Notes: generated by a model from the sequence alone, not told the origin. Shown: positions 1 to 64,000, numbered from the stretch's first letter. The stretch: 64,000 nt of DNA from an uncultured Bacteroidota bacterium (GCA_903861145.1 CAIOTH010000106.1:8442-72441); one strand, 5' to 3'. Program-made: numbers and translations.

Positions 1-655
1 GGCTAACGCAGGCCATTTTATAATCTTCAGTAACCGGTGCCTCAACCGATGCAATAAACGGACTGCCTATAGATATACCACAAGCCCCTGCATCAATCAT
101 CTTCCGCATTTGTGCGCCATTGCCCACACCACCGGCCGATATTACCGGCAACTTACAACTCTTCTTAATCGCCCTAATCAAATCAAGCGGAGCAATTTTA
201 CCTGCGTGGCCACCGGCCTGGTTGTTTACACATATCAGTGCATCGGCACCCATGGCTTCCACTTTTAACGCATAAGCCTCATCAATTACGTCGCAAAAAA
301 CTTTAATGCCGGCTGGTTTGCATGCCTTAATTATGTGTGCAGGCGAGCCCAGAGAAGTAATAATAAAACCAACCTTATATTCAACGCAGGTTTTAAGTTG
401 CTCCTCTAACCTTAGGTTAGATTTGTTGGCTATTAAGTTAATGCCAAAAGGTTTGTTGGTAGCACTGCGTATTTCATCTAAGGCCTTTCTAAAGTCGGCA
501 TCGGTTCTATAGTTAAGGGCGGGTATAGCACCTGTAATACCGGCTTTGCACGCTTCAATAATCATTTTGGCATTGCTTACCAAAAACATAGGCGCAACAA
601 TTACCGGGTATTCAATACCCAGCATACGGGTTAAATCTGTTTCTATCTTTTGCAT
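1..655 (-). CDS. Nitronate monooxygenase family (2-nitropropane dioxygenase-like) FMN enzyme, 3' end outside window
   Basis: Not in ORF track. Manual translation from ATG at 655: MQKIETDLTRMLGIEYPVIVAPMFLVSN...KPFGINLI...AGGHAG...PVISAGGV, open to the window edge. Confidence 0.88.
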   Translation of the reverse strand, partial: MQKIETDLTRMLGIEYPVIVAPMFLVSNAKMIIEACKAGITGAIPALNYRTDADFRKALDEIRSATNKPFGINLIANKSNLRLEEQLKTCVEYKVGFIITSLGSPAHIIKACKPAGIKVFCDVIDEAYALKVEAMGADALICVNNQAGGHAGKIAPLDLIRAIKKSCKLPVISAGGVGNGAQMRKMIDAGACGISIGSPFIASVEAPVTEDYKMACVS

Positions 656-690
656 GTCATTAATTTCGGGTGGTAAAGGTAAAGAAAAAT

Positions 691-722
691 GTGTTTAGGT
701 GCATAGGTGTTCATGTGTTCAC
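691..722. repeat. Four tandem imperfect octamers (GTGTTTAG GTGCATAG GTGTTCAT GTGTTCAC)
   Basis: 8-nt periodicity read directly in the divergent intergenic region. Confidence 0.55.
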
Positions 723-1063
723 GCTTAGAATTCGAAGCTCCGGATAAAATGACAATTTTATGACACAACGCTAACTCATACTCTGCGCGACACATTCGCA
801 CTCTCAAAATTCACCGATGAAAAATTAAGGCTTACCGAATACTAAGCTGATATTATGGAATTAGCGGCCAAAGTGCATCTGCATACTACAATAAGCAATA
901 CCTATCGGCGTTTGATAGCGAAATAATCGCTTTTTAGAGGTGGAAAACAGGGTAATTCCTTTTTTAGGGAAAAATTTTGAAAAGTGAAAATAAGAGATAT
1001 TTTTACGCTCCATTTCAAAAAGGCAAAAAGCTAAATTTTAATAACCAAAAACGTAAAAAGAAC

Positions 1064-1873
1064 ATGGCTCAGGCAAGCGCAGCACCACAGAAAAAAGCAG
1101 GATTCGACTGGACTATTCTGGTAATCCCTGTATCTCTGGTAGTATCTATTGTATTATTTATTTTCGTATTCGGTGCTCCAAAACACTTTACCACCGAAAC
1201 AAAAGAAACCCCAATACCAGGCGATGCTTTTGGTATAATTTACAAAGGTGGTTTTATAGTACCTATTTTGATGACTTTCCTGTTAACCGTGTTTACTTTT
1301 TCAATTGAAAGATTTATGACCATTGGCAAAGCCCGTGGAACAGGATCTTTGGAAGCGTTTTTGCAAAAAGTAAAATCGTTATTACATGCAAATGATATTA
1401 ACGGTGCAATTGCTGAGTGCAACAAGCAAAAAGGTTCGGTAGCCAACGTGGTAGTTGAAGGCCTTTACAAATACCAGGAAATGGACAAGAACACTGAATT
1501 TACGCTTGAGCAAAAAGTTCAGCACATTCAACAGGAAATTGAAGAAGCTACTTCGCTTGAATTGCCTAGCCTTGAGCAAAACCTGCCTATTCTAGCTACT
1601 TTGGCATCGGTATCAACACTCGTAGCCCTTTTAGGAACGGTATTGGGTATGATTCGCGCCTTCTCAGCTATGGCCGTAACAGGTAACCCTGATCCTGCAA
1701 AACTATCTGCCGGTATCTCTGAGGCCCTTATCAATACAGCTATTGGTATCGGTACTTCGGCTTTATCAATTATCATGTATAACATCTTCACCACCATGAT
1801 TGATAAATTAACTTATGGAATTGATGAGATTGGATACTCTATAGCTCAAACATTCGCTTCAACAAGGAAGTAA
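1064..1873 (+). CDS. exbB: MotA/TolQ/ExbB proton channel protein
   Basis: TLVALLGTVLGMIRAF...GISEALINTAIGI motif. ATG at 1064 preferred over TTG at 977. Confidence 0.92.
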   Translation: MAQASAAPQKKAGFDWTILVIPVSLVVSIVLFIFVFGAPKHFTTETKETPIPGDAFGIIYKGGFIVPILMTFLLTVFTFSIERFMTIGKARGTGSLEAFLQKVKSLLHANDINGAIAECNKQKGSVANVVVEGLYKYQEMDKNTEFTLEQKVQHIQQEIEEATSLELPSLEQNLPILATLASVSTLVALLGTVLGMIRAFSAMAVTGNPDPAKLSAGISEALINTAIGIGTSALSIIMYNIFTTMIDKLTYGIDEIGYSIAQTFASTRK

Positions 1874-1905
1874 TTTTGTAACGCTTAAGTATTAAAACCA
1901 GCAAT

Positions 1906-2559
1906 ATGCCAAAGGTTAAAGTCCCAAGAAAAAGTACTGCAGTAGATATGACCGCCATGTGCGACGTATCTTTCCTGTTGCTTACTTTCTTCATTCTAAC
2001 AGCCAAGTTTAAACCTGAGGAATTAGTAGCCGTAGATATTCCAATGTCGCGTTCAACTAAAAGCTTCAGCGATGCAATTACCATATTGCTTAATAAAGAT
2101 GGTAAGGCATTTATAACAATTAACGAGTCGCTTACCCGCCTTAACATGCTTGACCAAATGGTTGAAAAGTATGGCGATAAGTATCCCGAGTTAAAAACAC
2201 TTACTCCACTGCAGAAGCAGTTTTTCAGCAAAATCGAAACATGGGGTGGCCCTGTAAGCGAACTTCCTAAAGTGCTTAGTATGGATGGAGTGCAATTGCA
2301 GGCATGGCAAAAGCAAATGCCGGGTATTCCTATCGATTCTTCAAACAATCAATTAGGAGATTGGGTGCAAGCAGCCAGATATGCTACCAACGGCGATATT
2401 AAAATTGCAGTTAAGAGCGATAAGGATACCAACATACAGCCGGTTAAAGATGTAGTTAAAGATTTAACTGCAAAAGACATCCACCGCTTTTTATTGGTAA
2501 CCACCCTGGCGGGGCCGGGTAGTGCCGATGCAGGAGCCGCAAAAGATGATAAGAAGTAG
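1906..2559 (+). CDS. exbD: ExbD/TolR biopolymer transport protein
   Basis: VDMTAMCDVSFLLLTFFIL transmembrane motif, follows exbB. Confidence 0.9.
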   Translation: MPKVKVPRKSTAVDMTAMCDVSFLLLTFFILTAKFKPEELVAVDIPMSRSTKSFSDAITILLNKDGKAFITINESLTRLNMLDQMVEKYGDKYPELKTLTPLQKQFFSKIETWGGPVSELPKVLSMDGVQLQAWQKQMPGIPIDSSNNQLGDWVQAARYATNGDIKIAVKSDKDTNIQPVKDVVKDLTAKDIHRFLLVTTLAGPGSADAGAAKDDKK

Positions 2560-2593
2560 TAGTAATTACTAAACTTAAAAGAAACGGAATAAG

Positions 2594-3196
2594 ATGGCAG
2601 AAATAGATACCTCCGGGGGGGGCGGGAAGCATAAAGGTGGCGTCCGCTCCAAAAAAATGTCAACCCGGGTTGACCTTACACCTATGGTGGATTTGGCGTT
2701 CCTGCTTATCACTTTCTTTATGTTAACTACAACCCTTAGCAAGCCTAAGGCCATGCAGTTAAACATGCCTAAGAAGACTGATAACGAGAAAGACAAACAG
2801 GAAGTTGGCGAATGCCAGGTTTTAAATGTATTGATTGATACCCTTGACCAGGTTTGGTATTACGAAGGCTTACAGGTAGCGGGTTTACAAAAAACCGGCT
2901 TCGATCCATCGGCTAAAGATGGGGGCGTACGTAAAGTGGTTTTGGATATGATGAAAAAGGTGCCTAACACCTGCCCGCTTACCAGCAAAGGCAATAAGCG
3001 CGATGCCATTGTGTTAATTAAGATGTTAAAGGGTGCGCGGTACAAAAACATGGTAGACATTTTGGATGAAATGGATGTTACAGGCTGTAAAATATACGCC
3101 ATACAGGAACCCGATCCTATTGAGGTAGAGGCGGTAGAAAATGGCGGTACGGTTAAAACATTCAATAAGGATGTGGTACAGGAAACGCAGAAGTAG
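2594..3196 (+). CDS. exbD: Second ExbD/TolR biopolymer transport protein
   Basis: VDLTPMVDLAFLLITFFML motif and YKNMVDILDEM. Confidence 0.9.
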   Translation: MAEIDTSGGGGKHKGGVRSKKMSTRVDLTPMVDLAFLLITFFMLTTTLSKPKAMQLNMPKKTDNEKDKQEVGECQVLNVLIDTLDQVWYYEGLQVAGLQKTGFDPSAKDGGVRKVVLDMMKKVPNTCPLTSKGNKRDAIVLIKMLKGARYKNMVDILDEMDVTGCKIYAIQEPDPIEVEAVENGGTVKTFNKDVVQETQK

Positions 3197-3245
3197 TTGT
3201 GGAAATATTTAGTTCATGCATCATAAAGAAAGAATAAGGTAAAGC

Positions 3246-4043
3246 ATGGAAACATCAAGAAGTTTTCTGGGTTGGTCAATGGACGATATCGTCTTTGATA
3301 ATCGTAATAAAGATTACGGTGCCTACCAGCTTAGAATTTTAGCCAAAAAGAACGTAAGAACCGGCTTGCTGATTGCTATATTCAGTTTTGCTGCGTTGTT
3401 AGTGTTATCGCAAATTGACTGGGGCTTTTTAAAAAGTAAAGAGGATAAAACGATTGAAACTAACGTAACGTTGGCCGAGCCACCGCCGTTGGATAAAACC
3501 CCTCCTCCGCCACCACCACCGCCACCTCCGCCACCAACAAGGCCAACGGTACGGTTTGTGGAAATGATTGTAAAGAAACAGAAAGAGGTGCATGATGAAG
3601 AGCCGCCTCCTCCGCCACCACCTGATGATAAATCTGAAATTTCGACTAAAACGCAGGAAGGCGATCCTAACGCAAAGGCTTCTATTGATGAGCCTGTGGT
3701 ATCGGAAGCACCGGTTGTTGAGCAACCTAAAATTTTCACCTTCGTTGAGCAAAACCCTCAGTTTCCGGGTGGCGATGGAGAGTTGATGAAGTTTCTGCAA
3801 AAGAATATCCAGTACCCGCAAATGGAACGCGATAACGATATTCAGGGTAAGGTATTGTTGCGATTTGTGGTTATGGAAGACGGTTCAGTTTCGGATGTTA
3901 CTGTGGTGCGTGCGGTAAGCCCGGGCCTTGATAAAGAAGCTGTGCGCGTGGTAAAAATGTTACCTAAGTTTAGCCCAGGTAAGCAACAAGGTAAGGCAGT
4001 AAGGGTTTACTTTAACCTGCCGGTTGTATTCAGGCTACAGTAG
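3246..4043 (+). CDS. tonB: Energy transducer TonB
   Basis: IVFDNRNKDYGAYQLR N-terminus, one TM helix, poly-Pro linker, TonB_C domain (YPQME...QGKV...F...PGKQQGKAVRV). Confidence 0.92.
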   Translation: METSRSFLGWSMDDIVFDNRNKDYGAYQLRILAKKNVRTGLLIAIFSFAALLVLSQIDWGFLKSKEDKTIETNVTLAEPPPLDKTPPPPPPPPPPPPTRPTVRFVEMIVKKQKEVHDEEPPPPPPPDDKSEISTKTQEGDPNAKASIDEPVVSEAPVVEQPKIFTFVEQNPQFPGGDGELMKFLQKNIQYPQMERDNDIQGKVLLRFVVMEDGSVSDVTVVRAVSPGLDKEAVRVVKMLPKFSPGKQQGKAVRVYFNLPVVFRLQ

Positions 4044-4064
4044 TTTTTATAATATAAACACTCA

Positions 4065-4108
4065 TGCAAAATCATAATCGTTCCGTGGTGAATGGTTATG
4101 ATTTTGCA
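4065..4108 (+). terminator. Intra-operon 19-bp stem-loop after tonB (partial terminator or mRNA-stabilising hairpin)
   Basis: TGCAAAATCATAATCGTTC / GAATGGTTATGATTTTGCA with a 6-nt loop and only a short T tail. Confidence 0.55.
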
Positions 4109-4121
4109 GTTTAAGGACAAG

Positions 4122-4352
4122 ATGGATAAGTTGAATCAGTTTTTTAGAAAGGTGTACTCCAGTCCGCTGGTGATGTGGAATGGAACAGCTGCAGTTATTT
4201 TTTTGGTTATAGGGCTAACTGTTATGCTAGTGCCCTCGGTTATGGGTGCTGATAACACTATCCGGTACGGATTTGGCAGCATGCTTACTATTTACGGCAT
4301 CTTCAGGTTCTGGACTTTTTACAAATCGGTTAATACCAGGGATGATGCTTAA
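4122..4352 (+). CDS. Small two-TM membrane protein
   Basis: Two hydrophobic helices ending in YGIFRFW. ATG at 4122 preferred because ATG 4092 lies inside the hairpin. Confidence 0.65.
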   Translation: MDKLNQFFRKVYSSPLVMWNGTAAVIFLVIGLTVMLVPSVMGADNTIRYGFGSMLTIYGIFRFWTFYKSVNTRDDA

Positions 4353-5298
4353 ACACTACCCTGCTCTGTCCGTTGTTGCGCTCCTGTTTCTATTCTCCTC
4401 ATGCGCCCAAAAGCGCACTGCCGAAAACACCAATATAGGCACTGAGAAAATATATAAGGGTGAATTTACCTTAGATGTTGACCCGGGTTTAGAACATGTA
4501 ATGAAACTGCAACAGGAAGTTTTTGAATACGCACACCCCGATGTAAAACTCAACATTCAGTATAAAAACGAGGCCGATATGATGGCCGATTTCAAAAGCA
4601 AAAGAGCAACGGTATTGGTAATGGCCCGCGATCTTGATTCGCTGGAAAAAGTGGCACTTGAGCAGCACGATACCCTTTATGTGCGCGAAATAAAAATTGC
4701 CAGTGATGGCGTTGCTTTAATTGGCAACAAATCGTTTGATGATAAGGCCCTGGATATTGCAACGCTGAAGAAGTATTTCGACCCCGCGAATACATCAACC
4801 GAGGTACCTGAAATGGTTTTTGAAGACCAGCATAGCAGCGTGGTGAAGTTTATGCTGAATAAACTTGGGTACAAAGAGAAGGTCTCAACACATGTATATG
4901 CGCTTAAATCGACCGAAGAGGTGATTAATTATGTCGAAAAAAGCAAAAATGCCATTGGCTTTATACCCTTTAATTTTTTGAGCGATGTTGAAAGTGATGG
5001 CGTAAAGAAGCTTTTGGATAGCATAAAAATTTTAAGTTTGCGCGCCAAAGACAAGGATGGCAAAGAAATAATAGTAAGCGCCAACCAAAGCGATATAGCT
5101 ACAGGCGATTATCCACTAACACGCAACATCTATACCGAAATGCGTTTTAGTTATGAGGATAACCTGGAGTGGTTGTTCGTGAATTTTTTGTTTAAAGGCC
5201 AGGGCGAACGGATATTTTTGAAAGATGGCTTAATACCCGCACGAATGCCTGCGCGTGATATAGATGTTAATACTGATGGGCTGAAAGCAAGGAATTAG
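4342..5298 (+). CDS. PstS-like substrate-binding lipoprotein
   Basis: Lipobox LFLFSSC from ATG 4342, IASDGVALI, NAIGFI and GDYPLTRNIY motifs of the PBP_like fold. Confidence 0.8.
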   Translation: MMLKHYPALSVVALLFLFSSCAQKRTAENTNIGTEKIYKGEFTLDVDPGLEHVMKLQQEVFEYAHPDVKLNIQYKNEADMMADFKSKRATVLVMARDLDSLEKVALEQHDTLYVREIKIASDGVALIGNKSFDDKALDIATLKKYFDPANTSTEVPEMVFEDQHSSVVKFMLNKLGYKEKVSTHVYALKSTEEVINYVEKSKNAIGFIPFNFLSDVESDGVKKLLDSIKILSLRAKDKDGKEIIVSANQSDIATGDYPLTRNIYTEMRFSYEDNLEWLFVNFLFKGQGERIFLKDGLIPARMPARDIDVNTDGLKARN

Positions 5299-5344
5299 AA
5301 ATTAGGCATGGTTTTAGTTTGTATATAAAAAACAGCATAATAAA

Positions 5345-6928
5345 ATGAAAAATGTAACTCTGTTAGCGGTGGCATTATTGATGGTGGCCAGTGTTTTTGG
5401 CCAAACATTGCAGGATGCACAGCGCGAATTGGATAACGAGAATTATTTTAAAGCAAAGCAGGTTTTGTTTAAGCTACTGCATGACGGCACTTCAAACAAA
5501 TCTGAAGTGGCGTATTATTTAGGTAACGCCTACTTAAAAAGTGATGACGCCGACTCCGCTAAACTGTTTTACAAAATGGTTTTCGACCCGGATACGAAGA
5601 GCCCGATGAGTTATGTTGCTAAGGGCAGAATTGCCTTGCTGCAAAAAAATAGTAATGATGCTAAAACGAATTTCGACCAGGCATTAAGGGGTAGTAAATA
5701 CAAAAACGCCAACATCTATTTCGAAATTGGCGATGCGTATTTCAGGCCTAATATTATTGACCTGCAGGCTGCCATTAGCAACCTGAAATCTGCTTTGGAT
5801 TTAGACCCGAAGAATACTTCCATTATGCTTGAGTTGGGTGATGCTTACCTTGAGAACTCGGCAACCGACCCACAAGGCGGCGGACAAGCTATGAACCAGT
5901 ATCAAAACGCACGTGGCGTTAACAGCAACCTATCTATTGCATGGATAAAAGAAGGCCGTTTGGATATGCGCGGACAAATTTATGACCAGGCTATTGATGC
6001 TTTTAAAAAAGCCTTAGCAATTGACCAGAACTATCCTATCGTTCACAAAGAATTAGGTGAAGCTTATTACTGGACGAAGCAGTATGATAAAATGATTGAT
6101 GAGTTTCAGAAGTATGTTGCTCTAAGCCCCGGTGATTCGAAAGCGAGAGTTGCGTTGCTGGAAATGTTATTTAGAAACAAGGCTTACGACAAGGTTGCTG
6201 AAGAAGCAGGCAAGGGATTAAAGAGCGATCCTAACAACGTTGATTACCTGCGTTTTCAAATGTATTCGAACTTTGAGTTGAAGAGATACAAAGAGGGGTC
6301 CGATGCTGCAAATACGCTTTTTGCAGTACCTGGTATTAAGCCTAAACCACGCGATTATATTTACGGTGCGCGTTTAGCGGGCCAGGTAGGCGATACTGCA
6401 CGCGCTTTTAATTACTTCAAAATTGCTATTGGGAACGACTCAAGCAATTGTGATTTAGTAGGAGAGTATGCTAAGATTTTATATGGCGCCAAGCATTATG
6501 CTGATGCCATAAACCAATACAATGCTAAAAAAGCAAGGTGTGGTGATTTGAAAGCCCTTGACTATTACTATATAGGCCGTGCTTCGTTATTGCTTGACGA
6601 CTCGTTAGGTGCTGATACCGCCTTTGGCAGCTTTATTGCCAAAAGCCCTACTACGCCTGATGGTTACTACTGGAGAGCCAGAACCAACCTGAAGATTGGC
6701 AAGTTTGAAGATTACAATTCGCTGCCTTACTATTCGGATTACATTAGGTTGGCTGAACCTACTGCCGCCAGCCATAAAGACAACATGATTGAATCGTACC
6801 AGTACCTGGGTGTTTATTATTTGGAGAAAGTGAAGGACAAAGCCAAGGCTAAGGAATATTTACAAAAAGCTTTGGAGCTTGACCCTAACGACCAAAACAC
6901 GATTGAATTCTTAAAGCAGATTAAGTAG
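5345..6928 (+). CDS. Secreted tetratricopeptide repeat protein
   Basis: Signal peptide and many TPR units (AYYLGNAY, ALELDPND). Confidence 0.85.
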   Translation: MKNVTLLAVALLMVASVFGQTLQDAQRELDNENYFKAKQVLFKLLHDGTSNKSEVAYYLGNAYLKSDDADSAKLFYKMVFDPDTKSPMSYVAKGRIALLQKNSNDAKTNFDQALRGSKYKNANIYFEIGDAYFRPNIIDLQAAISNLKSALDLDPKNTSIMLELGDAYLENSATDPQGGGQAMNQYQNARGVNSNLSIAWIKEGRLDMRGQIYDQAIDAFKKALAIDQNYPIVHKELGEAYYWTKQYDKMIDEFQKYVALSPGDSKARVALLEMLFRNKAYDKVAEEAGKGLKSDPNNVDYLRFQMYSNFELKRYKEGSDAANTLFAVPGIKPKPRDYIYGARLAGQVGDTARAFNYFKIAIGNDSSNCDLVGEYAKILYGAKHYADAINQYNAKKARCGDLKALDYYYIGRASLLLDDSLGADTAFGSFIAKSPTTPDGYYWRARTNLKIGKFEDYNSLPYYSDYIRLAEPTAASHKDNMIESYQYLGVYYLEKVKDKAKAKEYLQKALELDPNDQNTIEFLKQIK

Positions 6929-6947
6929 TTTGTTTTTGAAATCTTTT

Positions 6948-6987
6948 AAAGTGCCCTTCCGGATTTTCGGAAGGGCACTTTGCTTTT
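6948..6987 (+). terminator. Intrinsic terminator of the exbB operon
   Basis: AAAGTGCCCTTCC...GGAAGGGCACTTT hairpin followed by GCTTTT. Confidence 0.75.
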
Positions 6988-6989
6988 CA

Positions 6990-7126
6990 CCCCCTCCGTC
7001 CCCTAAAGGGGAAACCAAGGCAGAAATGCAAACAGCCGCTTTGCAACCCTCTAACTCCCCAAAGGGGAGAACCGCTGCGCAGTAATACAAACCGCCAGCC
7101 CTTCTGTCCCCTAAAGGGGAAACCAA
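6990..7126. repeat. Cluster of three REP-like hairpins, TCCCC(T)AAAGGGGA core (type A)
   Basis: Cores at 6999, 7056 and 7107. Same core and AATGCAAACAGCCG linker recur at 12427-12620. Confidence 0.8.
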
Positions 7127-7216
7127 AACAGCGCGCCTATTTAATTCTCAAAATATTTCTGTTCAAACTTTATGGAATAATTTATTTGCTGCGTTATATA
7201 TCAAAACCATCATACT

Positions 7217-8044
7217 ATGAACGCAAAGTATTCAAACACCAGTATGCTTGATATGGTATTCGAGCATCGCAATAAGGCCTACGGCGCATACGTGCTGCGT
7301 AGAGAATACAACAAATCGCTACAACAGGCAATACTCTATATCCTGTCGGTGGTAACCCTGTTTTGCTTTGGTAATTTTATACGGGAGAATATGAAGCCGA
7401 AGCAAAAATATACAGCCCTGGCCGGAACGGTTGTAACAACCTCAGATGTTCAACATAAAATTACACCACCGGCACCAAAACCCATACCGCAACCCAAGCC
7501 TCCGGTTCAACATCCAATTGACGTTGCTACCGCTGATAACCGCGAAAAGGCGGTTGTGAAAGATGATAAGGCACCTGCTGATTCTATTCCAGCAACAAAG
7601 GATTTGGCAAATCTTGAATCGGGATTGAAAGCTAACCCCAATGGCACCACGGGTTTAGGAGCAACAGATGGTGACGGTAAAGACCACGTGGTTGAAGCCG
7701 CGAAACAGGTTGAGCCATCGAATAAACCTTTGCCCACTTTTGTTGAGGTAATGCCCGAATTTCCGGGAGGAGAGAAGGCGCTACTTGCTTTTCTGGCACA
7801 TAACGTTGAGTATCCGCAAATGGAAAAGGACAATGGTATACAAGGAAGAGTGCTGACCCAGTTTACCGTAAATGAAGATGGAAGTATATCTGATGTTCAG
7901 TTTTTAAGAAGCCCATCGAATGGTTTTAATAAGGAGGTAGGTCGGGTATTGAAAAGAATGCCTGCGTTTAAACCGGGTATGCAGTCTGGCAGAGCAGTTA
8001 AAGTGAGGTTTACTTTACCGGTGGCGTTTACATTAAAAGATTAG
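7217..8044 (+). CDS. tonB: Second energy transducer TonB
   Basis: MVFEHRNKAYGAYVLR, TM helix, Pro-rich linker, TonB_C (YPQMEK...FKPGMQSGRAVKV). Confidence 0.88.
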   Translation: MNAKYSNTSMLDMVFEHRNKAYGAYVLRREYNKSLQQAILYILSVVTLFCFGNFIRENMKPKQKYTALAGTVVTTSDVQHKITPPAPKPIPQPKPPVQHPIDVATADNREKAVVKDDKAPADSIPATKDLANLESGLKANPNGTTGLGATDGDGKDHVVEAAKQVEPSNKPLPTFVEVMPEFPGGEKALLAFLAHNVEYPQMEKDNGIQGRVLTQFTVNEDGSISDVQFLRSPSNGFNKEVGRVLKRMPAFKPGMQSGRAVKVRFTLPVAFTLKD

Positions 8045-8066
8045 TGCACCCATGCACAACACGTTA

Positions 8067-8130
8067 GGTTCTCCCTTTCCGATGCAAATACTTTTGACTG
8101 ACACATGGTATTTATTGGGAGGGGAGATGC
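8067..8130 (-). repeat. Degenerate type B long-hairpin repeat between convergent genes
   Basis: Minus strand reads GCATCTCCCCTCCCAAT...TCGGAAAGGGAGAACC, matching the ends of the 15437 and 16213 copies. Confidence 0.6.
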
Positions 8131-9063
8131 TTAATGGTTGGCCTTATTAAAAGTATCTGCCAATAACCGTGTATATACTATTGCACCGGCTTGGTTAATA
8201 TGGGTTTGATTGAAGAACATGGCTTTTGTAAAACCCGGCCTGTCGTAAAAATTAAATTCGCTGATGTTATACCGAGCTTCAATATTTCGTAACTCGGAAT
8301 AATAGATTTCTATATTTTGACCGTGCTCATTTGTGGCGCGACAAATGGGCGCCATCATAAAAAACACTTTGCAATGTTGGGCTGTGCAATAAGCGCAAAG
8401 CGAATCGAGTTTTTTGAAGGCGTTTTTATCGCAACTAAGGGTTAAGCTAAACGTATCTGTGCTGCCGTGATAATCGGGGTTTAGCAGGGGTTCAAACCCG
8501 CGGTGGTTCAACATTACGTCATTGTTGTTCTCAGCAGAAAAAGAAGTGGCTGTTGCTTCTCCTTTTAAATTATCATCCATGTACGATATGGCTATAAACG
8601 GATAGCGATTGCCTAAAAGTAAGCTGGGTTCGATAAATGCAAGTTCGTTCATTCCTACATCGTGTATATGCGGGTAAAACTGCGGGTAGTAAAAAACTTC
8701 ACTATCGCGTTCCATAGTATAGGGATCGAGGTTGATGAAAATGTATTTGGGTTTGTGTTGTTCGATAAAACGGCGGGTTAATATATCAATGAGTGTAAAA
8801 TTAGCACCATCGATGCCAGCGTTGTAGGAGAGGATACCGGTTAGTGAATCGAACAGGAGTGGATTGATGTTTCTCAATACCCGCGAACTGCCCATAAAAA
8901 CAGCATCGTAGTGGGTGGTGTTGTGTAAAATGTGATTGAGTTTACCGGTTGGGCCTTCGTTGGTTTTGTTCAATGCATTACAAACATGGTAATAGTACAC
9001 CGATGCCGCTGTTATTGAAAACAGCGCCACTGCTACAATTTGTATGAAGAACCGGTTTCGCAT
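8131..9063 (-). CDS. Membrane-anchored SGNH-like protein, partner of the MBOAT acyltransferase
   Basis: N-terminal TM, FMGSSR, YNAGIDG and FFNQTHINQAG motifs. Start overlaps the MBOAT stop. Confidence 0.7.
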   Translation of the reverse strand: MRNRFFIQIVAVALFSITAASVYYYHVCNALNKTNEGPTGKLNHILHNTTHYDAVFMGSSRVLRNINPLLFDSLTGILSYNAGIDGANFTLIDILTRRFIEQHKPKYIFINLDPYTMERDSEVFYYPQFYPHIHDVGMNELAFIEPSLLLGNRYPFIAISYMDDNLKGEATATSFSAENNNDVMLNHRGFEPLLNPDYHGSTDTFSLTLSCDKNAFKKLDSLCAYCTAQHCKVFFMMAPICRATNEHGQNIEIYYSELRNIEARYNISEFNFYDRPGFTKAMFFNQTHINQAGAIVYTRLLADTFNKANH

Positions 9064-10478
9064 TAAAATTGAAAATAGATGAAGGTTTGTTGTTTAAATA
9101 CGCCAAAGCTTAAAATCAAAAACAGGGTGAGGCAGCAAAATGCCAAATCGTACCGGGTGCGTGTGTTAAACCAATCTAATACTGGGTCGGTAATGCCTTC
9201 AATAATGGCGACGTACAAACATGCCAGTATGCTTATTACTATCGAAAAGGTTTTAAAAAAGTCGAGTTGAACTAAGGCGTAAAAGTCTTTATCGGGCGCA
9301 AAAATCTTTTTCAGCATTAGCCAGGCGGTATCAAAATCGGGGGCGCGGAAAAATACCCAGGCCAGTGTAACTACCGAAAAGGTAATGAGCCAACCTGAAA
9401 TATTGATGAACCAACTATTGTATTGTTTAAGCCTGCCAGCAAAAGGCAGGTAGAGGAAATAGCAGAAGGCGTGCACGCAGCCCCAAATTAAGAACGTCCA
9501 GTTGGCACCGTGCCAAAAGCCGCTGAGGGCAAAAACGATGAACACGTTTAGATACCGGCGCCATGCGTTAACCCGGTTGCCGCCCAATGATACATACACA
9601 TAATCGCGGAACCAGGTGGTGAGCGAAATGTGCCACCGGCCCCAAAACTGCTGAATATTGGTGGCAAAGTAAGGGCGGTTAAAATTGGTCATCAGCTTAA
9701 AGCCCATGCAGCGGGCAGCACCCAGGGCAATATCGGTGTAGCCCGAAAAGTCGCAGTAAATCTGTATGCTAAAAGCCAGAACGCCCATTAGCACCTGCAG
9801 GTTATGGTAGTTTGTGGGATGCTCGAAAATTGGGTTGGCGTAACCTGAGAGCCTATCGGCGATAACTACTTTTTTAAACAAGCCCCACATCATTAGGCGT
9901 AGGCCGCTAAGCAGGTTGGCATAGTTAAAGGGTAGGTTGCTGTGAAACTGCGGCAATAGGTTTTGAGGCCGCTCAATAGGCCCTGCTACTAGCTGCGGGT
10001 AGAACATAACATACAAGGCATAAATGCCCAAATGCCTCTCGGCCTTTTGGTTGCCGCGGTATACCTCAATAGTATAACTCATGGCCTGAAAGGTGTGGAA
10101 CGACAGGCCCAGGGGCAGTATGATATTGAGATAGGGCAAGGCATGCCATGGTAGATGATGTGCGGCGCAGAATTGCCCCACGTTACCCACAAAAAAGTTA
10201 TAGTATTTAAATACAAACAGCACCCCCAGGTTTAGTGCAATGCTTACCCCGAGGTATAATTTGCGCCGGCCGGCCTCGCTACCCTCTATAAACCGGGCGG
10301 CGGTGTAATCAATAACAATAATGCCGAACAGGATAAGGATATATACCGGCAGCAGGGCCATGTAAAAAATGCAACTGGCAATGAGCAGTAACAGCCACCT
10401 AAAGCGGTAGGGCGTTAGGTAGTAAAGCGTGGTTACAATCAAAAAAAACTGAAGGAAACGTAGCGAGTTAAAGAGCAT
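9063..10478 (-). CDS. MBOAT family O-acyltransferase (AlgI/DltB-like)
   Basis: LPLGLSFHTFQ, FYPQLVAGPIER, QIYCDFSGYTDIA, FWGRWHISL, SGFWHGANWTF. Confidence 0.93.
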   Translation of the reverse strand: MLFNSLRFLQFFLIVTTLYYLTPYRFRWLLLLIASCIFYMALLPVYILILFGIIVIDYTAARFIEGSEAGRRKLYLGVSIALNLGVLFVFKYYNFFVGNVGQFCAAHHLPWHALPYLNIILPLGLSFHTFQAMSYTIEVYRGNQKAERHLGIYALYVMFYPQLVAGPIERPQNLLPQFHSNLPFNYANLLSGLRLMMWGLFKKVVIADRLSGYANPIFEHPTNYHNLQVLMGVLAFSIQIYCDFSGYTDIALGAARCMGFKLMTNFNRPYFATNIQQFWGRWHISLTTWFRDYVYVSLGGNRVNAWRRYLNVFIVFALSGFWHGANWTFLIWGCVHAFCYFLYLPFAGRLKQYNSWFINISGWLITFSVVTLAWVFFRAPDFDTAWLMLKKIFAPDKDFYALVQLDFFKTFSIVISILACLYVAIIEGITDPVLDWFNTRTRYDLAFCCLTLFLILSFGVFKQQTFIYFQF

Positions 10479-10602
10479 GCTTAGGCTTTTGTAGCATCTA
10501 TTAATACCTGATTGGCTACTTTACAAATATATGATTAGGGGGGAGATTGTGGTAAGGGGTCGGCAAATAGGGCAAATGGCCGGCACCTTTCGGTCTTGTA
10601 AT

Positions 10603-10630
10603 ACAGAGACGCAAAATATTGCGTCTCTAC
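10603..10630. repeat. GTAG-type REP-like palindrome
   Basis: AGAGACGCAA-AATA-TTGCGTCTCT followed by AC, so the minus strand starts GTAGAGACGC. Confidence 0.65.
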
Positions 10631-10774
10631 AACAGCGTTTTTTTCCTTTTGGCTATGCATGAAGCCTTTTCTTAACGGCAATAGCTGAGAGGCCGGGTTA
10701 AAATACAGGCTTGAGCAAAATTAAGCCAAGGCAGAAGGGGGCATTATGTTTAAGAAAAGCTTTATTTTTAATAC

Positions 10775-12424
10775 ATGAGAGTATTTGGCTTTGTTGTTTT
10801 TGTCTTCCTTTTCACAATGGGGCATTCTCAGGCCCCGCAAATTGAAAGATGGGATAAACGATTCGGTGGCTCGTTAGCTGACGGAGTGATTAATATAATT
10901 CAAATTAAGCAAGGAGGTTATATCTTATTTGGTGAAGCTACATCTGATATTAGCGGAAATAAGACCGAACCAAATTGGGATACTACATTGAGCACTGCGG
11001 ATTATTGGATAGTAAAAATTGATGCTCATGGAAATCAGGAATGGGATAAAAGATTTGGAGGAACCTCGGTTGAGTTGTCTGGAATGGCGCGGCAAACCAA
11101 AGATGGTGGCTATATTTTAGGCGGCATTTCGGGATCCGGAATTGGTGGAGATAAAACACAGGAGGGATGGGGCAGTTATGATTACTGGATTGTGAAAATA
11201 GATTCAGCAGGAAATAAGCAATGGGACAAGGATTACGGTGGACCAGGTGAAGATGATTTGTATGATTTGCAACAGACCCGCGACGGCGGTTATATTTTGG
11301 GTGGGTTTTCGTGGTCTGGAGCAGGAGGAAGCAAAACGCAAAGTAACTGGGACCACAGTGAGCAAACGGTGGATTTCTGGATTGTGAAAATAGATTCGGT
11401 TGGGAATAAGAAATGGGATAAACGTTACGGAGGTAACGCTGATGATTATTTTGCAAGAATTATTCAGACCATGGATGGTGGCTATTTATTAGGTGGAAGT
11501 ACAGAATCAGATAGCGGTGACAATGTTTCGATGCCAGCAAGAGGCAAAGAAGATGCATGGTTTATAAAAATAGACTCCATTGGAAATAAGCAATGGGATT
11601 TAAGGTTGGGCGGAACTGCTAACACTTATAGTGGTGGATACCCTACCATACAAACATCGGATAGTGGCTATATTTTGGCCTGCGGGTCAACATCAAATAT
11701 TGGTGGCGATAAAACCGAAAACACATATGGCGATGCTGATTATTGGATAGTGAAAATTGATGCAAACGGGCATAAACTTTGGGACAAGGATTTTGGAGGA
11801 GCACAAGGTGATGCCTTAACGTATTTAACCAAAACTTTAGACGGAGGATATTTGATGTCGGGCGAGTCTCATTCACCTGCGGGTGCAGATAAAACCGAAA
11901 ATAACTTGGGAAGTCAACAAATATGGATGCTAAAAACGGATTCGCTTTGGCGCAAAGAGTGGGACAAAACCATTTTTACAACTGGCGGAAATGACGTGGG
12001 CTATGCTATACAATCCGACGATAATTGCTACGTCGCAATGGTATCAACATGGGCGGGTACTGGAGGTTATAAAACTCAGCCCAATTGGGATAGTACTAAT
12101 TTAAGTGGTGATTTTTGGGTAGCAAAATTTTGTTTTAATGGCTACCCTGAAGAGATTAATGAAGTTAATAACAATATACGGATTAGCGTTTATCCAAATC
12201 CCTTCTGCAATGAGGTAGATATAAGCATAGCGAAGCAAGATTTGCACGCTGCATCTTTTAGTATTTACAACGTACAGGGCCAAGCCATTTACAAAAGAGA
12301 GGAGGATAACTTAAGCCCGAACTACACCAAAATGCTTGATTTAAGCTACCTGCCTAACGGGATTTATTTTGTTGAGGTGGTGGTTGATGGGGAGCGGGTG
12401 GTGAGGGAAGTGGTGAAGGAGTGA
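10775..12424 (+). CDS. T9SS type A substrate with about eight WDKxFGG repeats (probable beta-propeller)
   Basis: Signal peptide, repeated DYWIVKID..GNKQWDKxxGG units, C-terminal VYPNP...LPNGIYFV. Confidence 0.85.
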   Translation: MRVFGFVVFVFLFTMGHSQAPQIERWDKRFGGSLADGVINIIQIKQGGYILFGEATSDISGNKTEPNWDTTLSTADYWIVKIDAHGNQEWDKRFGGTSVELSGMARQTKDGGYILGGISGSGIGGDKTQEGWGSYDYWIVKIDSAGNKQWDKDYGGPGEDDLYDLQQTRDGGYILGGFSWSGAGGSKTQSNWDHSEQTVDFWIVKIDSVGNKKWDKRYGGNADDYFARIIQTMDGGYLLGGSTESDSGDNVSMPARGKEDAWFIKIDSIGNKQWDLRLGGTANTYSGGYPTIQTSDSGYILACGSTSNIGGDKTENTYGDADYWIVKIDANGHKLWDKDFGGAQGDALTYLTKTLDGGYLMSGESHSPAGADKTENNLGSQQIWMLKTDSLWRKEWDKTIFTTGGNDVGYAIQSDDNCYVAMVSTWAGTGGYKTQPNWDSTNLSGDFWVAKFCFNGYPEEINEVNNNIRISVYPNPFCNEVDISIAKQDLHAASFSIYNVQGQAIYKREEDNLSPNYTKMLDLSYLPNGIYFVEVVVDGERVVREVVKE

Positions 12425-12426
12425 GG

Positions 12427-12699
12427 AATGCAAACAGCCGAGCCCCTTACGTCCCCTTCCCGCACAAAGCTGCGGGATGAAACAAAAGGGGATACCAAGG
12501 CGGAAAGGCAAGTGCAAAGGGCTGACCACTTGGACCTGGGCCGACGCTCTCTAAGAAAAATAGAAAGGGGAATTCAAAAGGCAAACAGCCGGACCCCTTC
12601 CGTCCCCTAAAGGGGATACCAGAGCCGAAAGGCAAATGCAAGCAGCCGACTCACCCCGGTCTTCGACCACCCCTCTCTATGAAAAATAGAGAGGGGAAC
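12427..12699. repeat. A-B-A-B mosaic of REP-like hairpins (BIME-like)
   Basis: GTCCCCT..AAAGGGGATACC at 12451 and 12602 alternates with CTCTCTA.GAAAAATAGA.AGGGG near 12547 and 12671. Confidence 0.8.
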
Positions 12700-12748
12700 A
12701 GCCAAATGCAAATGGCAGGTTCGGATTTATGGAATTGCTGAATTTAAT

Positions 12749-12780
12749 TTTGCAATCCACAGAAATTTACTCCATATTTG
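12749..12780 (+). promoter_or_regulatory. Bacteroidota primary-sigma promoter of rpsP
   Basis: TTTG at 12749-12752, 20-nt spacer, CATATTTG at 12773-12780 (near TAnnTTTG). Confidence 0.7.
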
Positions 12781-12839
12781 CGCTCCCTTTTGAAAAAAGA
12801 GGGATATTTTTTAACCCAAACCTTAAATTCATTTAAGAC

Positions 12840-13403
12840 ATGGCAGTAAAGTTAAGACTTCAGAGACATGGTAGAGGCAAACGTCCTTTTTACCACATTG
12901 TAGCAGCAGACAGCCGCGCACCACGCGACGGTAATTACATCGAAAGATTAGGCGATTACAACCCGCTAACCAAACCCGCTTCTATCCATTTGGATGTAGA
13001 TAAGGCAGTTAACTGGTTAATGAAGGGTGCCGAAGTTACCGATACGGTTAAGGCAATTTTTAAATACAAAGGTATTTTGTATAAAAAACACCTTATGCGT
13101 GGCGTGGCTAAAGGCTCATTTAGCGCAGAAGAAGCTGAAAAGCGTTACCAGGCTTTTGTTGAAGACCACAAGAACAAGGTACTTGACCACGAGAAGAAAC
13201 ATCACAAAGATAAAGGTGAGTTAAAAGCAAGATTGCTTGAGCAAGAGCAGAAAAAAGCTGCAGACCGCGAAACTAAACGTGCTGCTGCACTTGCAGCTGC
13301 TGAAGAAGCTAAGAAACCTGTTGTTGAAGAAACAGCAGTTGTTACTGAAACTCCGGCCAGCGAAGCACCTGCTGCTGAAGCAACAGAAACACCGGCAGAG
13401 TAG
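12840..13403 (+). CDS. rpsP: 30S ribosomal protein S16 with C-terminal extension
   Basis: MAVKLRLQRHGRGKRPFYHIVAADSRAPRDG. Confidence 0.97.
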   Translation: MAVKLRLQRHGRGKRPFYHIVAADSRAPRDGNYIERLGDYNPLTKPASIHLDVDKAVNWLMKGAEVTDTVKAIFKYKGILYKKHLMRGVAKGSFSAEEAEKRYQAFVEDHKNKVLDHEKKHHKDKGELKARLLEQEQKKAADRETKRAAALAAAEEAKKPVVEETAVVTETPASEAPAAEATETPAE

Positions 13404-13431
13404 TCTTTTGACCTTATCTGTTGAAACCGAT

Positions 13432-13959
13432 ATGGCAAGCGAAAAATACATATCAGTTGGAAAACTTGGAAAGCCTCACGGATTAAGTGGGGCTTTTCGC
13501 TTTTTTTTAGACCGCGAATTGAAGAACAAAAACAAATTTCCAGGCCATTTTTTGATGAACCTGAAGGGTAATTTTACCCCGTGGTTTATTAGTTCAATTG
13601 AGTGGATCGGCTTTAACGAAGGCTTTATTTTGTTTGAGGAAGTGGCCAGCCCGGAGAAGGGAAAGCTATACATCGGCACCGAAATTTGCCTGGGCGAAAA
13701 GGATATAAGTGCTTATTTCAAAAAGGATGCACAAAGCCTTGGTTATCTGAATGGTTATATGGTGATAGATGAAGTAGAAGGTGAACTTGGAATTATACAG
13801 GAAGTGGTGGAAAATCCGGGGCAGGTTTTGCTATCGATTAGCAAAGACGGCCAGGAAATAATGATACCTTTTGTGGAGGATTTTGTAGTTAGCCTTAATA
13901 AGAGAAAGAAGGAATTGGTTGTAAGTTTACCCGAGGGATTGGTGAGTAGCCAGATGTAA
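13432..13959 (+). CDS. rimM: Ribosome maturation factor RimM
   Basis: VGKLGKPHGLSG...MIPFVEDFV...LPEGL, between rpsP and trmD, ATG at 13432. Confidence 0.9.
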   Translation: MASEKYISVGKLGKPHGLSGAFRFFLDRELKNKNKFPGHFLMNLKGNFTPWFISSIEWIGFNEGFILFEEVASPEKGKLYIGTEICLGEKDISAYFKKDAQSLGYLNGYMVIDEVEGELGIIQEVVENPGQVLLSISKDGQEIMIPFVEDFVVSLNKRKKELVVSLPEGLVSSQM

Positions 13960-13971
13960 TACATGAATGCA

Positions 13972-14085
13972 TTTTACCGCAAAGGGCGCTAAGACCGCAA
14001 AGGTGAAATACAAAAGGTAAAACCGGGTAAATAAGGAGTTTAAAACTTAGTGTTTCTTAGTGAACTTAGTGCCTTAGTGGTTAAT
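13972..14085. repeat. Empty pair of inverted arms made of ~9-nt units, same family as the GxxExxY flanks
   Basis: ACCGCAAAG GGCGCTAAG ACCGCAAAG (13976-14002) faces four CTTAGTG-containing units (14046-14081). Confidence 0.75.
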
Positions 14086-14095
14086 TTTTAGAGTT

Positions 14096-14779
14096 ATGCA
14101 TATTGACATAATAAGTGTAGTGCCCGATTTGCTGGTAAGCCCCTTTAGTCATTCGATGATGAAAAGGGCTAAGGATAGGGGCTTGCTTAATGTGAATGTT
14201 GTTAACATGCGCGACTTTTCAACCCAAAAGCAGAAGCAGGTTGATGACTACCAGTATGGCGGAGGGGCGGGTATTGTTATGATGTGCGAGCCCATTGCCA
14301 ACTGCATTGAGCACCTAAAGAAAGAAAGAACCTACGACGATATTATATATATGACCCCTGATGGCGAGCGTTTGAACCAAAAAACGATGAACTCGCTTTC
14401 GCTAAAAAAGAACCTGATTATCCTTTGCGGCCACTATAAGGGAATTGATGAACGGATTAGGGAACTGTATATTACTAAGGAGATTTCGATAGGCGATTAT
14501 GTATTGAGTGGGGGAGAACTGGCGGCGGCTGTGTTAGTAGATGGCATAGGCCGGTTGTTGCCCGGCGTGTTAAATGACGAGACCTCGGCCCTGTTTGATT
14601 CTTTCCAGGATAACCTGCTATCGCACCCCGTTTATACCCGGCCCGAGGTTTTTATGGGTTTAAAGGTGCCTGATGTTTTACTATCGGGCCACGAAAAAAA
14701 CGTAAGAGACTGGAGGCACGAAAAAGCCGTTGAGCGCACCAAAGCCCGCCGGCCCGATTTGTTAGGAGAGGAGGAGTAG
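14096..14779 (+). CDS. trmD: tRNA (guanine37-N1)-methyltransferase
   Basis: VDDYQYGGGAG, LCGHYKGIDER, SIGDYVLSGGE. Confidence 0.97.
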   Translation: MHIDIISVVPDLLVSPFSHSMMKRAKDRGLLNVNVVNMRDFSTQKQKQVDDYQYGGGAGIVMMCEPIANCIEHLKKERTYDDIIYMTPDGERLNQKTMNSLSLKKNLIILCGHYKGIDERIRELYITKEISIGDYVLSGGELAAAVLVDGIGRLLPGVLNDETSALFDSFQDNLLSHPVYTRPEVFMGLKVPDVLLSGHEKNVRDWRHEKAVERTKARRPDLLGEEE

Positions 14780-14821
14780 AAGAAAACCGCGTATATTGTT
14801 TTCAGTTTCGGTTTTTTATTA

Positions 14822-14829
14822 TAATTTTG
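14822..14829 (+). promoter_or_regulatory. -7 element of an internal rplS promoter
   Basis: TAATTTTG matches TAnnTTTG, 35 nt before the ATG. Confidence 0.55.
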
Positions 14830-14863
14830 CGCACCTTGTTGAAGAATTTAAAGCTAAAATAAC

Positions 14864-15238
14864 ATGAACCCAAAAGTAAGAGCAGTTGAAACTGCACTAT
14901 TTGCAGCCAGCAAACACCCATCATTCGGCCCCGGCGATAACGTAACAGTATCGTATAAAATTACCGAAGGCAATAAAGAGCGTATCCAGGAATTTAGAGG
15001 AGACGTTATACAGGTAAGAGGCGATGGCTCTTCCAAAATGTTTACTGTTCGTAAAATATCGAACGGCATTGGTGTAGAAAGAGTATTTCCTCTTTACTCT
15101 CCTTATGTTGATGGTATTGCAGTTAATAAAGTAGGCCGCGTTCGTCGTGCTAAATTGTTCTATCAGCGTAAAAGAAGCGGAAAGGCTTCGCGTATTGCTG
15201 AAAAGAGACAAGCTGAAGAAGTTACAGCAGCAGAATAA
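14864..15238 (+). CDS. rplS: 50S ribosomal protein L19
   Basis: KERIQEFRG, FTVRKISNGIGVERVFP, GRVRRAKLFY. Confidence 0.97.
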   Translation: MNPKVRAVETALFAASKHPSFGPGDNVTVSYKITEGNKERIQEFRGDVIQVRGDGSSKMFTVRKISNGIGVERVFPLYSPYVDGIAVNKVGRVRRAKLFYQRKRSGKASRIAEKRQAEEVTAAE

Positions 15239-15258
15239 GTTAATCTGCTTATCATATT

Positions 15259-15292
15259 CAAAACCCTGCCCAACGGCGGGGTTTTGTTTTTT
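15259..15292 (+). terminator. Intrinsic terminator of rplS
   Basis: CAAAACCCTGCC-CAAC-GGCGGGGTTTTG followed by T6. Confidence 0.85.
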
Positions 15293-15306
15293 GTGCCCGA
15301 GCAAGT

Positions 15307-15415
15307 GGGGGGCTTCAATTATTTATCCAAAGGGGTGGGTCTCACTTTGACCCTATTTTAGGCTTAAAGTATTGATAGTTAACTATTTAGTTATGTTAAA
15401 GTGATACCCCCCTTG
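15307..15415. repeat. G-box/IHF-consensus module, copy 1
   Basis: GGTGGGTCTCACTTTGAC is inverted to GTTAAAGTGATACCCCCC. IHF-consensus TATCAATACTTTA on the minus strand at 15365-15377. Confidence 0.7.
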
Positions 15416-15436
15416 CGTTAAATCGCCAACAGCCAA

Positions 15437-15517
15437 CTCACCCATCTGCCTGTCGGCATCTTCCCTCTCTATCAAAAAACCAAGCTGCGCAAGGTAATTT
15501 GATAGAGAGGGAAGAAC
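15437..15517. repeat. Type B long-hairpin repeat (~80 bp)
   Basis: Perfect 18-bp inverted repeat TCTTCCCTCTCTATCAAA / TTTGATAGAGAGGGAAGA preceded by CTCAC..TGCCTGTCGGCA. Confidence 0.8.
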
Positions 15518-15559
15518 CAGTTTGCTGGTTGCGGCCGGTAACGTTTTGTAAGCGGCTTC

Positions 15560-16084
15560 TTAAAAGTGTATGTTCTTTCTATATCGCACCATAGCCCTGA
15601 AGGCAAAGGCCAGCACCGCAATTAGTAGTAGTTCCCAAATACAGGCCCAAGGGTTGTTTCGGTTATCGGGCAGCATATCCATGTAGTTAAATGGTGGTAT
15701 TTGAACGAGGATGTAGTTGAGTGAAAAGTGAATCCAGGGCATTTGGTAAAATGGTATGTCGAAATGGAAGACGTGTTGGATGCCTAATACCAGCCAGTCA
15801 AATTCAGGTATTAGCGAGAAGATGATACCCCACTTGTAATCGCGCCAAAAGATATAAAGCAATACAATTGAACCCAGCCACATGGCAAGGTGGTAAATCA
15901 ACCAAAACGGGTCGTTAAACTGTGGCTCGGGTTGACGGTAAACCGATAAGGCCAGTTGATCGAAAAAGGCATGCGCAAACATGCAGCATATAAAGGTTAG
16001 CAACAGGCCAACCAGCTTGTAATTTCTCCACTTAAATAAGCGGTTGATAATAACGCCCGCAAGTATGTGCGTAGGTGCCTGCAT
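15560..16084 (-). CDS. Integral membrane protein, possibly YdjM-like metal-dependent hydrolase
   Basis: Several TM helices with THILAG, HAFFD, PEFD and WIH candidate metal ligands. Confidence 0.6.
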   Translation of the reverse strand: MQAPTHILAGVIINRLFKWRNYKLVGLLLTFICCMFAHAFFDQLALSVYRQPEPQFNDPFWLIYHLAMWLGSIVLLYIFWRDYKWGIIFSLIPEFDWLVLGIQHVFHFDIPFYQMPWIHFSLNYILVQIPPFNYMDMLPDNRNNPWACIWELLLIAVLAFAFRAMVRYRKNIHF

Positions 16085-16212
16085 AACGGCTGCGAATATA
16101 TAAGAAGTATATGCACCGTTTTGCTTTGGGGATTTTGTGTTTATAAATTTCGGTTAGGACCTATAAAAGCTATCCGGAGGATGTGGAGTAGTTATCCCTC
16201 GCTGATTTTTGC

Positions 16213-16291
16213 CTCACTCCTCTGCCTATCGGCATCTCCTCTCTCCATCAGAAACAAAGCTTTGCATTGTAACTGATAGAGAAAGGAGAAC
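16213..16291. repeat. Type B long-hairpin repeat, direct copy of 15437-15517
   Basis: CTCACTCCTCTGCCTATCGGCATCTCCTCTCTCCATCAG...CTGATAGAGAAAGGAGAAC. Confidence 0.8.
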
Positions 16292-16353
16292 GTTATTGCT
16301 AAATTTGAATAGAGGTTAGAGGTAAAGTTCTATCACAATAATCTTCCAAGGCC

Positions 16354-16770
16354 TTATAAAAGGTCTTTGGCATTAAACCGGCGTCCTTCCTTTTTTTGAG
16401 AGTGTTGTTTCTTTTTTTGAAGGATGTTTTCCTTTACTGCTTTGGGCACTTTGGTGGGTATGCGGCGCTTTTCTTTTTTGAGGGCTTTTTCGAGGAGCGT
16501 ATAAAACTTGTCAATCACCTTCTCTTTATTGGTAGCCTGAGAGCGGCTTTCGCTGCTGTTAATCCGCAGCTCGCCCTTATCATTTATAAAGCCCTCCAGC
16601 TTTTTTATGGCCCTTGCCTTTTCGGTTTCGGTGAGCAAATCGGTACCCTGTATATCAAATATCAATTCAACTTTGGTTTCGGTGGTATTAACGTGCTGTC
16701 CACCGGCACCACTGCTTTTGCTGGTTTTAAATTTAAATGCCGGTTCAAAATTTCTATCCCGTAATTTCAT
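16354..16770 (-). CDS. arfB: Alternative ribosome rescue peptidyl-tRNA hydrolase ArfB
   Basis: SSGAGGQHVN GGQ motif, RSQATNK, basic tail RRIPTKVP. ATG at 16770 preferred. Confidence 0.92.
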   Translation of the reverse strand: MKLRDRNFEPAFKFKTSKSSGAGGQHVNTTETKVELIFDIQGTDLLTETEKARAIKKLEGFINDKGELRINSSESRSQATNKEKVIDKFYTLLEKALKKEKRRIPTKVPKAVKENILQKKKQHSQKKEGRRFNAKDLL

Positions 16771-16872
16771 ACTGCAAAAATGAACAACTATTTCCATAAC
16801 TTAAATGAGGTTAATAAATTGATAGGCTCGTAAAATATCCATTCATTCGTTTTTTAATAGTTGCCTCCAAGT

Positions 16873-18051
16873 ATGAAATACCTCACCCGCACCATTTGGA
16901 TACTATCACTGGTAAGCCTTTTTAATGATGTTTCGAGCGAAATGTTATACCCGGTAATGCCGTTGTTTTTGCAAAGCATAGGGTTTACTTCGGTGCTTAT
17001 AGGTTTACTAGAAGGCCTTGCCGAAGCTACTGCCGGACTTAGTAAAGGCTACTTCGGCCGTTTGAGCGATTCGGCGGGTAAGCGGTTGCCCTTTGTGCAA
17101 CTGGGCTATTTTTTAAGTGCCATTTCAAAACCAATGATGGCGGCGTTTACCTTCCCGTTTTGGATTTTTACTGCCCGCACGGCCGACCGTTTAGGCAAAG
17201 GCATTCGCACCGGTGCCCGCGATGCTATTCTTTCGGATGATACTACACCTGAGAATAAAGGCAAGGTATTTGGCTTCAGGCAGGGTATGGATTCGGCGGG
17301 TGCAGCCATTGGCCCGGCGCTGGCATTGCTGTTTTTGTGGTATAAGCCGGGGCAGTACCGGTTAATGTTTGTGCTTGCTTTTTTACCTGCTATACTGGGT
17401 GGCATACTTACCTTGTTTATAAACGAGAAGAAAATTGAGCATGCGCCAAAAACATCCTTCAAACTAAGCCAGATATTTGATTACCTGCCGGCCTCGCCTG
17501 CACCTTATAAAAAGCTGATTATTGCCTTGTTGCTATTTGCGTTGTTCAATAGCTCGGACCTGTTTTTGCTAATGAAAATTAAGGCTAGCGGATTAAACGA
17601 CCAGGAAGTGATAGGTTGCTATATTCTGTACAATCTTGTATTTGCGTTACTCTCTTTCCCCATAGGTATTATTGCCGACAAACTGGGGTTAAAAAATACT
17701 ATGATTTTCGGTTTGGTTATTTTTGCCACGGTGTATGCCGGTTTCGGGTTTAATACTTCGTTGCAGGGCTTTATCTTTTTGTTTGTGGCCTATGGTATTT
17801 ATGCAGCCAGTAGCGACGGACTGGCAAAAGCACTTATAAGTAACCTGGTGCCTAAAAACGAAACCGCTTCGGCTATTGGCACATATACAGGATTAAGTTC
17901 TATAGCACTATTAGTAGCCAGCACAGTTGCAGGGTTGTTATGGAAATACGTTTCGCCGGCATCTGTATTTTTGGTAAGTGCGGCAGGAACCGGGGTTGTG
18001 GCCATTTATTTTGCCTTCCTGAAGATAGATACCACGCCGGCTGCGAAATAG
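16873..18051 (+). CDS. MFS transporter
   Basis: About 12 TM helices, GRLSDSAGKR motif A, DRLGKGIRTGARDA. Confidence 0.9.
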   Translation: MKYLTRTIWILSLVSLFNDVSSEMLYPVMPLFLQSIGFTSVLIGLLEGLAEATAGLSKGYFGRLSDSAGKRLPFVQLGYFLSAISKPMMAAFTFPFWIFTARTADRLGKGIRTGARDAILSDDTTPENKGKVFGFRQGMDSAGAAIGPALALLFLWYKPGQYRLMFVLAFLPAILGGILTLFINEKKIEHAPKTSFKLSQIFDYLPASPAPYKKLIIALLLFALFNSSDLFLLMKIKASGLNDQEVIGCYILYNLVFALLSFPIGIIADKLGLKNTMIFGLVIFATVYAGFGFNTSLQGFIFLFVAYGIYAASSDGLAKALISNLVPKNETASAIGTYTGLSSIALLVASTVAGLLWKYVSPASVFLVSAAGTGVVAIYFAFLKIDTTPAAK

Positions 18052-18140
18052 ACCGGTAGTTTGCCCTTTAAACCGGGGGTATAATTAACTCAACCTATTG
18101 GCTTAAATTTCTGTATTTTCAACCTGTTAATGGAAATGGA

Positions 18141-18431
18141 ATGAGAGCGAAGAATGATGTTACAATTGGCCAGGCGTTAGATATGATGGTTGATAATTTG
18201 AAGTTGCGCAGTAAGCTAAACGAAAGCCGCATCCGCGAGGGCTGGGTTGAGGTGATGGGAAAGCCAATTGCTAAATACACATCTTCGGTATCGTTGCGCG
18301 ATGGTAAGTTATATATCAAGATAGATTCGGCTGCTTTGAAGCAAGAGTTGAATTACTCTCGTGGTAAAATCATGGAACTGTTTAATAAAGAGCTTGGCCC
18401 TAACGTGGTTAAAGACGTAGTTATTTTTTAA
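18141..18431 (+). CDS. DUF721 / DciA family protein
   Basis: WVEVMGKPIAKYT...LYIKIDSAALKQEL. Confidence 0.85.
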   Translation: MRAKNDVTIGQALDMMVDNLKLRSKLNESRIREGWVEVMGKPIAKYTSSVSLRDGKLYIKIDSAALKQELNYSRGKIMELFNKELGPNVVKDVVIF

Positions 18432-18552
18432 TGCCCCACCATATACCGAAGAGTTATTTTTTAAATTGTGCCGTTACAGAATGGCACCAAACCGGGGAGA
18501 GGCGCTACCCAACAACTTTTTACCGGTTGCAACGTAAAGCAATAACTGCGCT

Positions 18553-20283
18553 ATGCAGATAAATTACAGGCTTATTTTTTACCTTCTTGTTTTAATGGTT
18601 ATTACACCGGGGCGGGCCTGTGCGCTATGGTTAGATGGCGATACGGCAAGTTATGTTTCGCGTGTATATGAGGTTGAGAAAAAGAAGGAAAAAGTAGGTG
18701 ATATAGCCAAAAAACTAAAGGTTGATGCCTCTTTGGTGGGTGCCATGAACGATGGCTTAAGTGCTGATAGTGTTTTAACGAAAGGCCAAACAATACGGGT
18801 GCCTGTATTTTTTAAGGAATCTAAGGGAACTAAAACTTCAGGGATTAAAAAGCCCGGTGCAAAAGGAAATTTGGCAGGAAGCAGTACTGTAATTGCCACC
18901 GAAACCAAACCTGCCGGTCTGCCAATTGATACTGAGTTAGTGCAAACCAAAATACTACTAGCTGAGGCCAACCTTGAATTAAACCAGGCGCTTTTATTGG
19001 GGATACGCGCCAGTTTAGACTCGCTGAACGCTACCGATAAAAATGTGGTTGACCCCAAAAACATTCAGGCCACCATACATAATATGCAACGGCAAAGGGA
19101 TAAAACACTGCTTACTCCCTTTTTGCTACATATGCAGGATAGCTTAAAGACAGAAATAAAAGCCGAACAAAACGAAAAGGCCTCGCTTGAAAGTGTGTTA
19201 GGAGTAAATCAATCTGAAACAAACAAATTGGTAGCTTCATCCGTTACCGAACCTCATCCAAAATACGGTGCAGCAATTGCACAAAACGATATAATTGATA
19301 CGGTAATGGCTAGTGCTCCGGCTAAAGAAATTGCACGTAATAAGACCCCGCTCAAGGATGGCGTAAAGCAACCCAAACCATCAAAAACTGCAAAGTCATC
19401 ACAAGCCGGTAAAGGCAATGACAGTGAAACAGGAACAGCACCGCCGGTAGCGCATCATTGGGAAACTGCAAAAGCACTTTATTACAACGATGATGCCTCG
19501 CCGGCTGATCCTAACGCCAACGATTCTACATTTGCAGATTTGCAAGTAGATGAAAGCGGCGATACCAGCGCTTATGTTCCGGTAGCGGATTTGAATGAAG
19601 GAACGGCCCCGATGTCGGACTCGGTTCGTTATATGAAAGCGCGCCTTTTTTATACCAAAGGCATGAAAGCGACCAATGACCGGGCTTTCAAAAATGCGGA
19701 GCAGGATTTTAGAAAAGCCATTGATTTATTACCCGGTTATTACGACGCATGGTTTGCCCTTGGCGAGGCAGATGCTCACTTAGGCCTCTTAACCAAGGCG
19801 CTAAACGAGTATAAAACCTGTGCAACAATTGATAGCAGCAAACCTGTACTGTATTACAAAATAGGGGGCATTCAAATTAGGCTAAAGCAAAAGGCCGAAG
19901 CAATTTTAAGCTTCAATAAATCCTTGATGCTTGACTCGAATTACATACCGGCAATTATGGGCCGTGCACAGGTAAGCATGGATAAAAAGAAGTATAAAGC
20001 TGCCATTAAGGATTACACACGGGTGCTCGAAATTGATTGGGGTTACCACACAGCGTATCGCTCACGGGCAATGGCACAGTATTGGCTAAAAAATTACGAC
20101 GCGGCAATAGATGATTTTACCCGCTACATTATTTTTGATGAGACTGATGGTTCCGTGTACTTTTATAGGGGGATGGCGAAAGCGGGAATTGACGAAGCGG
20201 GCGATGCCTGTGCCGATTTTTCAATTTCGGCAAAATTGGGCTATGCGGGGGCCGAAAAAGAGATGGAGGCTAGTTGTAAATGA
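18553..20283 (+). CDS. Secreted protein with LysM-like N-terminal domain, coiled coil, low-complexity linker and TPR C-terminus
   Basis: YEVEK.KEKVGDIAKK...MN..L....L.KGQTIRVP, then TPRs ending GDACADFSISAKLG. Confidence 0.7.
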   Translation: MQINYRLIFYLLVLMVITPGRACALWLDGDTASYVSRVYEVEKKKEKVGDIAKKLKVDASLVGAMNDGLSADSVLTKGQTIRVPVFFKESKGTKTSGIKKPGAKGNLAGSSTVIATETKPAGLPIDTELVQTKILLAEANLELNQALLLGIRASLDSLNATDKNVVDPKNIQATIHNMQRQRDKTLLTPFLLHMQDSLKTEIKAEQNEKASLESVLGVNQSETNKLVASSVTEPHPKYGAAIAQNDIIDTVMASAPAKEIARNKTPLKDGVKQPKPSKTAKSSQAGKGNDSETGTAPPVAHHWETAKALYYNDDASPADPNANDSTFADLQVDESGDTSAYVPVADLNEGTAPMSDSVRYMKARLFYTKGMKATNDRAFKNAEQDFRKAIDLLPGYYDAWFALGEADAHLGLLTKALNEYKTCATIDSSKPVLYYKIGGIQIRLKQKAEAILSFNKSLMLDSNYIPAIMGRAQVSMDKKKYKAAIKDYTRVLEIDWGYHTAYRSRAMAQYWLKNYDAAIDDFTRYIIFDETDGSVYFYRGMAKAGIDEAGDACADFSISAKLGYAGAEKEMEASCK

Positions 20284-20289
20284 AAATTG

Positions 20290-20352
20290 TTATCCACATT
20301 GTGCAACTTGTTAATGTGCAAAGCTGTTTAGTTAAGTTATTGATAATCAATG
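20290..20352. promoter_or_regulatory. DnaA box cluster next to an IHF-consensus site
   Basis: TTATCCACA at 20290-20298, TGTGCAAAG at 20315 (one mismatch), TATCAATAACTTA on the minus strand at 20333-20345. Confidence 0.4.
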
Positions 20353-20472
20353 AAAATAATGGGTATATTTAGGATTAAGGTGAAGTAATAAACTTTATTT
20401 TGCATATAGTAAAAACAGATAGGTTTTCAAAGGGTAGTTAAATGAAACATTTATTCGCGCTTTGCAGTTTAA

Positions 20473-23400
20473 ATGATAAGATATACGTGGAATTTGTTTG
20501 TTACGCAATGCAACACCAACGTGGTAAAAGTGCATCATTATAAATGTAAACCGAGCTTGCAAGTGAGAAGATATTACCTTTTGTGCCTTTTTTTGATTTT
20601 TGCCTCGCTAGGGCGATTGTCTGCCCAGTTGCATGCCGGGCTATCGGCCTCAGCCTACTTCGGTTGCCCGCCGTTGACAGTTCGATTCACAGATATTTCA
20701 ACAGGAGGACCCCATACCGAAGTTCTTGATATGGGCAATAGTAATATAGCTGATACTTTACCTGCTACAACAACGTATTTTCAACCTGGCGCTTATACGG
20801 TTATTTTGAGAATAACCAATGGCACTTCAACAGATTCAGCTATTCTTACGATTAGAGTATTTGCCCCGCCTATTGATAGCTTTACCTCAATTAGCCGATT
20901 TGGTTGCGTAGGGCCCAATACCTGCCACATGGATAGTTTTATTAATTTAAGTCTTCCTGGCTCAAGCCCCATTATGGAATATGCGTGGGATTTTGGCGAT
21001 AGCACCCTTGCGCAATCACAGACAGATCCAACTCACTGCTATCAGCACACCGGTTCGCATACCGTTATTTTAGTTGCCCGTGATAGTAACGGATGCCAAA
21101 CCAGCGAGGCGGTAGCCGGCTACGAAGTTATATCACAAGCTCCTGTAGCTACGGTTTCGGCTACGCCAACACAAACCTGCAATACCTCGCTTTTGGTGCA
21201 TTTTACGGGCAGTGGAACATCGTATAACGGCCCAATGACATATGCCTGGTATTTTAACCCCGGCCATCCCGGCACCTCGGCCCAACAAAACCCTAATTAT
21301 ACTTATAATGCACCCGGCATTTACAATCCGTTATTAATTGTTACCGACTCGGTAGGGTGTACTGATACAGCAAGTATTCCGATTTACGTAACGGATGTTA
21401 TTGCCGGATTTAAAGCTGCAAGTACCCAGGCCTGTGCAGGTTTAGCCATGCAGTTTACCGATACTTCGAATTTTGCAAATGCGTGGAGCTGGAATTTTGG
21501 CGATGTAACACCTGCATCAACCTTGCAAAACCCAGCGCACATATATACAACTTCAGGTACTTACACGGTAACCTTAACGGTTTCTTATGGGCCGTGTACC
21601 AATACGGTTACTATGAGCAACTATATACATGTTACTCAGCCCATCAATTTTACTTTTAGCGGTAATCCTACTACGGCTTGCAGTGCTCCATTAAATGTCA
21701 ACTTTACAAATACCGCGGTAGGCGCCACAGCTTATGCCTGGAATTTTGGAGATTTAGGAACTGCTATAACCAGTAGCGCAACGCATACCTATACCGCTGC
21801 CGGTAATTATACCGTGTCATTAAGCGTTACCAATGCTTCAGGTTGTGTCAATACCCAAACCGATAGTTTTTATATAAAAATCGGCAATCCGGGTGCCATT
21901 ATAGCGGTTGATTCATTTCATGGTTGTGCACCGGTTACCATTGCCTTTTCAACTACCTCAACTACGGGTGGAGTAATTGCTTACCAATGGGTTTGGGGTG
22001 ATGGCACACCTAATTCCACCACGGCGAACGCAAACCACACATTTGCAACCGGCGGCACATATTTGCCCTACCTGGTGGTTACTACTGCAGGAGGTTGCAA
22101 AGACACCGTTTATGCTGCTGATTCGGTAAAAGTAGGAACACCTTTAGTGCCTAACTTTTCAGCCCACCCTACTACGCAGTGCGTTGATCAGGATGTGAAT
22201 TTTACCAATCTTACACAGGGTATAACCGGTATTACTACATTCGATTGGAATTTTGGTGATAACAATCACAGTACCCAAACCGATCCTACACACGTTTATT
22301 CCGATACCGGTATTTACACGGTTACCCTTGTAGTTTCAAACCAGGGTTGTAAAACCGACACTGTAAGGATAAAGTACATAACTATTGTGGTGCCCAAAGC
22401 CCTATTTCTGTATAAGTTTAATTGTAACGACCCTTCCAATGTAACTTTTAAAGATACATCGCAAGGTGCGCAAACCTGGATATGGTATTTTGGCGATGGT
22501 GATACTTCACATGCGCAAAATCCACCGGTACATCATTATGATACTGCAGGAAATTATACTATAATGCTGGTAGTTTCTAACAGTATAACCGGTTGTATTG
22601 ATTCAAACAAGCAAACACTAGCCATTGGTGCATCGCACGTAGGCTTTGGTGCAACCCCGCGCTCCGGTTGTAATAATTTGCTGGTTAATTTTTCTGATAG
22701 TTCTGTTTTTGCAAGTGGTTGGTTGTGGAATTTTGGTGATAACAATTCCAGCTCTCTAAAAAACCCTACCCACACCTACCGGGATACGGGTAAATTTACT
22801 GTAACGTTGATTATTAACCCCGGGGCGCAGTGTGCTGATACACTGGTAATGCACAACTACATTACGGTGTATGGTATTATAGAAGATTTGGTGGCCCAGC
22901 CATCAGTAGGTTGTGTGCCAATGCATGTGGCGTTCACTGATTCCAGTTCCTCGTACCAAGGTACAATTACTTCATGGAAATGGTATTATGGTGTAAATAA
23001 CGATAGCGCTTTCGGCCGATCTACTTCATTTATATATAACGCAGTTGGCACTTATACAGCAACTCTAGTGGTAACCGATAGCCGTGGTTGTACAGCAACC
23101 GAATCCAAACAAATTAGTGTTAAATCGGATTTAGCATTTTTTACTTCCGATACGATTGTATGTCCCGGTGAACTGGCGCATTTTCATAATCTATCGCAAA
23201 ACGCAGGTGCCTATTTTTGGAGTTTTGGTGATGATTCAACTTCTATTGATTCAGTACCAACACATGCTTATGCCCATTCGGGATATGATACCGTAATGCT
23301 GGTGGCTATTAATACTACCTATGGGTGTCGCGATACCTTTAGAAGCCCCATACCGGTGCATGTAGATACTCCAACACTCGATTTTACGCCAAGTTCTACC

Positions 23401-25143
23401 TTCTCTCAATGCCCGCCGTTCCCGGTTCAGTTTACTACTATTTCTAATCGTAGCGACTTACAGTGGATGTGGTATTTTGGCGATGGCGATACCAGTACTG
23501 CACGCGATCCTTTTCATATTTATATCTATCCGGGTTATTATGATGTTACCCTGGTGGGTACCGATTCGTTTGGCTGCTCGGGTAGCAGAACGTACCATGA
23601 CCTCATACAGGTTAAGGGGCCTATTGGTCATTTTCACATGATGCCCGGGGTGGGTTGCGTGCCGCTTACAGTTAGCTTTACCGGTACAACAGCGTCTACC
23701 GAATCGAGTATTTTTACACCTGGCCCCGGTGCTGTTTACGATAACCAGATTGATGTAACCTATACCTATACAAGATCGGGCGCATATCAGCCTATTTATA
23801 CTTTGACTGATAGCTTTGGCTGCACGGTTCCATATGTATTGGCACCGGTTGTGGTAGGCTCTTATCCCTATCAAAATTTGCCGCCCGACACTATGATATG
23901 CAAGGGTAACTATGCACAGCTTAATTTACCTGCCGGCGATAGCCTGCAAATAGCAGAGCATTTTTTATGGACATCTAACTTAGGCCAAAGCTATCTTTCG
24001 TGCGATACTTGTCGCAGCCCGGTGGTAATGTCCCCCGATACGATTACATACTATGTAACCTCAATTAGTGTATTTGCATCCAATAATGATACTGCCACCT
24101 GCGTTGCAAAAGACACCATTACAGTAAATGTTGATGCATTACCGCAAATTTTCCCGGGTATTGATTTCCGTATATGCCCTAACGATACTTTGCAACTGCA
24201 TGCAGGGCCCGGTGTTACTGAGGCGGTGTGGACTCCTGACTACTATATCAGCGATACCTCTAGCCCGAATCCAAAAGCATGGCCACCGGATACGACAACG
24301 TACCGTGTAACAGGTACCAATGATGCCGGCTGTTCTATATCGCGCATTGTAAAATTATACCCAATAACTAAAGTAGTTGCAGATATAGCTGTAAGTGATA
24401 CTATCGTGTGTGAAGGCACCATGGTACCTGTTGACGTGGTGGTTGAGCAGGCATCTTTTAATGATACCATGTTCCTATGGTCGCCCGCTAAATATCTTAA
24501 CTCTGATATAATTCAGAATGCTACGGCTACGCTGCCTCCCGGCGTTTATAATTACCAGGTAATAGTGTCAAGTCGCCATTGTATTTCGGATACCGCTACG
24601 ATGCACATTATCGTATCCAGCAAACCGGATTTGGAAGCAGGGATAAGCCAAACAGTGGCATATGGAACCGTGGTGCAATTGTATGGTGCCTCGCATCAAA
24701 GTGTTAATTACACCTGGACTCCATCGGTTGATTCATTTAGCTGCCTCGATTGCCGCAGGCCATTTGTAACGGTAACTCAAACAGAAACTGTATACGTAAC
24801 TGCCGAAAACGAATACGGCTGTAAAACAACGGACTCGGTAGAGTTGAGGGTTGTAGCCTGTGATGCTAAAATGATTTTTGTACCTAACACATTTACACCT
24901 AACAACGACGGATTAAACGACCGCTTGTTTGTGCGCGGTGCCGGTTTGCGAGAGCTTGAATATTTCCGTGTATTCGACCGTTGGGGTAATCTTGTGTTTG
25001 AAACCAAGAACCTAAGCGAAGGATGGGATGGAACCTATGCCGGTAAAGCAGCCGATATAGCAACCTACGCTTACGTTTTGAGGGGCATTTGCTCGAGCGG
25101 CTCAGTGGTGGATATGAATGGTAATGTTACTTTGATAAGGTAA
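20473..25143 (+). CDS. Large multi-PKD surface protein with T9SS type B (gliding motility-associated) C-terminal domain
   Basis: More than ten WxFGD PKD repeats, C-terminal FVPNTFTPNNDGLND...FDRWG...WDG...GNVTLIR. True start probably GTG at 20563, which gives a signal peptide. Confidence 0.9.
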   Translation: MIRYTWNLFVTQCNTNVVKVHHYKCKPSLQVRRYYLLCLFLIFASLGRLSAQLHAGLSASAYFGCPPLTVRFTDISTGGPHTEVLDMGNSNIADTLPATTTYFQPGAYTVILRITNGTSTDSAILTIRVFAPPIDSFTSISRFGCVGPNTCHMDSFINLSLPGSSPIMEYAWDFGDSTLAQSQTDPTHCYQHTGSHTVILVARDSNGCQTSEAVAGYEVISQAPVATVSATPTQTCNTSLLVHFTGSGTSYNGPMTYAWYFNPGHPGTSAQQNPNYTYNAPGIYNPLLIVTDSVGCTDTASIPIYVTDVIAGFKAASTQACAGLAMQFTDTSNFANAWSWNFGDVTPASTLQNPAHIYTTSGTYTVTLTVSYGPCTNTVTMSNYIHVTQPINFTFSGNPTTACSAPLNVNFTNTAVGATAYAWNFGDLGTAITSSATHTYTAAGNYTVSLSVTNASGCVNTQTDSFYIKIGNPGAIIAVDSFHGCAPVTIAFSTTSTTGGVIAYQWVWGDGTPNSTTANANHTFATGGTYLPYLVVTTAGGCKDTVYAADSVKVGTPLVPNFSAHPTTQCVDQDVNFTNLTQGITGITTFDWNFGDNNHSTQTDPTHVYSDTGIYTVTLVVSNQGCKTDTVRIKYITIVVPKALFLYKFNCNDPSNVTFKDTSQGAQTWIWYFGDGDTSHAQNPPVHHYDTAGNYTIMLVVSNSITGCIDSNKQTLAIGASHVGFGATPRSGCNNLLVNFSDSSVFASGWLWNFGDNNSSSLKNPTHTYRDTGKFTVTLIINPGAQCADTLVMHNYITVYGIIEDLVAQPSVGCVPMHVAFTDSSSSYQGTITSWKWYYGVNNDSAFGRSTSFIYNAVGTYTATLVVTDSRGCTATESKQISVKSDLAFFTSDTIVCPGELAHFHNLSQNAGAYFWSFGDDSTSIDSVPTHAYAHSGYDTVMLVAINTTYGCRDTFRSPIPVHVDTPTLDFTPSSTFSQCPPFPVQFTTISNRSDLQWMWYFGDGDTSTARDPFHIYIYPGYYDVTLVGTDSFGCSGSRTYHDLIQVKGPIGHFHMMPGVGCVPLTVSFTGTTASTESSIFTPGPGAVYDNQIDVTYTYTRSGAYQPIYTLTDSFGCTVPYVLAPVVVGSYPYQNLPPDTMICKGNYAQLNLPAGDSLQIAEHFLWTSNLGQSYLSCDTCRSPVVMSPDTITYYVTSISVFASNNDTATCVAKDTITVNVDALPQIFPGIDFRICPNDTLQLHAGPGVTEAVWTPDYYISDTSSPNPKAWPPDTTTYRVTGTNDAGCSISRIVKLYPITKVVADIAVSDTIVCEGTMVPVDVVVEQASFNDTMFLWSPAKYLNSDIIQNATATLPPGVYNYQVIVSSRHCISDTATMHIIVSSKPDLEAGISQTVAYGTVVQLYGASHQSVNYTWTPSVDSFSCLDCRRPFVTVTQTETVYVTAENEYGCKTTDSVELRVVACDAKMIFVPNTFTPNNDGLNDRLFVRGAGLRELEYFRVFDRWGNLVFETKNLSEGWDGTYAGKAADIATYAYVLRGICSSGSVVDMNGNVTLIR

Positions 25144-25158
25144 ACAGGCTTTTATTAT

Positions 25159-25929
25159 CTACTTCTTATCCCAAACATAAACGCTTCTTTGGGCAGTGGG
25201 GTAAACCACTATGTTGGTCATATTAACGTGTGGTGGCGAGGTTACTACAAAGTAAATAATATTGGCAATGTCTTCGGCCTGTAGGGCTTGGTAACCTTCG
25301 TAAACCTTTTTCGCCTTTTCCTCATCACCGTGAAAGCGCACTACCGAAAAATTTGTTTCGGCCGCACCGGGGTCAACCGAGCAGCAGCGGATGTTGGTGC
25401 CAACCAGGTCAAGGTTAATGGCTTCGTTCAATGCCTTTACCGCGTATTTACTGGCGTTATAAACGTTGCCTTCGGGGTAAACTATATGTCCGGCTGTGCT
25501 GCCTATATTTATAATGTGCCCTTCATTGCGCGCTACCATCATTGGTAGTATTGTGCGGGTAATGTAAAGCAGGCCTTTTACATTGGTATCAATCATAGTT
25601 TCCCAATCACTAATCAGCCCTTCGTGTATTTTGTTTTTACCCGATGCCAGTCCCGCATTATTGATAAGTATATCGGGCACAATCTCGCGGCTGGTAAGGT
25701 CGTTGGCCATTTCAACGCACATATTTAACTGGCGCACGTCAAAACAATAAGGCAGTACATGTACCCCGTATTTCTCCTTCAAAATGTTGCCGAAGGCCTC
25801 CAGCTTTTCGGCGGTGCGGGCAGTAATAATCACGTTGCAGCCGTTCTTCGCCAACAGGTCGGCAGTAGCTTTGCCAAAGCCGGAAGTAGCTCCTGTAATT
25901 AAGGCCCATTTACCTCTTATCGAGTTCAT
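25159..25929 (-). CDS. SDR oxidoreductase (YdfG-like)
   Basis: TGATSGFG, NNAG, YNASK, DPGAAETNFS. Confidence 0.9.
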   Translation of the reverse strand: MNSIRGKWALITGATSGFGKATADLLAKNGCNVIITARTAEKLEAFGNILKEKYGVHVLPYCFDVRQLNMCVEMANDLTSREIVPDILINNAGLASGKNKIHEGLISDWETMIDTNVKGLLYITRTILPMMVARNEGHIINIGSTAGHIVYPEGNVYNASKYAVKALNEAINLDLVGTNIRCCSVDPGAAETNFSVVRFHGDEEKAKKVYEGYQALQAEDIANIIYFVVTSPPHVNMTNIVVYPTAQRSVYVWDKK

Positions 25930-26001
25930 ATTTTTTCTCTTAACCAGCCAAAGTTATGCGAAACTATGCGTTACGCATAACCTAATACCAAAATCAGCAC
26001 G

Positions 26002-27882
26002 ATGACTGCAAATTATCATGCTAATATATATGCCAAATGCATACCTTTAATTACCTTAGTTAAAGGGTTATTAAATGTGTTTGGTATGTCATATAGGTCG
26101 CCCCTCAAAGCCTTTTTCCTTTTCTGCTTACTGTGCCCGGCCTTATTTAGCCCGGCCCAATATATAGCCCGGTTGGAGGGTAGCCCGTACCCCTCGAGCC
26201 GCAGGCCAGACACTTTATTTGTAGTAGATGACTTAAAACTTTCAGCACCACAGCAGTTTGTAGTTCAATCGCTACAGGGTTTATTAGCACAATACCGGCC
26301 AAAGATTTACCGTATTAGCGATGCCGGTAGTTTAATGTGGTTATCTGAGCTACACAGCAGGTACGGTGTTTACATGCGCGATACCTTTAAAAACGATTTT
26401 ACTAGCCTGGTGCGTTTTTTTAAAGACTCGATTGACGGATACATATTGTGCAGCATGAATGGCCCCAGTGCAAATGCTGCACTATCGCTATGTACGCAGT
26501 ATAATGCCATTGCTGTGCCTGAAGAATTGGAAAAGGACCTGCCTTTTTTAAAAAAAGTGCTGGACGTTAGAGCATGGACGGAAGAAGATGTTTACGCAAA
26601 ATATCACGATTCATTAAGCAAGAACATTTTAATATATCAAAAGGAGGCTAACCTTACTTATTTAGGCGACTATACAGTATTTGCCAATGCCTTCAGGTTT
26701 TACGAACCAATCACAAATACTTTTACGCAAGCTGTTTTTAAGGATATGAACACCGATGCCGCTTTGTTGGGTTGGGGCGATGATGAGCGCGAATTAGTAC
26801 GCACGGCATCAAAAAACTCCATTATGGTGCATGCCGCCGACCTTGCCAATAATCTTTCTGTACTCACCAATATTGACGCTTCGTACGACCAACAGGATAG
26901 CCCCATAACTTTCGATTCGTTAAACACTAAAGTTCATACTGTTTGCTTTTTAATGACTGATGGCGATAACGTACAATGGATGACGCATGATTTTACCACC
27001 TCAAAAAAGTGGTACAATGCTGACGAACGGGGGAGCATACCATTGGGTTGGACGGCCTCGCCAGCCCTAACCGAGTTGGCACCGCCTATTATTAAATACC
27101 TGTATGATAACGCAAGTAACACTACATCTGGCCGCGATTATTTTGTTGCCGCGCCATCGGGGTTGGGGTATTTATATCCTGATGCATTTCCCGAGATGCT
27201 TACTAATGCAGAGTTATTAAACCGGTATATGAAGAAGGCTGATATGAGCATTGTAAACGTAATTGGCAACGCCCGCAATCCGGATTTATCGGTTTATGCG
27301 CAGTGCAGCAATGTGGATGCGGTGTTCTATTATATGTATTCGGATTACTCGGGTTGGAAGGGAAAAATTATGTGGATTAACGATAAACCTATTATAGGTG
27401 GACGTTTTTCGATGTGGGGCGATAAGGACGGGCCGGAGACTGTTGCGCAAAAAATTAATGAATGCGCAAAAAACCAATTTCAACCCGAAGGCTATAGCCT
27501 TATACCTGTGCATGCATGGACGCATTCGGTAGAAGATGTAAAGAAATGCGTTGGCATGTTAAATGGCGATGTGCGGGTGGTTGCGCCCGACGACTTTGTG
27601 AAACTTATAAAAAGGAACCTGGGCGTAACTTTATATCAAAACTATCCTAACCCATTTACCGATAAAGCCACCTTTAGTTTTTACCTGCCGTTTGCACAAA
27701 ATGTTACCCTGTCGCTTCTTGAGTCGTCGGGTGAGTTGTTGAAAACAATCTTTGAAGGAGAAGCTGGCCCTGGCGTAACCAAAGTTGATTTTTTTAAAGA
27801 TGGCAGTATCGCCACCGGCGTTTACCTTTGCAGGCTTACTACGCCTTACCAAACGCAAATGATTAAATTCCAGATTTATTGA
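26002..27882 (+). CDS. GxGYxYP-family putative glycoside hydrolase with T9SS type A C-terminal domain
   Basis: TDGDNVQW, PLGWTASP, SGLGYLYP motif, C-terminal QNYPNPF...ATGVYL. Start may be ATG at 26086. Confidence 0.8.
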   Translation: MTANYHANIYAKCIPLITLVKGLLNVFGMSYRSPLKAFFLFCLLCPALFSPAQYIARLEGSPYPSSRRPDTLFVVDDLKLSAPQQFVVQSLQGLLAQYRPKIYRISDAGSLMWLSELHSRYGVYMRDTFKNDFTSLVRFFKDSIDGYILCSMNGPSANAALSLCTQYNAIAVPEELEKDLPFLKKVLDVRAWTEEDVYAKYHDSLSKNILIYQKEANLTYLGDYTVFANAFRFYEPITNTFTQAVFKDMNTDAALLGWGDDERELVRTASKNSIMVHAADLANNLSVLTNIDASYDQQDSPITFDSLNTKVHTVCFLMTDGDNVQWMTHDFTTSKKWYNADERGSIPLGWTASPALTELAPPIIKYLYDNASNTTSGRDYFVAAPSGLGYLYPDAFPEMLTNAELLNRYMKKADMSIVNVIGNARNPDLSVYAQCSNVDAVFYYMYSDYSGWKGKIMWINDKPIIGGRFSMWGDKDGPETVAQKINECAKNQFQPEGYSLIPVHAWTHSVEDVKKCVGMLNGDVRVVAPDDFVKLIKRNLGVTLYQNYPNPFTDKATFSFYLPFAQNVTLSLLESSGELLKTIFEGEAGPGVTKVDFFKDGSIATGVYLCRLTTPYQTQMIKFQIY

Positions 27883-27900
27883 AAAGCTGATTATTACCTG

Positions 27901-28695
27901 ATGCACCTTCAATCAACCGACCAGCTTGGAAATACTATTCAAATTGATTTTCCACCAAAACGAATTGTATCGTTGGTTCCCTCGCAAACCGAGTTTTTGT
28001 TTGATATTGGTTTGGACGCTGAAGTTGTTGGCGTGACGCGTTTTTGTATACACCCCGCTGACAAACTTCAACGGAAGATTAAAATTGGTGGGACTAAGAA
28101 GTTTGATATTGAGAAAATAAAGTCGCTTAACCCGGATTTGATTATTGGCAATAAAGAAGAAAATTACAGGGAAGGTATAGAAGAGCTTGTCAAGCATTTC
28201 CCCGTTTGGATGAGTGATATTTATTCGCCTGCCGATTCGTTTAATATGATGCGCGAAGTTGGTAAAATTGTCAATAAGCAAAACGAAGCGCAGAGTATTA
28301 TAACCGAAATAAAAAAGGGCATAGAGGGGTTTGCTGAAATCTCCAAACAAGCATATAGTTGTGCTTACTTTATTTGGCGCAAACCATACATGGTTGCGGC
28401 CAATAATACTTTCATTAATGCGATGTTGGAAGTTTTCGGCGTTGTAAACATGTTTGACGAACAACAGAGGTATCCCGAAATTAATCCTGCATTATTGGCT
28501 GAACTCAATCCCGATTTCATTTTTCTGTCTTCTGAGCCGTATTCTTTTTCTGAAAAGCATTTTGAAGAGTTTCAGGCCTTAGCGCCTAAAGCAAAAGTTG
28601 TGCTGGTTGATGGTGAAATGTTTTCGTGGTACGGAAGCCGGTTAAGATTTGTACCGGCTTATTTCGCTAAGCTAAGAAGTGAGCTAAAGCTTTAA
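27901..28695 (+). CDS. Helical-backbone metal receptor (BtuF-like), no signal peptide
   Basis: RIVSLVPSQTE, GVTRFCIHP, LSSEPY, VDGEMFSWYGSR. Confidence 0.85.
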   Translation: MHLQSTDQLGNTIQIDFPPKRIVSLVPSQTEFLFDIGLDAEVVGVTRFCIHPADKLQRKIKIGGTKKFDIEKIKSLNPDLIIGNKEENYREGIEELVKHFPVWMSDIYSPADSFNMMREVGKIVNKQNEAQSIITEIKKGIEGFAEISKQAYSCAYFIWRKPYMVAANNTFINAMLEVFGVVNMFDEQQRYPEINPALLAELNPDFIFLSSEPYSFSEKHFEEFQALAPKAKVVLVDGEMFSWYGSRLRFVPAYFAKLRSELKL

Positions 28696-28701
28696 CCGAT
28701 G

Positions 28702-29430
28702 CTACTCGTTATAAACAACTATCCGGCTCCAAACCGTTTTAGTTGACTTGCCGTTTTTGCCTTCAACGCGAATATAAACGGGGGTAGGTTTTCTGATCTT
28801 TTTTATTTCATGTATTGCCTCGCTGCTTAGGGTGTCGCCTTTTGATATATACTGCTTGCCCTCTTTTTCCATTAAAGAAACGGTAACCTGTTTTACTTCA
28901 AATTTATTCATATTCGTGGCATTGTCGTACATGGTAACATAAGGATGATTGGCGATTAAAAGATCTTTGGCAATTGAACCATTTCTTTCTAAAACCACTT
29001 TGTCGTTAACCATTACTACGTTTGTTTTGGAATTTCTGATGGTTGGAAATGCTTTTTCAGGCACCCGCACAATAAACTCTTTTTGAAAGGGCCATATACG
29101 TGAGCCCGCAACGCTGGTAACAATAACCCGTAAAGTGGCCGTATCGAAGCCCCCGTTTTTACGGCTGGAGGCACTTATAACCAATACGCTATCGTTTTGG
29201 ATAGCCAGGCCTCCTTCAAATAAAAACTGCGAAACCTTTAACCCCGGGGCAAGTTTAATTCTGAACTCATACTCGGTGCGGTTATCAATAGTATCGAGGC
29301 GCGGGGTCATTTTAATATTACTACCGCTATTCATGGGTAAATATAGTTCGCGGCCGGGCTTTTGTGCATAGGCTTTGCCTCCCGCAAAAAACACGAGAAG
29401 GACAAAAAAGATGCGCGCCAAACCCTTCAT
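28702..29430 (-). CDS. Secreted protein, C-terminus resembles the GldM/PorM C-terminal domain
   Basis: Signal peptide, FEVKQVTVS...SKGDTLSSEAIHEIKKIRKPTPVYI resembles GldM_C by eye. Confidence 0.5.
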   Translation of the reverse strand: MKGLARIFFVLLVFFAGGKAYAQKPGRELYLPMNSGSNIKMTPRLDTIDNRTEYEFRIKLAPGLKVSQFLFEGGLAIQNDSVLVISASSRKNGGFDTATLRVIVTSVAGSRIWPFQKEFIVRVPEKAFPTIRNSKTNVVMVNDKVVLERNGSIAKDLLIANHPYVTMYDNATNMNKFEVKQVTVSLMEKEGKQYISKGDTLSSEAIHEIKKIRKPTPVYIRVEGKNGKSTKTVWSRIVVYNE

Positions 29431-29616
29431 AACAGTTAACTTATAATTTGTTAAACGTAAGTTAGCGCATTTAGTTTTACTGATACAAAGTTGGCGTTGT
29501 TTTGTAGCCCTTGGCCGATGATTTATGGCGGTTTATGAAAAATGCCCGCTGTTTATATGCTTGCACATGCCTAAGTTTATATTTTTGCGGCACCTAAAAA
29601 TGGCCTTCTGCGGATT

Positions 29617-32019
29617 ATGAACAGATTATTTACCCTGGTATTGTTTTGCCTCGCTTTTGTGGTGCTTACTTGCACAGAGGGTAAGGCACAGGGTAAATTT
29701 ACCATAAGTGGTTACATAAAAGATACAGCTAATGCCGAAAGCCTACTTTCCGCCTCGGTTTATATTGTTGAGTTGGGTAAGGGAATTAACACCAACGAAT
29801 TTGGATTTTACTCACTCACTGTTCCATCGGGCAAGTACACTTTAAAAATATCCTATGTGGGTTATACTACCAGAATAGAGGTTGTTGATTTGCATAAGGA
29901 TATCAGGTTGAATGTGGACCTTAAATCGGCAACAGTTGAAAAAGAAGAAGTAGTGATAACCGGAGAGAAGCGGGGCAACAATGTTGAAAGCACTGCTATG
30001 GGTGTACAGGTAATTAGCATGGAACAGGTAAAGACAATCCCTGCATTTATGGGCGAGGCAGATGTTTTAAAAACGATTCAGCTATTGCCCGGCATTATTT
30101 CGGCTGGTGAAGGTAACACCGGTTTTTATGTGCGCGGTGGAAGTTCAGATCAAAACCTGGTTTTGCTTGATGATGCGGTTATATACAACACGGGCCACCT
30201 GTTGGGCTTTTTCTCGGTGTTTAACTCTGATGCGCTTAAAAACACCACTGTTATTACCGGTGGCATGCCTGCTGAATATGGCGGAAGAATTTCATCGGTA
30301 GTTGATGTGCAGATGAAAGAAGGCGATATGCGCAAGTGGGATGTTGACGGGGGAATAGGTTTAATTGCATCGCGCCTTACGGTACAGGGGCCATTGAAGA
30401 AGAACAAGTGTGCCATTATAGTTTCGGGCCGTCGAACTTATATCGACCTTATAACTGCCCCCATTTTTAAAAACGTTGCGGGAGGGCAGTTTGCAGGCAA
30501 CTCTTATTATTTCTACGATTTGAACGCCAAAATTAATTACCTGATTAGCGACCGCGACCGCTTGTTTTTGAGTGGCTACTATGGCAAAGATGTTTTCAAT
30601 TTTGCCGACCCGGGCGGGGAGTTTAAAGTCGCCTTTCCGTGGGGCAACAGCGCCGCTACATTGAGGTGGAATCACCTTTTTAGCGACCAGTTGTTTTTGA
30701 ATACCAGTTTTGTTTACAACAGCTTTGGATTTAAGGCCAATACCAATTTTCAAAATGTAACTTTCAATTTAAGCTCGCAGGTGCAGGATATGACTGCCAA
30801 AATGCAATTTGAGTATTCGCCGTTTTTAGGGCACCTAATGAAATTTGGCTGGCAATACAGTTTCCACACATTCGCTCCATATCAAACTACCGGTACGGTT
30901 GGTTCATCAAACTTTTCAAGCACCAGTAATGCTACCAAATACGCCAATGAGGCTGCCATATTTTACCAGGATGATTTTGATGTAACCAACTGGCTTAAAA
31001 TAAACGTAGGCATACGTGGTTCGCTGTTTAATTTTATGGGGCCTTTCTCCGAAATTCAGTTTAATCAATATGGCAATGCCACCGATACGCTTAAGTATAA
31101 AGCCGGCCAAAACATTAAGCTTTATTTTGCCGCTGAGCCCCGCCTATCCATGCGCTTTAAGGTTGATAAGGCTTCGTCTATTAAAATGGGAGCAACGTTA
31201 AACAAGCAATACATTAACCTGGTGCAAAGTGCAACTACCACTTTGCCAATAGACCTTTGGGTACCGGCAACAGCGCTTGTAAAACCGCAAATGGGTATTC
31301 AATCATCTGTCGGCTATTTCCGCAATTTTAATAATGATATGTTCGAAACCTCGGTTGAGGTTTATTACAAATACTTGTGGCACCAAATTGAGTTTGGCGA
31401 AAGCGCCGTGCCGGGCACCTTTACTACCGATATTGAACAGCAGTTTGTATTTGGTAAAGGATGGAGCTACGGTGCTGAGTTTTTTGTGAAAAAGGCCAAA
31501 GGCAAATGGACCGGTTGGATATCGTATACCCTTTCGTGGGCTTATCGCAAATTCGATTCAATTAATGCGGGTAAGCCTTTTTTGGCTGAATATGACCGCC
31601 GTAATGATTTGAATATTGTAAACATGTACGAAATCAATAAGCACTGGAAGGTATCGGCCACGTTTGTTTATGCCAGTGGGCAGCGTACCACTTTGCCCGT
31701 TTCTTACTACTTAATTCAAGGTCAGGTAAATTATGTTTACGGGCCGCGTAACTGGTATCAAATGCCGGCATACGATCGCCTCGATTTAGGCTTTACTTAT
31801 TCAATCATTCCTAAGAGGAAAAGAAAAATAAACTTTACATCTGATATCAGTGTTTCGGTTTACAACGCTTATAATCGCATGAATCCTTTCTTCCTTTATA
31901 TTGATGCCGAGGGTGACGTGGGCGGTGGAGCTAATGGTACCAAATCGATAAAGTTTACAGCGCGGCAGGTTTCGTTGTTCCCAATTTTGCCAAGTGTAAC
32001 CTGGAATTTTAAATTTTAA
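29617..32019 (+). CDS. TonB-dependent receptor with CarboxypepD_reg-like N-terminal domain
   Basis: TISGYIKD, GEADVLKTIQLLPG, YVRGGSSDQNL, ends WNFKF. Confidence 0.92.
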   Translation: MNRLFTLVLFCLAFVVLTCTEGKAQGKFTISGYIKDTANAESLLSASVYIVELGKGINTNEFGFYSLTVPSGKYTLKISYVGYTTRIEVVDLHKDIRLNVDLKSATVEKEEVVITGEKRGNNVESTAMGVQVISMEQVKTIPAFMGEADVLKTIQLLPGIISAGEGNTGFYVRGGSSDQNLVLLDDAVIYNTGHLLGFFSVFNSDALKNTTVITGGMPAEYGGRISSVVDVQMKEGDMRKWDVDGGIGLIASRLTVQGPLKKNKCAIIVSGRRTYIDLITAPIFKNVAGGQFAGNSYYFYDLNAKINYLISDRDRLFLSGYYGKDVFNFADPGGEFKVAFPWGNSAATLRWNHLFSDQLFLNTSFVYNSFGFKANTNFQNVTFNLSSQVQDMTAKMQFEYSPFLGHLMKFGWQYSFHTFAPYQTTGTVGSSNFSSTSNATKYANEAAIFYQDDFDVTNWLKINVGIRGSLFNFMGPFSEIQFNQYGNATDTLKYKAGQNIKLYFAAEPRLSMRFKVDKASSIKMGATLNKQYINLVQSATTTLPIDLWVPATALVKPQMGIQSSVGYFRNFNNDMFETSVEVYYKYLWHQIEFGESAVPGTFTTDIEQQFVFGKGWSYGAEFFVKKAKGKWTGWISYTLSWAYRKFDSINAGKPFLAEYDRRNDLNIVNMYEINKHWKVSATFVYASGQRTTLPVSYYLIQGQVNYVYGPRNWYQMPAYDRLDLGFTYSIIPKRKRKINFTSDISVSVYNAYNRMNPFFLYIDAEGDVGGGANGTKSIKFTARQVSLFPILPSVTWNFKF

Positions 32020-32022
32020 GTA

Positions 32023-33048
32023 ATGAGGCGATTGAATAGTTATATAAAACGCATTGCCTGTTTTGGGTTGAGGTATGGTATTTTTATAATAGCCGTGGCG
32101 TTGGCGGCATGCTCAAAAGTTGTAAAGGTTGATATCCCCCCCGCGTCGCAGCAGGTAGTTGTAGATGGTTCAATTGAATACAATTCGCCGCCCATTATTT
32201 TACTTTCAAAAAGCCAACAATTTTTTGGCACAACAAATTTGAACAACCTGGGGGCCTATTTTATACATGGCGCAAAAGTAAAGGTTACTGCCAGCGATGG
32301 CACTTCGGTACAGCTTGTTGAGTTTTGCCTGCAAGACCTAAACCTGCCTGCGGCCCAACAACAACAGGTACTAAGTGTACTGGGCTATACCAGCGCTGAC
32401 TCAGCAAACGCCTTAAATATTTGTGCTTACACTGTTCCCGATGCTATAACCTTTTTCACCACTGGCACTTGTAGCTTTATGGGTAAGCAGCGCACCGCTT
32501 ATAGTTTGGATATTATGTCTCCGCCTATTTATTCGGGGCAGCATGATTCAATACACGTTACATCTAATACCACCATACCAACTGCTGTTGGCATTGATTC
32601 GCTGGCTATACGGCCAGATAATGACCCTGTTTACGCCGATTCGTTTGCGTCGGTACATGTTTTTGTTACCGTGCCCGATACATTTGGTAACTTTTTGCGC
32701 TACCTAACAAAAACCGGTAACCAGCCATTCTATCCTCCATTGGGCGGCTCGGTTTATGACGATAAGCTTTTTGTAGGCCAAAACTTTGATTTGCCCCTGG
32801 AACGAGGACAATCGCCCGATGCAACGTTTAATTTAAATACGGATGTGTATTTCCCCAAGGGGGATACTGTGACTGTTAAGTGGAGCAATATTGATGCCAA
32901 CACCTACAACTTTTTCTATACTTTGGAGAGTGATGGGGGTAATAGCCCGTTTTCATCGCCGGTAAAAATTGTGAGTAACGTTAATAACGGACTGGGGTGT
33001 TTTGCCGGTTATGCCACTAAGTACTACAGCATTTACGTGCCTAAGTAA
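32023..33048 (+). CDS. DUF4249 family lipoprotein partner of the receptor
   Basis: Lipobox LAAC, VVVDGSI, C-terminal SNVNNGLGCFAG. Confidence 0.8.
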   Translation: MRRLNSYIKRIACFGLRYGIFIIAVALAACSKVVKVDIPPASQQVVVDGSIEYNSPPIILLSKSQQFFGTTNLNNLGAYFIHGAKVKVTASDGTSVQLVEFCLQDLNLPAAQQQQVLSVLGYTSADSANALNICAYTVPDAITFFTTGTCSFMGKQRTAYSLDIMSPPIYSGQHDSIHVTSNTTIPTAVGIDSLAIRPDNDPVYADSFASVHVFVTVPDTFGNFLRYLTKTGNQPFYPPLGGSVYDDKLFVGQNFDLPLERGQSPDATFNLNTDVYFPKGDTVTVKWSNIDANTYNFFYTLESDGGNSPFSSPVKIVSNVNNGLGCFAGYATKYYSIYVPK

Positions 33049-33130
33049 TTGTGGATATAATTTCGCCCCCCGTTGCACACACCTGCCTTATTTTTGAAAC
33101 CTGTGTGAATTGAATTAAAATTTATATAAT

Positions 33131-34072
33131 ATGAGTAACGAAGTTGAAAGAGTGCACTGTTTAATTATTGGTTCGGGCCCGGCCGGATATACTGCGGCTA
33201 TTTATGCTGCACGTGCAAATCTGAAGCCCATGATGTATACCGGCTTAAGGCCCGGTGGGCAATTAATGGATACTACCGATGTTGAGAATTTTCCTGGCTA
33301 TCCAACCGGCATACTTGGCCCCGAGATGATGGAAGATTTTAAAAAGCAGGCCGAAAGGTTTGGTACCGATATACGTTTCGGCATTGCCACTAAAGTTGAC
33401 TTTAGCAGCCGACCGCATAAAGTTTGGATTGACGATATTAAATTGATTGAAGCAGATGCTGTAATACTTGCTACCGGTGCTGAAGCAAAATGGTTGGGTA
33501 TCCCCAGCGAAAAGCGTTTAAATGGCTCGGGTGTTAGTGCCTGTGCGGTGTGCGATGGCTTTTTTTATAAGGGAACAGAAGTTGCCATTGTAGGCGCCGG
33601 CGATACAGCTTGTGAAGAAGCTATTTACCTTTCAAAACTATGCACCCACGTGCATATGATAGTAAGAAGAGACCAAATGCGTGCTTCTAAAATTATGCAG
33701 GAACGTGTGGTTAACACACCTAATATTACTGTTTACTGGAACAGTGAAACGGATGAGGTTTTAGGTGAAAACGTAGTTGATGCGGTACGAATATTAAATA
33801 ATAAAACAGGCGAAAAGACGACGATACCGGTAACCGGTTTTTTTGTAGCCATCGGGCACCAGCCAAACTCGGGAATATTTAAAGACATACTTACAATGGA
33901 CGACCAGGGTTACCTCATTACCCAGCCAGATTCTACCAAAACTAATGTTGAAGGCGTTTATGCCTGCGGCGATTTGCAGGATAAAGTATTTAGGCAAGCC
34001 GTAACTGCTGCGGGTACTGGTTGCATGGCTGCGTTAGAAGCAGAAAGGTGGTTATCAGAACAGAATCATTAA
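33131..34072 (+). CDS. trxB: Thioredoxin-disulfide reductase
   Basis: IIGSGPAGYTAAIY, SACAVCDG, FVAIGHQPN, RQAVTAAGTG. Confidence 0.96.
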   Translation: MSNEVERVHCLIIGSGPAGYTAAIYAARANLKPMMYTGLRPGGQLMDTTDVENFPGYPTGILGPEMMEDFKKQAERFGTDIRFGIATKVDFSSRPHKVWIDDIKLIEADAVILATGAEAKWLGIPSEKRLNGSGVSACAVCDGFFYKGTEVAIVGAGDTACEEAIYLSKLCTHVHMIVRRDQMRASKIMQERVVNTPNITVYWNSETDEVLGENVVDAVRILNNKTGEKTTIPVTGFFVAIGHQPNSGIFKDILTMDDQGYLITQPDSTKTNVEGVYACGDLQDKVFRQAVTAAGTGCMAALEAERWLSEQNH

Positions 34073-34127
34073 AGGTTATTGGCAAGCGGATGAAACTACA
34101 ATAAACAGTAATTGTAGCTACCGCTAT

Positions 34128-34953
34128 TTACCTATATAGATGGATAAGAATATCCTGGAACTGACCTATCCGGGTAAACGCAGAACTGATATTGTAGTCA
34201 AACCCTTGCTTTTCTAGTTTGGCAAGAAAACCTGAAAGATTGCCTTTTTCGCCTTTAATCTTGTGGTGGTATTCGATGATGATTTCTTTCACCTTGTCCA
34301 ATCCCTGTGCGTCGCATAGCTCATCAATTATGTTGATTTCTGCTCCTTCAACATCAATCTTCAGCATATCAATCTCCGCATTCAAATTTTTGATAAAATG
34401 CGAAAGCTTTATTGCCTTAACTTTTAGCTCGGTATCTCCGCCTCTTTCTTTTTTTATTGAACCTACTAAGGTGCCAAGGTCTTCGCCATTTACGTAAAAT
34501 GATATGGTCTCTTCTTTATCCGAGAGAGCCAGGTTATAAGTAGTTGTATTGGTAAGCGCATTTTGGCTCACATTTTTTTCAAGGTATTTATAACTGTTTG
34601 GGTTAGGTTCGAAGGCGTGAATTATTGCTTGTGGGTAAATCCTTTTAAAGAACAAAACGGAGAACCCAACGTTGGCACCACAGTCAATAATAACAGGGCT
34701 GGGCTTAGTAGTAATGAAATTATAGCTCTCACCAATAAACACCTCGTTAAACAAAAAATCGAGCAGGTAATAGTTAAAGCCGGTAATTTTATAATTCAGC
34801 AAATTAAGGGTGTGTTCCGAATTTCCTATTCCCCCCTTTTATGTAAAGTTTATAGCTAAGCTTATTGAGGGCCTGAAAAAGAAGCAGTTTTTCGCGCAGA
34901 GTTTTACCCTTCCTTTTAGCTTTTAAGGCATTATGCATTATTTTTCTAATCAT
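34128..34953 (-). pseudogene. FkbM family methyltransferase split by a one-base frameshift near its 5' end
   Basis: Catalytic part has IDCGANVG, AFEPN and LKIDVEGAE. Frame from ATG 34953 stops after 49 codons, and removing one base of the A4G6 tract (34831-34840) fuses the two frames. Confidence 0.7.
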
Positions 34954-35132
34954 TTTGCAAGCTAATTATTACAGGGTTAGTTAATTGCCGGCCAATATTA
35001 CGTCTTATTTTTCTCACACTAAAAGCCCGGCTAAAAACCGCTTCGATGGTTTTAAACTTTTTTAGCGAAATTTTTGTTTTAAAAAAGAGAATATTTCGCT
35101 GGAATTGGAGTTAAGCGTTTAAATTTGCTTTT

Positions 35133-35762
35133 ATGATACGCGGTGGCGGAATGTTGATTGTTTTTTTGACTTTATTTTCGATGGCTGCGCAGGCTATGCC
35201 ACAAAACCAGCAGATAGACGGTTGGGTTTACGAGCGCGAGAAAAAGGGCATTAAAATATTTACGAAAAAGAGCAAGTGGGGGAAATTACGCGATTGCAAA
35301 GCGACTATGACAGTAGCTGCATCGCCTGAGCAAATGCTTAAAATACTCACGGACTTTAATAACTATAAAAACTGGATGCCGCGATGCCGCAAATCGAGTG
35401 TTGTTGCACGCTTGGGCGAAAATGGTTTTATTGCCCATATGGTTTTTACCGGGTTTTGGCCAATTAAGGACAGAGATTGCGTAGTTAAAGTGACCTATGA
35501 AAAGGATCCCCAAACCGGTGTTATAACGCTTACCGAAACATCGGAACCCAAGTATATACATGAGGAGGCAGATGTGGTGCGCATTCAGCAGCTTGTGGCC
35601 ACCTGGAAATTGATTCCTAAAGACGGTGGCACTGAGGTTATAAACGAATACTCGTCAAACCCTGGTGGTAATATCCCCGATTGGATGGTAAATACCCAAA
35701 GCGTTGAAAATCCGCTATCAACCTTCGAAAACCTGCAGGAGAAATCATCTACACATAAGTAG
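35133..35762 (+). CDS. START domain lipid-binding protein
   Basis: Signal peptide, WPIKDRD, NPGGNIPDWMVN. Confidence 0.85.
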   Translation: MIRGGGMLIVFLTLFSMAAQAMPQNQQIDGWVYEREKKGIKIFTKKSKWGKLRDCKATMTVAASPEQMLKILTDFNNYKNWMPRCRKSSVVARLGENGFIAHMVFTGFWPIKDRDCVVKVTYEKDPQTGVITLTETSEPKYIHEEADVVRIQQLVATWKLIPKDGGTEVINEYSSNPGGNIPDWMVNTQSVENPLSTFENLQEKSSTHK

Positions 35763-35826
35763 TAATCGTTTTTTATTTTCGCCCTGCTAAACTTTTTATT
35801 GAACCTTTTTGTTGATTACAAACTTT

Positions 35827-36321
35827 ATGGCACAGAGCATTTATGATTTTGAGGTTAAGGACCTTACGGGCAAACCGGTAAAACTTGAACAATACAAAGG
35901 GAAAGTTCTTTTGGTGGTTAATATAGCCAGCAAATGTGGCCTTACCCCCCAGCTAAAGGGGCTTGAGAAGATTTACAAACAGTATAAGGAAAAGGGCTTT
36001 GAGATATTGGCTTTTCCTTCGAACGACTTTATGCAGGAACCTAAGGAAGGTGCCGATATAGCCGAATTTTGCTCCATTAATTATGGAGTTGATTTTAAGG
36101 TTTTTGAGAAGGGGAAAGTGAAGGGAGATAATGGACAACCTGTTTACCAGTATTTGGGGGGAAATACAAAAAGGTTTGGTTTGTTTAATAATTACCCTGT
36201 TTGGAATTTCCAGAAATACCTGGTGGACAAAAATGGCAGGGTGGTTGACTGGTTTGCCCCATGGAAAAAACCGGAGGATGCCAAAATTACCGCTGAAATA
36301 GAGAAATGTCTGGCACAATAG
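35827..36321 (+). CDS. Glutathione peroxidase family protein (Cys type)
   Basis: VNIASKCGLT, LAFPSNDFMQEP, WNFQKYLVD. Confidence 0.93.
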   Translation: MAQSIYDFEVKDLTGKPVKLEQYKGKVLLVVNIASKCGLTPQLKGLEKIYKQYKEKGFEILAFPSNDFMQEPKEGADIAEFCSINYGVDFKVFEKGKVKGDNGQPVYQYLGGNTKRFGLFNNYPVWNFQKYLVDKNGRVVDWFAPWKKPEDAKITAEIEKCLAQ

Positions 36322-36422
36322 CCTGTGGAAAAGATAGGCACGGAAATTGGCATTGTGAGTTACTTTTGTAAATATTATAAGGTAATCGATCAAAGAATTT
36401 AATAACGTTTAAAACATAAAAT

Positions 36423-36743
36423 ATGGCAGTTCAATTAACCGATGGAAATTTCAAGACAACTGTACTTGATAGCGACAAAGTAGCAATAGTAGATTTTTGG
36501 GCAGAGTGGTGCGGCCCTTGCAAAGCAATAGGCCCAATGATTGAAGAAATTTCGAAAGAATATGAAGGCAAAGCCGTAGTTGGCAAAGTGGATGTTGACA
36601 ACAACCCTGAAACCGCTATGAAATATGGCATCCGCAACATACCAACTATCCTTTTTATTAAAAACGGACAGGTAGTTGATAAGCAAGTTGGCGCAGTGCC
36701 TAAGGCCAGTTTAGTTGCTATGTTAACTAAACACCTTTCGTAA
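36423..36743 (+). CDS. trxA: Thioredoxin
   Basis: DFWAEWCGPCK. Confidence 0.96.
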   Translation: MAVQLTDGNFKTTVLDSDKVAIVDFWAEWCGPCKAIGPMIEEISKEYEGKAVVGKVDVDNNPETAMKYGIRNIPTILFIKNGQVVDKQVGAVPKASLVAMLTKHLS

Positions 36744-36812
36744 TCCATTTCATTAATGTTATTCTTGTAGGGGCAATCATGTTGGCCGGTAAGCCGACAA
36801 CAGATTGCCCCT

Positions 36813-37742
36813 ATGTTTTTGCTTATGATTAACCAACAGCAGTTTCCCGAAATTGAAAACCTTGAGCTACTTGCAAAGCAGGTGGTTGAAGGGTTTATCA
36901 TTGGCCTTCACAAATCACCTTTCCACGGCTTTTCGGTGGAGTTTGCCGAGCACCGCTTGTATAACCCCGGTGAGACAACCCGCCACCTGGACTGGAAGGT
37001 TTTTGCCCGTACCGGCAAAATGTTTGTTAAGCGTTTTGAAGAGGAAACCAATTTGCGTTGCCAGATAGTGATTGATGCCTCATCATCAATGTATTTTCCG
37101 AATGACGCGAAGGCTAAAATGAATAAGCTTCGCTTTTCAATACTTTCGGCCGCAGCCTTAATTAACCTATTGAAACGCCAGCGTGATGCAGCCGGGCTAA
37201 GTGTTTTTACCGATGAGGTAATTGTAAACACCGATGCTAAAAGCAGCACAAAGCATCATCAATTGCTCTTTGCGCAGCTCGAGACACTTTTAAAGCAGTC
37301 ACCACTAAATGTAAAAACATCCGCAGCCAAGTGCCTGCACCAAATAGCAGAAACGGTGCATAAGCGAAGCATGATTATCATCTTCAGCGATATGTTTGAT
37401 AACCTGGATGGTGCCGGTGCTGATGAGCTTTTTGCTGCTCTTCAGCATTTAAAATATAATAAGCACGAGGTTATTTTGTTTCATGTGGTTGACAAGCAAA
37501 AGGAGCTTGAATTCAATTTCGAAAATCGCCCATACCAGTTTGTGGATATGGAAACCGGCGAAAAGGTAAAACTGCACTCCAACCAGGTAAAAGAATACTA
37601 CGTAGAGAAAATGCAGGCCTTTGAAAAGAACCTCAAACTGCGTTGCGGCCAGTTCAAAATAGATTTTGTAGAGGCCGATATTAATCTTGACTTCAGGCAA
37701 GTTCTGCTACCGTTTTTAATGAAACGGACTAAGATGACATAA
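36813..37742 (+). CDS. DUF58 (vWA-like, MoxR-associated) protein
   Basis: GLHKSPFHGFSVEFAEHRLY, DWKVFART, IDASSSM, IIFSD. Confidence 0.9.
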   Translation: MFLLMINQQQFPEIENLELLAKQVVEGFIIGLHKSPFHGFSVEFAEHRLYNPGETTRHLDWKVFARTGKMFVKRFEEETNLRCQIVIDASSSMYFPNDAKAKMNKLRFSILSAAALINLLKRQRDAAGLSVFTDEVIVNTDAKSSTKHHQLLFAQLETLLKQSPLNVKTSAAKCLHQIAETVHKRSMIIIFSDMFDNLDGAGADELFAALQHLKYNKHEVILFHVVDKQKELEFNFENRPYQFVDMETGEKVKLHSNQVKEYYVEKMQAFEKNLKLRCGQFKIDFVEADINLDFRQVLLPFLMKRTKMT

Positions 37743-37753
37743 ATGCAATTTTA

Positions 37754-38244
37754 AATTTACCGCAAAGCGCGCGGAGAACGCTAAGTTTTATAAGGAATAA
37801 ATTAAGAGCTATGACGGAGAATGAACTGGCTACTTTAATTGTTGACGCTGCTTTGAGCGTTCATCGAGAGTTGGGGCCGGGTTTGTTTGAGTCAACCTAC
37901 GAAGCTTGTATGGTTTATGAGTTAAAAAGTAAGGGAGTTGACGTAGAAGTGCAAAATGAACTTCCGATTATATATAAGGGAGCAAAACTCGAAACTGCCT
38001 ATAGAATTGACTTGTTAGTGGGCGGCAAGGTAATTGTAGAACTAAAAAGTGTCAGCGAAATAAGCGACCAACATATGGCTCAAATTATTACTTACCTGCG
38101 GCACTCGCAGGTTAAATTAGGATTCCTCATAAACTTTAATGTAAAATTGATTAAAAACGGGATTAAAAGAGTTGCTAACGGCGTTTAATTTCTTTTATAA
38201 ACGCATTTAAATCTTTGCGTTCTTAGCGAGCTTTGCGGTAAATT
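37754..38244. mobile_element. Putative GxxExxY cassette bounded by 32-bp imperfect inverted repeats
   Basis: Left arm 37754-37785 matches the reverse complement of 38213-38244 at 28 of 32 positions. Mobility is inferred, not shown. Confidence 0.6.
37811..38188 (+). CDS. GxxExxY protein (PD-(D/E)XK nuclease-like)
   Basis: LGPGLFESTYE, YRIDLLV...IVELKSV, AQIITYL, GFLINFN. Confidence 0.93.
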   Translation: MTENELATLIVDAALSVHRELGPGLFESTYEACMVYELKSKGVDVEVQNELPIIYKGAKLETAYRIDLLVGGKVIVELKSVSEISDQHMAQIITYLRHSQVKLGFLINFNVKLIKNGIKRVANGV

Positions 38245-38251
38245 GAAATAA

Positions 38252-39034
38252 ATGGATTTGAATTTTAAAGAATTTGGCACCGGTTTCCCAATCATCATTT
38301 TGCATGGTTTATTGGGCTCGCTTGATAACTGGCAAACTATAGCTAAGCGATTGGCTGAACTGCCTGCAGCACATTTTAAAGCTTATATTATTGACCAGCG
38401 TAATCATGGTAAATCGCCGCACAGCGATGAGTTTAGCTATGATTTGTTGGCGGGTGATATTCTTGATTTTTTCGAACAACATAACATTAGCAACGCGCAC
38501 ATTATTGGCCACTCTATGGGTGGAAAGGCCGCTATGAAGTTTGCGCTTGAGCACGGCAATAGGGTTGAAAAATTGATTGTAGTTGATATTTCCCCATCGG
38601 TTGCCGAGGATCATCATACCTATATTTTTGAAGCACTGAAATCTGCTAATGTTGCCAACGTTAGCAGGAGAGAAGATGTCGAGGCCGTGCTAAAGCAAAA
38701 GCTAGGCGATGACAAAACAACTATCCAATTTTTAATGAAGGGGTTGCAACGCGATGGGGCTGAAAAGAACCTTGAATGGAAATTTAACCTCGAGGCTCTT
38801 TGGAATCATTATGAAGAAATTAGGGATGGCATTACCGCTGCAAAGCCATTTACCGGGCCAACATTATTTATTAAAGGCTCAAAATCCGATTATATCAATG
38901 CCGGTAATTATCCGGAGATAGCTGAGTTGTTTCCGAACAATGAAATTGTGGAAATTGCCGGTGCCGGTCATTGGGTGCAGGCAGAAAAGCCCGATGAATT
39001 TTTAGGCGCAGCAATGAGCTTTTTGCTTGAATAA
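38252..39034 (+). CDS. Alpha/beta hydrolase (YbfF-like esterase)
   Basis: LHGLLGSLDNW, DQRNHGKS, GHSMGGK, AGHWVQAE. Confidence 0.9.
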   Translation: MDLNFKEFGTGFPIIILHGLLGSLDNWQTIAKRLAELPAAHFKAYIIDQRNHGKSPHSDEFSYDLLAGDILDFFEQHNISNAHIIGHSMGGKAAMKFALEHGNRVEKLIVVDISPSVAEDHHTYIFEALKSANVANVSRREDVEAVLKQKLGDDKTTIQFLMKGLQRDGAEKNLEWKFNLEALWNHYEEIRDGITAAKPFTGPTLFIKGSKSDYINAGNYPEIAELFPNNEIVEIAGAGHWVQAEKPDEFLGAAMSFLLE

Positions 39035-39101
39035 GATGTTCTTATTTGCTATGTCTCTTTAATCGCACAAATTTTTACATTTGCCACTCAAAATATAAAA
39101 A

Positions 39102-40163
39102 ATGAAGATAGACGATATTGTAACCCTGCTAGGCGATGAAAAGGCCAATTACCTGCTAAATCATACCTCAAACACTATATCTAAAGATCAATTACACTTA
39201 CCAAAAGGTAGTTTTATTGACGATATTTGGAAAGATTCTAACCGCAGTATCAATGTATTGCGCAACCTTTCTGCCATTGCAAACCATGGCCGATTAGGTG
39301 GAACAGGTTATGTTTCCATTCTCCCGGTAGACCAGGGTATTGAGCATAGTGCAGGGGCTTCTTTTGCGCCTAATGTGCCGATGTTTGATGCTGATAACAT
39401 CGTAAATCTGGCCATTGAGGGTGGATGTAATGCGGTAGCTTCAACTTACGGCGTGTTGGGCATTGTTGCCCGTAAATACGCGCATAGAATTCCGTTTATT
39501 GTAAAAATCAACCATAACGAGTTCTTAAGCTACCCAAATAGCTACGACCAAATCATGTTCGGCACCATTAAAGATGCATGGAATATGGGGGCAGCGGCTG
39601 TTGGTGCTACTATTTATTTCGGAAGTGAAGAATCAAAACGCCAGATTGTTGAAGTAGCCAAGGCTTTTGAATATGCACACGAGTTAGGTATGGCTACGGT
39701 ATTGTGGTGCTACCTGCGCAACTCTGCATTTAAAAAGGATGGTGTTGATTATTCAGTAGCAGCAGATTTAACCGGCCAGGCAAATCATTTAGGTGTTACT
39801 ATACAAGCCGATATCATTAAGCAAAAATTACCTGAAAACAACGGTGGGTATACTGCGCTTAACTTCGGCAAAACCGATAAACGCGTTTATTCGCAATTAA
39901 CCACCGACCATCCTATCGACCTTTGCCGTTACCAAGTGGCTAATTGTTACATGGGCCGTGTAGGTTTAATTAACTCGGGCGGTGCATCATCAGGCGCAAC
40001 TGATTTGGCTGATGCAGTAACAACTGCTATCATCAACAAACGCGCTGGTGGCATGGGTTTAATTTCGGGCCGTAAGGCTTTCCAGCGTCCTTTAAAAGAA
40101 GGTGTGGCCTTATTGAATGCCATACAGGATGTATACCTGAATAAAAAGGTTACTATTGCTTAA
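39102..40163 (+). CDS. fbaB: Class I fructose-bisphosphate aldolase (DhnA type)
   Basis: [37 protein letters not shown] promoter element at 39076. Confidence 0.95.
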
Positions 40164-40206
40164 TAAGCTTTGGGCCTGATTTTTTGCCCTAAGCAAAAAC
40201 AATAAA

Positions 40207-41064
40207 ATGGAAGAAAAAATTCCATGGTGGAAACGGTTTCGTAAGGGAGTTCAGACTACAACTGAAGAGAAGAAAGAAACGCCCGAAGGAGTTTGGCATA
40301 AATGCCAGAACTGTAAAAGCACCATGCTTGTAACCAAGCTGAAGGAGAACCTGCACGTTTGTCCTGAATGTAACTATCACGAGCGCATTGATGCTGAAGA
40401 ATACTTCAACATTATTTTTGAAGAGCACAAATATGCCGAGCTTTTTGATGACCTGATACCGGTTGACTTTTTGCATTTTACGGATTTGAAACCGTATGAG
40501 CGAAGAATTGAAGAGGCAATGGACTCAACCGGTTTAAAAGATGCAATGCGCGTTGCCGTGGGTGCCTGTGGCGAACATCGGTTATTGGTAGCTGCAATGG
40601 ACTTTAGTTTTATTGCAGGCTCATTAGGCTCGGTAATGGGGGAGAAGATTTCACGTTCAATAGATTATTGCCTTGAGCATAAAGTGCCCTTGATTATAAT
40701 TTCGAAATCGGGCGGGGCACGTATGATGGAGTCGGCATTTTCATTAATGCAGATGGCAAAAACATCGGCTAAATTAAATCTGCTCGTCGATGCTAAAATT
40801 CCTTTTATCAGTTTAATGACCAACCCAACTACCGGTGGTGTTACTGCATCGTTTGCCATGTTAGGCGATTTTAATATTGCTGAACCCGGTGCCTTGATTG
40901 GCTTTGCCGGCCCGCGTGTAATTGAGGAGACCATTAAGAAAAAGCTGCCCGAAGGTTTTCAAACTTCGGAGTTTCAATTAGAGAACGGATTTCTTGACTT
41001 TATAGTTGACCGCAAACAATTGAGAGATAAATTGCAGGTGCTTTTGGCGTTGGTAGAGAACTAA
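40207..41064 (+). CDS. accD: Acetyl-CoA carboxylase carboxyltransferase beta subunit
   Basis: Zn finger CxxC...CPEC, SGGARMME, PTTGGVTASF, IGFAGPRVI. Confidence 0.96.
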   Translation: MEEKIPWWKRFRKGVQTTTEEKKETPEGVWHKCQNCKSTMLVTKLKENLHVCPECNYHERIDAEEYFNIIFEEHKYAELFDDLIPVDFLHFTDLKPYERRIEEAMDSTGLKDAMRVAVGACGEHRLLVAAMDFSFIAGSLGSVMGEKISRSIDYCLEHKVPLIIISKSGGARMMESAFSLMQMAKTSAKLNLLVDAKIPFISLMTNPTTGGVTASFAMLGDFNIAEPGALIGFAGPRVIEETIKKKLPEGFQTSEFQLENGFLDFIVDRKQLRDKLQVLLALVEN

Positions 41065-41066
41065 GG

Positions 41067-41135
41067 GTGATACCCCCCCTGGAACATAATTTATTGATAA
41101 TCAATATTTTGTATTTTAAAATGATACCCCCCCTG
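41067..41135. repeat. G-box/IHF-consensus module, copy 2
   Basis: Exact 14-bp direct repeat TGATACCCCCCCTG at 41068 and 41122 around back-to-back IHF-consensus sites (41087-41111). Confidence 0.8.
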
Positions 41136-41233
41136 TCATTTAAACGCAAAACCTTTAGTTTAAACTTTTCAGATTCGGTTTGGCTTTAATAGTTTTCTAA
41201 TAGGTGAGCTAAAGCAGGCGGCAATATAGACTA

Positions 41234-42178
41234 ATGAAACGTTTACTATTTACTTTCGTAGCCATAGTTATTGTGCTTGGTTTGCTTGAGGTGACCTCTC
41301 GGCTGATTTTGAACCAGGTTTACAACCGTAAATTCGACTCATCTCTAATAGTTGACAATAAGTATTTTACTTCCTCCGGCCTTAAAGAAAATGCTACCGG
41401 TTATGTTTGGGGTAAGCTATTTCATACAGATGAATTTGGTTGCAGAAAAAGCCCGGTGACTTATGCTCCTAAAAAGAAGAAATGGCTTTTTATTGGTGAC
41501 TCCGTAACGGAGGGGGTAGGAGTGGAGGATTCATCAACATTTGCGGCATTGGTGGCTAAGCATGTTGATTCCATGAATATCATGAATTACTCACTTATTG
41601 GTTATGGCGATGGTGATTATTTAAATGTAATGAAAACTCTGTTGGCCGCGCCCGATACCACAGTTAACAGGGTTACTATTTTTTTCTGCCTTAACGATGT
41701 TTATGGCATGCCCAAATCAACACTGCCACCGGTAATTTCCCGGCAGAATATACTAGGCAGGATTAACGGTTTGTTGCAGGATAGATATGCGACTTATAAA
41801 TTAATAAAGTTGCTTGTTTACCAGAATACTGACCGGTATTTTAGGTTTGACGCCCACTTATATAGCGCCGATGGTTTGTTTTTCAAGCGTTCGATGATTT
41901 ATTTAATGCAGTGCAGTGATGTTTGTAACATAAGAGGTGTAAAAATGGATGTGGTGATGCTGCCTTATCGTTCACAGTTAAATAACCCCGATAATGGGGT
42001 TCATAATCCGCAAAACATGGTTAAGGAGTTTTGCTTAAAGAATGGAATTTCCTTTTATGACCCAATTGACTTTTGCTCAAAAGACAACAATCCTCAAAAA
42101 TTATACCTTTTAGCCGATGAAATTCACTTTTCGGAGGAGGGGCATAAAACGATTGCGCGCTATATTCTTTCGCATTAG
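41234..42178 (+). CDS. Membrane-anchored SGNH/GDSL hydrolase
   Basis: N-terminal TM, FIGDSVT, CLNDV, ADEIHFSEEGH. Confidence 0.82.
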   Translation: MKRLLFTFVAIVIVLGLLEVTSRLILNQVYNRKFDSSLIVDNKYFTSSGLKENATGYVWGKLFHTDEFGCRKSPVTYAPKKKKWLFIGDSVTEGVGVEDSSTFAALVAKHVDSMNIMNYSLIGYGDGDYLNVMKTLLAAPDTTVNRVTIFFCLNDVYGMPKSTLPPVISRQNILGRINGLLQDRYATYKLIKLLVYQNTDRYFRFDAHLYSADGLFFKRSMIYLMQCSDVCNIRGVKMDVVMLPYRSQLNNPDNGVHNPQNMVKEFCLKNGISFYDPIDFCSKDNNPQKLYLLADEIHFSEEGHKTIARYILSH

Positions 42179-42211
42179 CAGTTATATTTGCTACTCAGGA
42201 AAAACAAGATT

Positions 42212-43198
42212 ATGACTGAAATTAGAAACGACTGGACACTTGATGAAATAAAGGCGATTTACAACCAACCGGTACTTGAATTGATTTTTAAGGCGGCTAC
42301 CATTCATAAAAAATACCAGGCCACAGGCGAGGTGCAGGTGTGCACATTGCTTTCGGTTAAAACAGGCGGGTGTTCGGAAGATTGCGCTTATTGCCCTCAG
42401 GCGGCACGTTATAGTACTGGTGTTGATGCGCACAAATTGATGACCTACGAACAGGTAGTTGATAAAGCGCTTGATGCAAAAAATGGCGGCTCAACCCGCT
42501 TTTGTATGGGTGCTGCATGGCGCAACGTGCGCGATAACTCGGACTTTGATAAGGTGATAGATATGGTGAAGGGCGTTAACGCCCTTGGTCTTGAAGTTTG
42601 CTGCACCTTGGGTATGTTGACAGAGGATCAGGCTGCACGCTTAAAAGAAGCTGGTTTGTATGCTTACAACCACAACCTCGATACATCAGAAGAGAAATAC
42701 GATGATATTATTACCACCCGCACTTATAATGACAGGTTGGAGACATTGAACAACGTTGAAAAAGCAGGGTTAAGTGTTTGCTGTGGTGGTATCATTGGCA
42801 TGGGCGAAACTGACGACGACCGGATAAAATTGTTGCATACGCTGGCTACACGGCCACTGCATCCTGAGTCCGTGCCTGTTAATGCCCTGGTATCAGTAAA
42901 AGGAACACCACTTGAAGGACGTGAGCGCGTTAAGGTTTGGGAAATGGTGCGCATGATTGCCACAGCGCGCATTTTAATGCCTAAGGCTATGGTAAGGCTA
43001 TCGGCAGGAAGAAATGAAATGAGTTATGAGCAGCAAGCACTTTGCTTTTTGGCCGGTGCAAACTCCATATTTACCGGTGAGAAGTTGTTGACTACTCCAA
43101 ACCCTGATTTTGATGCTGACCGCGAGATGTTTGAACTGCTTGGCCTTAAACCGCGCGAGTCTTTCAAGGTTGAAAAGCAAGAGGCGGTTGCTAACTAA
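42212..43198 (+). CDS. bioB: Biotin synthase
   Basis: [31 protein letters not shown] at 42183 supports ATG 42212. Confidence 0.97.
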
Positions 43199-43224
43199 AC
43201 GCTGTGGCTAACCAGCTGCGGTAA

Positions 43225-44361
43225 ATGCTAATGAGCACTTCTATACAACAATACATTGCGGATAAACTTGAACAACGAAAGCAGGAGAATAACTTTCGTT
43301 CCCTCAAAATAATTACCGGCCTTACTGATTTTTACTCGAATGACTACCTGGGCTTTGCGCGCGATGAGGAATTGAAACGGCGGGTTGAAGCCGAAGTTAA
43401 ATCTGCAGGAGAGTATTTGCTGGGCAGTACCGGTTCAAGATTACTTTCCGGTAACAGCGAATATGCTGAATCGGTTGAGCGCTTTTTAGCAGAATTTTAT
43501 GGGGCGGAATCGGCCCTGATATTCAATTCGGGCTTTGATGCCAATTATGGCTTGCTTTCAACATTGCCTTACCGGGGAGATACCATTATTTATGACGAAC
43601 TGGTGCATGCATCTATCCATGATGGAATTCGCAATAGTCGCGCTGGCTCAATTGGTTTTGGCCACAACAACGTAAGTGATTTAGAAAGTAAATTGATGGC
43701 TGCTACCGGCTTAAAATATGTGGTGGTTGAGTCGGTTTACTCGATGGATGGTGATTTTGCCCCCTTAGAAGCTATTGCGGCATTATGCCAAAAATATAAG
43801 GCAGGTTTAATTGTTGATGAGGCACATGCAGTAGGTATTTCGGGCGAGCATGGCAAAGGAGTGGTTTGCGATTTGAAGCTGGAAAATGAGTGTCTGGCAC
43901 GAATCAATACATTTGGTAAGGCGGTTGGCGCACATGGCGCTGTAGTGCTTTGCAATGACGATTTAAAGGTGTTTATGATTAATTACTGCCGCCCGTTTAT
44001 TTATTCTACATCGCTGCCTTTTCATTCGCTGGCAACCATAAAATGTGCCCACCAATTTTTGTTAGAGGCTGATAACCGCAGAGCGGATTTATCGGCACTG
44101 ATTGATGCTTTCCGGAATCAATTTAAAGGACAAACCAAATATGCTTTAACCGTAGGCAATAGCCCAATTCAGTCGTTAATTGTGGTGGGTAATGAACGGG
44201 TTAAGCAAATAGCCCAGCAAATACAGCACGCAGGTTTTGATGTAAGGGCGATACTTTACCCCACCGTAGCGCGCGGAAAAGAAAGAATACGAATTTGCAT
44301 ACATAGTTTTAATTCGAAGCAGGAAGTGATTAAACTTGCTGAAGTAATTAACTCATTGTAA
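43225..44361 (+). CDS. bioF: 8-amino-7-oxononanoate synthase
   Basis: SNDYLG, GSTGSRLLSG, ESVYSMDGD, VDEAH, TFGKA. Confidence 0.93.
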   Translation: MLMSTSIQQYIADKLEQRKQENNFRSLKIITGLTDFYSNDYLGFARDEELKRRVEAEVKSAGEYLLGSTGSRLLSGNSEYAESVERFLAEFYGAESALIFNSGFDANYGLLSTLPYRGDTIIYDELVHASIHDGIRNSRAGSIGFGHNNVSDLESKLMAATGLKYVVVESVYSMDGDFAPLEAIAALCQKYKAGLIVDEAHAVGISGEHGKGVVCDLKLENECLARINTFGKAVGAHGAVVLCNDDLKVFMINYCRPFIYSTSLPFHSLATIKCAHQFLLEADNRRADLSALIDAFRNQFKGQTKYALTVGNSPIQSLIVVGNERVKQIAQQIQHAGFDVRAILYPTVARGKERIRICIHSFNSKQEVIKLAEVINSL

Positions 44362-45005
44362 TGCAGCAACTGCCCAAAAGTATTTTTGTAACCGGTATTG
44401 GTACCGGGGTAGGCAAAACCGTTGTCTCATCGGTATTGGTTGAAACCTTGCAGGCCGATTACTGGAAGCCCATACAGTGCGGTAATTTGGAGCACAGCGA
44501 TTCAGTGGTTGTGCAATCTTTAATTACAAATGTTGTAACCACTATCCATCCCGAAACTTATCGGCTTAAAACGGCGTCATCTCCACATTACGCCGCAAAA
44601 ATTGAAGGTGTAGAAATTGATATTGAAAAATGCACCGCTCCGCTAGCCGAAGGCCATTTGATTATAGAAGGAGCAGGTGGCTTGATGGTTCCGCTTAACG
44701 GCCATGAGTGTGTGGTTGATTTAATAAGCGCTTTGGAAGTCCCGGTAGTACTTGTTTGCCGTAATTATTTGGGTAGCATTAACCACACATTACTTAGCAT
44801 TGAGTTATTGAGGCAAGAGGGAATAAAATTGTTGGGTTTGATCTATAGCGGCGATAACTTTTTAGATAACGAAGAGGTTATAGAGCAATTTAGCCAGGTT
44901 AGAATGCTTGGCAGAATTGATGAGTCAAAAATCATTGACAAGGATTTTGTACATCAACAGGCTACCTATTTACGAATGTCGCTTTCAAAATATTATTTGC
45001 TTTGA
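44361..45005 (+). CDS. bioD: Dethiobiotin synthase
   Basis: VTGIGTGVGKT, YWKPIQ, EGAGGLMVP, LGSINHTLL. Confidence 0.95.
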   Translation: MQQLPKSIFVTGIGTGVGKTVVSSVLVETLQADYWKPIQCGNLEHSDSVVVQSLITNVVTTIHPETYRLKTASSPHYAAKIEGVEIDIEKCTAPLAEGHLIIEGAGGLMVPLNGHECVVDLISALEVPVVLVCRNYLGSINHTLLSIELLRQEGIKLLGLIYSGDNFLDNEEVIEQFSQVRMLGRIDESKIIDKDFVHQQATYLRMSLSKYYLL

Positions 45006-46285
45006 GTTCTTCACTACAAAACCGCGACCGTGATTTTATATGGCACCCTTACACGCAAATGAAGGACGCTTTGCCATTTGTGCCCATGGTGAGGGGCGAA
45101 GGAAGTTATTTGTACGATGAAGCCGGTAATCAGTACATAGACGCAGTTTCGAGCTGGTGGACGAATATACACGGCCACGCGGATCCTGATATAGCAGCTG
45201 CCATATACGCGCAAGCTCAAAAATTAGAGCAGGTTATTTTTGCCGGCTTTACGCACCAACCTGCAATTGAACTAGCAGAGAAACTTTTGAAGCGAATTCC
45301 TTTCCACAACAAAGTTTTCTATTCAGATAATGGTTCAACTGCGGTAGAGGTTGCTATTAAAATGGCTTTGCAATTTTATTGGAATAAAGGCGAGGAGCGA
45401 AGCAAGGTTATTGCATTTAAAGATGCCTACCATGGCGATACATTTGGTGCAATGAGCGTTAGCGCACGGGGTGTTTTTACCGCACCCTTTCAAAATTTGT
45501 TGTTTGATGTAGAGTTTATTCCAACACCAACACCCGGTAACGAACAATTGGCTATTGATGAGTTGAAGGCACTTATTGAACGCTACGGCAAATCAAGCAT
45601 AGCCGGGTTTATTTTTGAACCGTTGGTGCTGGGCTCGGGAGGCATGCTAATGTATTCCGAAAAGGTACTGGATGAAATGATTGGCATTTGTAAGGCCCAC
45701 AGTATTATTACCATAGCCGATGAGGTGATGACTGGTTTTGGCCGCACCGGGAAATTTCTGGCTACAGATTATTGCCAGAATAAACCGGATATAATTTGTT
45801 TGTCGAAAGGAATTACCGGTGGATTTTTGCCTTTTGCAGCAACTACATGCACCGCTGGGATTTATGAAGCCTTTCTTTCGAACGACAAGGCCAAAATGTT
45901 TTTTCACGGTCATAGTTACACCGCTAACCCTCTGGGTTGTGCTGCGGGTATCGCCAGTCTAACTTTGTTTGAATCTGATAATACTTTTGATAAGATTACC
46001 CAAATAGATCAATGGCATAGCAAGTTTGAATCTGAAATTAGAGAGAATGCTTTTGTAAGCGATGTTCGCCATCGGGGGACAATTCTAGCAATAGAATTAA
46101 AAACAGATGATGGCGGTTACCTCAACAATATCCGCGATAGGGCTTACCTGTTTTTTATGGACAGAAAAGTGATACTGCGACCCTTGGGGCATATTATTTA
46201 CATATTGCCGCCATACTGTATCTCAGAGGCTGATATGCAAAAAGTATATTCGGTAATCAGAGATTTTCTCGCCAGTTTACCGTGA
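45002..46285 (+). CDS. bioA: Adenosylmethionine-8-amino-7-oxononanoate transaminase
   Basis: IWHPYTQ, SSWW, DEVMTGFGRTG, LSKGITGG, HGHSYTANP. TTG start overlaps the bioD stop. Confidence 0.95.
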   Translation: MSSSLQNRDRDFIWHPYTQMKDALPFVPMVRGEGSYLYDEAGNQYIDAVSSWWTNIHGHADPDIAAAIYAQAQKLEQVIFAGFTHQPAIELAEKLLKRIPFHNKVFYSDNGSTAVEVAIKMALQFYWNKGEERSKVIAFKDAYHGDTFGAMSVSARGVFTAPFQNLLFDVEFIPTPTPGNEQLAIDELKALIERYGKSSIAGFIFEPLVLGSGGMLMYSEKVLDEMIGICKAHSIITIADEVMTGFGRTGKFLATDYCQNKPDIICLSKGITGGFLPFAATTCTAGIYEAFLSNDKAKMFFHGHSYTANPLGCAAGIASLTLFESDNTFDKITQIDQWHSKFESEIRENAFVSDVRHRGTILAIELKTDDGGYLNNIRDRAYLFFMDRKVILRPLGHIIYILPPYCISEADMQKVYSVIRDFLASLP

Positions 46286-46439
46286 GTTATCATCTACGAT
46301 AATAAACTTTCAGCTTAAGCGTTTCGTTGGTTCGGGTGTTAAAGTGCTTTAAAAGCCCTTGGGCTTAAACGAATTATTCATTTATTTAACTGTGTTTCCT
46401 AAAGCTTTCTTCGGTATAAATGTTGGTTATATTCGCGGC

Positions 46440-47162
46440 ATGAAGTTCGCCAGAACTGCAATTTTGCTTGCATTTGTGTTTTCATATTGCTCATCTTTTT
46501 CCCAGTCGAACCCTGTGAGGCTAAAGATATCGGTGTTCGATAATTATTCTAAACGGGCACTTGCCGGGGTTAATTTTATCGACCCTAAAATAAGTGCCAC
46601 TTTTGCCAGCGACGCCAGTGGATACGCCGAACGTACTGTTAACTGGCACGATACACTTTTTGTATTTTTCCCCGGTTATAAAACCATCCAGATTTCAGTT
46701 TCAGATTCTGCATATAAGAGTGAATATGCCTTGTTCATTTTCCTTAGTCCCTTTGCTATCGGATTACATGATGTAATTATTAAAGCGCCAAAGACACTCG
46801 AGCAAATTGAAGAGGAGAGGAAGAAGCTAGGCATAACCCCGAAAGAATTGGAACGGCCAAAACTGGAGCCTTTTTCGAGCCCGATAAGTGCTTTGTATGA
46901 AGTTTTTAGCGCCCGTGCTAAAGAGCGTGAGAAATTAAAAGGCCAGATAGCGGAAGACGACCGGCAGAAAGTGTTTAAAGAATTGTTGACTTACTACAAT
47001 GAAAGGAAACTGATAGACCTTCCCGAAAGCCATTACAACGACTTTATTAAGTTTTGTAACCTACCGGCGGATTATTTAAAGACCCATTCGGATTACGAGA
47101 TTATGACCTCTGTTACCACTTACTACAAAAAATACATCAGGTTGAGTGGCCTGGAAAAGTAA
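46440..47162 (+). CDS. Secreted hypothetical protein with CarboxypepD_reg-like N-terminus
   Basis: Signal peptide from ATG 46440, SDASGY...DTLFVFFPGYKT, SPISALY motif. Confidence 0.65.
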   Translation: MKFARTAILLAFVFSYCSSFSQSNPVRLKISVFDNYSKRALAGVNFIDPKISATFASDASGYAERTVNWHDTLFVFFPGYKTIQISVSDSAYKSEYALFIFLSPFAIGLHDVIIKAPKTLEQIEEERKKLGITPKELERPKLEPFSSPISALYEVFSARAKEREKLKGQIAEDDRQKVFKELLTYYNERKLIDLPESHYNDFIKFCNLPADYLKTHSDYEIMTSVTTYYKKYIRLSGLEK

Positions 47163-47171
47163 AAGCACCCT

Positions 47172-47597
47172 TTACAAAAAGCTGTCTATGGCCAGTACGT
47201 AACTTTCTAAGCCAAAACCTGCAATAATGCCTTTACAAACTCCGCTGAGTAGTGAGTTATGCCTGAATTCTTCGCGCGAATAGGGATTACTGATATGAAC
47301 TTCTACCACAGGGGTTTTTATAGCAGCAATGGCATCACGCAGGGCTACGCTTGTATGGGTATAGCCGCCTGCATTAAATATAATACCATGGTAACTAAAT
47401 CCAACCTCATGTATTTTGTTGATAAGCTCTCCCTCAACATTGCTTTGATATTGACTAAGCTGAACTTCGGCGCTATATACCTCTCTTATCTCTGCAAAAA
47501 AATCTTCAAAGCTAATGTTGCCGTATACATCTGGCTCACGCTTGCCAATCAAATTAAGATTAGGGCCATTAATGATGATTATTTTCTTTGTGCTCAT
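47172..47597 (-). CDS. aroQ: Type II 3-dehydroquinate dehydratase
   Basis: INGPNLNLIGKREP, NAGGYTHTS, EVHISN. Confidence 0.96.
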   Translation of the reverse strand: MSTKKIIIINGPNLNLIGKREPDVYGNISFEDFFAEIREVYSAEVQLSQYQSNVEGELINKIHEVGFSYHGIIFNAGGYTHTSVALRDAIAAIKTPVVEVHISNPYSREEFRHNSLLSGVCKGIIAGFGLESYVLAIDSFL

Positions 47598-47659
47598 ATT
47601 TTAGGATTAGATTCCAATTTCGAAACCAAAATTGTAGAATTTTAATTTAGCAATCGGTA

Positions 47660-48562
47660 ATGTCGTGGCAATCTTACATAAAAGGTTTTAAAAGCTATTT
47701 GCAGTTAGAGAAATCTCTGTCGGCTAATTCTATTGAAGCCTACCAGCACGATATTGGCAAATTGGTTAATTATATGGAAGCTGAAAAGCTTTTACTGAAT
47801 GTTGACGAAGTTAAAATTGAACATCTTGAGGGTTTTGTAAAAGCTATCCACGAGTTGGGCTTTGATGCTCACTCGCAGGCGCGGATTATATCGGGCATAC
47901 GGGCGTTTTATAAGTATTTAATGGTGGAGGATATTGTTTCAGTAAACCCTGCTGAGTTGCTTTCGGCCCCCAAGCTGGCCAGAAAGCTGCCCGATACGCT
48001 TTCGATAGAGGAAATAAATGCATTGCTTAACTCGATTGATTTAAGCACCCCCGAGGGTACCCGCAACCGGGCCATGTTGGAGGTTTTGTATAGTTCGGGC
48101 TTGCGGGTTAGCGAGTTGGTTAATCTTAAAATATCGAGCCTGTTTTTGGATGTTGAGTTTATTAAGGTAATAGGTAAAGGCGATAAAGAGCGTTTGGTGC
48201 CCATAGGCTCGCAGGCTATTAAGCAAATAAGGATTTACCAGGATAATGTGCGGGTGCATGTGCCCATACAAAAAGGAGAGGAGGATATGCTGTTTTTAAA
48301 CCGCAGGGGCAAGCGCTTAACCCGCATGTATGTTTTTACTGTGATTAAGTCCTGTGCCGAAAAAATAGGCTTGCAAAAGGTAATATCGCCACACACATTC
48401 CGCCACTCGTTTGCTACGCACTTAATTGAGGGCGGTGCGGATTTACGTGCTGTGCAAGAAATGCTGGGCCACGCATCTATCACTACTACCGAAATTTATA
48501 CGCATTTAGACCGCGATTATCTGCGCAGCACTATCATGCAGTTTCATCCTAGATATAAGTAA
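47660..48562 (+). CDS. xerD: Site-specific tyrosine recombinase XerD
   Basis: GLRVSEL, GKGDKER, SPHTFRHSFATH, LGHASITTTEIYTH, FHPR. Confidence 0.92.
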   Translation: MSWQSYIKGFKSYLQLEKSLSANSIEAYQHDIGKLVNYMEAEKLLLNVDEVKIEHLEGFVKAIHELGFDAHSQARIISGIRAFYKYLMVEDIVSVNPAELLSAPKLARKLPDTLSIEEINALLNSIDLSTPEGTRNRAMLEVLYSSGLRVSELVNLKISSLFLDVEFIKVIGKGDKERLVPIGSQAIKQIRIYQDNVRVHVPIQKGEEDMLFLNRRGKRLTRMYVFTVIKSCAEKIGLQKVISPHTFRHSFATHLIEGGADLRAVQEMLGHASITTTEIYTHLDRDYLRSTIMQFHPRYK

Positions 48563-48572
48563 AGCGGCGGGA

Positions 48573-48923
48573 TTATTTAAGCAAGCGCTCAATCAAGTGT
48601 ACCACCACCTTTTCAAACTGGCTGTGGTTGCCGGGAGTGTTTAGCAGGGCCTCTAAATCATTTTTTACTTTGGCTTTGCTTTCGGGTGTAGAAAGGTAAT
48701 GGCTTTTGTAGTCGTCAATAACCTCAATGGCTTCAGCATCCGAAATACTGTCAACCTTCTTCTTTATCTTTTCAATATCCTGTATGCCGGTTCTTGTTTT
48801 AATAAAGTCCAGCTCCTCACCGGTAAGTTCCTGGTTCATTTCGGCACCATAAACCATTAAAAAAGCCAGAAATTCGTTATAGCTCCAGTTATTATTAATT
48901 GTTGTTGCAGAGTCTTTAGGCAT
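48573..48923 (-). CDS. Hypothetical helical protein (TerB-like)
   Basis: NWSYNEFLAFLMVYGA...EELDFIK, fills the gap between xerD and the secG terminator. Confidence 0.55.
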   Translation of the reverse strand: MPKDSATTINNNWSYNEFLAFLMVYGAEMNQELTGEELDFIKTRTGIQDIEKIKKKVDSISDAEAIEVIDDYKSHYLSTPESKAKVKNDLEALLNTPGNHSQFEKVVVHLIERLLK

Positions 48924-49016
48924 ATGGTTGGGATTTTAAAGTGCCTTTACGCAATATTAAGTGCAAAATACAAATTATATGGCTTAGCCGGTTATTGTCG
49001 TAAAGATACCATAAAC

Positions 49017-49045
49017 AAAAACAGCTACCTAAAGGTAGCTGTTTT
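49017..49045 (-). terminator. Intrinsic terminator of secG
   Basis: AAAACAGCTACCT / AGGTAGCTGTTTT hairpin with a T tail on the minus strand. Confidence 0.8.
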
Positions 49046-49067
49046 GATATAAGCTTATATACCGGGA

Positions 49068-49421
49068 TTATTTAGGCTGAGGAGCAGGCTGGCCTTGTGT
49101 TGGTGCTGCCGGAGTGCTTGGAATACCACCCGAAAACGGCTTCTGCATTTGCTCAATCTCTGACTTAGGAAGGGCTTCTTTGGTAGTAGCCACTTTTTTA
49201 CCTACAAAAAAGGTAGTTGAAAGGCAAAGGAAGATTAATGCGAAAGCAAGTCCCCAGGTTAATTTTTCTACCACATCAGTCGAGCGACGGGCACCAAGCA
49301 ATTGCTGGCCTACACCACCAAATGAAGCGCTTAAGCCACCGCCTTTAGGATTTTGAATTAAAACTACTGCTCCTAAAAGCACGCAAACTACTATTATCAG
49401 GATGGTTACAAATACGTACAT
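49068..49421 (-). CDS. secG: Preprotein translocase subunit SecG
   Basis: VLIQNPKGGGL...VEKLTW, two TM helices. Confidence 0.93.
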   Translation of the reverse strand: MYVFVTILIIVVCVLLGAVVLIQNPKGGGLSASFGGVGQQLLGARRSTDVVEKLTWGLAFALIFLCLSTTFFVGKKVATTKEALPKSEIEQMQKPFSGGIPSTPAAPTQGQPAPQPK

Positions 49422-49422
49422 G

Positions 49423-50490
49423 TTAAACGATGTTTTTTAAATAATTGATTCGGGCGGCAAATAAACTACTTTTTTCGGGAAATTTCAAAGTAAGTGCCTC
49501 ATAGGTCTTAATTGCCTTGGCGTATTTCTTCTGCATTTCGTATACTTTGGCCATAGTTTCGGTGGCAGGCTCGGTATTTGCGTCACTTTCAACCACTTGT
49601 TTTTTAATTTCGGGCTGCTTGTGTTTTTGGATTTGCTCTTCAATAAACCGCTCCAACCCCTTGGCGTAGGTGGTTTCTTCTTTAACTAATTCATGCAAAT
49701 AGTCAATCGATATATTGGCTGTATACAATTCGGTAAGTTCCTCCTCTTCGGCTACAACTTCCTCTTGCGGAACAACCGGCGTTTCCTTCTCTTCGGGCGC
49801 TGCTTTGTTATTAAATGCCTTTAACCATTCGTCAAAAGTATGCGGTTGAATGCGTGAGAACACCTCAACCGGTGTTTCCTCCATCAGGCTTGTTTCTTCC
49901 AGCGCAGGCTCCTCGGTTTCCTTGGTTATGGCTTCAATTCCTTCATCACTTCTTACTTCAATTGTTTCAGCCTGGGTAATTTCAATGAGTGGTTCTTGCT
50001 TTTCCTCAACCGGTTGTTCGGTGTAGGATGTCAATTCTTTCGACGTCTTTTCAATTTCAGCCAGCAAGGTTTTTAAATCATACTGGTTTGTGATTTCTTC
50101 TTTAACAGGCTCAACCAGGGTAACAGGTTCTTTTTGATATGAAATAGTTTCAACAATGACTTCAGGGGCTATTACTGAACCTATCTCTACCGGGTTGCTG
50201 ATTTCTGCTATTGGTTCAACCTTTGCTGTAATGACGACTTCCGGAGTGATTGGGGCAGTTGCATTTTTCTCATTAAACAGCGTGTATAACAATTCACGGT
50301 CTTGTATGTAAAGGGCCGCCAGTTGTAATTGTTGGTCGAATTTGGGACTGTTTTCCTGCTGGTATTTTTTTGCAAGTAGAACATGGGCTTGTTGGAAATA
50401 CGGAAACTTTTCAATCATACCTTCCAACTCAGATGTACTGAATTGATTAAGCATGTGCTGAAAGTTCTCTGTATTAATTTGCTGCAACAT
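49423..50490 (-). CDS. Conserved hypothetical protein with acidic linker and C-terminal TPR
   Basis: KFPYFQ N-terminus, TETMAKVY...LKFPEKS C-terminus, located between lptE and secG. Confidence 0.75.
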   Translation of the reverse strand: MLQQINTENFQHMLNQFSTSELEGMIEKFPYFQQAHVLLAKKYQQENSPKFDQQLQLAALYIQDRELLYTLFNEKNATAPITPEVVITAKVEPIAEISNPVEIGSVIAPEVIVETISYQKEPVTLVEPVKEEITNQYDLKTLLAEIEKTSKELTSYTEQPVEEKQEPLIEITQAETIEVRSDEGIEAITKETEEPALEETSLMEETPVEVFSRIQPHTFDEWLKAFNNKAAPEEKETPVVPQEEVVAEEEELTELYTANISIDYLHELVKEETTYAKGLERFIEEQIQKHKQPEIKKQVVESDANTEPATETMAKVYEMQKKYAKAIKTYEALTLKFPEKSSLFAARINYLKNIV

Positions 50491-50502
50491 CTTTAAACCC
50501 GA

Positions 50503-51012
50503 TTACCACTTTACTAGTGCCTTCTGAAAAATATCATCCATTAACTGGTTGCCAATTTCGTTTACCAATTGGTCTTCAACCGTAGTGATGTTAGTGCTTG
50601 ATGAATACTGCGCATAACGCGTAAACGTTTCCGACCACTTATCCTTATCATTTTTGGTATTCACAAAATCTATTTGCAAGGTAATGGTTAATTTATTTAA
50701 TCCGCTGGTGGTGCCGGCTACCGGGGCATCGCTGGTAAAAGTGTAGCCGGTAATTGCGCCCTTTAGCTGTAAATCACCATCGTTGCTAACCTGCTTTAAG
50801 TTAGCTTCTGCCTGAAACTTGGCTTTTATTTTATCTGTCATAACCATGGCCAATGAGGCCGGGCCGTTGTTTGCCCTGTTTTGCAAAAGCTCTACCGAAA
50901 AGTTATGGATATCGGTGGGAATGTTAGCGCCGGTAAACGAGTAAACCTTGCACGACGATTGGCTGCAAACAAGCACACAAAACATTAAAATAATGGAACC
51001 CAGTTTTTTCAT
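50503..51012 (-). CDS. lptE: LPS assembly lipoprotein LptE family
   Basis: Lipoprotein signal ending SSC, then YSFTGANI, DLQLKGAITGY, DIFQKALVKW. Confidence 0.8.
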   Translation of the reverse strand: MKKLGSIILMFCVLVCSQSSCKVYSFTGANIPTDIHNFSVELLQNRANNGPASLAMVMTDKIKAKFQAEANLKQVSNDGDLQLKGAITGYTFTSDAPVAGTTSGLNKLTITLQIDFVNTKNDKDKWSETFTRYAQYSSSTNITTVEDQLVNEIGNQLMDDIFQKALVKW

Positions 51013-51028
51013 GAATGCTAAACCCGCT

Positions 51029-52255
51029 TTATAACTCAATACCGTACTCCTTTATCTTGCGATATAAAGTCCTTTCAGAAATACCCAAATCAGTAGCCGC
51101 GTCTTTACGCTTGTTCCTGTGTTTTCTCAACGACTTAATAATTAGCTCTCGCTCCTTATCCGCAATCGAAAGTGATTCCTCAATTGTTTCCGAGTCGTCA
51201 TAAGCTTTCTTATCCTGCAACAACACCGGTTGATTTACGGGATGAGTTATCATTAACGGTTTTTCAATCGGTGTATTGTTTGAAATAGGCTCGCGGTAAA
51301 TAGGCATTGCATCGCCGTTTACCTGGTGCTTGGTTATATCGTAAACAAATTGCTTTAGGTCGTTTAGGTCTTTCTTTAAATCGAAAATCAATTTGTAAAG
51401 AATCTCCCTTTCTGTAAAGCCACTTCCCCCACTCTCGTACCTATGTTCAGCAAGGGCTGGTAGGCGGTTATCGGTAATATCCGGTACAATCGCTTTTAAC
51501 TCGGTAGCCGAAACATCCTTTTCCATAGCCAAAATGGAAACCTGCTCAGCCACATTTTTAAGTTGCCTTACGTTGCCCGGCCAAGGGTACTTTAGTATCA
51601 ATTCCTTGGCATCATCAGTAAGTTTAACCGGTTGTATCTTATTTCTTTCGGCAAAGTCAATACCGAATTTGCGGAAGAGAAGGTAAATATCTTCACCGCG
51701 TTCGCGCAACGGTGGTATGTAAATAGGCACCGTTGAAAGCCTGTAATAAAGATCCTCTCTAAACTTGCCCGCGCGCACCGCTTCCTGCAGGTTAACGTTG
51801 GTGGCGGCTATTAAGCGCACATCGGTTTTTATAACCTTCGATGAACCAACCCTAATGTATTCGCCCGATTCTAAAACTCGCAGCAAACGTGCTTGTGTGC
51901 CCAAAGGCAACTCTCCAATTTCATCTAAAAATATAGTGCCGCCGTTTACGCTTTCAAAGTACCCTTTGCGCGCCTCGTGCGCACCCGTAAACGAACCCTT
52001 TTCGTGGCCGAATAATTCCGAGTCAATAGTCCCTTCGGGTATAGCCCCGCAGTTAACTGCAATAAAGGGGTTATGCTTACGCACGCCCAGCTGATGTATA
52101 ATGTGCGAAAAGACCTCTTTACCAACCCCACTTTCACCGGTAATCAAAACGGTAAGGCTGGTACCGGCAACACGCTCTGCTATGCTTATGGCGTGGTTTA
52201 ATGCGGGGGCATTACCAATAATACCGAACCTGTTTTTTATACTTTGTATCTCCAT
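51029..52255 (-). CDS. Sigma-54 interaction domain Fis-family regulator
   Basis: GESGVGKE, ELFGHEKGSFTGA, FLDEIGE, FREDLYYRL, WPGNVRQL, C-terminal HTH. Confidence 0.93.
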   Translation of the reverse strand: MEIQSIKNRFGIIGNAPALNHAISIAERVAGTSLTVLITGESGVGKEVFSHIIHQLGVRKHNPFIAVNCGAIPEGTIDSELFGHEKGSFTGAHEARKGYFESVNGGTIFLDEIGELPLGTQARLLRVLESGEYIRVGSSKVIKTDVRLIAATNVNLQEAVRAGKFREDLYYRLSTVPIYIPPLRERGEDIYLLFRKFGIDFAERNKIQPVKLTDDAKELILKYPWPGNVRQLKNVAEQVSILAMEKDVSATELKAIVPDITDNRLPALAEHRYESGGSGFTEREILYKLIFDLKKDLNDLKQFVYDITKHQVNGDAMPIYREPISNNTPIEKPLMITHPVNQPVLLQDKKAYDDSETIEESLSIADKERELIIKSLRKHRNKRKDAATDLGISERTLYRKIKEYGIEL

Positions 52256-52260
52256 CTTTA

Positions 52261-52332
52261 TTTGCTTTGTGCTATGTGCCTTGAGCTTCGAGCTTAATGC
52301 TCATAACTCACAGCTCATAGCTCATGACTCAA
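52261..52332. repeat. Palindrome of five plus five tandem heptamers
   Basis: TTTGCTT TGTGCTA TGTGCCT TGAGCTT CGAGCTT, then TGCTCAT AACTCAC AGCTCAT AGCTCAT GACTCAA. Confidence 0.8.
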
Positions 52333-53803
52333 CCCGTCCTATCAACGTTCCCGAAGTGCAACTTGTTACCAGCACGTTTGCATAAGTGCCCGTTTTTAAA
52401 TCGCCTTTAGGAAACACAATTACTTTGTTTTGAGTATTGCGCCCGTATAATTCCATATCATTCCGGGCAGAAATTCCTTCAATAAGTACTTCAAAAACCT
52501 TACCCACATCCTGTTTGTTCGATTCGAGCGAGTGAATACGGTGTATATCAACTATCTCCTGCAAGCGGCGCTTCTTTACTTCTTCGGGCACATCATCCTT
52601 ATATTTTTTAGCGGCTAAAGTGCCCGGGCGCTCGCTATAAACAAACATATAGGCCAGGGTGTACTTTACATATTCCATCATACTAACAGTATCCTGGTGT
52701 TCCTCTTCCGTTTCCGAACAAAAGCCTGAAATGATATCGGTTGAAATTGCTGCTTCGGGCACTATGCGCTTGATAGCTTCAATACGCTGTATATACCATG
52801 CGCGGTCGTACGTGCGGTTCATCATTTCAAGTATATGGCTATTGCCCGATTGAACCGGCAGGTGCACATACTTGCAAATGTTATGGTACTTCGCCATCAT
52901 GTGCAGCACATCGTCCGTCATATCTTTAGGGTGCGAGGTGCTAAAACGCACACGTAAATCGGGCGCTACCAAGGCAACTTTTTCTAACAGCTGAGCAAAG
53001 TTTACTACGCTATCATCATACTTGGCTTCTAACAATTTCTTGCCAACTAAAGTTGGGTCGGTTGAGTAGCGGTACGAGTCAACATTCTGCCCCAATAGGG
53101 TTACTTCGCGGTAGCCCTGCTCGTATAATTCTTTAGCTTCGGCAATAATGCTTTGCCAATCGCGGCTACGCTCGCGGCCACGGGTAAAAGGCACCACGCA
53201 AAACGCGCACATGTTATCGCAACCACGCATAATGCTTATAAAAGCGGTTATGCCATTGCTGTTTAAACGCACCGGGTTTATTTCGGCATAGGTTTCTTCG
53301 CGCGATAAAAGCACGTTAACTGCCTTTTGGCCACTGCCTGCCTCTTCAATCAAATCCGGTAACGAGCGGTAAGCATCGGGGCCTGCAACTATGTCTACAA
53401 TCTTTTCCTCCTCTAAAAACTTCTCTTTTAAACGCTCGGCCATACAGCCTAACACCCCAACCAATGCTCCCTTCTTGCGCTTCTTTACTCCCCTAAAATG
53501 CTGTAACCTGAAACGTATACGCTGCTCGGCATTTTCGCGGATGGCGCAGGTGTTTAGCAATATCAGGTCCGCATCCATAAACTCCGTAGTCGAATCAAAA
53601 CCTGCCCCTGCAAGAATAGATGCTACTACCTCGCTATCGGCAAAGTTCATTTGGCAACCGTAACTCTCAATATAGAATTTTTTGCCATTGGCTTTTACGC
53701 TTTTGGGGCGCTCGGCGGTAAGGGTTTCCCCCTGGCGTGTTTCGTCAATAACTTTGGTTTGAAGTTCGAAGGCAACCTCATTATTATATAACTGCTCGCT
53801 CAT
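52322..53803 (-). CDS. miaB: tRNA-2-methylthio-N6-isopentenyladenosine synthase
   Basis: [24 protein letters not shown]-terminal TRAM domain. Confidence 0.97.
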
Positions 53804-53820
53804 TTTATAAAATTGGCCCG

Positions 53821-53828
53821 CAAAGATA
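53821..53828 (-). promoter_or_regulatory. -7 promoter element of miaB
   Basis: TATCTTTG on the minus strand 18 nt before the ATG. Confidence 0.6.
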
Positions 53829-53884
53829 AGCTTTTACCTGACAGACTGGCAGGATTTAGGGGATTTTGTAAGCCTGCATATGAG

Positions 53885-53912
53885 GTTTGCCGACTCTTTA
53901 AAAGTTGTAAAC
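53885..53912. repeat. REP-like palindrome (ACTTT-AAAGT family), degenerate
   Basis: GTTTGCCGACTCTTTAAAAGTTGTAAAC, similar to 54541-54571. Confidence 0.55.
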
Positions 53913-53918
53913 TCAGAT

Positions 53919-53984
53919 AGGGGGGTCTCATTTTAAAATACATATAATTGACTATCAGGTATTTAGTAAAACAGGGGGGTCTCA
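53919..53984. repeat. G-box/IHF-consensus module, copy 3 (opposite orientation)
   Basis: Exact AGGGGGGTCTCA at 53919 and 53973, with TATCAGGTATTTA at 53953-53965. Confidence 0.8.
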
Positions 53985-54071
53985 AAATGGTAACTCGCTC
54001 CATTTTAACCTCCTCAAAAAGCAGAAAGGGGAATCATGTCGCCAAATAAATAGATTTATTTTACCTCAAAT

Positions 54072-54542
54072 ATGGAACCCCGAATAATCACTCTTCCTGA
54101 AAAGAAACTAATCGGCAAACGCCTTAAAATGACCTTTGCCAATAACCGCACTTTCGAACTCTTCCGCAGTTTTATGCCCGCCCGAAAGGCGATAACAAAT
54201 ACCGTGGGCACAGATGTATTCTGTGTTCAGGTATATCCCGGTATTCCCGATTTTAAGCAGGATATTGAGTTTGAAAAATGGGCAGCTATTGAGGTTTCAG
54301 ATTTCAATAACATACCCGATGGTATGGAAGCCCACACTTTAAAAGGTGGGCTATATGCAGTTTTTCATTACGTGGGCTCCTCAACCGACTTGCGCATCTT
54401 CGATTATATCTTCCAAACCTGGTTACCCAATTCAACCTACCAACTTGACGCAAGAGAACACTTTGAAATTTTGGGTGAGAAATACAAAAACAACGACCCC
54501 GCTTCGGAAGAGGAGATTTGGGTGCCGGTGAAGATGAAGTGA
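54072..54542 (+). CDS. GyrI-like small-molecule-binding protein
   Basis: KWAAIEV, GGLYAVFHY, WLPNS, EEEIWVPV. Confidence 0.88.
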   Translation: MEPRIITLPEKKLIGKRLKMTFANNRTFELFRSFMPARKAITNTVGTDVFCVQVYPGIPDFKQDIEFEKWAAIEVSDFNNIPDGMEAHTLKGGLYAVFHYVGSSTDLRIFDYIFQTWLPNSTYQLDAREHFEILGEKYKNNDPASEEEIWVPVKMK

Positions 54543-54571
54543 TTTAGCAACTTTTAAAAAGTTGTCAAATC
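54541..54571. repeat. REP-like palindrome (ACTTT-AAAGT family)
   Basis: GATTTAGCAACTTTT-A-AAAAGTTGTCAAATC overlapping the stop codon. Confidence 0.65.
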
Positions 54572-54693
54572 TTGTCCCCACAAGGCCATTGTCTTATTTT
54601 CCCCCAATGATGGTTCACTAATTTCATCCATTTAAAATTGGTTGATATTTAATAGGCGCTAATTTCACCAAGCGATAACCAAACCCACCACTC

Positions 54694-56949
54694 ATGAAAA
54701 AAGTATCCTTGTTAACCCTGGCCGTAATGTTTGGCCTTTGTAACCTGCTAACGGCAGCAAACATTACCGAGCAAAGCGCGAAAACCGTGGCTATTAACTT
54801 TTACAAGTTAAATGCCCACAATATCGACTCAAGAACAGCAGTTACTGCCATCTTGAAGTTCACCAAAACAGAAGAGGATGGAACTATTGATTTTTATGCC
54901 TTCGATATTAACCCTAAAGGCTTTGTAATTGTAACCGCCGATGATAACATCGAACCGGTTATAGCGTATTCAACCGAGTCGTATTTTAATGCAAATCCGC
55001 GCGGTCATGTTGGTGTTAGCTACTGGATGAACCAAACTGCCGCCAAGGTTGTACATGCCAAAACCGAAGGCCTTATAGCCGATGCGCGCATTACCAATTT
55101 ATGGTCGGCTTACCAAAATGGTCAAAACCCGGGCATTAATAAAGCCACTACTGTCGGCCCTTTAACCACCAGCACCTGGGACCAGGAAAATGATCTGAGC
55201 AATCCTCCACCTTATATATATAACCTGTACTGTCCTTTCAATACTACCGATAACCAACGTGCGGTAACAGGTTGCGTAGCAACTGCCATGGCGCAGATTA
55301 TGTATTACTGGAAATATCCTGCAACCGGTAGCGGTTCTTACTCTTATAGCTATACCAACCCCACCACGGGCGATGTTTACAATTACGGCACCATGTCGGC
55401 TAATTTTGGGGCAACAACTTATGCCTGGGCTAACATGCCTAATGCACTTACTTTAACTACCACCGGTGCGCAGGATTCAGCAGTTGATTTACTTTCATAC
55501 CACACCGGCGTTTCAGTAGCTATGGAATATGGCGACGATAAACAAGGCGGTAGCGGGGCATGGGTGTTACAGAATGACGCAGGTACAGGCAATCCATGTG
55601 CACAGCATTCGTACGTTACTTATTTTGGTTACAATCCAAGTACCATACAGGGTGTTTATGCCAGTAGCTATACTACGGCAGCATGGGCTACTTTATTAGA
55701 GAATGAATTGAACGCAAGCCGCGTTATTGAATATGCCGGTTATGAAACAAACGGCGGTGGGCACACATGGGTTTGCGATGGTTACGAAACCAGCCCTTCA
55801 ACCATGTTCCACATGAACTGGGGGTGGCAGGGTATTGATAACGGTTACTACGCCATTGGTGCGTTAAACCCAAGTCCATACGCATTTAATAGCAATGACG
55901 AGGCATTAATAGGTATACAACCTAACAACGTTGCAAGCTGTGGCGTGCCAACAGGCTCAACTGCAGGAGGCATTACTAACACCGGTGCAACCCTTACCTG
56001 GACCGTTGTTAGCGGAGCCGTTAGCTACAGTTTAGAGTGGAAAGCATCATCTGCTAGTACCTGGACTACTGTTACGGGTTTAACTTCGCCAACTTATACA
56101 TTAGCAGGCCTTACAGCCTGCACCACTTACCAGTTTGCAGTAAATGCAACATGCAGCAGCGCTACAAGTGCTTATAGCAGCGCAGCTTCATTTACCACTA
56201 CTGGTTGTGTAGCACCTACTTATTGCGCTTCAACAGGCACCACTACGGCCAGAGAATATATCAAGAACGTTAAACTTGGAACTATTAATACAACCACAGC
56301 ATCAGGTACTGCCGGTTATATTAATAACACGGCCACCAGTACTACCCTTGCCGCTGGTTCAACTTATACGATCAGTTTAACACCGGGTTTTGTTGGCTCA
56401 TCCCGTCAGGAGTACTTTACGGTTTATATTGATTATAACCAGAGCGGTGTATTTACCGAAGCCGGCGAAATAGTGGCTGAAGCTAACGGGCGGTCTGCGG
56501 TAAGCAAATCCTTCCGTGTTCCTACTACATCAAAAAGTGGCACTACCCGCATGCGCATACAAATGCAGTATAACAGCTACGAAACTAATTCGTGCGCTAC
56601 ATTTGCTAACGGGCAAGTACAAGACTTTACAGTAAATATTACCGGCGGCACAGGAGCTGAACTAGGCGATAATATGGCTATAGAAAACGTTAGCGGAAAC
56701 CAGATAATGCTATACCCTAACCCTGCTCAAAATAACGTAACGGTGCAATTTGCCAGCGATAATGAGGGCTCTGTAAAAATGAACGTGTATAACATTACAG
56801 GTCAAAAAGTAATTGCTCAAGAGAATCCTTCTTCAATAGGACAGAATACTCAAAGCATCAATACTCAGTTATTATCAAACGGCGTTTATATTTTCGAAAT
56901 CGAAAAAAACGGTGTTTTACAACGCCAAAAATTCATAATCAGCAAATAA
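54694..56949 (+). CDS. C10 family (streptopain-like) cysteine protease with Fn3, GEVED and T9SS type A domains
   Basis: Propeptide, TGCVATAMAQ, GGHTWVCDG, HMNWGW, YIDYNQSG, GQVQDF, LYPNPA. Confidence 0.92.
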   Translation: MKKVSLLTLAVMFGLCNLLTAANITEQSAKTVAINFYKLNAHNIDSRTAVTAILKFTKTEEDGTIDFYAFDINPKGFVIVTADDNIEPVIAYSTESYFNANPRGHVGVSYWMNQTAAKVVHAKTEGLIADARITNLWSAYQNGQNPGINKATTVGPLTTSTWDQENDLSNPPPYIYNLYCPFNTTDNQRAVTGCVATAMAQIMYYWKYPATGSGSYSYSYTNPTTGDVYNYGTMSANFGATTYAWANMPNALTLTTTGAQDSAVDLLSYHTGVSVAMEYGDDKQGGSGAWVLQNDAGTGNPCAQHSYVTYFGYNPSTIQGVYASSYTTAAWATLLENELNASRVIEYAGYETNGGGHTWVCDGYETSPSTMFHMNWGWQGIDNGYYAIGALNPSPYAFNSNDEALIGIQPNNVASCGVPTGSTAGGITNTGATLTWTVVSGAVSYSLEWKASSASTWTTVTGLTSPTYTLAGLTACTTYQFAVNATCSSATSAYSSAASFTTTGCVAPTYCASTGTTTAREYIKNVKLGTINTTTASGTAGYINNTATSTTLAAGSTYTISLTPGFVGSSRQEYFTVYIDYNQSGVFTEAGEIVAEANGRSAVSKSFRVPTTSKSGTTRMRIQMQYNSYETNSCATFANGQVQDFTVNITGGTGAELGDNMAIENVSGNQIMLYPNPAQNNVTVQFASDNEGSVKMNVYNITGQKVIAQENPSSIGQNTQSINTQLLSNGVYIFEIEKNGVLQRQKFIISK

Positions 56950-56976
56950 GTTCGGGGGAACTATTCAATTAAAATT

Positions 56977-57013
56977 CCGCATAGTGGCTTTGCCCGCTAT
57001 GCGGTTTTTTTTT
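56977..57013 (+). terminator. Intrinsic terminator
   Basis: CCGCATAGTGG / CCGCTATGCGG hairpin followed by T9. Confidence 0.85.
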
Positions 57014-57118
57014 ATTTAGGAAGGTAGGGGTGATGATATAATTTGCGCCTTAGCATTTATTGTATTTCTCGGCTGTTAACTCTGTATTTTACTCCGTGCG
57101 AAATGTATCCGAAGAGAT

Positions 57119-58003
57119 TTAATGTATCGTCGATATCTGCTTTACAGTATTAAACCCAAATAGTATTTGCGGCTCGTCGTAATCATAAAACGAGAAGTAA
57201 ACGTATACCGTTTTTTGCTCGCCATCGGCATTGGTAAAAATCATTTGATAGCGGTCTAACAAAGCCAAGCCCTTGGGTGCATTATCAGATTTGTAACCAC
57301 AGCATGTCCCTATCTTTTCGTAATGCACCGGTTTACCCTTTGCATCGCGGAGCAATTCCAGGTAAGCCCGCTCATTGGCGGTACCACCATCAGGGCCATT
57401 GCCCACTTTAACCGGGTGGTCAGATGAAAAACCATAAAGCCTGTTGGCCGAAGTTTTAGTGAGCCATACTACCGGGTGTAGTTCTCCGCGCTTTGCAATG
57501 TTGAGGCACGCATTAACGCGTTCGTCGGCTTTGGCAAAGGTCAGTTCTTTGGCTTTAATAAAATCATTGCAGGCCATATCCATTTTATCAAATAGCTCGT
57601 ACACTAAACCGCGGTCATAATAAGCTTCGCCGTAAGCACTATCCAGTTGTATGGCTCTAGCATAATCAAGGATGGCACCACCATAATCCGTCAGGTGACG
57701 TTTCGCCGTGCCTCGGTTCAGATATGCTTTTTTATAAGCAGGGTTAAGTTTAATAGTTTGCTCAAGGTCAACCAGTGCATCTTCATAATGCCCCATCATG
57801 GTTTTAACTATGGCCCTGTTATACCAGGCCACATACTCATCACCCTTAATCGAAATAGACTTATCAAACAACTCAAGTGCCCTCTCAAGATCGCCGGCTT
57901 CAGCTTTTTCCAAACCTTGCTTGTAATAAAACTCACCATTCTCCTGCGCCATAACCGACAAGCAAACAGAAAGGCCAAATAGTACACTTATAAATTTACT
58001 CAT
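57119..58003 (-). CDS. Secreted TPR protein with uncharacterised C-terminal domain
   Basis: Signal peptide, four TPRs, then YGFS..HPVKVG...NERAYL...GTCC...LLDRY. Confidence 0.75.
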   Translation of the reverse strand: MSKFISVLFGLSVCLSVMAQENGEFYYKQGLEKAEAGDLERALELFDKSISIKGDEYVAWYNRAIVKTMMGHYEDALVDLEQTIKLNPAYKKAYLNRGTAKRHLTDYGGAILDYARAIQLDSAYGEAYYDRGLVYELFDKMDMACNDFIKAKELTFAKADERVNACLNIAKRGELHPVVWLTKTSANRLYGFSSDHPVKVGNGPDGGTANERAYLELLRDAKGKPVHYEKIGTCCGYKSDNAPKGLALLDRYQMIFTNADGEQKTVYVYFSFYDYDEPQILFGFNTVKQISTIH

Positions 58004-58111
58004 AATGAATTGCGCAATAACGGATATACAGTTCCGAAAGTATCAGAACCAAACGAAATGCAACCTCATTTTTAGATTATTTTGAAAAATTGGCAGTAAA
58101 AAGGCAACAGA

Positions 58112-59068
58112 TTAAAACCTTGGTGCAGCGCCGACGCCTCTCCAAATGCGGCTGCTTTTAATAATGTTAAAGCTCAGGCTTACTTCGTGAGTTCCGCCAA
58201 CTTGCTGCGTGTAACCAGTGGTGTTCAGGTCGTAAGCATAGCTAAGTTTAAATACGTCTTTTACATTAAAACCGCCTTCAAAAACTACCTGGTTTAAAGT
58301 GCGGTAATTAACGCCAACCCAAACCATATTTTTGGCAGTAAAGCGCAAACCTATATCGCCCTGCGGCGGTGCACCTTTTTGATACCTGAAATCTGCAACA
58401 GGGTCTATGCTTAACTTACCCCTGTTAAACGATATTTTGCCGCCCACTAAAAAGTTAAGCTGCTGTTCGGTTTTTATAGCAGCCGTGCCGTCTTTACTTT
58501 GGTAATTAATATTGAGGCCCATAATTTGGGGCACCGAGAAACCCGCAAAAAAGTCCTCCTTGTACTTATAATAAATACCAAACGATGCATCAGGAAAAAT
58601 CTTAGTGCCATTAGCAACTATCAACTGAGGGTCGCCGGGATTGGTGGGTTGCAATTCACTTCCATTCAACCGGTATTGAACTATAGTTACTGAAGCTCCG
58701 AAACTTAAAATATGGTCAGGGTCGGCATTGTTGTATTTCTTTTTAATAGGCAGGTTATAAGCAAAGGCTAAGTTGGCCCCTGTTTTAGCTGTAGGCCCGG
58801 TAACATCATCAACCAGGTAACCACCTAATCCAATGTTTTTTGAAAGCACCATTCCATTCATGGCAAGCACAGCGGTATAAGGCGATTGGTTTATTTGTAA
58901 AAACTCTTTGCGGAACGTGGCAACACCATGTATCCAACCCTCTGTACCTGCAACCGCAGGGTTAAGTATAAAAGCATTCTCGCGCAACAACGAAAAGTCC
59001 TCAATCTGCTGTCCATAAACAGCAGAAGAAAGCATAAGCATAAGCACAAAAAGTAACTGGTTCTTCAT
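58112..59068 (-). CDS. PorP/SprF family T9SS membrane protein
   Basis: LNPAVAG, SPYT, GLGGYLVDD..GP, LSYAYD, GTHEVSL, directly after a type B substrate. Confidence 0.92.
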   Translation of the reverse strand: MKNQLLFVLMLMLSSAVYGQQIEDFSLLRENAFILNPAVAGTEGWIHGVATFRKEFLQINQSPYTAVLAMNGMVLSKNIGLGGYLVDDVTGPTAKTGANLAFAYNLPIKKKYNNADPDHILSFGASVTIVQYRLNGSELQPTNPGDPQLIVANGTKIFPDASFGIYYKYKEDFFAGFSVPQIMGLNINYQSKDGTAAIKTEQQLNFLVGGKISFNRGKLSIDPVADFRYQKGAPPQGDIGLRFTAKNMVWVGVNYRTLNQVVFEGGFNVKDVFKLSYAYDLNTTGYTQQVGGTHEVSLSFNIIKSSRIWRGVGAAPRF

Positions 59069-59069
59069 T

Positions 59070-60986
59070 TTATCTCACTATCGTTAAAGGCCCATCAAAT
59101 TTTTGGTCTTGCCCGTTGTAATGTATTATCAGGATATAGTAATACGTACCACCCGGCAGCTCTTGCCCATTCCAGGTACCTCCCCATTTATTTTGATACG
59201 GCGCCTGTTGAAATACCTCATCACCCCACCGGTTCACAATACGCACCTCGTTATTCGGGTAGCCCTCCAAATCACGTATATCCCACACATCATTAAATCC
59301 ATCGCCGTTGGGCGTAATTACATTGGGTATAAAGAAAAGCGGGAATGGCCTGTCGCGCACAAACACGCGCACACTATCGTAAGTTAAACAACCAATACTA
59401 TCGCCAATGGTTAAATGGTAGGTAACATCCGAATCGGGCCATGCATAAGGGTTTGAGCAATCAAAGCAACTCAGGTTATACGCCGGTGCCCAGTTATAGG
59501 TAATCCCTAAAAATCCATTCAATTGTATAGTGTCTGTTCTCCAAATAATCGTATCAACACCTGCAACTGCGTAGGGCGCACGCGGTGGCTGGTTAATAGT
59601 AACCGAATCAACCAGGAAACATCCGTTCGAATCACTCAGTAACAAGGTATACATGCCTGCACCAAGATTAGTCAGGTCATTGGTGGTATCGGTATTGCTC
59701 CAATCGTAATGATAAGGAGGCGTGCCGCCCAACGCTGTTGCCTTAATTGCACCGTTTAAGGCACCAAAACAGGTTGCATTAACACTGGCAATTTGGAGTC
59801 GTAAAATAGGCGGTTCATAAACAGTAAATGTATCGGTAAAGGCGCACCGGTCAACTTCCGAAAGTGTTACCACATAAGTGCCTCCGCTCAGGTTAATAAT
59901 GCTAGCGGTGCTATCGCCATTACTCCATGCCAACGAGTAAGTAGACTCGGCATTATGCACTGTCAGCGTTATTGTTCCGTTTTTAAAACCGTTGCAGGTT
60001 ACATTGGTAATGGCCGCGGTTACAGTAAGCTTTGACGTAATGGCCAATGCGAAAGGAGAGTAGCGGTAATTATTCCACCGGTATTTGCTAATGCGGTTAA
60101 ACGGAGTGCCGGCAATAATTGTATCGCGGTAAATAGATTCCCACTCAGGTTGATTTTGCCAATGCGCAATATCGTTCCATGTGCCGTCTGCAGCAGTATC
60201 ATACATGATAGTTACATTAGCTGAATCGTTACCCGATATATGATACATGCGGTGGTACCACACCGGGTTTAACTGGCAAACCCTAAGCGCCTTTGTTGCA
60301 CGGTTGAATCCCTCCACGGTGGGGTCAACATTGGCAAAGCGCACTTTGTAATGGTTAATATTATTAGCCAACGGTTCAAACTCAACAGGGCGATATCTGA
60401 ATGTGCCAACGTTACTACCCACAGCAAAAAGATATGGCAGTGTCGAATTGGTTCTGCGTAAAAGTCCTCCATCGTTTAAACTCGATACATATCCACTGGT
60501 TCTCTTAACCGCACCGGTATCTGGGTTCAACACCCAAACGGTATTCGTATCCATACCAAACTGGCGGTCGGTAAGTTGTAGCTGGCCATCAACATACACA
60601 TCCAGGTCGCCGTATTTAACTCCCTGGTTTTGCAGCACAAGATTGTAAAAGTGAGTATCGGAAGTACCGGTAACGTGCTGGTCCGCGGCGTATAAATAAA
60701 CCCAGCCGGCACCAATTGAATCGAAACAACGGTTGGGCGCTGTGTGGCTCCAGTTACCGGTTACAAAAATGGTATCGCTGTTATCGTAAATGCCACTATC
60801 GCGGTTGTAAGCGTCGCCAATAATTGATAGGTATTCTCCGCCCTTTATTGACACTAATCCTGTATTACTCCAAAATGCATTTTGTGTAAAAGCAGAAAGT
60901 GACAACAATATGACCGAAAACAGTAAAGTAGACCTACGCGCCAATGGGCTTTTTATTTGAGGATAAATGTAATTGAAAGAAAGCAA
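59070..60986 (-). CDS. T9SS type B substrate with SprB-like repeats
   Basis: NVTCNG..NGTI and GGTPPYHYDWSN repeats, IPNVITPNGDGFND...NRWG...GTYYY CTD. Start may be TTG at 60944. Confidence 0.88.
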   Translation of the reverse strand: MLSFNYIYPQIKSPLARRSTLLFSVILLSLSAFTQNAFWSNTGLVSIKGGEYLSIIGDAYNRDSGIYDNSDTIFVTGNWSHTAPNRCFDSIGAGWVYLYAADQHVTGTSDTHFYNLVLQNQGVKYGDLDVYVDGQLQLTDRQFGMDTNTVWVLNPDTGAVKRTSGYVSSLNDGGLLRRTNSTLPYLFAVGSNVGTFRYRPVEFEPLANNINHYKVRFANVDPTVEGFNRATKALRVCQLNPVWYHRMYHISGNDSANVTIMYDTAADGTWNDIAHWQNQPEWESIYRDTIIAGTPFNRISKYRWNNYRYSPFALAITSKLTVTAAITNVTCNGFKNGTITLTVHNAESTYSLAWSNGDSTASIINLSGGTYVVTLSEVDRCAFTDTFTVYEPPILRLQIASVNATCFGALNGAIKATALGGTPPYHYDWSNTDTTNDLTNLGAGMYTLLLSDSNGCFLVDSVTINQPPRAPYAVAGVDTIIWRTDTIQLNGFLGITYNWAPAYNLSCFDCSNPYAWPDSDVTYHLTIGDSIGCLTYDSVRVFVRDRPFPLFFIPNVITPNGDGFNDVWDIRDLEGYPNNEVRIVNRWGDEVFQQAPYQNKWGGTWNGQELPGGTYYYILIIHYNGQDQKFDGPLTIVR

Positions 60987-61131
60987 AATGCAGGCAAGAA
61001 AAATATGAGTTTACTCAGCGAAATTGTCGCCAGATAGAGTTTTGCCAAAGTGAAGAAAATCAGCTGAAAATATATGATAAGATGTTTGAAAAATGATAGC
61101 TTTGGTACTTGTATAAAACTGCTGTTCATTA

Positions 61132-62598
61132 ATGAGGAAAATTCTACTGGCATCGCTGTTTTTTATGCTACTGCAATTTGCATCGCAGGCGCAGGTGGGT
61201 ATTAATATTTTAATACCCGATTCTAGCGCGGTATTGCAGCTAGAGTCTAACCACAAAGGCCTTGGTTTACCACGTTTAACAAGTGGCGAGCGCGATTCCA
61301 TCTACAATCCGCTAAAGGGCTTAACCATTTTCAATACACAGGATAGTTTAATTGAATATTGGAATGGAGAGTGTTGGCTTAAAGCTTACCAGCAAAACTG
61401 TTATGAGTGCGCGTTTAACATGAGCATCAGTCACTCAACCGATACACTCGACCGGGTAATAGCAGATTCAGTAAGTACCGTTATTACAGTCGCTCACACC
61501 AATGGCAATCAACCAATTTCCTTAATCTGTCTCTCTTCGCTACCTGCCGGAGTAAGTGTTTACTTTAATGGCAACCCCACTATCGATTCGTCCGGTTCGG
61601 TGCAACTGGTTGTAAAGGCTGATCAATGCGCCACAGTTGGGGGGAATTATCCTATAATTATTGAAGGTTTTTGTGGTAATCAAATTAATTACGTAACCTA
61701 CAATATCTACATCAGGCCACCGGTTCAAATTGCCATACCGGTTGATGTGTTTGATTATAACCTACAAACCATCAACAACCTTCCTGCCAATCCCGCGCAG
61801 TTTGTTGTTTTAACCGTTAATAACTCCGTAACGCTTCATTCATCGGCCAGTACTAATCCGTCGTACACATCCGGTAGCCTGGACCCCAGCTCCCTGGTTT
61901 GCATAACCAACAACGGCGAAATTTTAGGCAGGGGAGGAGATGGGGGCAGCTTTACCTTTACCAATAACTTTTTGGTAGCCGGTGGCACCGCGGGTAATAA
62001 CGGTGGTAACGCCATGAATCTAACTACTAAAACAGTGTTGCAAAATTACGGCGCCATTTATGGCGGCGGTGGTGGTGGCGGCTCGGTGGGCTTTGCACTT
62101 GGGGTTTCAAATATTCCTATTATCGGCGGTTTTGCTATAGGTTTTGGATTTTGCGGTGGTGGTGGTTCCGAGTCGGGTGCCGGTGGTTTGATTAATAACG
62201 GTGTAGGTATCAACCTCGGCATTTTCGATAATGGTGGCAACGCTACTTGCTGCATAGGTTCAATACCGGGTCTGGGTCCCTCGGCAAATTACCCAATCAA
62301 TATTCCTATCAACATTGTAACTATTACCATTACACCATCGGCACATGGCGGCGATGGTGGAGGGTTTACCCAACCTGGCACTAAAGGCTATATGAACGTA
62401 TCACTAACTGTTTGCGTGGCTATACCAATTATCGGCACTATCTGCATTCCGATACCTATACCAGGCGGATTTTTGCCTTTCTATGGACCGGCCGGCGGTA
62501 ATCCCGGTGAGGCTATAAAACGCAATAACAATCCGTTAACCGGTTTGTCTGATGGAACTTATAATACCACGCAGGTTAAAGGAGTTGTAGGGCCGTAG
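61132..62598 (+). CDS. Secreted protein with Bacteroidota fibre-type N-terminus and glycine-rich gp38-like C-terminal domain
   Basis: Signal peptide, QVGIN...SAVL...KGLGLPRLT...RDSI..P..GL.IFNT, then NNGEILGRGGDGG, NYGAIYGGGGGGG and further Gly motifs. Confidence 0.65.
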   Translation: MRKILLASLFFMLLQFASQAQVGINILIPDSSAVLQLESNHKGLGLPRLTSGERDSIYNPLKGLTIFNTQDSLIEYWNGECWLKAYQQNCYECAFNMSISHSTDTLDRVIADSVSTVITVAHTNGNQPISLICLSSLPAGVSVYFNGNPTIDSSGSVQLVVKADQCATVGGNYPIIIEGFCGNQINYVTYNIYIRPPVQIAIPVDVFDYNLQTINNLPANPAQFVVLTVNNSVTLHSSASTNPSYTSGSLDPSSLVCITNNGEILGRGGDGGSFTFTNNFLVAGGTAGNNGGNAMNLTTKTVLQNYGAIYGGGGGGGSVGFALGVSNIPIIGGFAIGFGFCGGGGSESGAGGLINNGVGINLGIFDNGGNATCCIGSIPGLGPSANYPINIPINIVTITITPSAHGGDGGGFTQPGTKGYMNVSLTVCVAIPIIGTICIPIPIPGGFLPFYGPAGGNPGEAIKRNNNPLTGLSDGTYNTTQVKGVVGP

Positions 62599-62627
62599 TT
62601 CATTTAAGATTTGATAAATCAAAAAGT

Positions 62628-63287
62628 ATGAAGAATATACTAACGATAGTTTTATTGCTTGTTGCAGGCACCGGTTTGTTTGCTGCCAAAGGCATCGTGG
62701 TAACCCAAAAGTATACCGACCCTCATCAAAAAGGGGCAAGCATCACCGTTACATGGTATGTAACCGAAACGCAATGCAAAATGCAAATGCGTTATGCCGA
62801 TGATAAAATGAATACAACCAGCTATTTTATTCCCGATGTAACTAATAGCAGGCTGTTGACTTATAGCGATGGAATGGCACCCGGTTCACCGCAAAAAACC
62901 TACTACACGATACCGGTGCAAAATATTAAAGGCGACAACGAATTTGGGCACGTAACCGTTACCCCAACCGGCGAAATAAAAACGCTTTCAGGTATGCTTT
63001 GCGAAAAGGTAATTGTGAAAACCTATACCAGTACCACCGAAATGTGGATTACCAAAGACTTTAAAGCCGATTTTTACAAATTCTCATCTTACTTTCAAAG
63101 CAGTTTCGAATTGATGGGGCTTGACGAGAAAGGCATGCAAGGTGTGCCTCTTGAATCAGTGACCAAAGATAATGCAGGCACTATAATTAACTCCTACCAA
63201 TTAGTTAGCGCCACCAGTGCAGATTTGAATGCCACCGACTTTACGGTCCCTGCTGATTATAAACTGACCGGTTCAACCGGTAAATAA
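62628..63287 (+). CDS. DUF4412-like secreted protein
   Basis: Signal peptide, TGEIKTLSGMLCEK, EMWIT, GVPLE, FTVPADY. Confidence 0.75.
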   Translation: MKNILTIVLLLVAGTGLFAAKGIVVTQKYTDPHQKGASITVTWYVTETQCKMQMRYADDKMNTTSYFIPDVTNSRLLTYSDGMAPGSPQKTYYTIPVQNIKGDNEFGHVTVTPTGEIKTLSGMLCEKVIVKTYTSTTEMWITKDFKADFYKFSSYFQSSFELMGLDEKGMQGVPLESVTKDNAGTIINSYQLVSATSADLNATDFTVPADYKLTGSTGK

Positions 63288-63405
63288 AATAACCGGAACC
63301 GGTGCCGGATGCTGGAATACCCATGTTTGACCGGTATTTTGCCTGTAATTGCCCTAAAAAGTAATCGAATTTGATTCAGATGAGCAAAACTAGTGGTTTG
63401 AATGC

Positions 63406-63437
63406 TTGTCGGTAAGGATTTATTTGTTTTATATTTG
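63406..63437 (+). promoter_or_regulatory. Bacteroidota promoter upstream of the small ORF
   Basis: TTG at 63406-63408, 21-nt spacer, TATATTTG at 63430-63437. Confidence 0.65.
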
Positions 63438-63464
63438 TATATTAACCATTAAAAATTCAAACAT

Positions 63465-63605
63465 ATGGCAAAGGCAAAATTCGTTACGCACAAGCAGGCT
63501 GTCTACTTAAACAAAAAAACCGGACGCTTCGCTTCGGCTAAATATGCAAAGGCACATCCTACGGCTGTTACTAAGAAATTCGTTACCATTAAGCACGCGC
63601 TATAA
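63465..63605 (+). CDS. 46-aa basic small protein, below the ORF-track cut-off
   Basis: MAKAKFVTHKQAVYLNKKTGRFASAKYAKAHPTAVTKKFVTIKHAL, with A-rich leader, promoter and 3' hairpin. Confidence 0.7.
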   Translation: MAKAKFVTHKQAVYLNKKTGRFASAKYAKAHPTAVTKKFVTIKHAL

Positions 63606-63703
63606 GCGCGTTTTTTACCTTACGGCACCGGCTTTTCTTGTATCAAAATCTCATTTTATACGATACTGTTTAGCCCTTATTGTGCTATTTTATTAACTGT
63701 TTG

Positions 63704-63731
63704 AAAAAGCAAGCTTTGGGCTTGCTTTTTT
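63704..63731. terminator. Bidirectional-type terminator hairpin
   Basis: AAAAAGCAAGCT-TTG-GGCTTGCTTTTTT. Confidence 0.7.
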
Positions 63732-63854
63732 CATTTAGTAAAGCCTGATTCTTAAACTCTTTCGGCCTTTTGGTGTTGAGTAATCAAAATATTATTAGGG
63801 CACATTCGTCCTAGAGTTATATCTAATCAATAAACGCATTTTAAAACATAAAAA

Positions 63855-64000
63855 ATGGGACAAGAAGACAAATTAGTGCTAATAACCGGCGCTACCGAAG
63901 GAGTTGGCAAACAAACGGCTATTCAACTGGCGAAAAAGGGCTTTAGCATAGTTATGATGGTTCGCAACAAAACCAAAGCAGAGCAGGCCAAAAAGGAAAT
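63855..64000 (+). CDS. SDR oxidoreductase, 5' part only
   Basis: MGQEDKLVLITGATEGVGKQTAIQLA (TGxxxGxG), open to the window edge. Confidence 0.85.
   Translation, partial: MGQEDKLVLITGATEGVGKQTAIQLAKKGFSIVMMVRNKTKAEQAKKE

Follow-up and report, generated by a model that had tools for sequence, protein, structure and literature searches.

The cassette between the DUF58 and esterase genes

A 499-bp unit at positions 37750-38248 of the window (the whole 64,000-nt stretch of DNA analyzed here, from whose first letter positions are counted) lies between a DUF58 gene upstream and an alpha/beta-fold esterase (alpha/beta-hydrolase) gene downstream, both assigned by TIGR/Pfam profiles, and consists of one nuclease gene inside inverted arms. 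Read along the + strand, a left arm (37750-37790) is followed by a spacer up to the start codon (37791-37810), by a GxxExxY (PDDEXK_3) gene encoding 125 aa (37811-38188), which was recognized by its family profiles, fold, and conserved residues, by a second spacer that begins after the stop codon (38189-38207), and by a right arm (38208-38248) that repeats the left one in reverse complement; both spacers were read from the sequence. A repeat search gave the two arms a length of 41 nt, a complementarity of 85%, and an inter-arm distance of 417 nt. The arm score, defined as the best inverted repeat between the two flanks of a gene, with shifted pseudo-genes as its null, was 53 at this locus (genus null maximum, 25), an inverted repeat beyond what chance would give.

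The original prediction, which was made from this stretch of DNA, had defined slightly shorter arms at 37754-37785 and 38213-38244. Its count of 28 matches in 32 positions between the left arm and the reverse complement of the right arm was reproduced by hand, with mismatches at positions 16, 20, 21, and 29, and the three 9-nt units that it described were present in both arms when the sequence was read again. The left arm is AATTT-ACCGCAAAG-CGCGCGGAG-AACGCTAAG, with a core at 37759-37785 in which each unit holds a heptamer of the CRCNRAG type, and the right arm is, in reverse complement, AATTT-ACCGCAAAG-CTCGCTAAG-AACGCAAAG; on the + strand, the units of the right arm read CTTTGCGTT, CTTAGCGAG, and CTTTGCGGT. 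The placement was also as described: the stop codon of the DUF58 gene is at 37740-37742, the shorter left arm begins 11 nt on, and 7 nt separate the end of the shorter right arm from the esterase ATG at 38252, while the full 41-nt right arm stops 3 nt short of it.

The unit had been supposed to lack a promoter and a terminator of its own, in agreement with which a + strand scan for sigma-70 promoters and intrinsic terminators found no site, the tool being one that does not cover promoters of the Bacteroidota type. The -7 motif of Bacteroidota promoters is TAnnTTTG. No exact copy of this motif was seen by eye in the spacer or the arms, the orientation of solo arms (see below) is not fixed, and the idea that the arms serve as a Bacteroidota promoter was dropped. 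In Rfam, the region 37500-38500 gave a single chance-level match only, and the arms matched no family. A gene-less relative lies elsewhere in the window, at 13978-14079, which corresponds to 22419-22520 of contig C106, with no strand assigned; it is intergenic and consists of two convergent arms 43 nt apart, one of them a CGCAAAG-type array and the other a CACTAAG-type array of the same unit type.

The ORF at 37811-38188 matched TIGR04256 (GxxExxY) at 1.3e-42 with 144.8 bits (cut-off 35) and PF13366 (PDDEXK_3), its sole Pfam match, at 5.7e-42 with 143.2 bits (cut-off 22). In an alignment of 34 proteins of the genus, G24, E27, Y30, D67, E77, and Q91 are invariant and K79 and Y95 are nearly invariant, and the RecB-family motif set (E27, D67, E77-x-K79, and Q91-x3-Y95, QxxxY included) is conserved. 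The AlphaFold model built from this 34-protein alignment reached a pLDDT of 96.1 and was used instead of a single-sequence model, which was unusable (pLDDT 39.9). Its best Foldseek match in the PDB was Cas4 SSO0001 (E = 1.1e-3, TMq 0.58-0.60), with further matches to lambda exonuclease, Cas4 Pcal_0546, AddAB, Dna2, and Hjc; the top entries (4ic1, 6m9k, and 4r5q) had a probability of 0.99-1.00 and an E of about 1e-3. These predicted fold matches to RecB/Cas4 nucleases are weak by E-value, yet mutually consistent, and the GxxExxY protein models as a minimal RecB/Cas4-like PD-(D/E)XK nuclease with its catalytic residues intact. Cas4 proteins are characterized by four conserved cysteines, an iron-sulfur cluster, and an association with cas genes. 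Because the 125-aa protein has a single cysteine, it is probably not Cas4 proper and would not hold the four-cysteine cluster. A PDB sequence search with this protein returned nothing at E up to 1, the PHROGs phage models gave no match, and the PADLOC defense models gave one weak local match only (E = 6.5e-4 over 38 residues). The prediction of a homodimer from two copies scored 0.00, which is evidence neither way.

Filled and empty alleles

The DUF58-esterase junction was compared across 41 genomes, 25 of which belong to the same genus (the genome under study is designated G000). The DUF58-to-esterase stretch was matched from end to end in G017 only, and in G024 the DUF58 gene and a GxxExxY gene were matched as far as the contig end, so that the junction is filled in G000, in G017 (GxxExxY protein 87% identical), and in G024 (68% identical). 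In eight genomes, which represent eight other species of the genus, the DUF58 match ends at the stop codon and the esterase match resumes within 10-153 nt. Empty junctions were read in G008, G014, G016, G019, and G022, with stop-to-start distances of 6-45 nt and nothing arm-like between the two genes, and G007, G011, and G020 are empty by coordinates. A different neighbor comes after the DUF58 gene at twelve further loci. The gene and its arms had been proposed to form an inserted unit, and relatives with filled, empty, and arm-free junctions were to be sought; both filled alleles and arm-free empty alleles were found, and the gene is thus not conserved at this site in all relatives. Chance flanking of the gene by a common repeat was considered as well and is ruled out, because the empty alleles are without either arm. 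The comparison shows that the arms and the gene were inserted together into a very short DUF58-esterase spacer.

The DUF58 proteins of G017 and G024 are 93-94% identical to that of G000, and those of the other genomes 78-86%. Because the three filled species are mutually closest by DUF58 identity, a single insertion in their ancestor is the simplest history. The G024 copy, with only 68% amino acid identity and arm units that differ from those of G000, may be a replacement or an independent arrival, and the copy at 37750-38248 would accordingly be traced either to one insertion in the three-species ancestor or to a history with replacement in one species.

Between G000 and G017, the GxxExxY orthologs differ with a pN of 0.088 and a pS of 0.884, at which synonymous sites are saturated, and the DUF58 genes with a pN of 0.050 and a pS of 0.736. 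The 32-nt arms are identical to those of G017 at 30/32 positions on the left and 29/32 on the right (59/64). The gene is set off from the arms by spacers that can hardly be aligned; the one at 37791-37810 is weakly conserved, and G017 has a fourth unit and a longer spacer. By this comparison, both the gene and the arms are under purifying selection. Because synonymous sites are saturated against the G017 ortholog, the insertion is an old one, and the copy at 37750-38248, judged from its sequence, is old and vertically inherited, without sign of recent movement. A cassette-less allele was absent from four lake-water metagenome DNA runs of one study that contain this stretch, two of which may be its source, and neither a skipping joint nor an indel was seen in them; no RNA run was among those listed for the stretch; metagenome contigs drop rare variants, so that this comparison shows the presence of the cassette only. 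In run X3, a second strain, about 10% diverged, also carries the GxxExxY gene, and contigs end at 37753 and at 37802, assembly breaks for which the arms would account.

At six sites where relatives have an insert (C47, two in C145, two in C127, and one in C41), G000 has a clean short spacer, and the C47 site is filled in 9 genomes, where it holds a copy with arms of the CAGAT type. The insert sites are very short spacers, and the insert often starts at, or a few nucleotides from, the upstream stop codon; its exact target sequence is not definable from these relatives, because they are too diverged (about 75% nucleotide identity). Identical spacers are used repeatedly by different elements. At the site of the G000 C3 cassette, G024 has an AACCAAG-type gene-less hairpin and G017 a degenerate arm-like remnant; the C33a site is empty in G047 and G013 and has an AACCAAG-type hairpin in both G017 and G024; and the C127 site of G024 is taken by a RAYT-like gene and REP-like palindromes beside a solo right arm of the G000 type.

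Arms with and without the gene

G000 has eight GxxExxY genes, and inverted arms lie no more than about 100 nt from the ORF in every one of them (8/8). Five copies have arms of CGCAAAG/CACAAAG units, two have ATGATT-type arms, and one has a full hairpin on each side. At 36 loci of the genus, the median arm score was 31 and 25/36 were above the null maximum, the null being 105 shifted pseudo-genes in the same loci (median 16, maximum 25), while mismatched flank pairs of the same 36 loci had a median of 17. Another 17 loci were added from G017, G021, G024, and G043, and 14/17 were above the same maximum of 25. Related loci from a wider range of bacteria numbered 79, of which 77 had enough flank to be scored; their median was 37 (null median 16), with 47/77 above the null maximum of 31 and 60/77 above the null 95th percentile. 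The expectation that other GxxExxY genes would also be found between arms is therefore borne out in 39/53 genus loci and 47/77 loci of the wide set, and the scores of 14/53 and 30/77, respectively, are not above the null maximum. By record title, the 79 loci come from Bacteroidota, Acidobacteriota, Verrucomicrobiota, Planctomycetota, Desulfobacterota, Cyanobacteria, Chloroflexota, several classes of Pseudomonadota, Gemmatimonadota, and candidate phyla. The number of TIGR04256 matches per genome ranges from 0 to 10, at least one being present in 34/40 genomes and none in six.

The arms are inverted arrays of 3-4 heptamer units, set 8-9 nt apart. In the wide set, a single word, CRCNRAG, underlies all the units and is conserved across phyla; its most frequent variants are CGCAAAG (42), CACAGAG (38), and CACGAAG (20), and the spacing between unit starts is 8 nt in 62 cases, 9 nt in 28, and 10-11 nt in 8. 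At their starts, the arms read (T)TTACC, GCC, or TCAC, and the CRCNRAG units follow. The purine-rich strand of the units lies on the coding strand upstream of the gene at 30/47 strong loci and has the opposite placement at 9/47, some of these nine being 'hairpin - gene - hairpin' layouts.

It had also been thought that the arms are a private package of the GxxExxY gene, which they are not, since the same arm families occur dispersed as gene-less hairpins and solo arms. In G000, clusters of at least two units number 217, compared with 22 in a reversed-sequence control, and merge into 207 arrays. Thirty-nine convergent pairs with loops of 7-114 nt are gene-less hairpins, and the three pairs whose arms are 409-427 nt apart are all GxxExxY cassettes (3/3). 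Unpaired arrays number 121; a decayed partner could be recognized on the inner side of 15 and on the outer side of 0, which leaves about 100 arrays as true solo arms, lacking any partner within 160 nt. By crude ORF calls, 178/207 arrays are intergenic, compared with 12.5% of the DNA, and the outer end of an array is a median of 31 nt from the neighboring ORF. Solo arms show no preferred orientation to the neighboring genes (30/28/18/16), and the loops of the hairpins are not conserved in sequence between copies. Four gene-less relatives of the arms at 37750-38248 were found in G000, with 77-91% identity over 31-57 nt. No target-site duplication was apparent among 36 hairpins and cassettes, in which the flanking direct repeat measured 0 nt in 19, 1 nt in 14, and 2 nt in 3.

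Different arm types have expanded in different species of this one genus. Arrays of the AAG type number 88 in G000, 97 in G024, 53 in G021, and 48 in G017, and each of the six genomes that lack a GxxExxY match has 0-5 of them; arrays of the CAGAT type number 0 in G000, 0 in G017, 1 in G024, 66 in G043, and 51 in G021. One G043 gene is flanked by CACAGATTCACAGAT arrays, which are exactly the type expanded in G043. Several genomes have a CAGAT-type gene and only 1-4 arrays, so that a gene alone is not enough for a burst. What ties the nuclease to the arms is a correlation, which common descent of each cassette could also produce.

Explanations of the cassette and its relation to known systems

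One explanation places the element at the RNA level, as a counterpart of the intervening sequences (IVS) of 23S rRNA: RNase III would cut the stem in a read-through transcript, the message would be released or insulated, and the insert would be tolerated in operons, its DNA spreading by other means. The original prediction had allowed for pairing of the arms in mRNA, and in the predicted fold of 37740-38260, the arms do form the closing stem of both the MFE and the centroid structures (z = -4.39, 0/100 shuffles as good). It had also supposed that the gene rides on a host transcript, with which the lack of a sigma-70-type promoter and the orientation of the neighbors agree: the cassette is on the strand of the upstream gene at 33/37 loci and of the downstream gene at 28/35, counts that are based on crude ORF calls and that overstate independence because several of the loci are orthologous. 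The strand bias of the purine-rich units (30/47 versus 9) speaks for an RNA-level element as well, as does a four-helix-bundle gene of G000 (TIGR02436, named after the 23S IVS proteins) that also lies in an inverted repeat. A search for an RNA-specific signature in the stem found none. Among 747 paired arm positions in 25 cassettes, 111 are mismatched, and these would be G.U-compatible in the sense strand in 27 cases, in the antisense strand in 23, and in neither in 61; between G000 and G017, arm changes fall on the degenerate fourth heptamer position or break a unit on one arm only, and none is compensatory. A stem that had only to pair would need neither a heptamer conserved across phyla nor the uncompensated changes seen between orthologs, solo arms cannot pair and are oriented at random to genes, and the spread of the units would be left without account. 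We therefore regard the RNA-level explanation as unlikely. Because the word is conserved across phyla and the arms change in the way just described, it would seem to be the sequence of the arms that is recognized, not their pairing alone, and this points to the encoded protein as, most simply, the recognizer.

It is similarly improbable, in our judgment, that the protein is a cellular nuclease useful to the host in repair, recombination, or defense, with the arrays as its operators or binding sites, or as repeats that accumulated round a small gene. Long-lived fixed copies, such as that at 37750-38248 and the CAGAT-type copy common to 9 species at one site, both of them under purifying selection, fit a host-useful gene as well, the gene of the former having been constrained at a fixed locus over a saturating synonymous divergence, and the TAACTGA heptamer repeats, which are also intergenic, have been read as possibly regulatory (PMC4679880). 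A host function would, on the other hand, sit poorly with a copy number of 0-10 within one genus and with 6/40 genomes that have no match, with filled and empty alleles whose boundaries are exactly those of the arms, and with solo arms that have no fixed orientation to genes. Chance flanking of a small gene on two sides in the correct orientation is unlikely with the 207 arrays of G000, yet 8/8 genes are flanked, and no defense or phage family was matched beyond the weak local PADLOC match.

PD-(D/E)XK homing endonucleases exist (I-Ssp6803I), and a nuclease that cuts gene-less hairpins of its own type as targets, with break repair copying the gene into the loop via arm homology, would suit the position of the gene, which lies where a gene-less hairpin would have its loop, the identity of the arm families, and the variation of hairpin loops between copies; we nevertheless think homing very doubtful, because arms are wholly missing from the empty alleles at this junction and at six further sites, which means that arms and gene came together, because the two sites with a hairpin in relatives carry the AACCAAG type, unlike the G000 cassette, and because arms of 30-40 nt are short for recombinational repair. 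These three rival explanations are not all mutually exclusive.

The unit at 37750-38248 is one copy of a widespread gene-plus-arms element with many gene-less copies, and the element looks selfish. Of the explanations weighed, we favor a selfish cassette that resembles REP/RAYT systems but has another enzyme fold, and we hold it to be somewhat probable. The heptamer arrays would be putative recognition sites of the nuclease, which would cut at or near the arms, perhaps when these are single-stranded or extruded as hairpins, and host replication or repair would finish the movement of any segment that is bounded by arms. Gene-less copies would then be non-autonomous derivatives mobilized in trans, as REPINs are by RAYTs, and the GxxExxY gene itself may be expressed by read-through from the host operon. 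The copy studied here has stayed intact since its insertion, as would suit a semi-domesticated state of the kind seen in RAYTs. PD-(D/E)XK enzymes hydrolyze DNA and, to our knowledge, do not rejoin ends; because they are hydrolases, the integration step is without a candidate enzyme, and this is a weak point of the selfish-cassette explanation. The solo arms, about 100 in number, are a second one, as a hairpin-based mechanism gives no direct account of them. A bolder statement, that GxxExxY cassettes are a new class of autonomous mobile element in which the nuclease reads the heptamer arrays, and whose derivatives make up many of the intergenic hairpin and array repeats of more than 10 bacterial phyla, is one that we put forward tentatively, as possible rather than probable.

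If the nuclease does mobilize the arms, a role would be assigned to a large, multi-phylum, and often multi-copy family of unknown function, it would be clear how a class of intergenic repeats arose, and a type of mobile element without any known kind of transposase would enter the catalogue. Such a protein would also be a small sequence-programmed nuclease with a clade-specific heptamer code and, as such, a candidate tool. For genome annotation, the arms would account for the frames near GxxExxY genes that often run into repeat-encoded peptides. In a 2012 survey of the superfamily, the PF13366 family is entered with the function 'Unknown' and with 'multiple transfers' (PMC3424549), and the other mentions of GxxExxY that we found in the literature are incidental only. 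A published description of the gene-plus-arms unit was not found in a search outside subscription journals and supplements.

The best structural matches of the predicted protein are Cas4/RecB nucleases (SSO0001, lambda exonuclease, AddB, and Dna2), with which it shares the E, D, ExK, and QxxxY motifs; it differs from them in its length of 125 aa, which is about half their size, and in having no CRISPR or helicase partner nearby, its neighbors being the DUF58 and esterase genes. As a small element with one gene and gene-less derivatives, the cassette resembles the IS200/IS605 family and MITEs, sharing the lack of a target-site duplication with the former and terminal inverted repeats with the latter. 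MITEs normally have target duplications, and IS200/IS605 elements have subterminal hairpins, not terminal inverted arrays. The cassette differs from both in having neither a Y1 nor a DDE transposase, and it differs from MITEs and DDE-type IS elements in that the flanking direct repeat is only 0-2 nt in 36/36 cassette and hairpin elements.

The TAACTGA repeats of Beggiatoaceae, Cyanobacteria, and Bacteroidetes are likewise arrays of a 7-base word, mostly intergenic near gene ends and patchy in distribution, and, according to the paper that describes them, no mechanism of their spread is evident (PMC4679880). They are head-to-tail, with a period of 7 and another word, and that paper reports neither a nuclease gene nor an inverted architecture, the word 'nuclease' having 0 occurrences in its text. 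The IVS of 23S rRNA is also a small ORF in inverted repeats, with a potential long RNA stem and a position inside a transcribed unit; IVS elements with an S23p (four-helix-bundle) ORF are regarded as selfish and as excised by RNase III (PMC4990558). The cassette differs in lying between protein-coding genes, not in helix 25 or 45 of the 23S rRNA, in carrying another ORF family, and in conserving the sequence of its arms, not their pairing alone, its stem being a predicted one.

The closest likeness is to the REP/REPIN-RAYT (TnpA_REP) systems of Proteobacteria (REPtrons), in which a palindromic repeat, in inverted copies, likewise encloses a small nuclease-type gene; intergenic DNA also holds this repeat, scattered in high copy and gene-less. 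Lineage-specific expansions, the lack of target duplication, and vertically kept genes under purifying selection are shared features too; the RAYT side of this comparison follows PMC3116915 and PMC5581495. Both G000 (C69) and G024 also have, as a separate element, a true RAYT-like gene with REP-like palindromes. RAYTs are HUH Y1 (IS200-like) transposases, whereas the cassette appears to encode a PD-(D/E)XK nuclease of the RecB/Cas4-like kind. One end of a REP sequence bears a conserved tetranucleotide, GTAG or CGTC (PMC3733652), whereas the arms of the cassette are not a single tagged palindrome but heptamer arrays with 8-9-nt spacing, in which an informal look found no GTAG/CGTC tag. The cassette also differs in having several gene copies per genome (8 in G000) and many solo arms. 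We see it as a nuclease-plus-repeat system of the REPtron-like kind in which both the enzyme and the repeat grammar are different, and it has a fair chance of being a separate class of mobile element.

Arms and retained copies of the GxxExxY cassette

In the cassette copy of the window (37750-38248), where a GxxExxY (TIGR04256/PDDEXK_3) nuclease gene lies between inverted arms, the arms are assembly-breaking repeats: the contigs of X3, a lake-water metagenome run containing window DNA, stop at window position 37753 and resume at 37802, and summed contig depth is ~2x across both arms (37752-37822 and 38178-38248). Some solo arms (arrays without a partner) of the source genome, G000, are followed on their inner side by a further shared stretch (…CGAATAACGAA…GAATAATGAAGTAA…). 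This stretch, present at C103:6140-6200 and C7:14662-14720 (both outside the window), suggests mosaic repeats composed of several modules.

A cassette with CAGAT-type arms has been retained at the same site in nine species of the genus (L029-L036 and L039; orthologous to G000:C47:48853-49050). Its right arm adjoins or overlaps the start of a downstream lipoprotein-like gene, so that the longest downstream open frame passes through the arm. In the GxxExxY copy at G000:C33:97738-98088 (L004), codon 8 is an in-frame TAA when codons are numbered from the start that serves the neighboring copy (C33:99529), 1.8 kb away. The L004 copy may be a pseudogene, or a later start may be used.

Spacers occupied by different elements in relatives

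The site that holds the C127 GxxExxY cassette in G000 is occupied in G024, another genome of the genus, by a 144-aa IS200/RAYT-like ORF amid REP-like GC-rich palindromes (G024:C317:62620-63540; L167). Directly after the ORF and palindromes comes TTCTTAGTGCCTTTGTGGCAA, a solo right arm that shares its type with the C127 cassette of G000. This one spacer is a meeting point of two kinds of nuclease-plus-repeat elements. In addition, a family of gene-less hairpins built of AACCAAG/AACCAGG units fills spacers in G017 (C39, L161) and G024 (C42, L162; C221, L156) where G000 has GxxExxY cassettes of a different arm type.

Other small genes inside inverted repeats

Inverted repeats also enclose other small genes of G000, all outside the window. 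In two cases the repeats are long: a 114-aa ORF (C80:656-1078; arms of 41 nt, 40/41 matching) looks like a GIY-YIG nuclease, and a 195-aa ORF (C69:13141-13945; arms of 50 nt, 49/50 matching) looks IS200/RAYT-like, both families being named by eye from the translation. A 131-aa ORF with no family assigned (C95:12987-13705) lies in two nested inverted repeats with ATGATT-type arms, an arm family also present on either side of the C116 and C117 copies of the GxxExxY gene. The four-helix-bundle gene TIGR02436, present as a single copy (C23:24214-24670; L075), lies within a 22-nt inverted repeat (20/22 complementary, loop of 413 nt), the arms of which, GTAATTAGTATTAAGTATTTAG, are unrelated to those of the GxxExxY cassette. 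The name of the TIGR02436 family derives from 23S rRNA intervening-sequence proteins.
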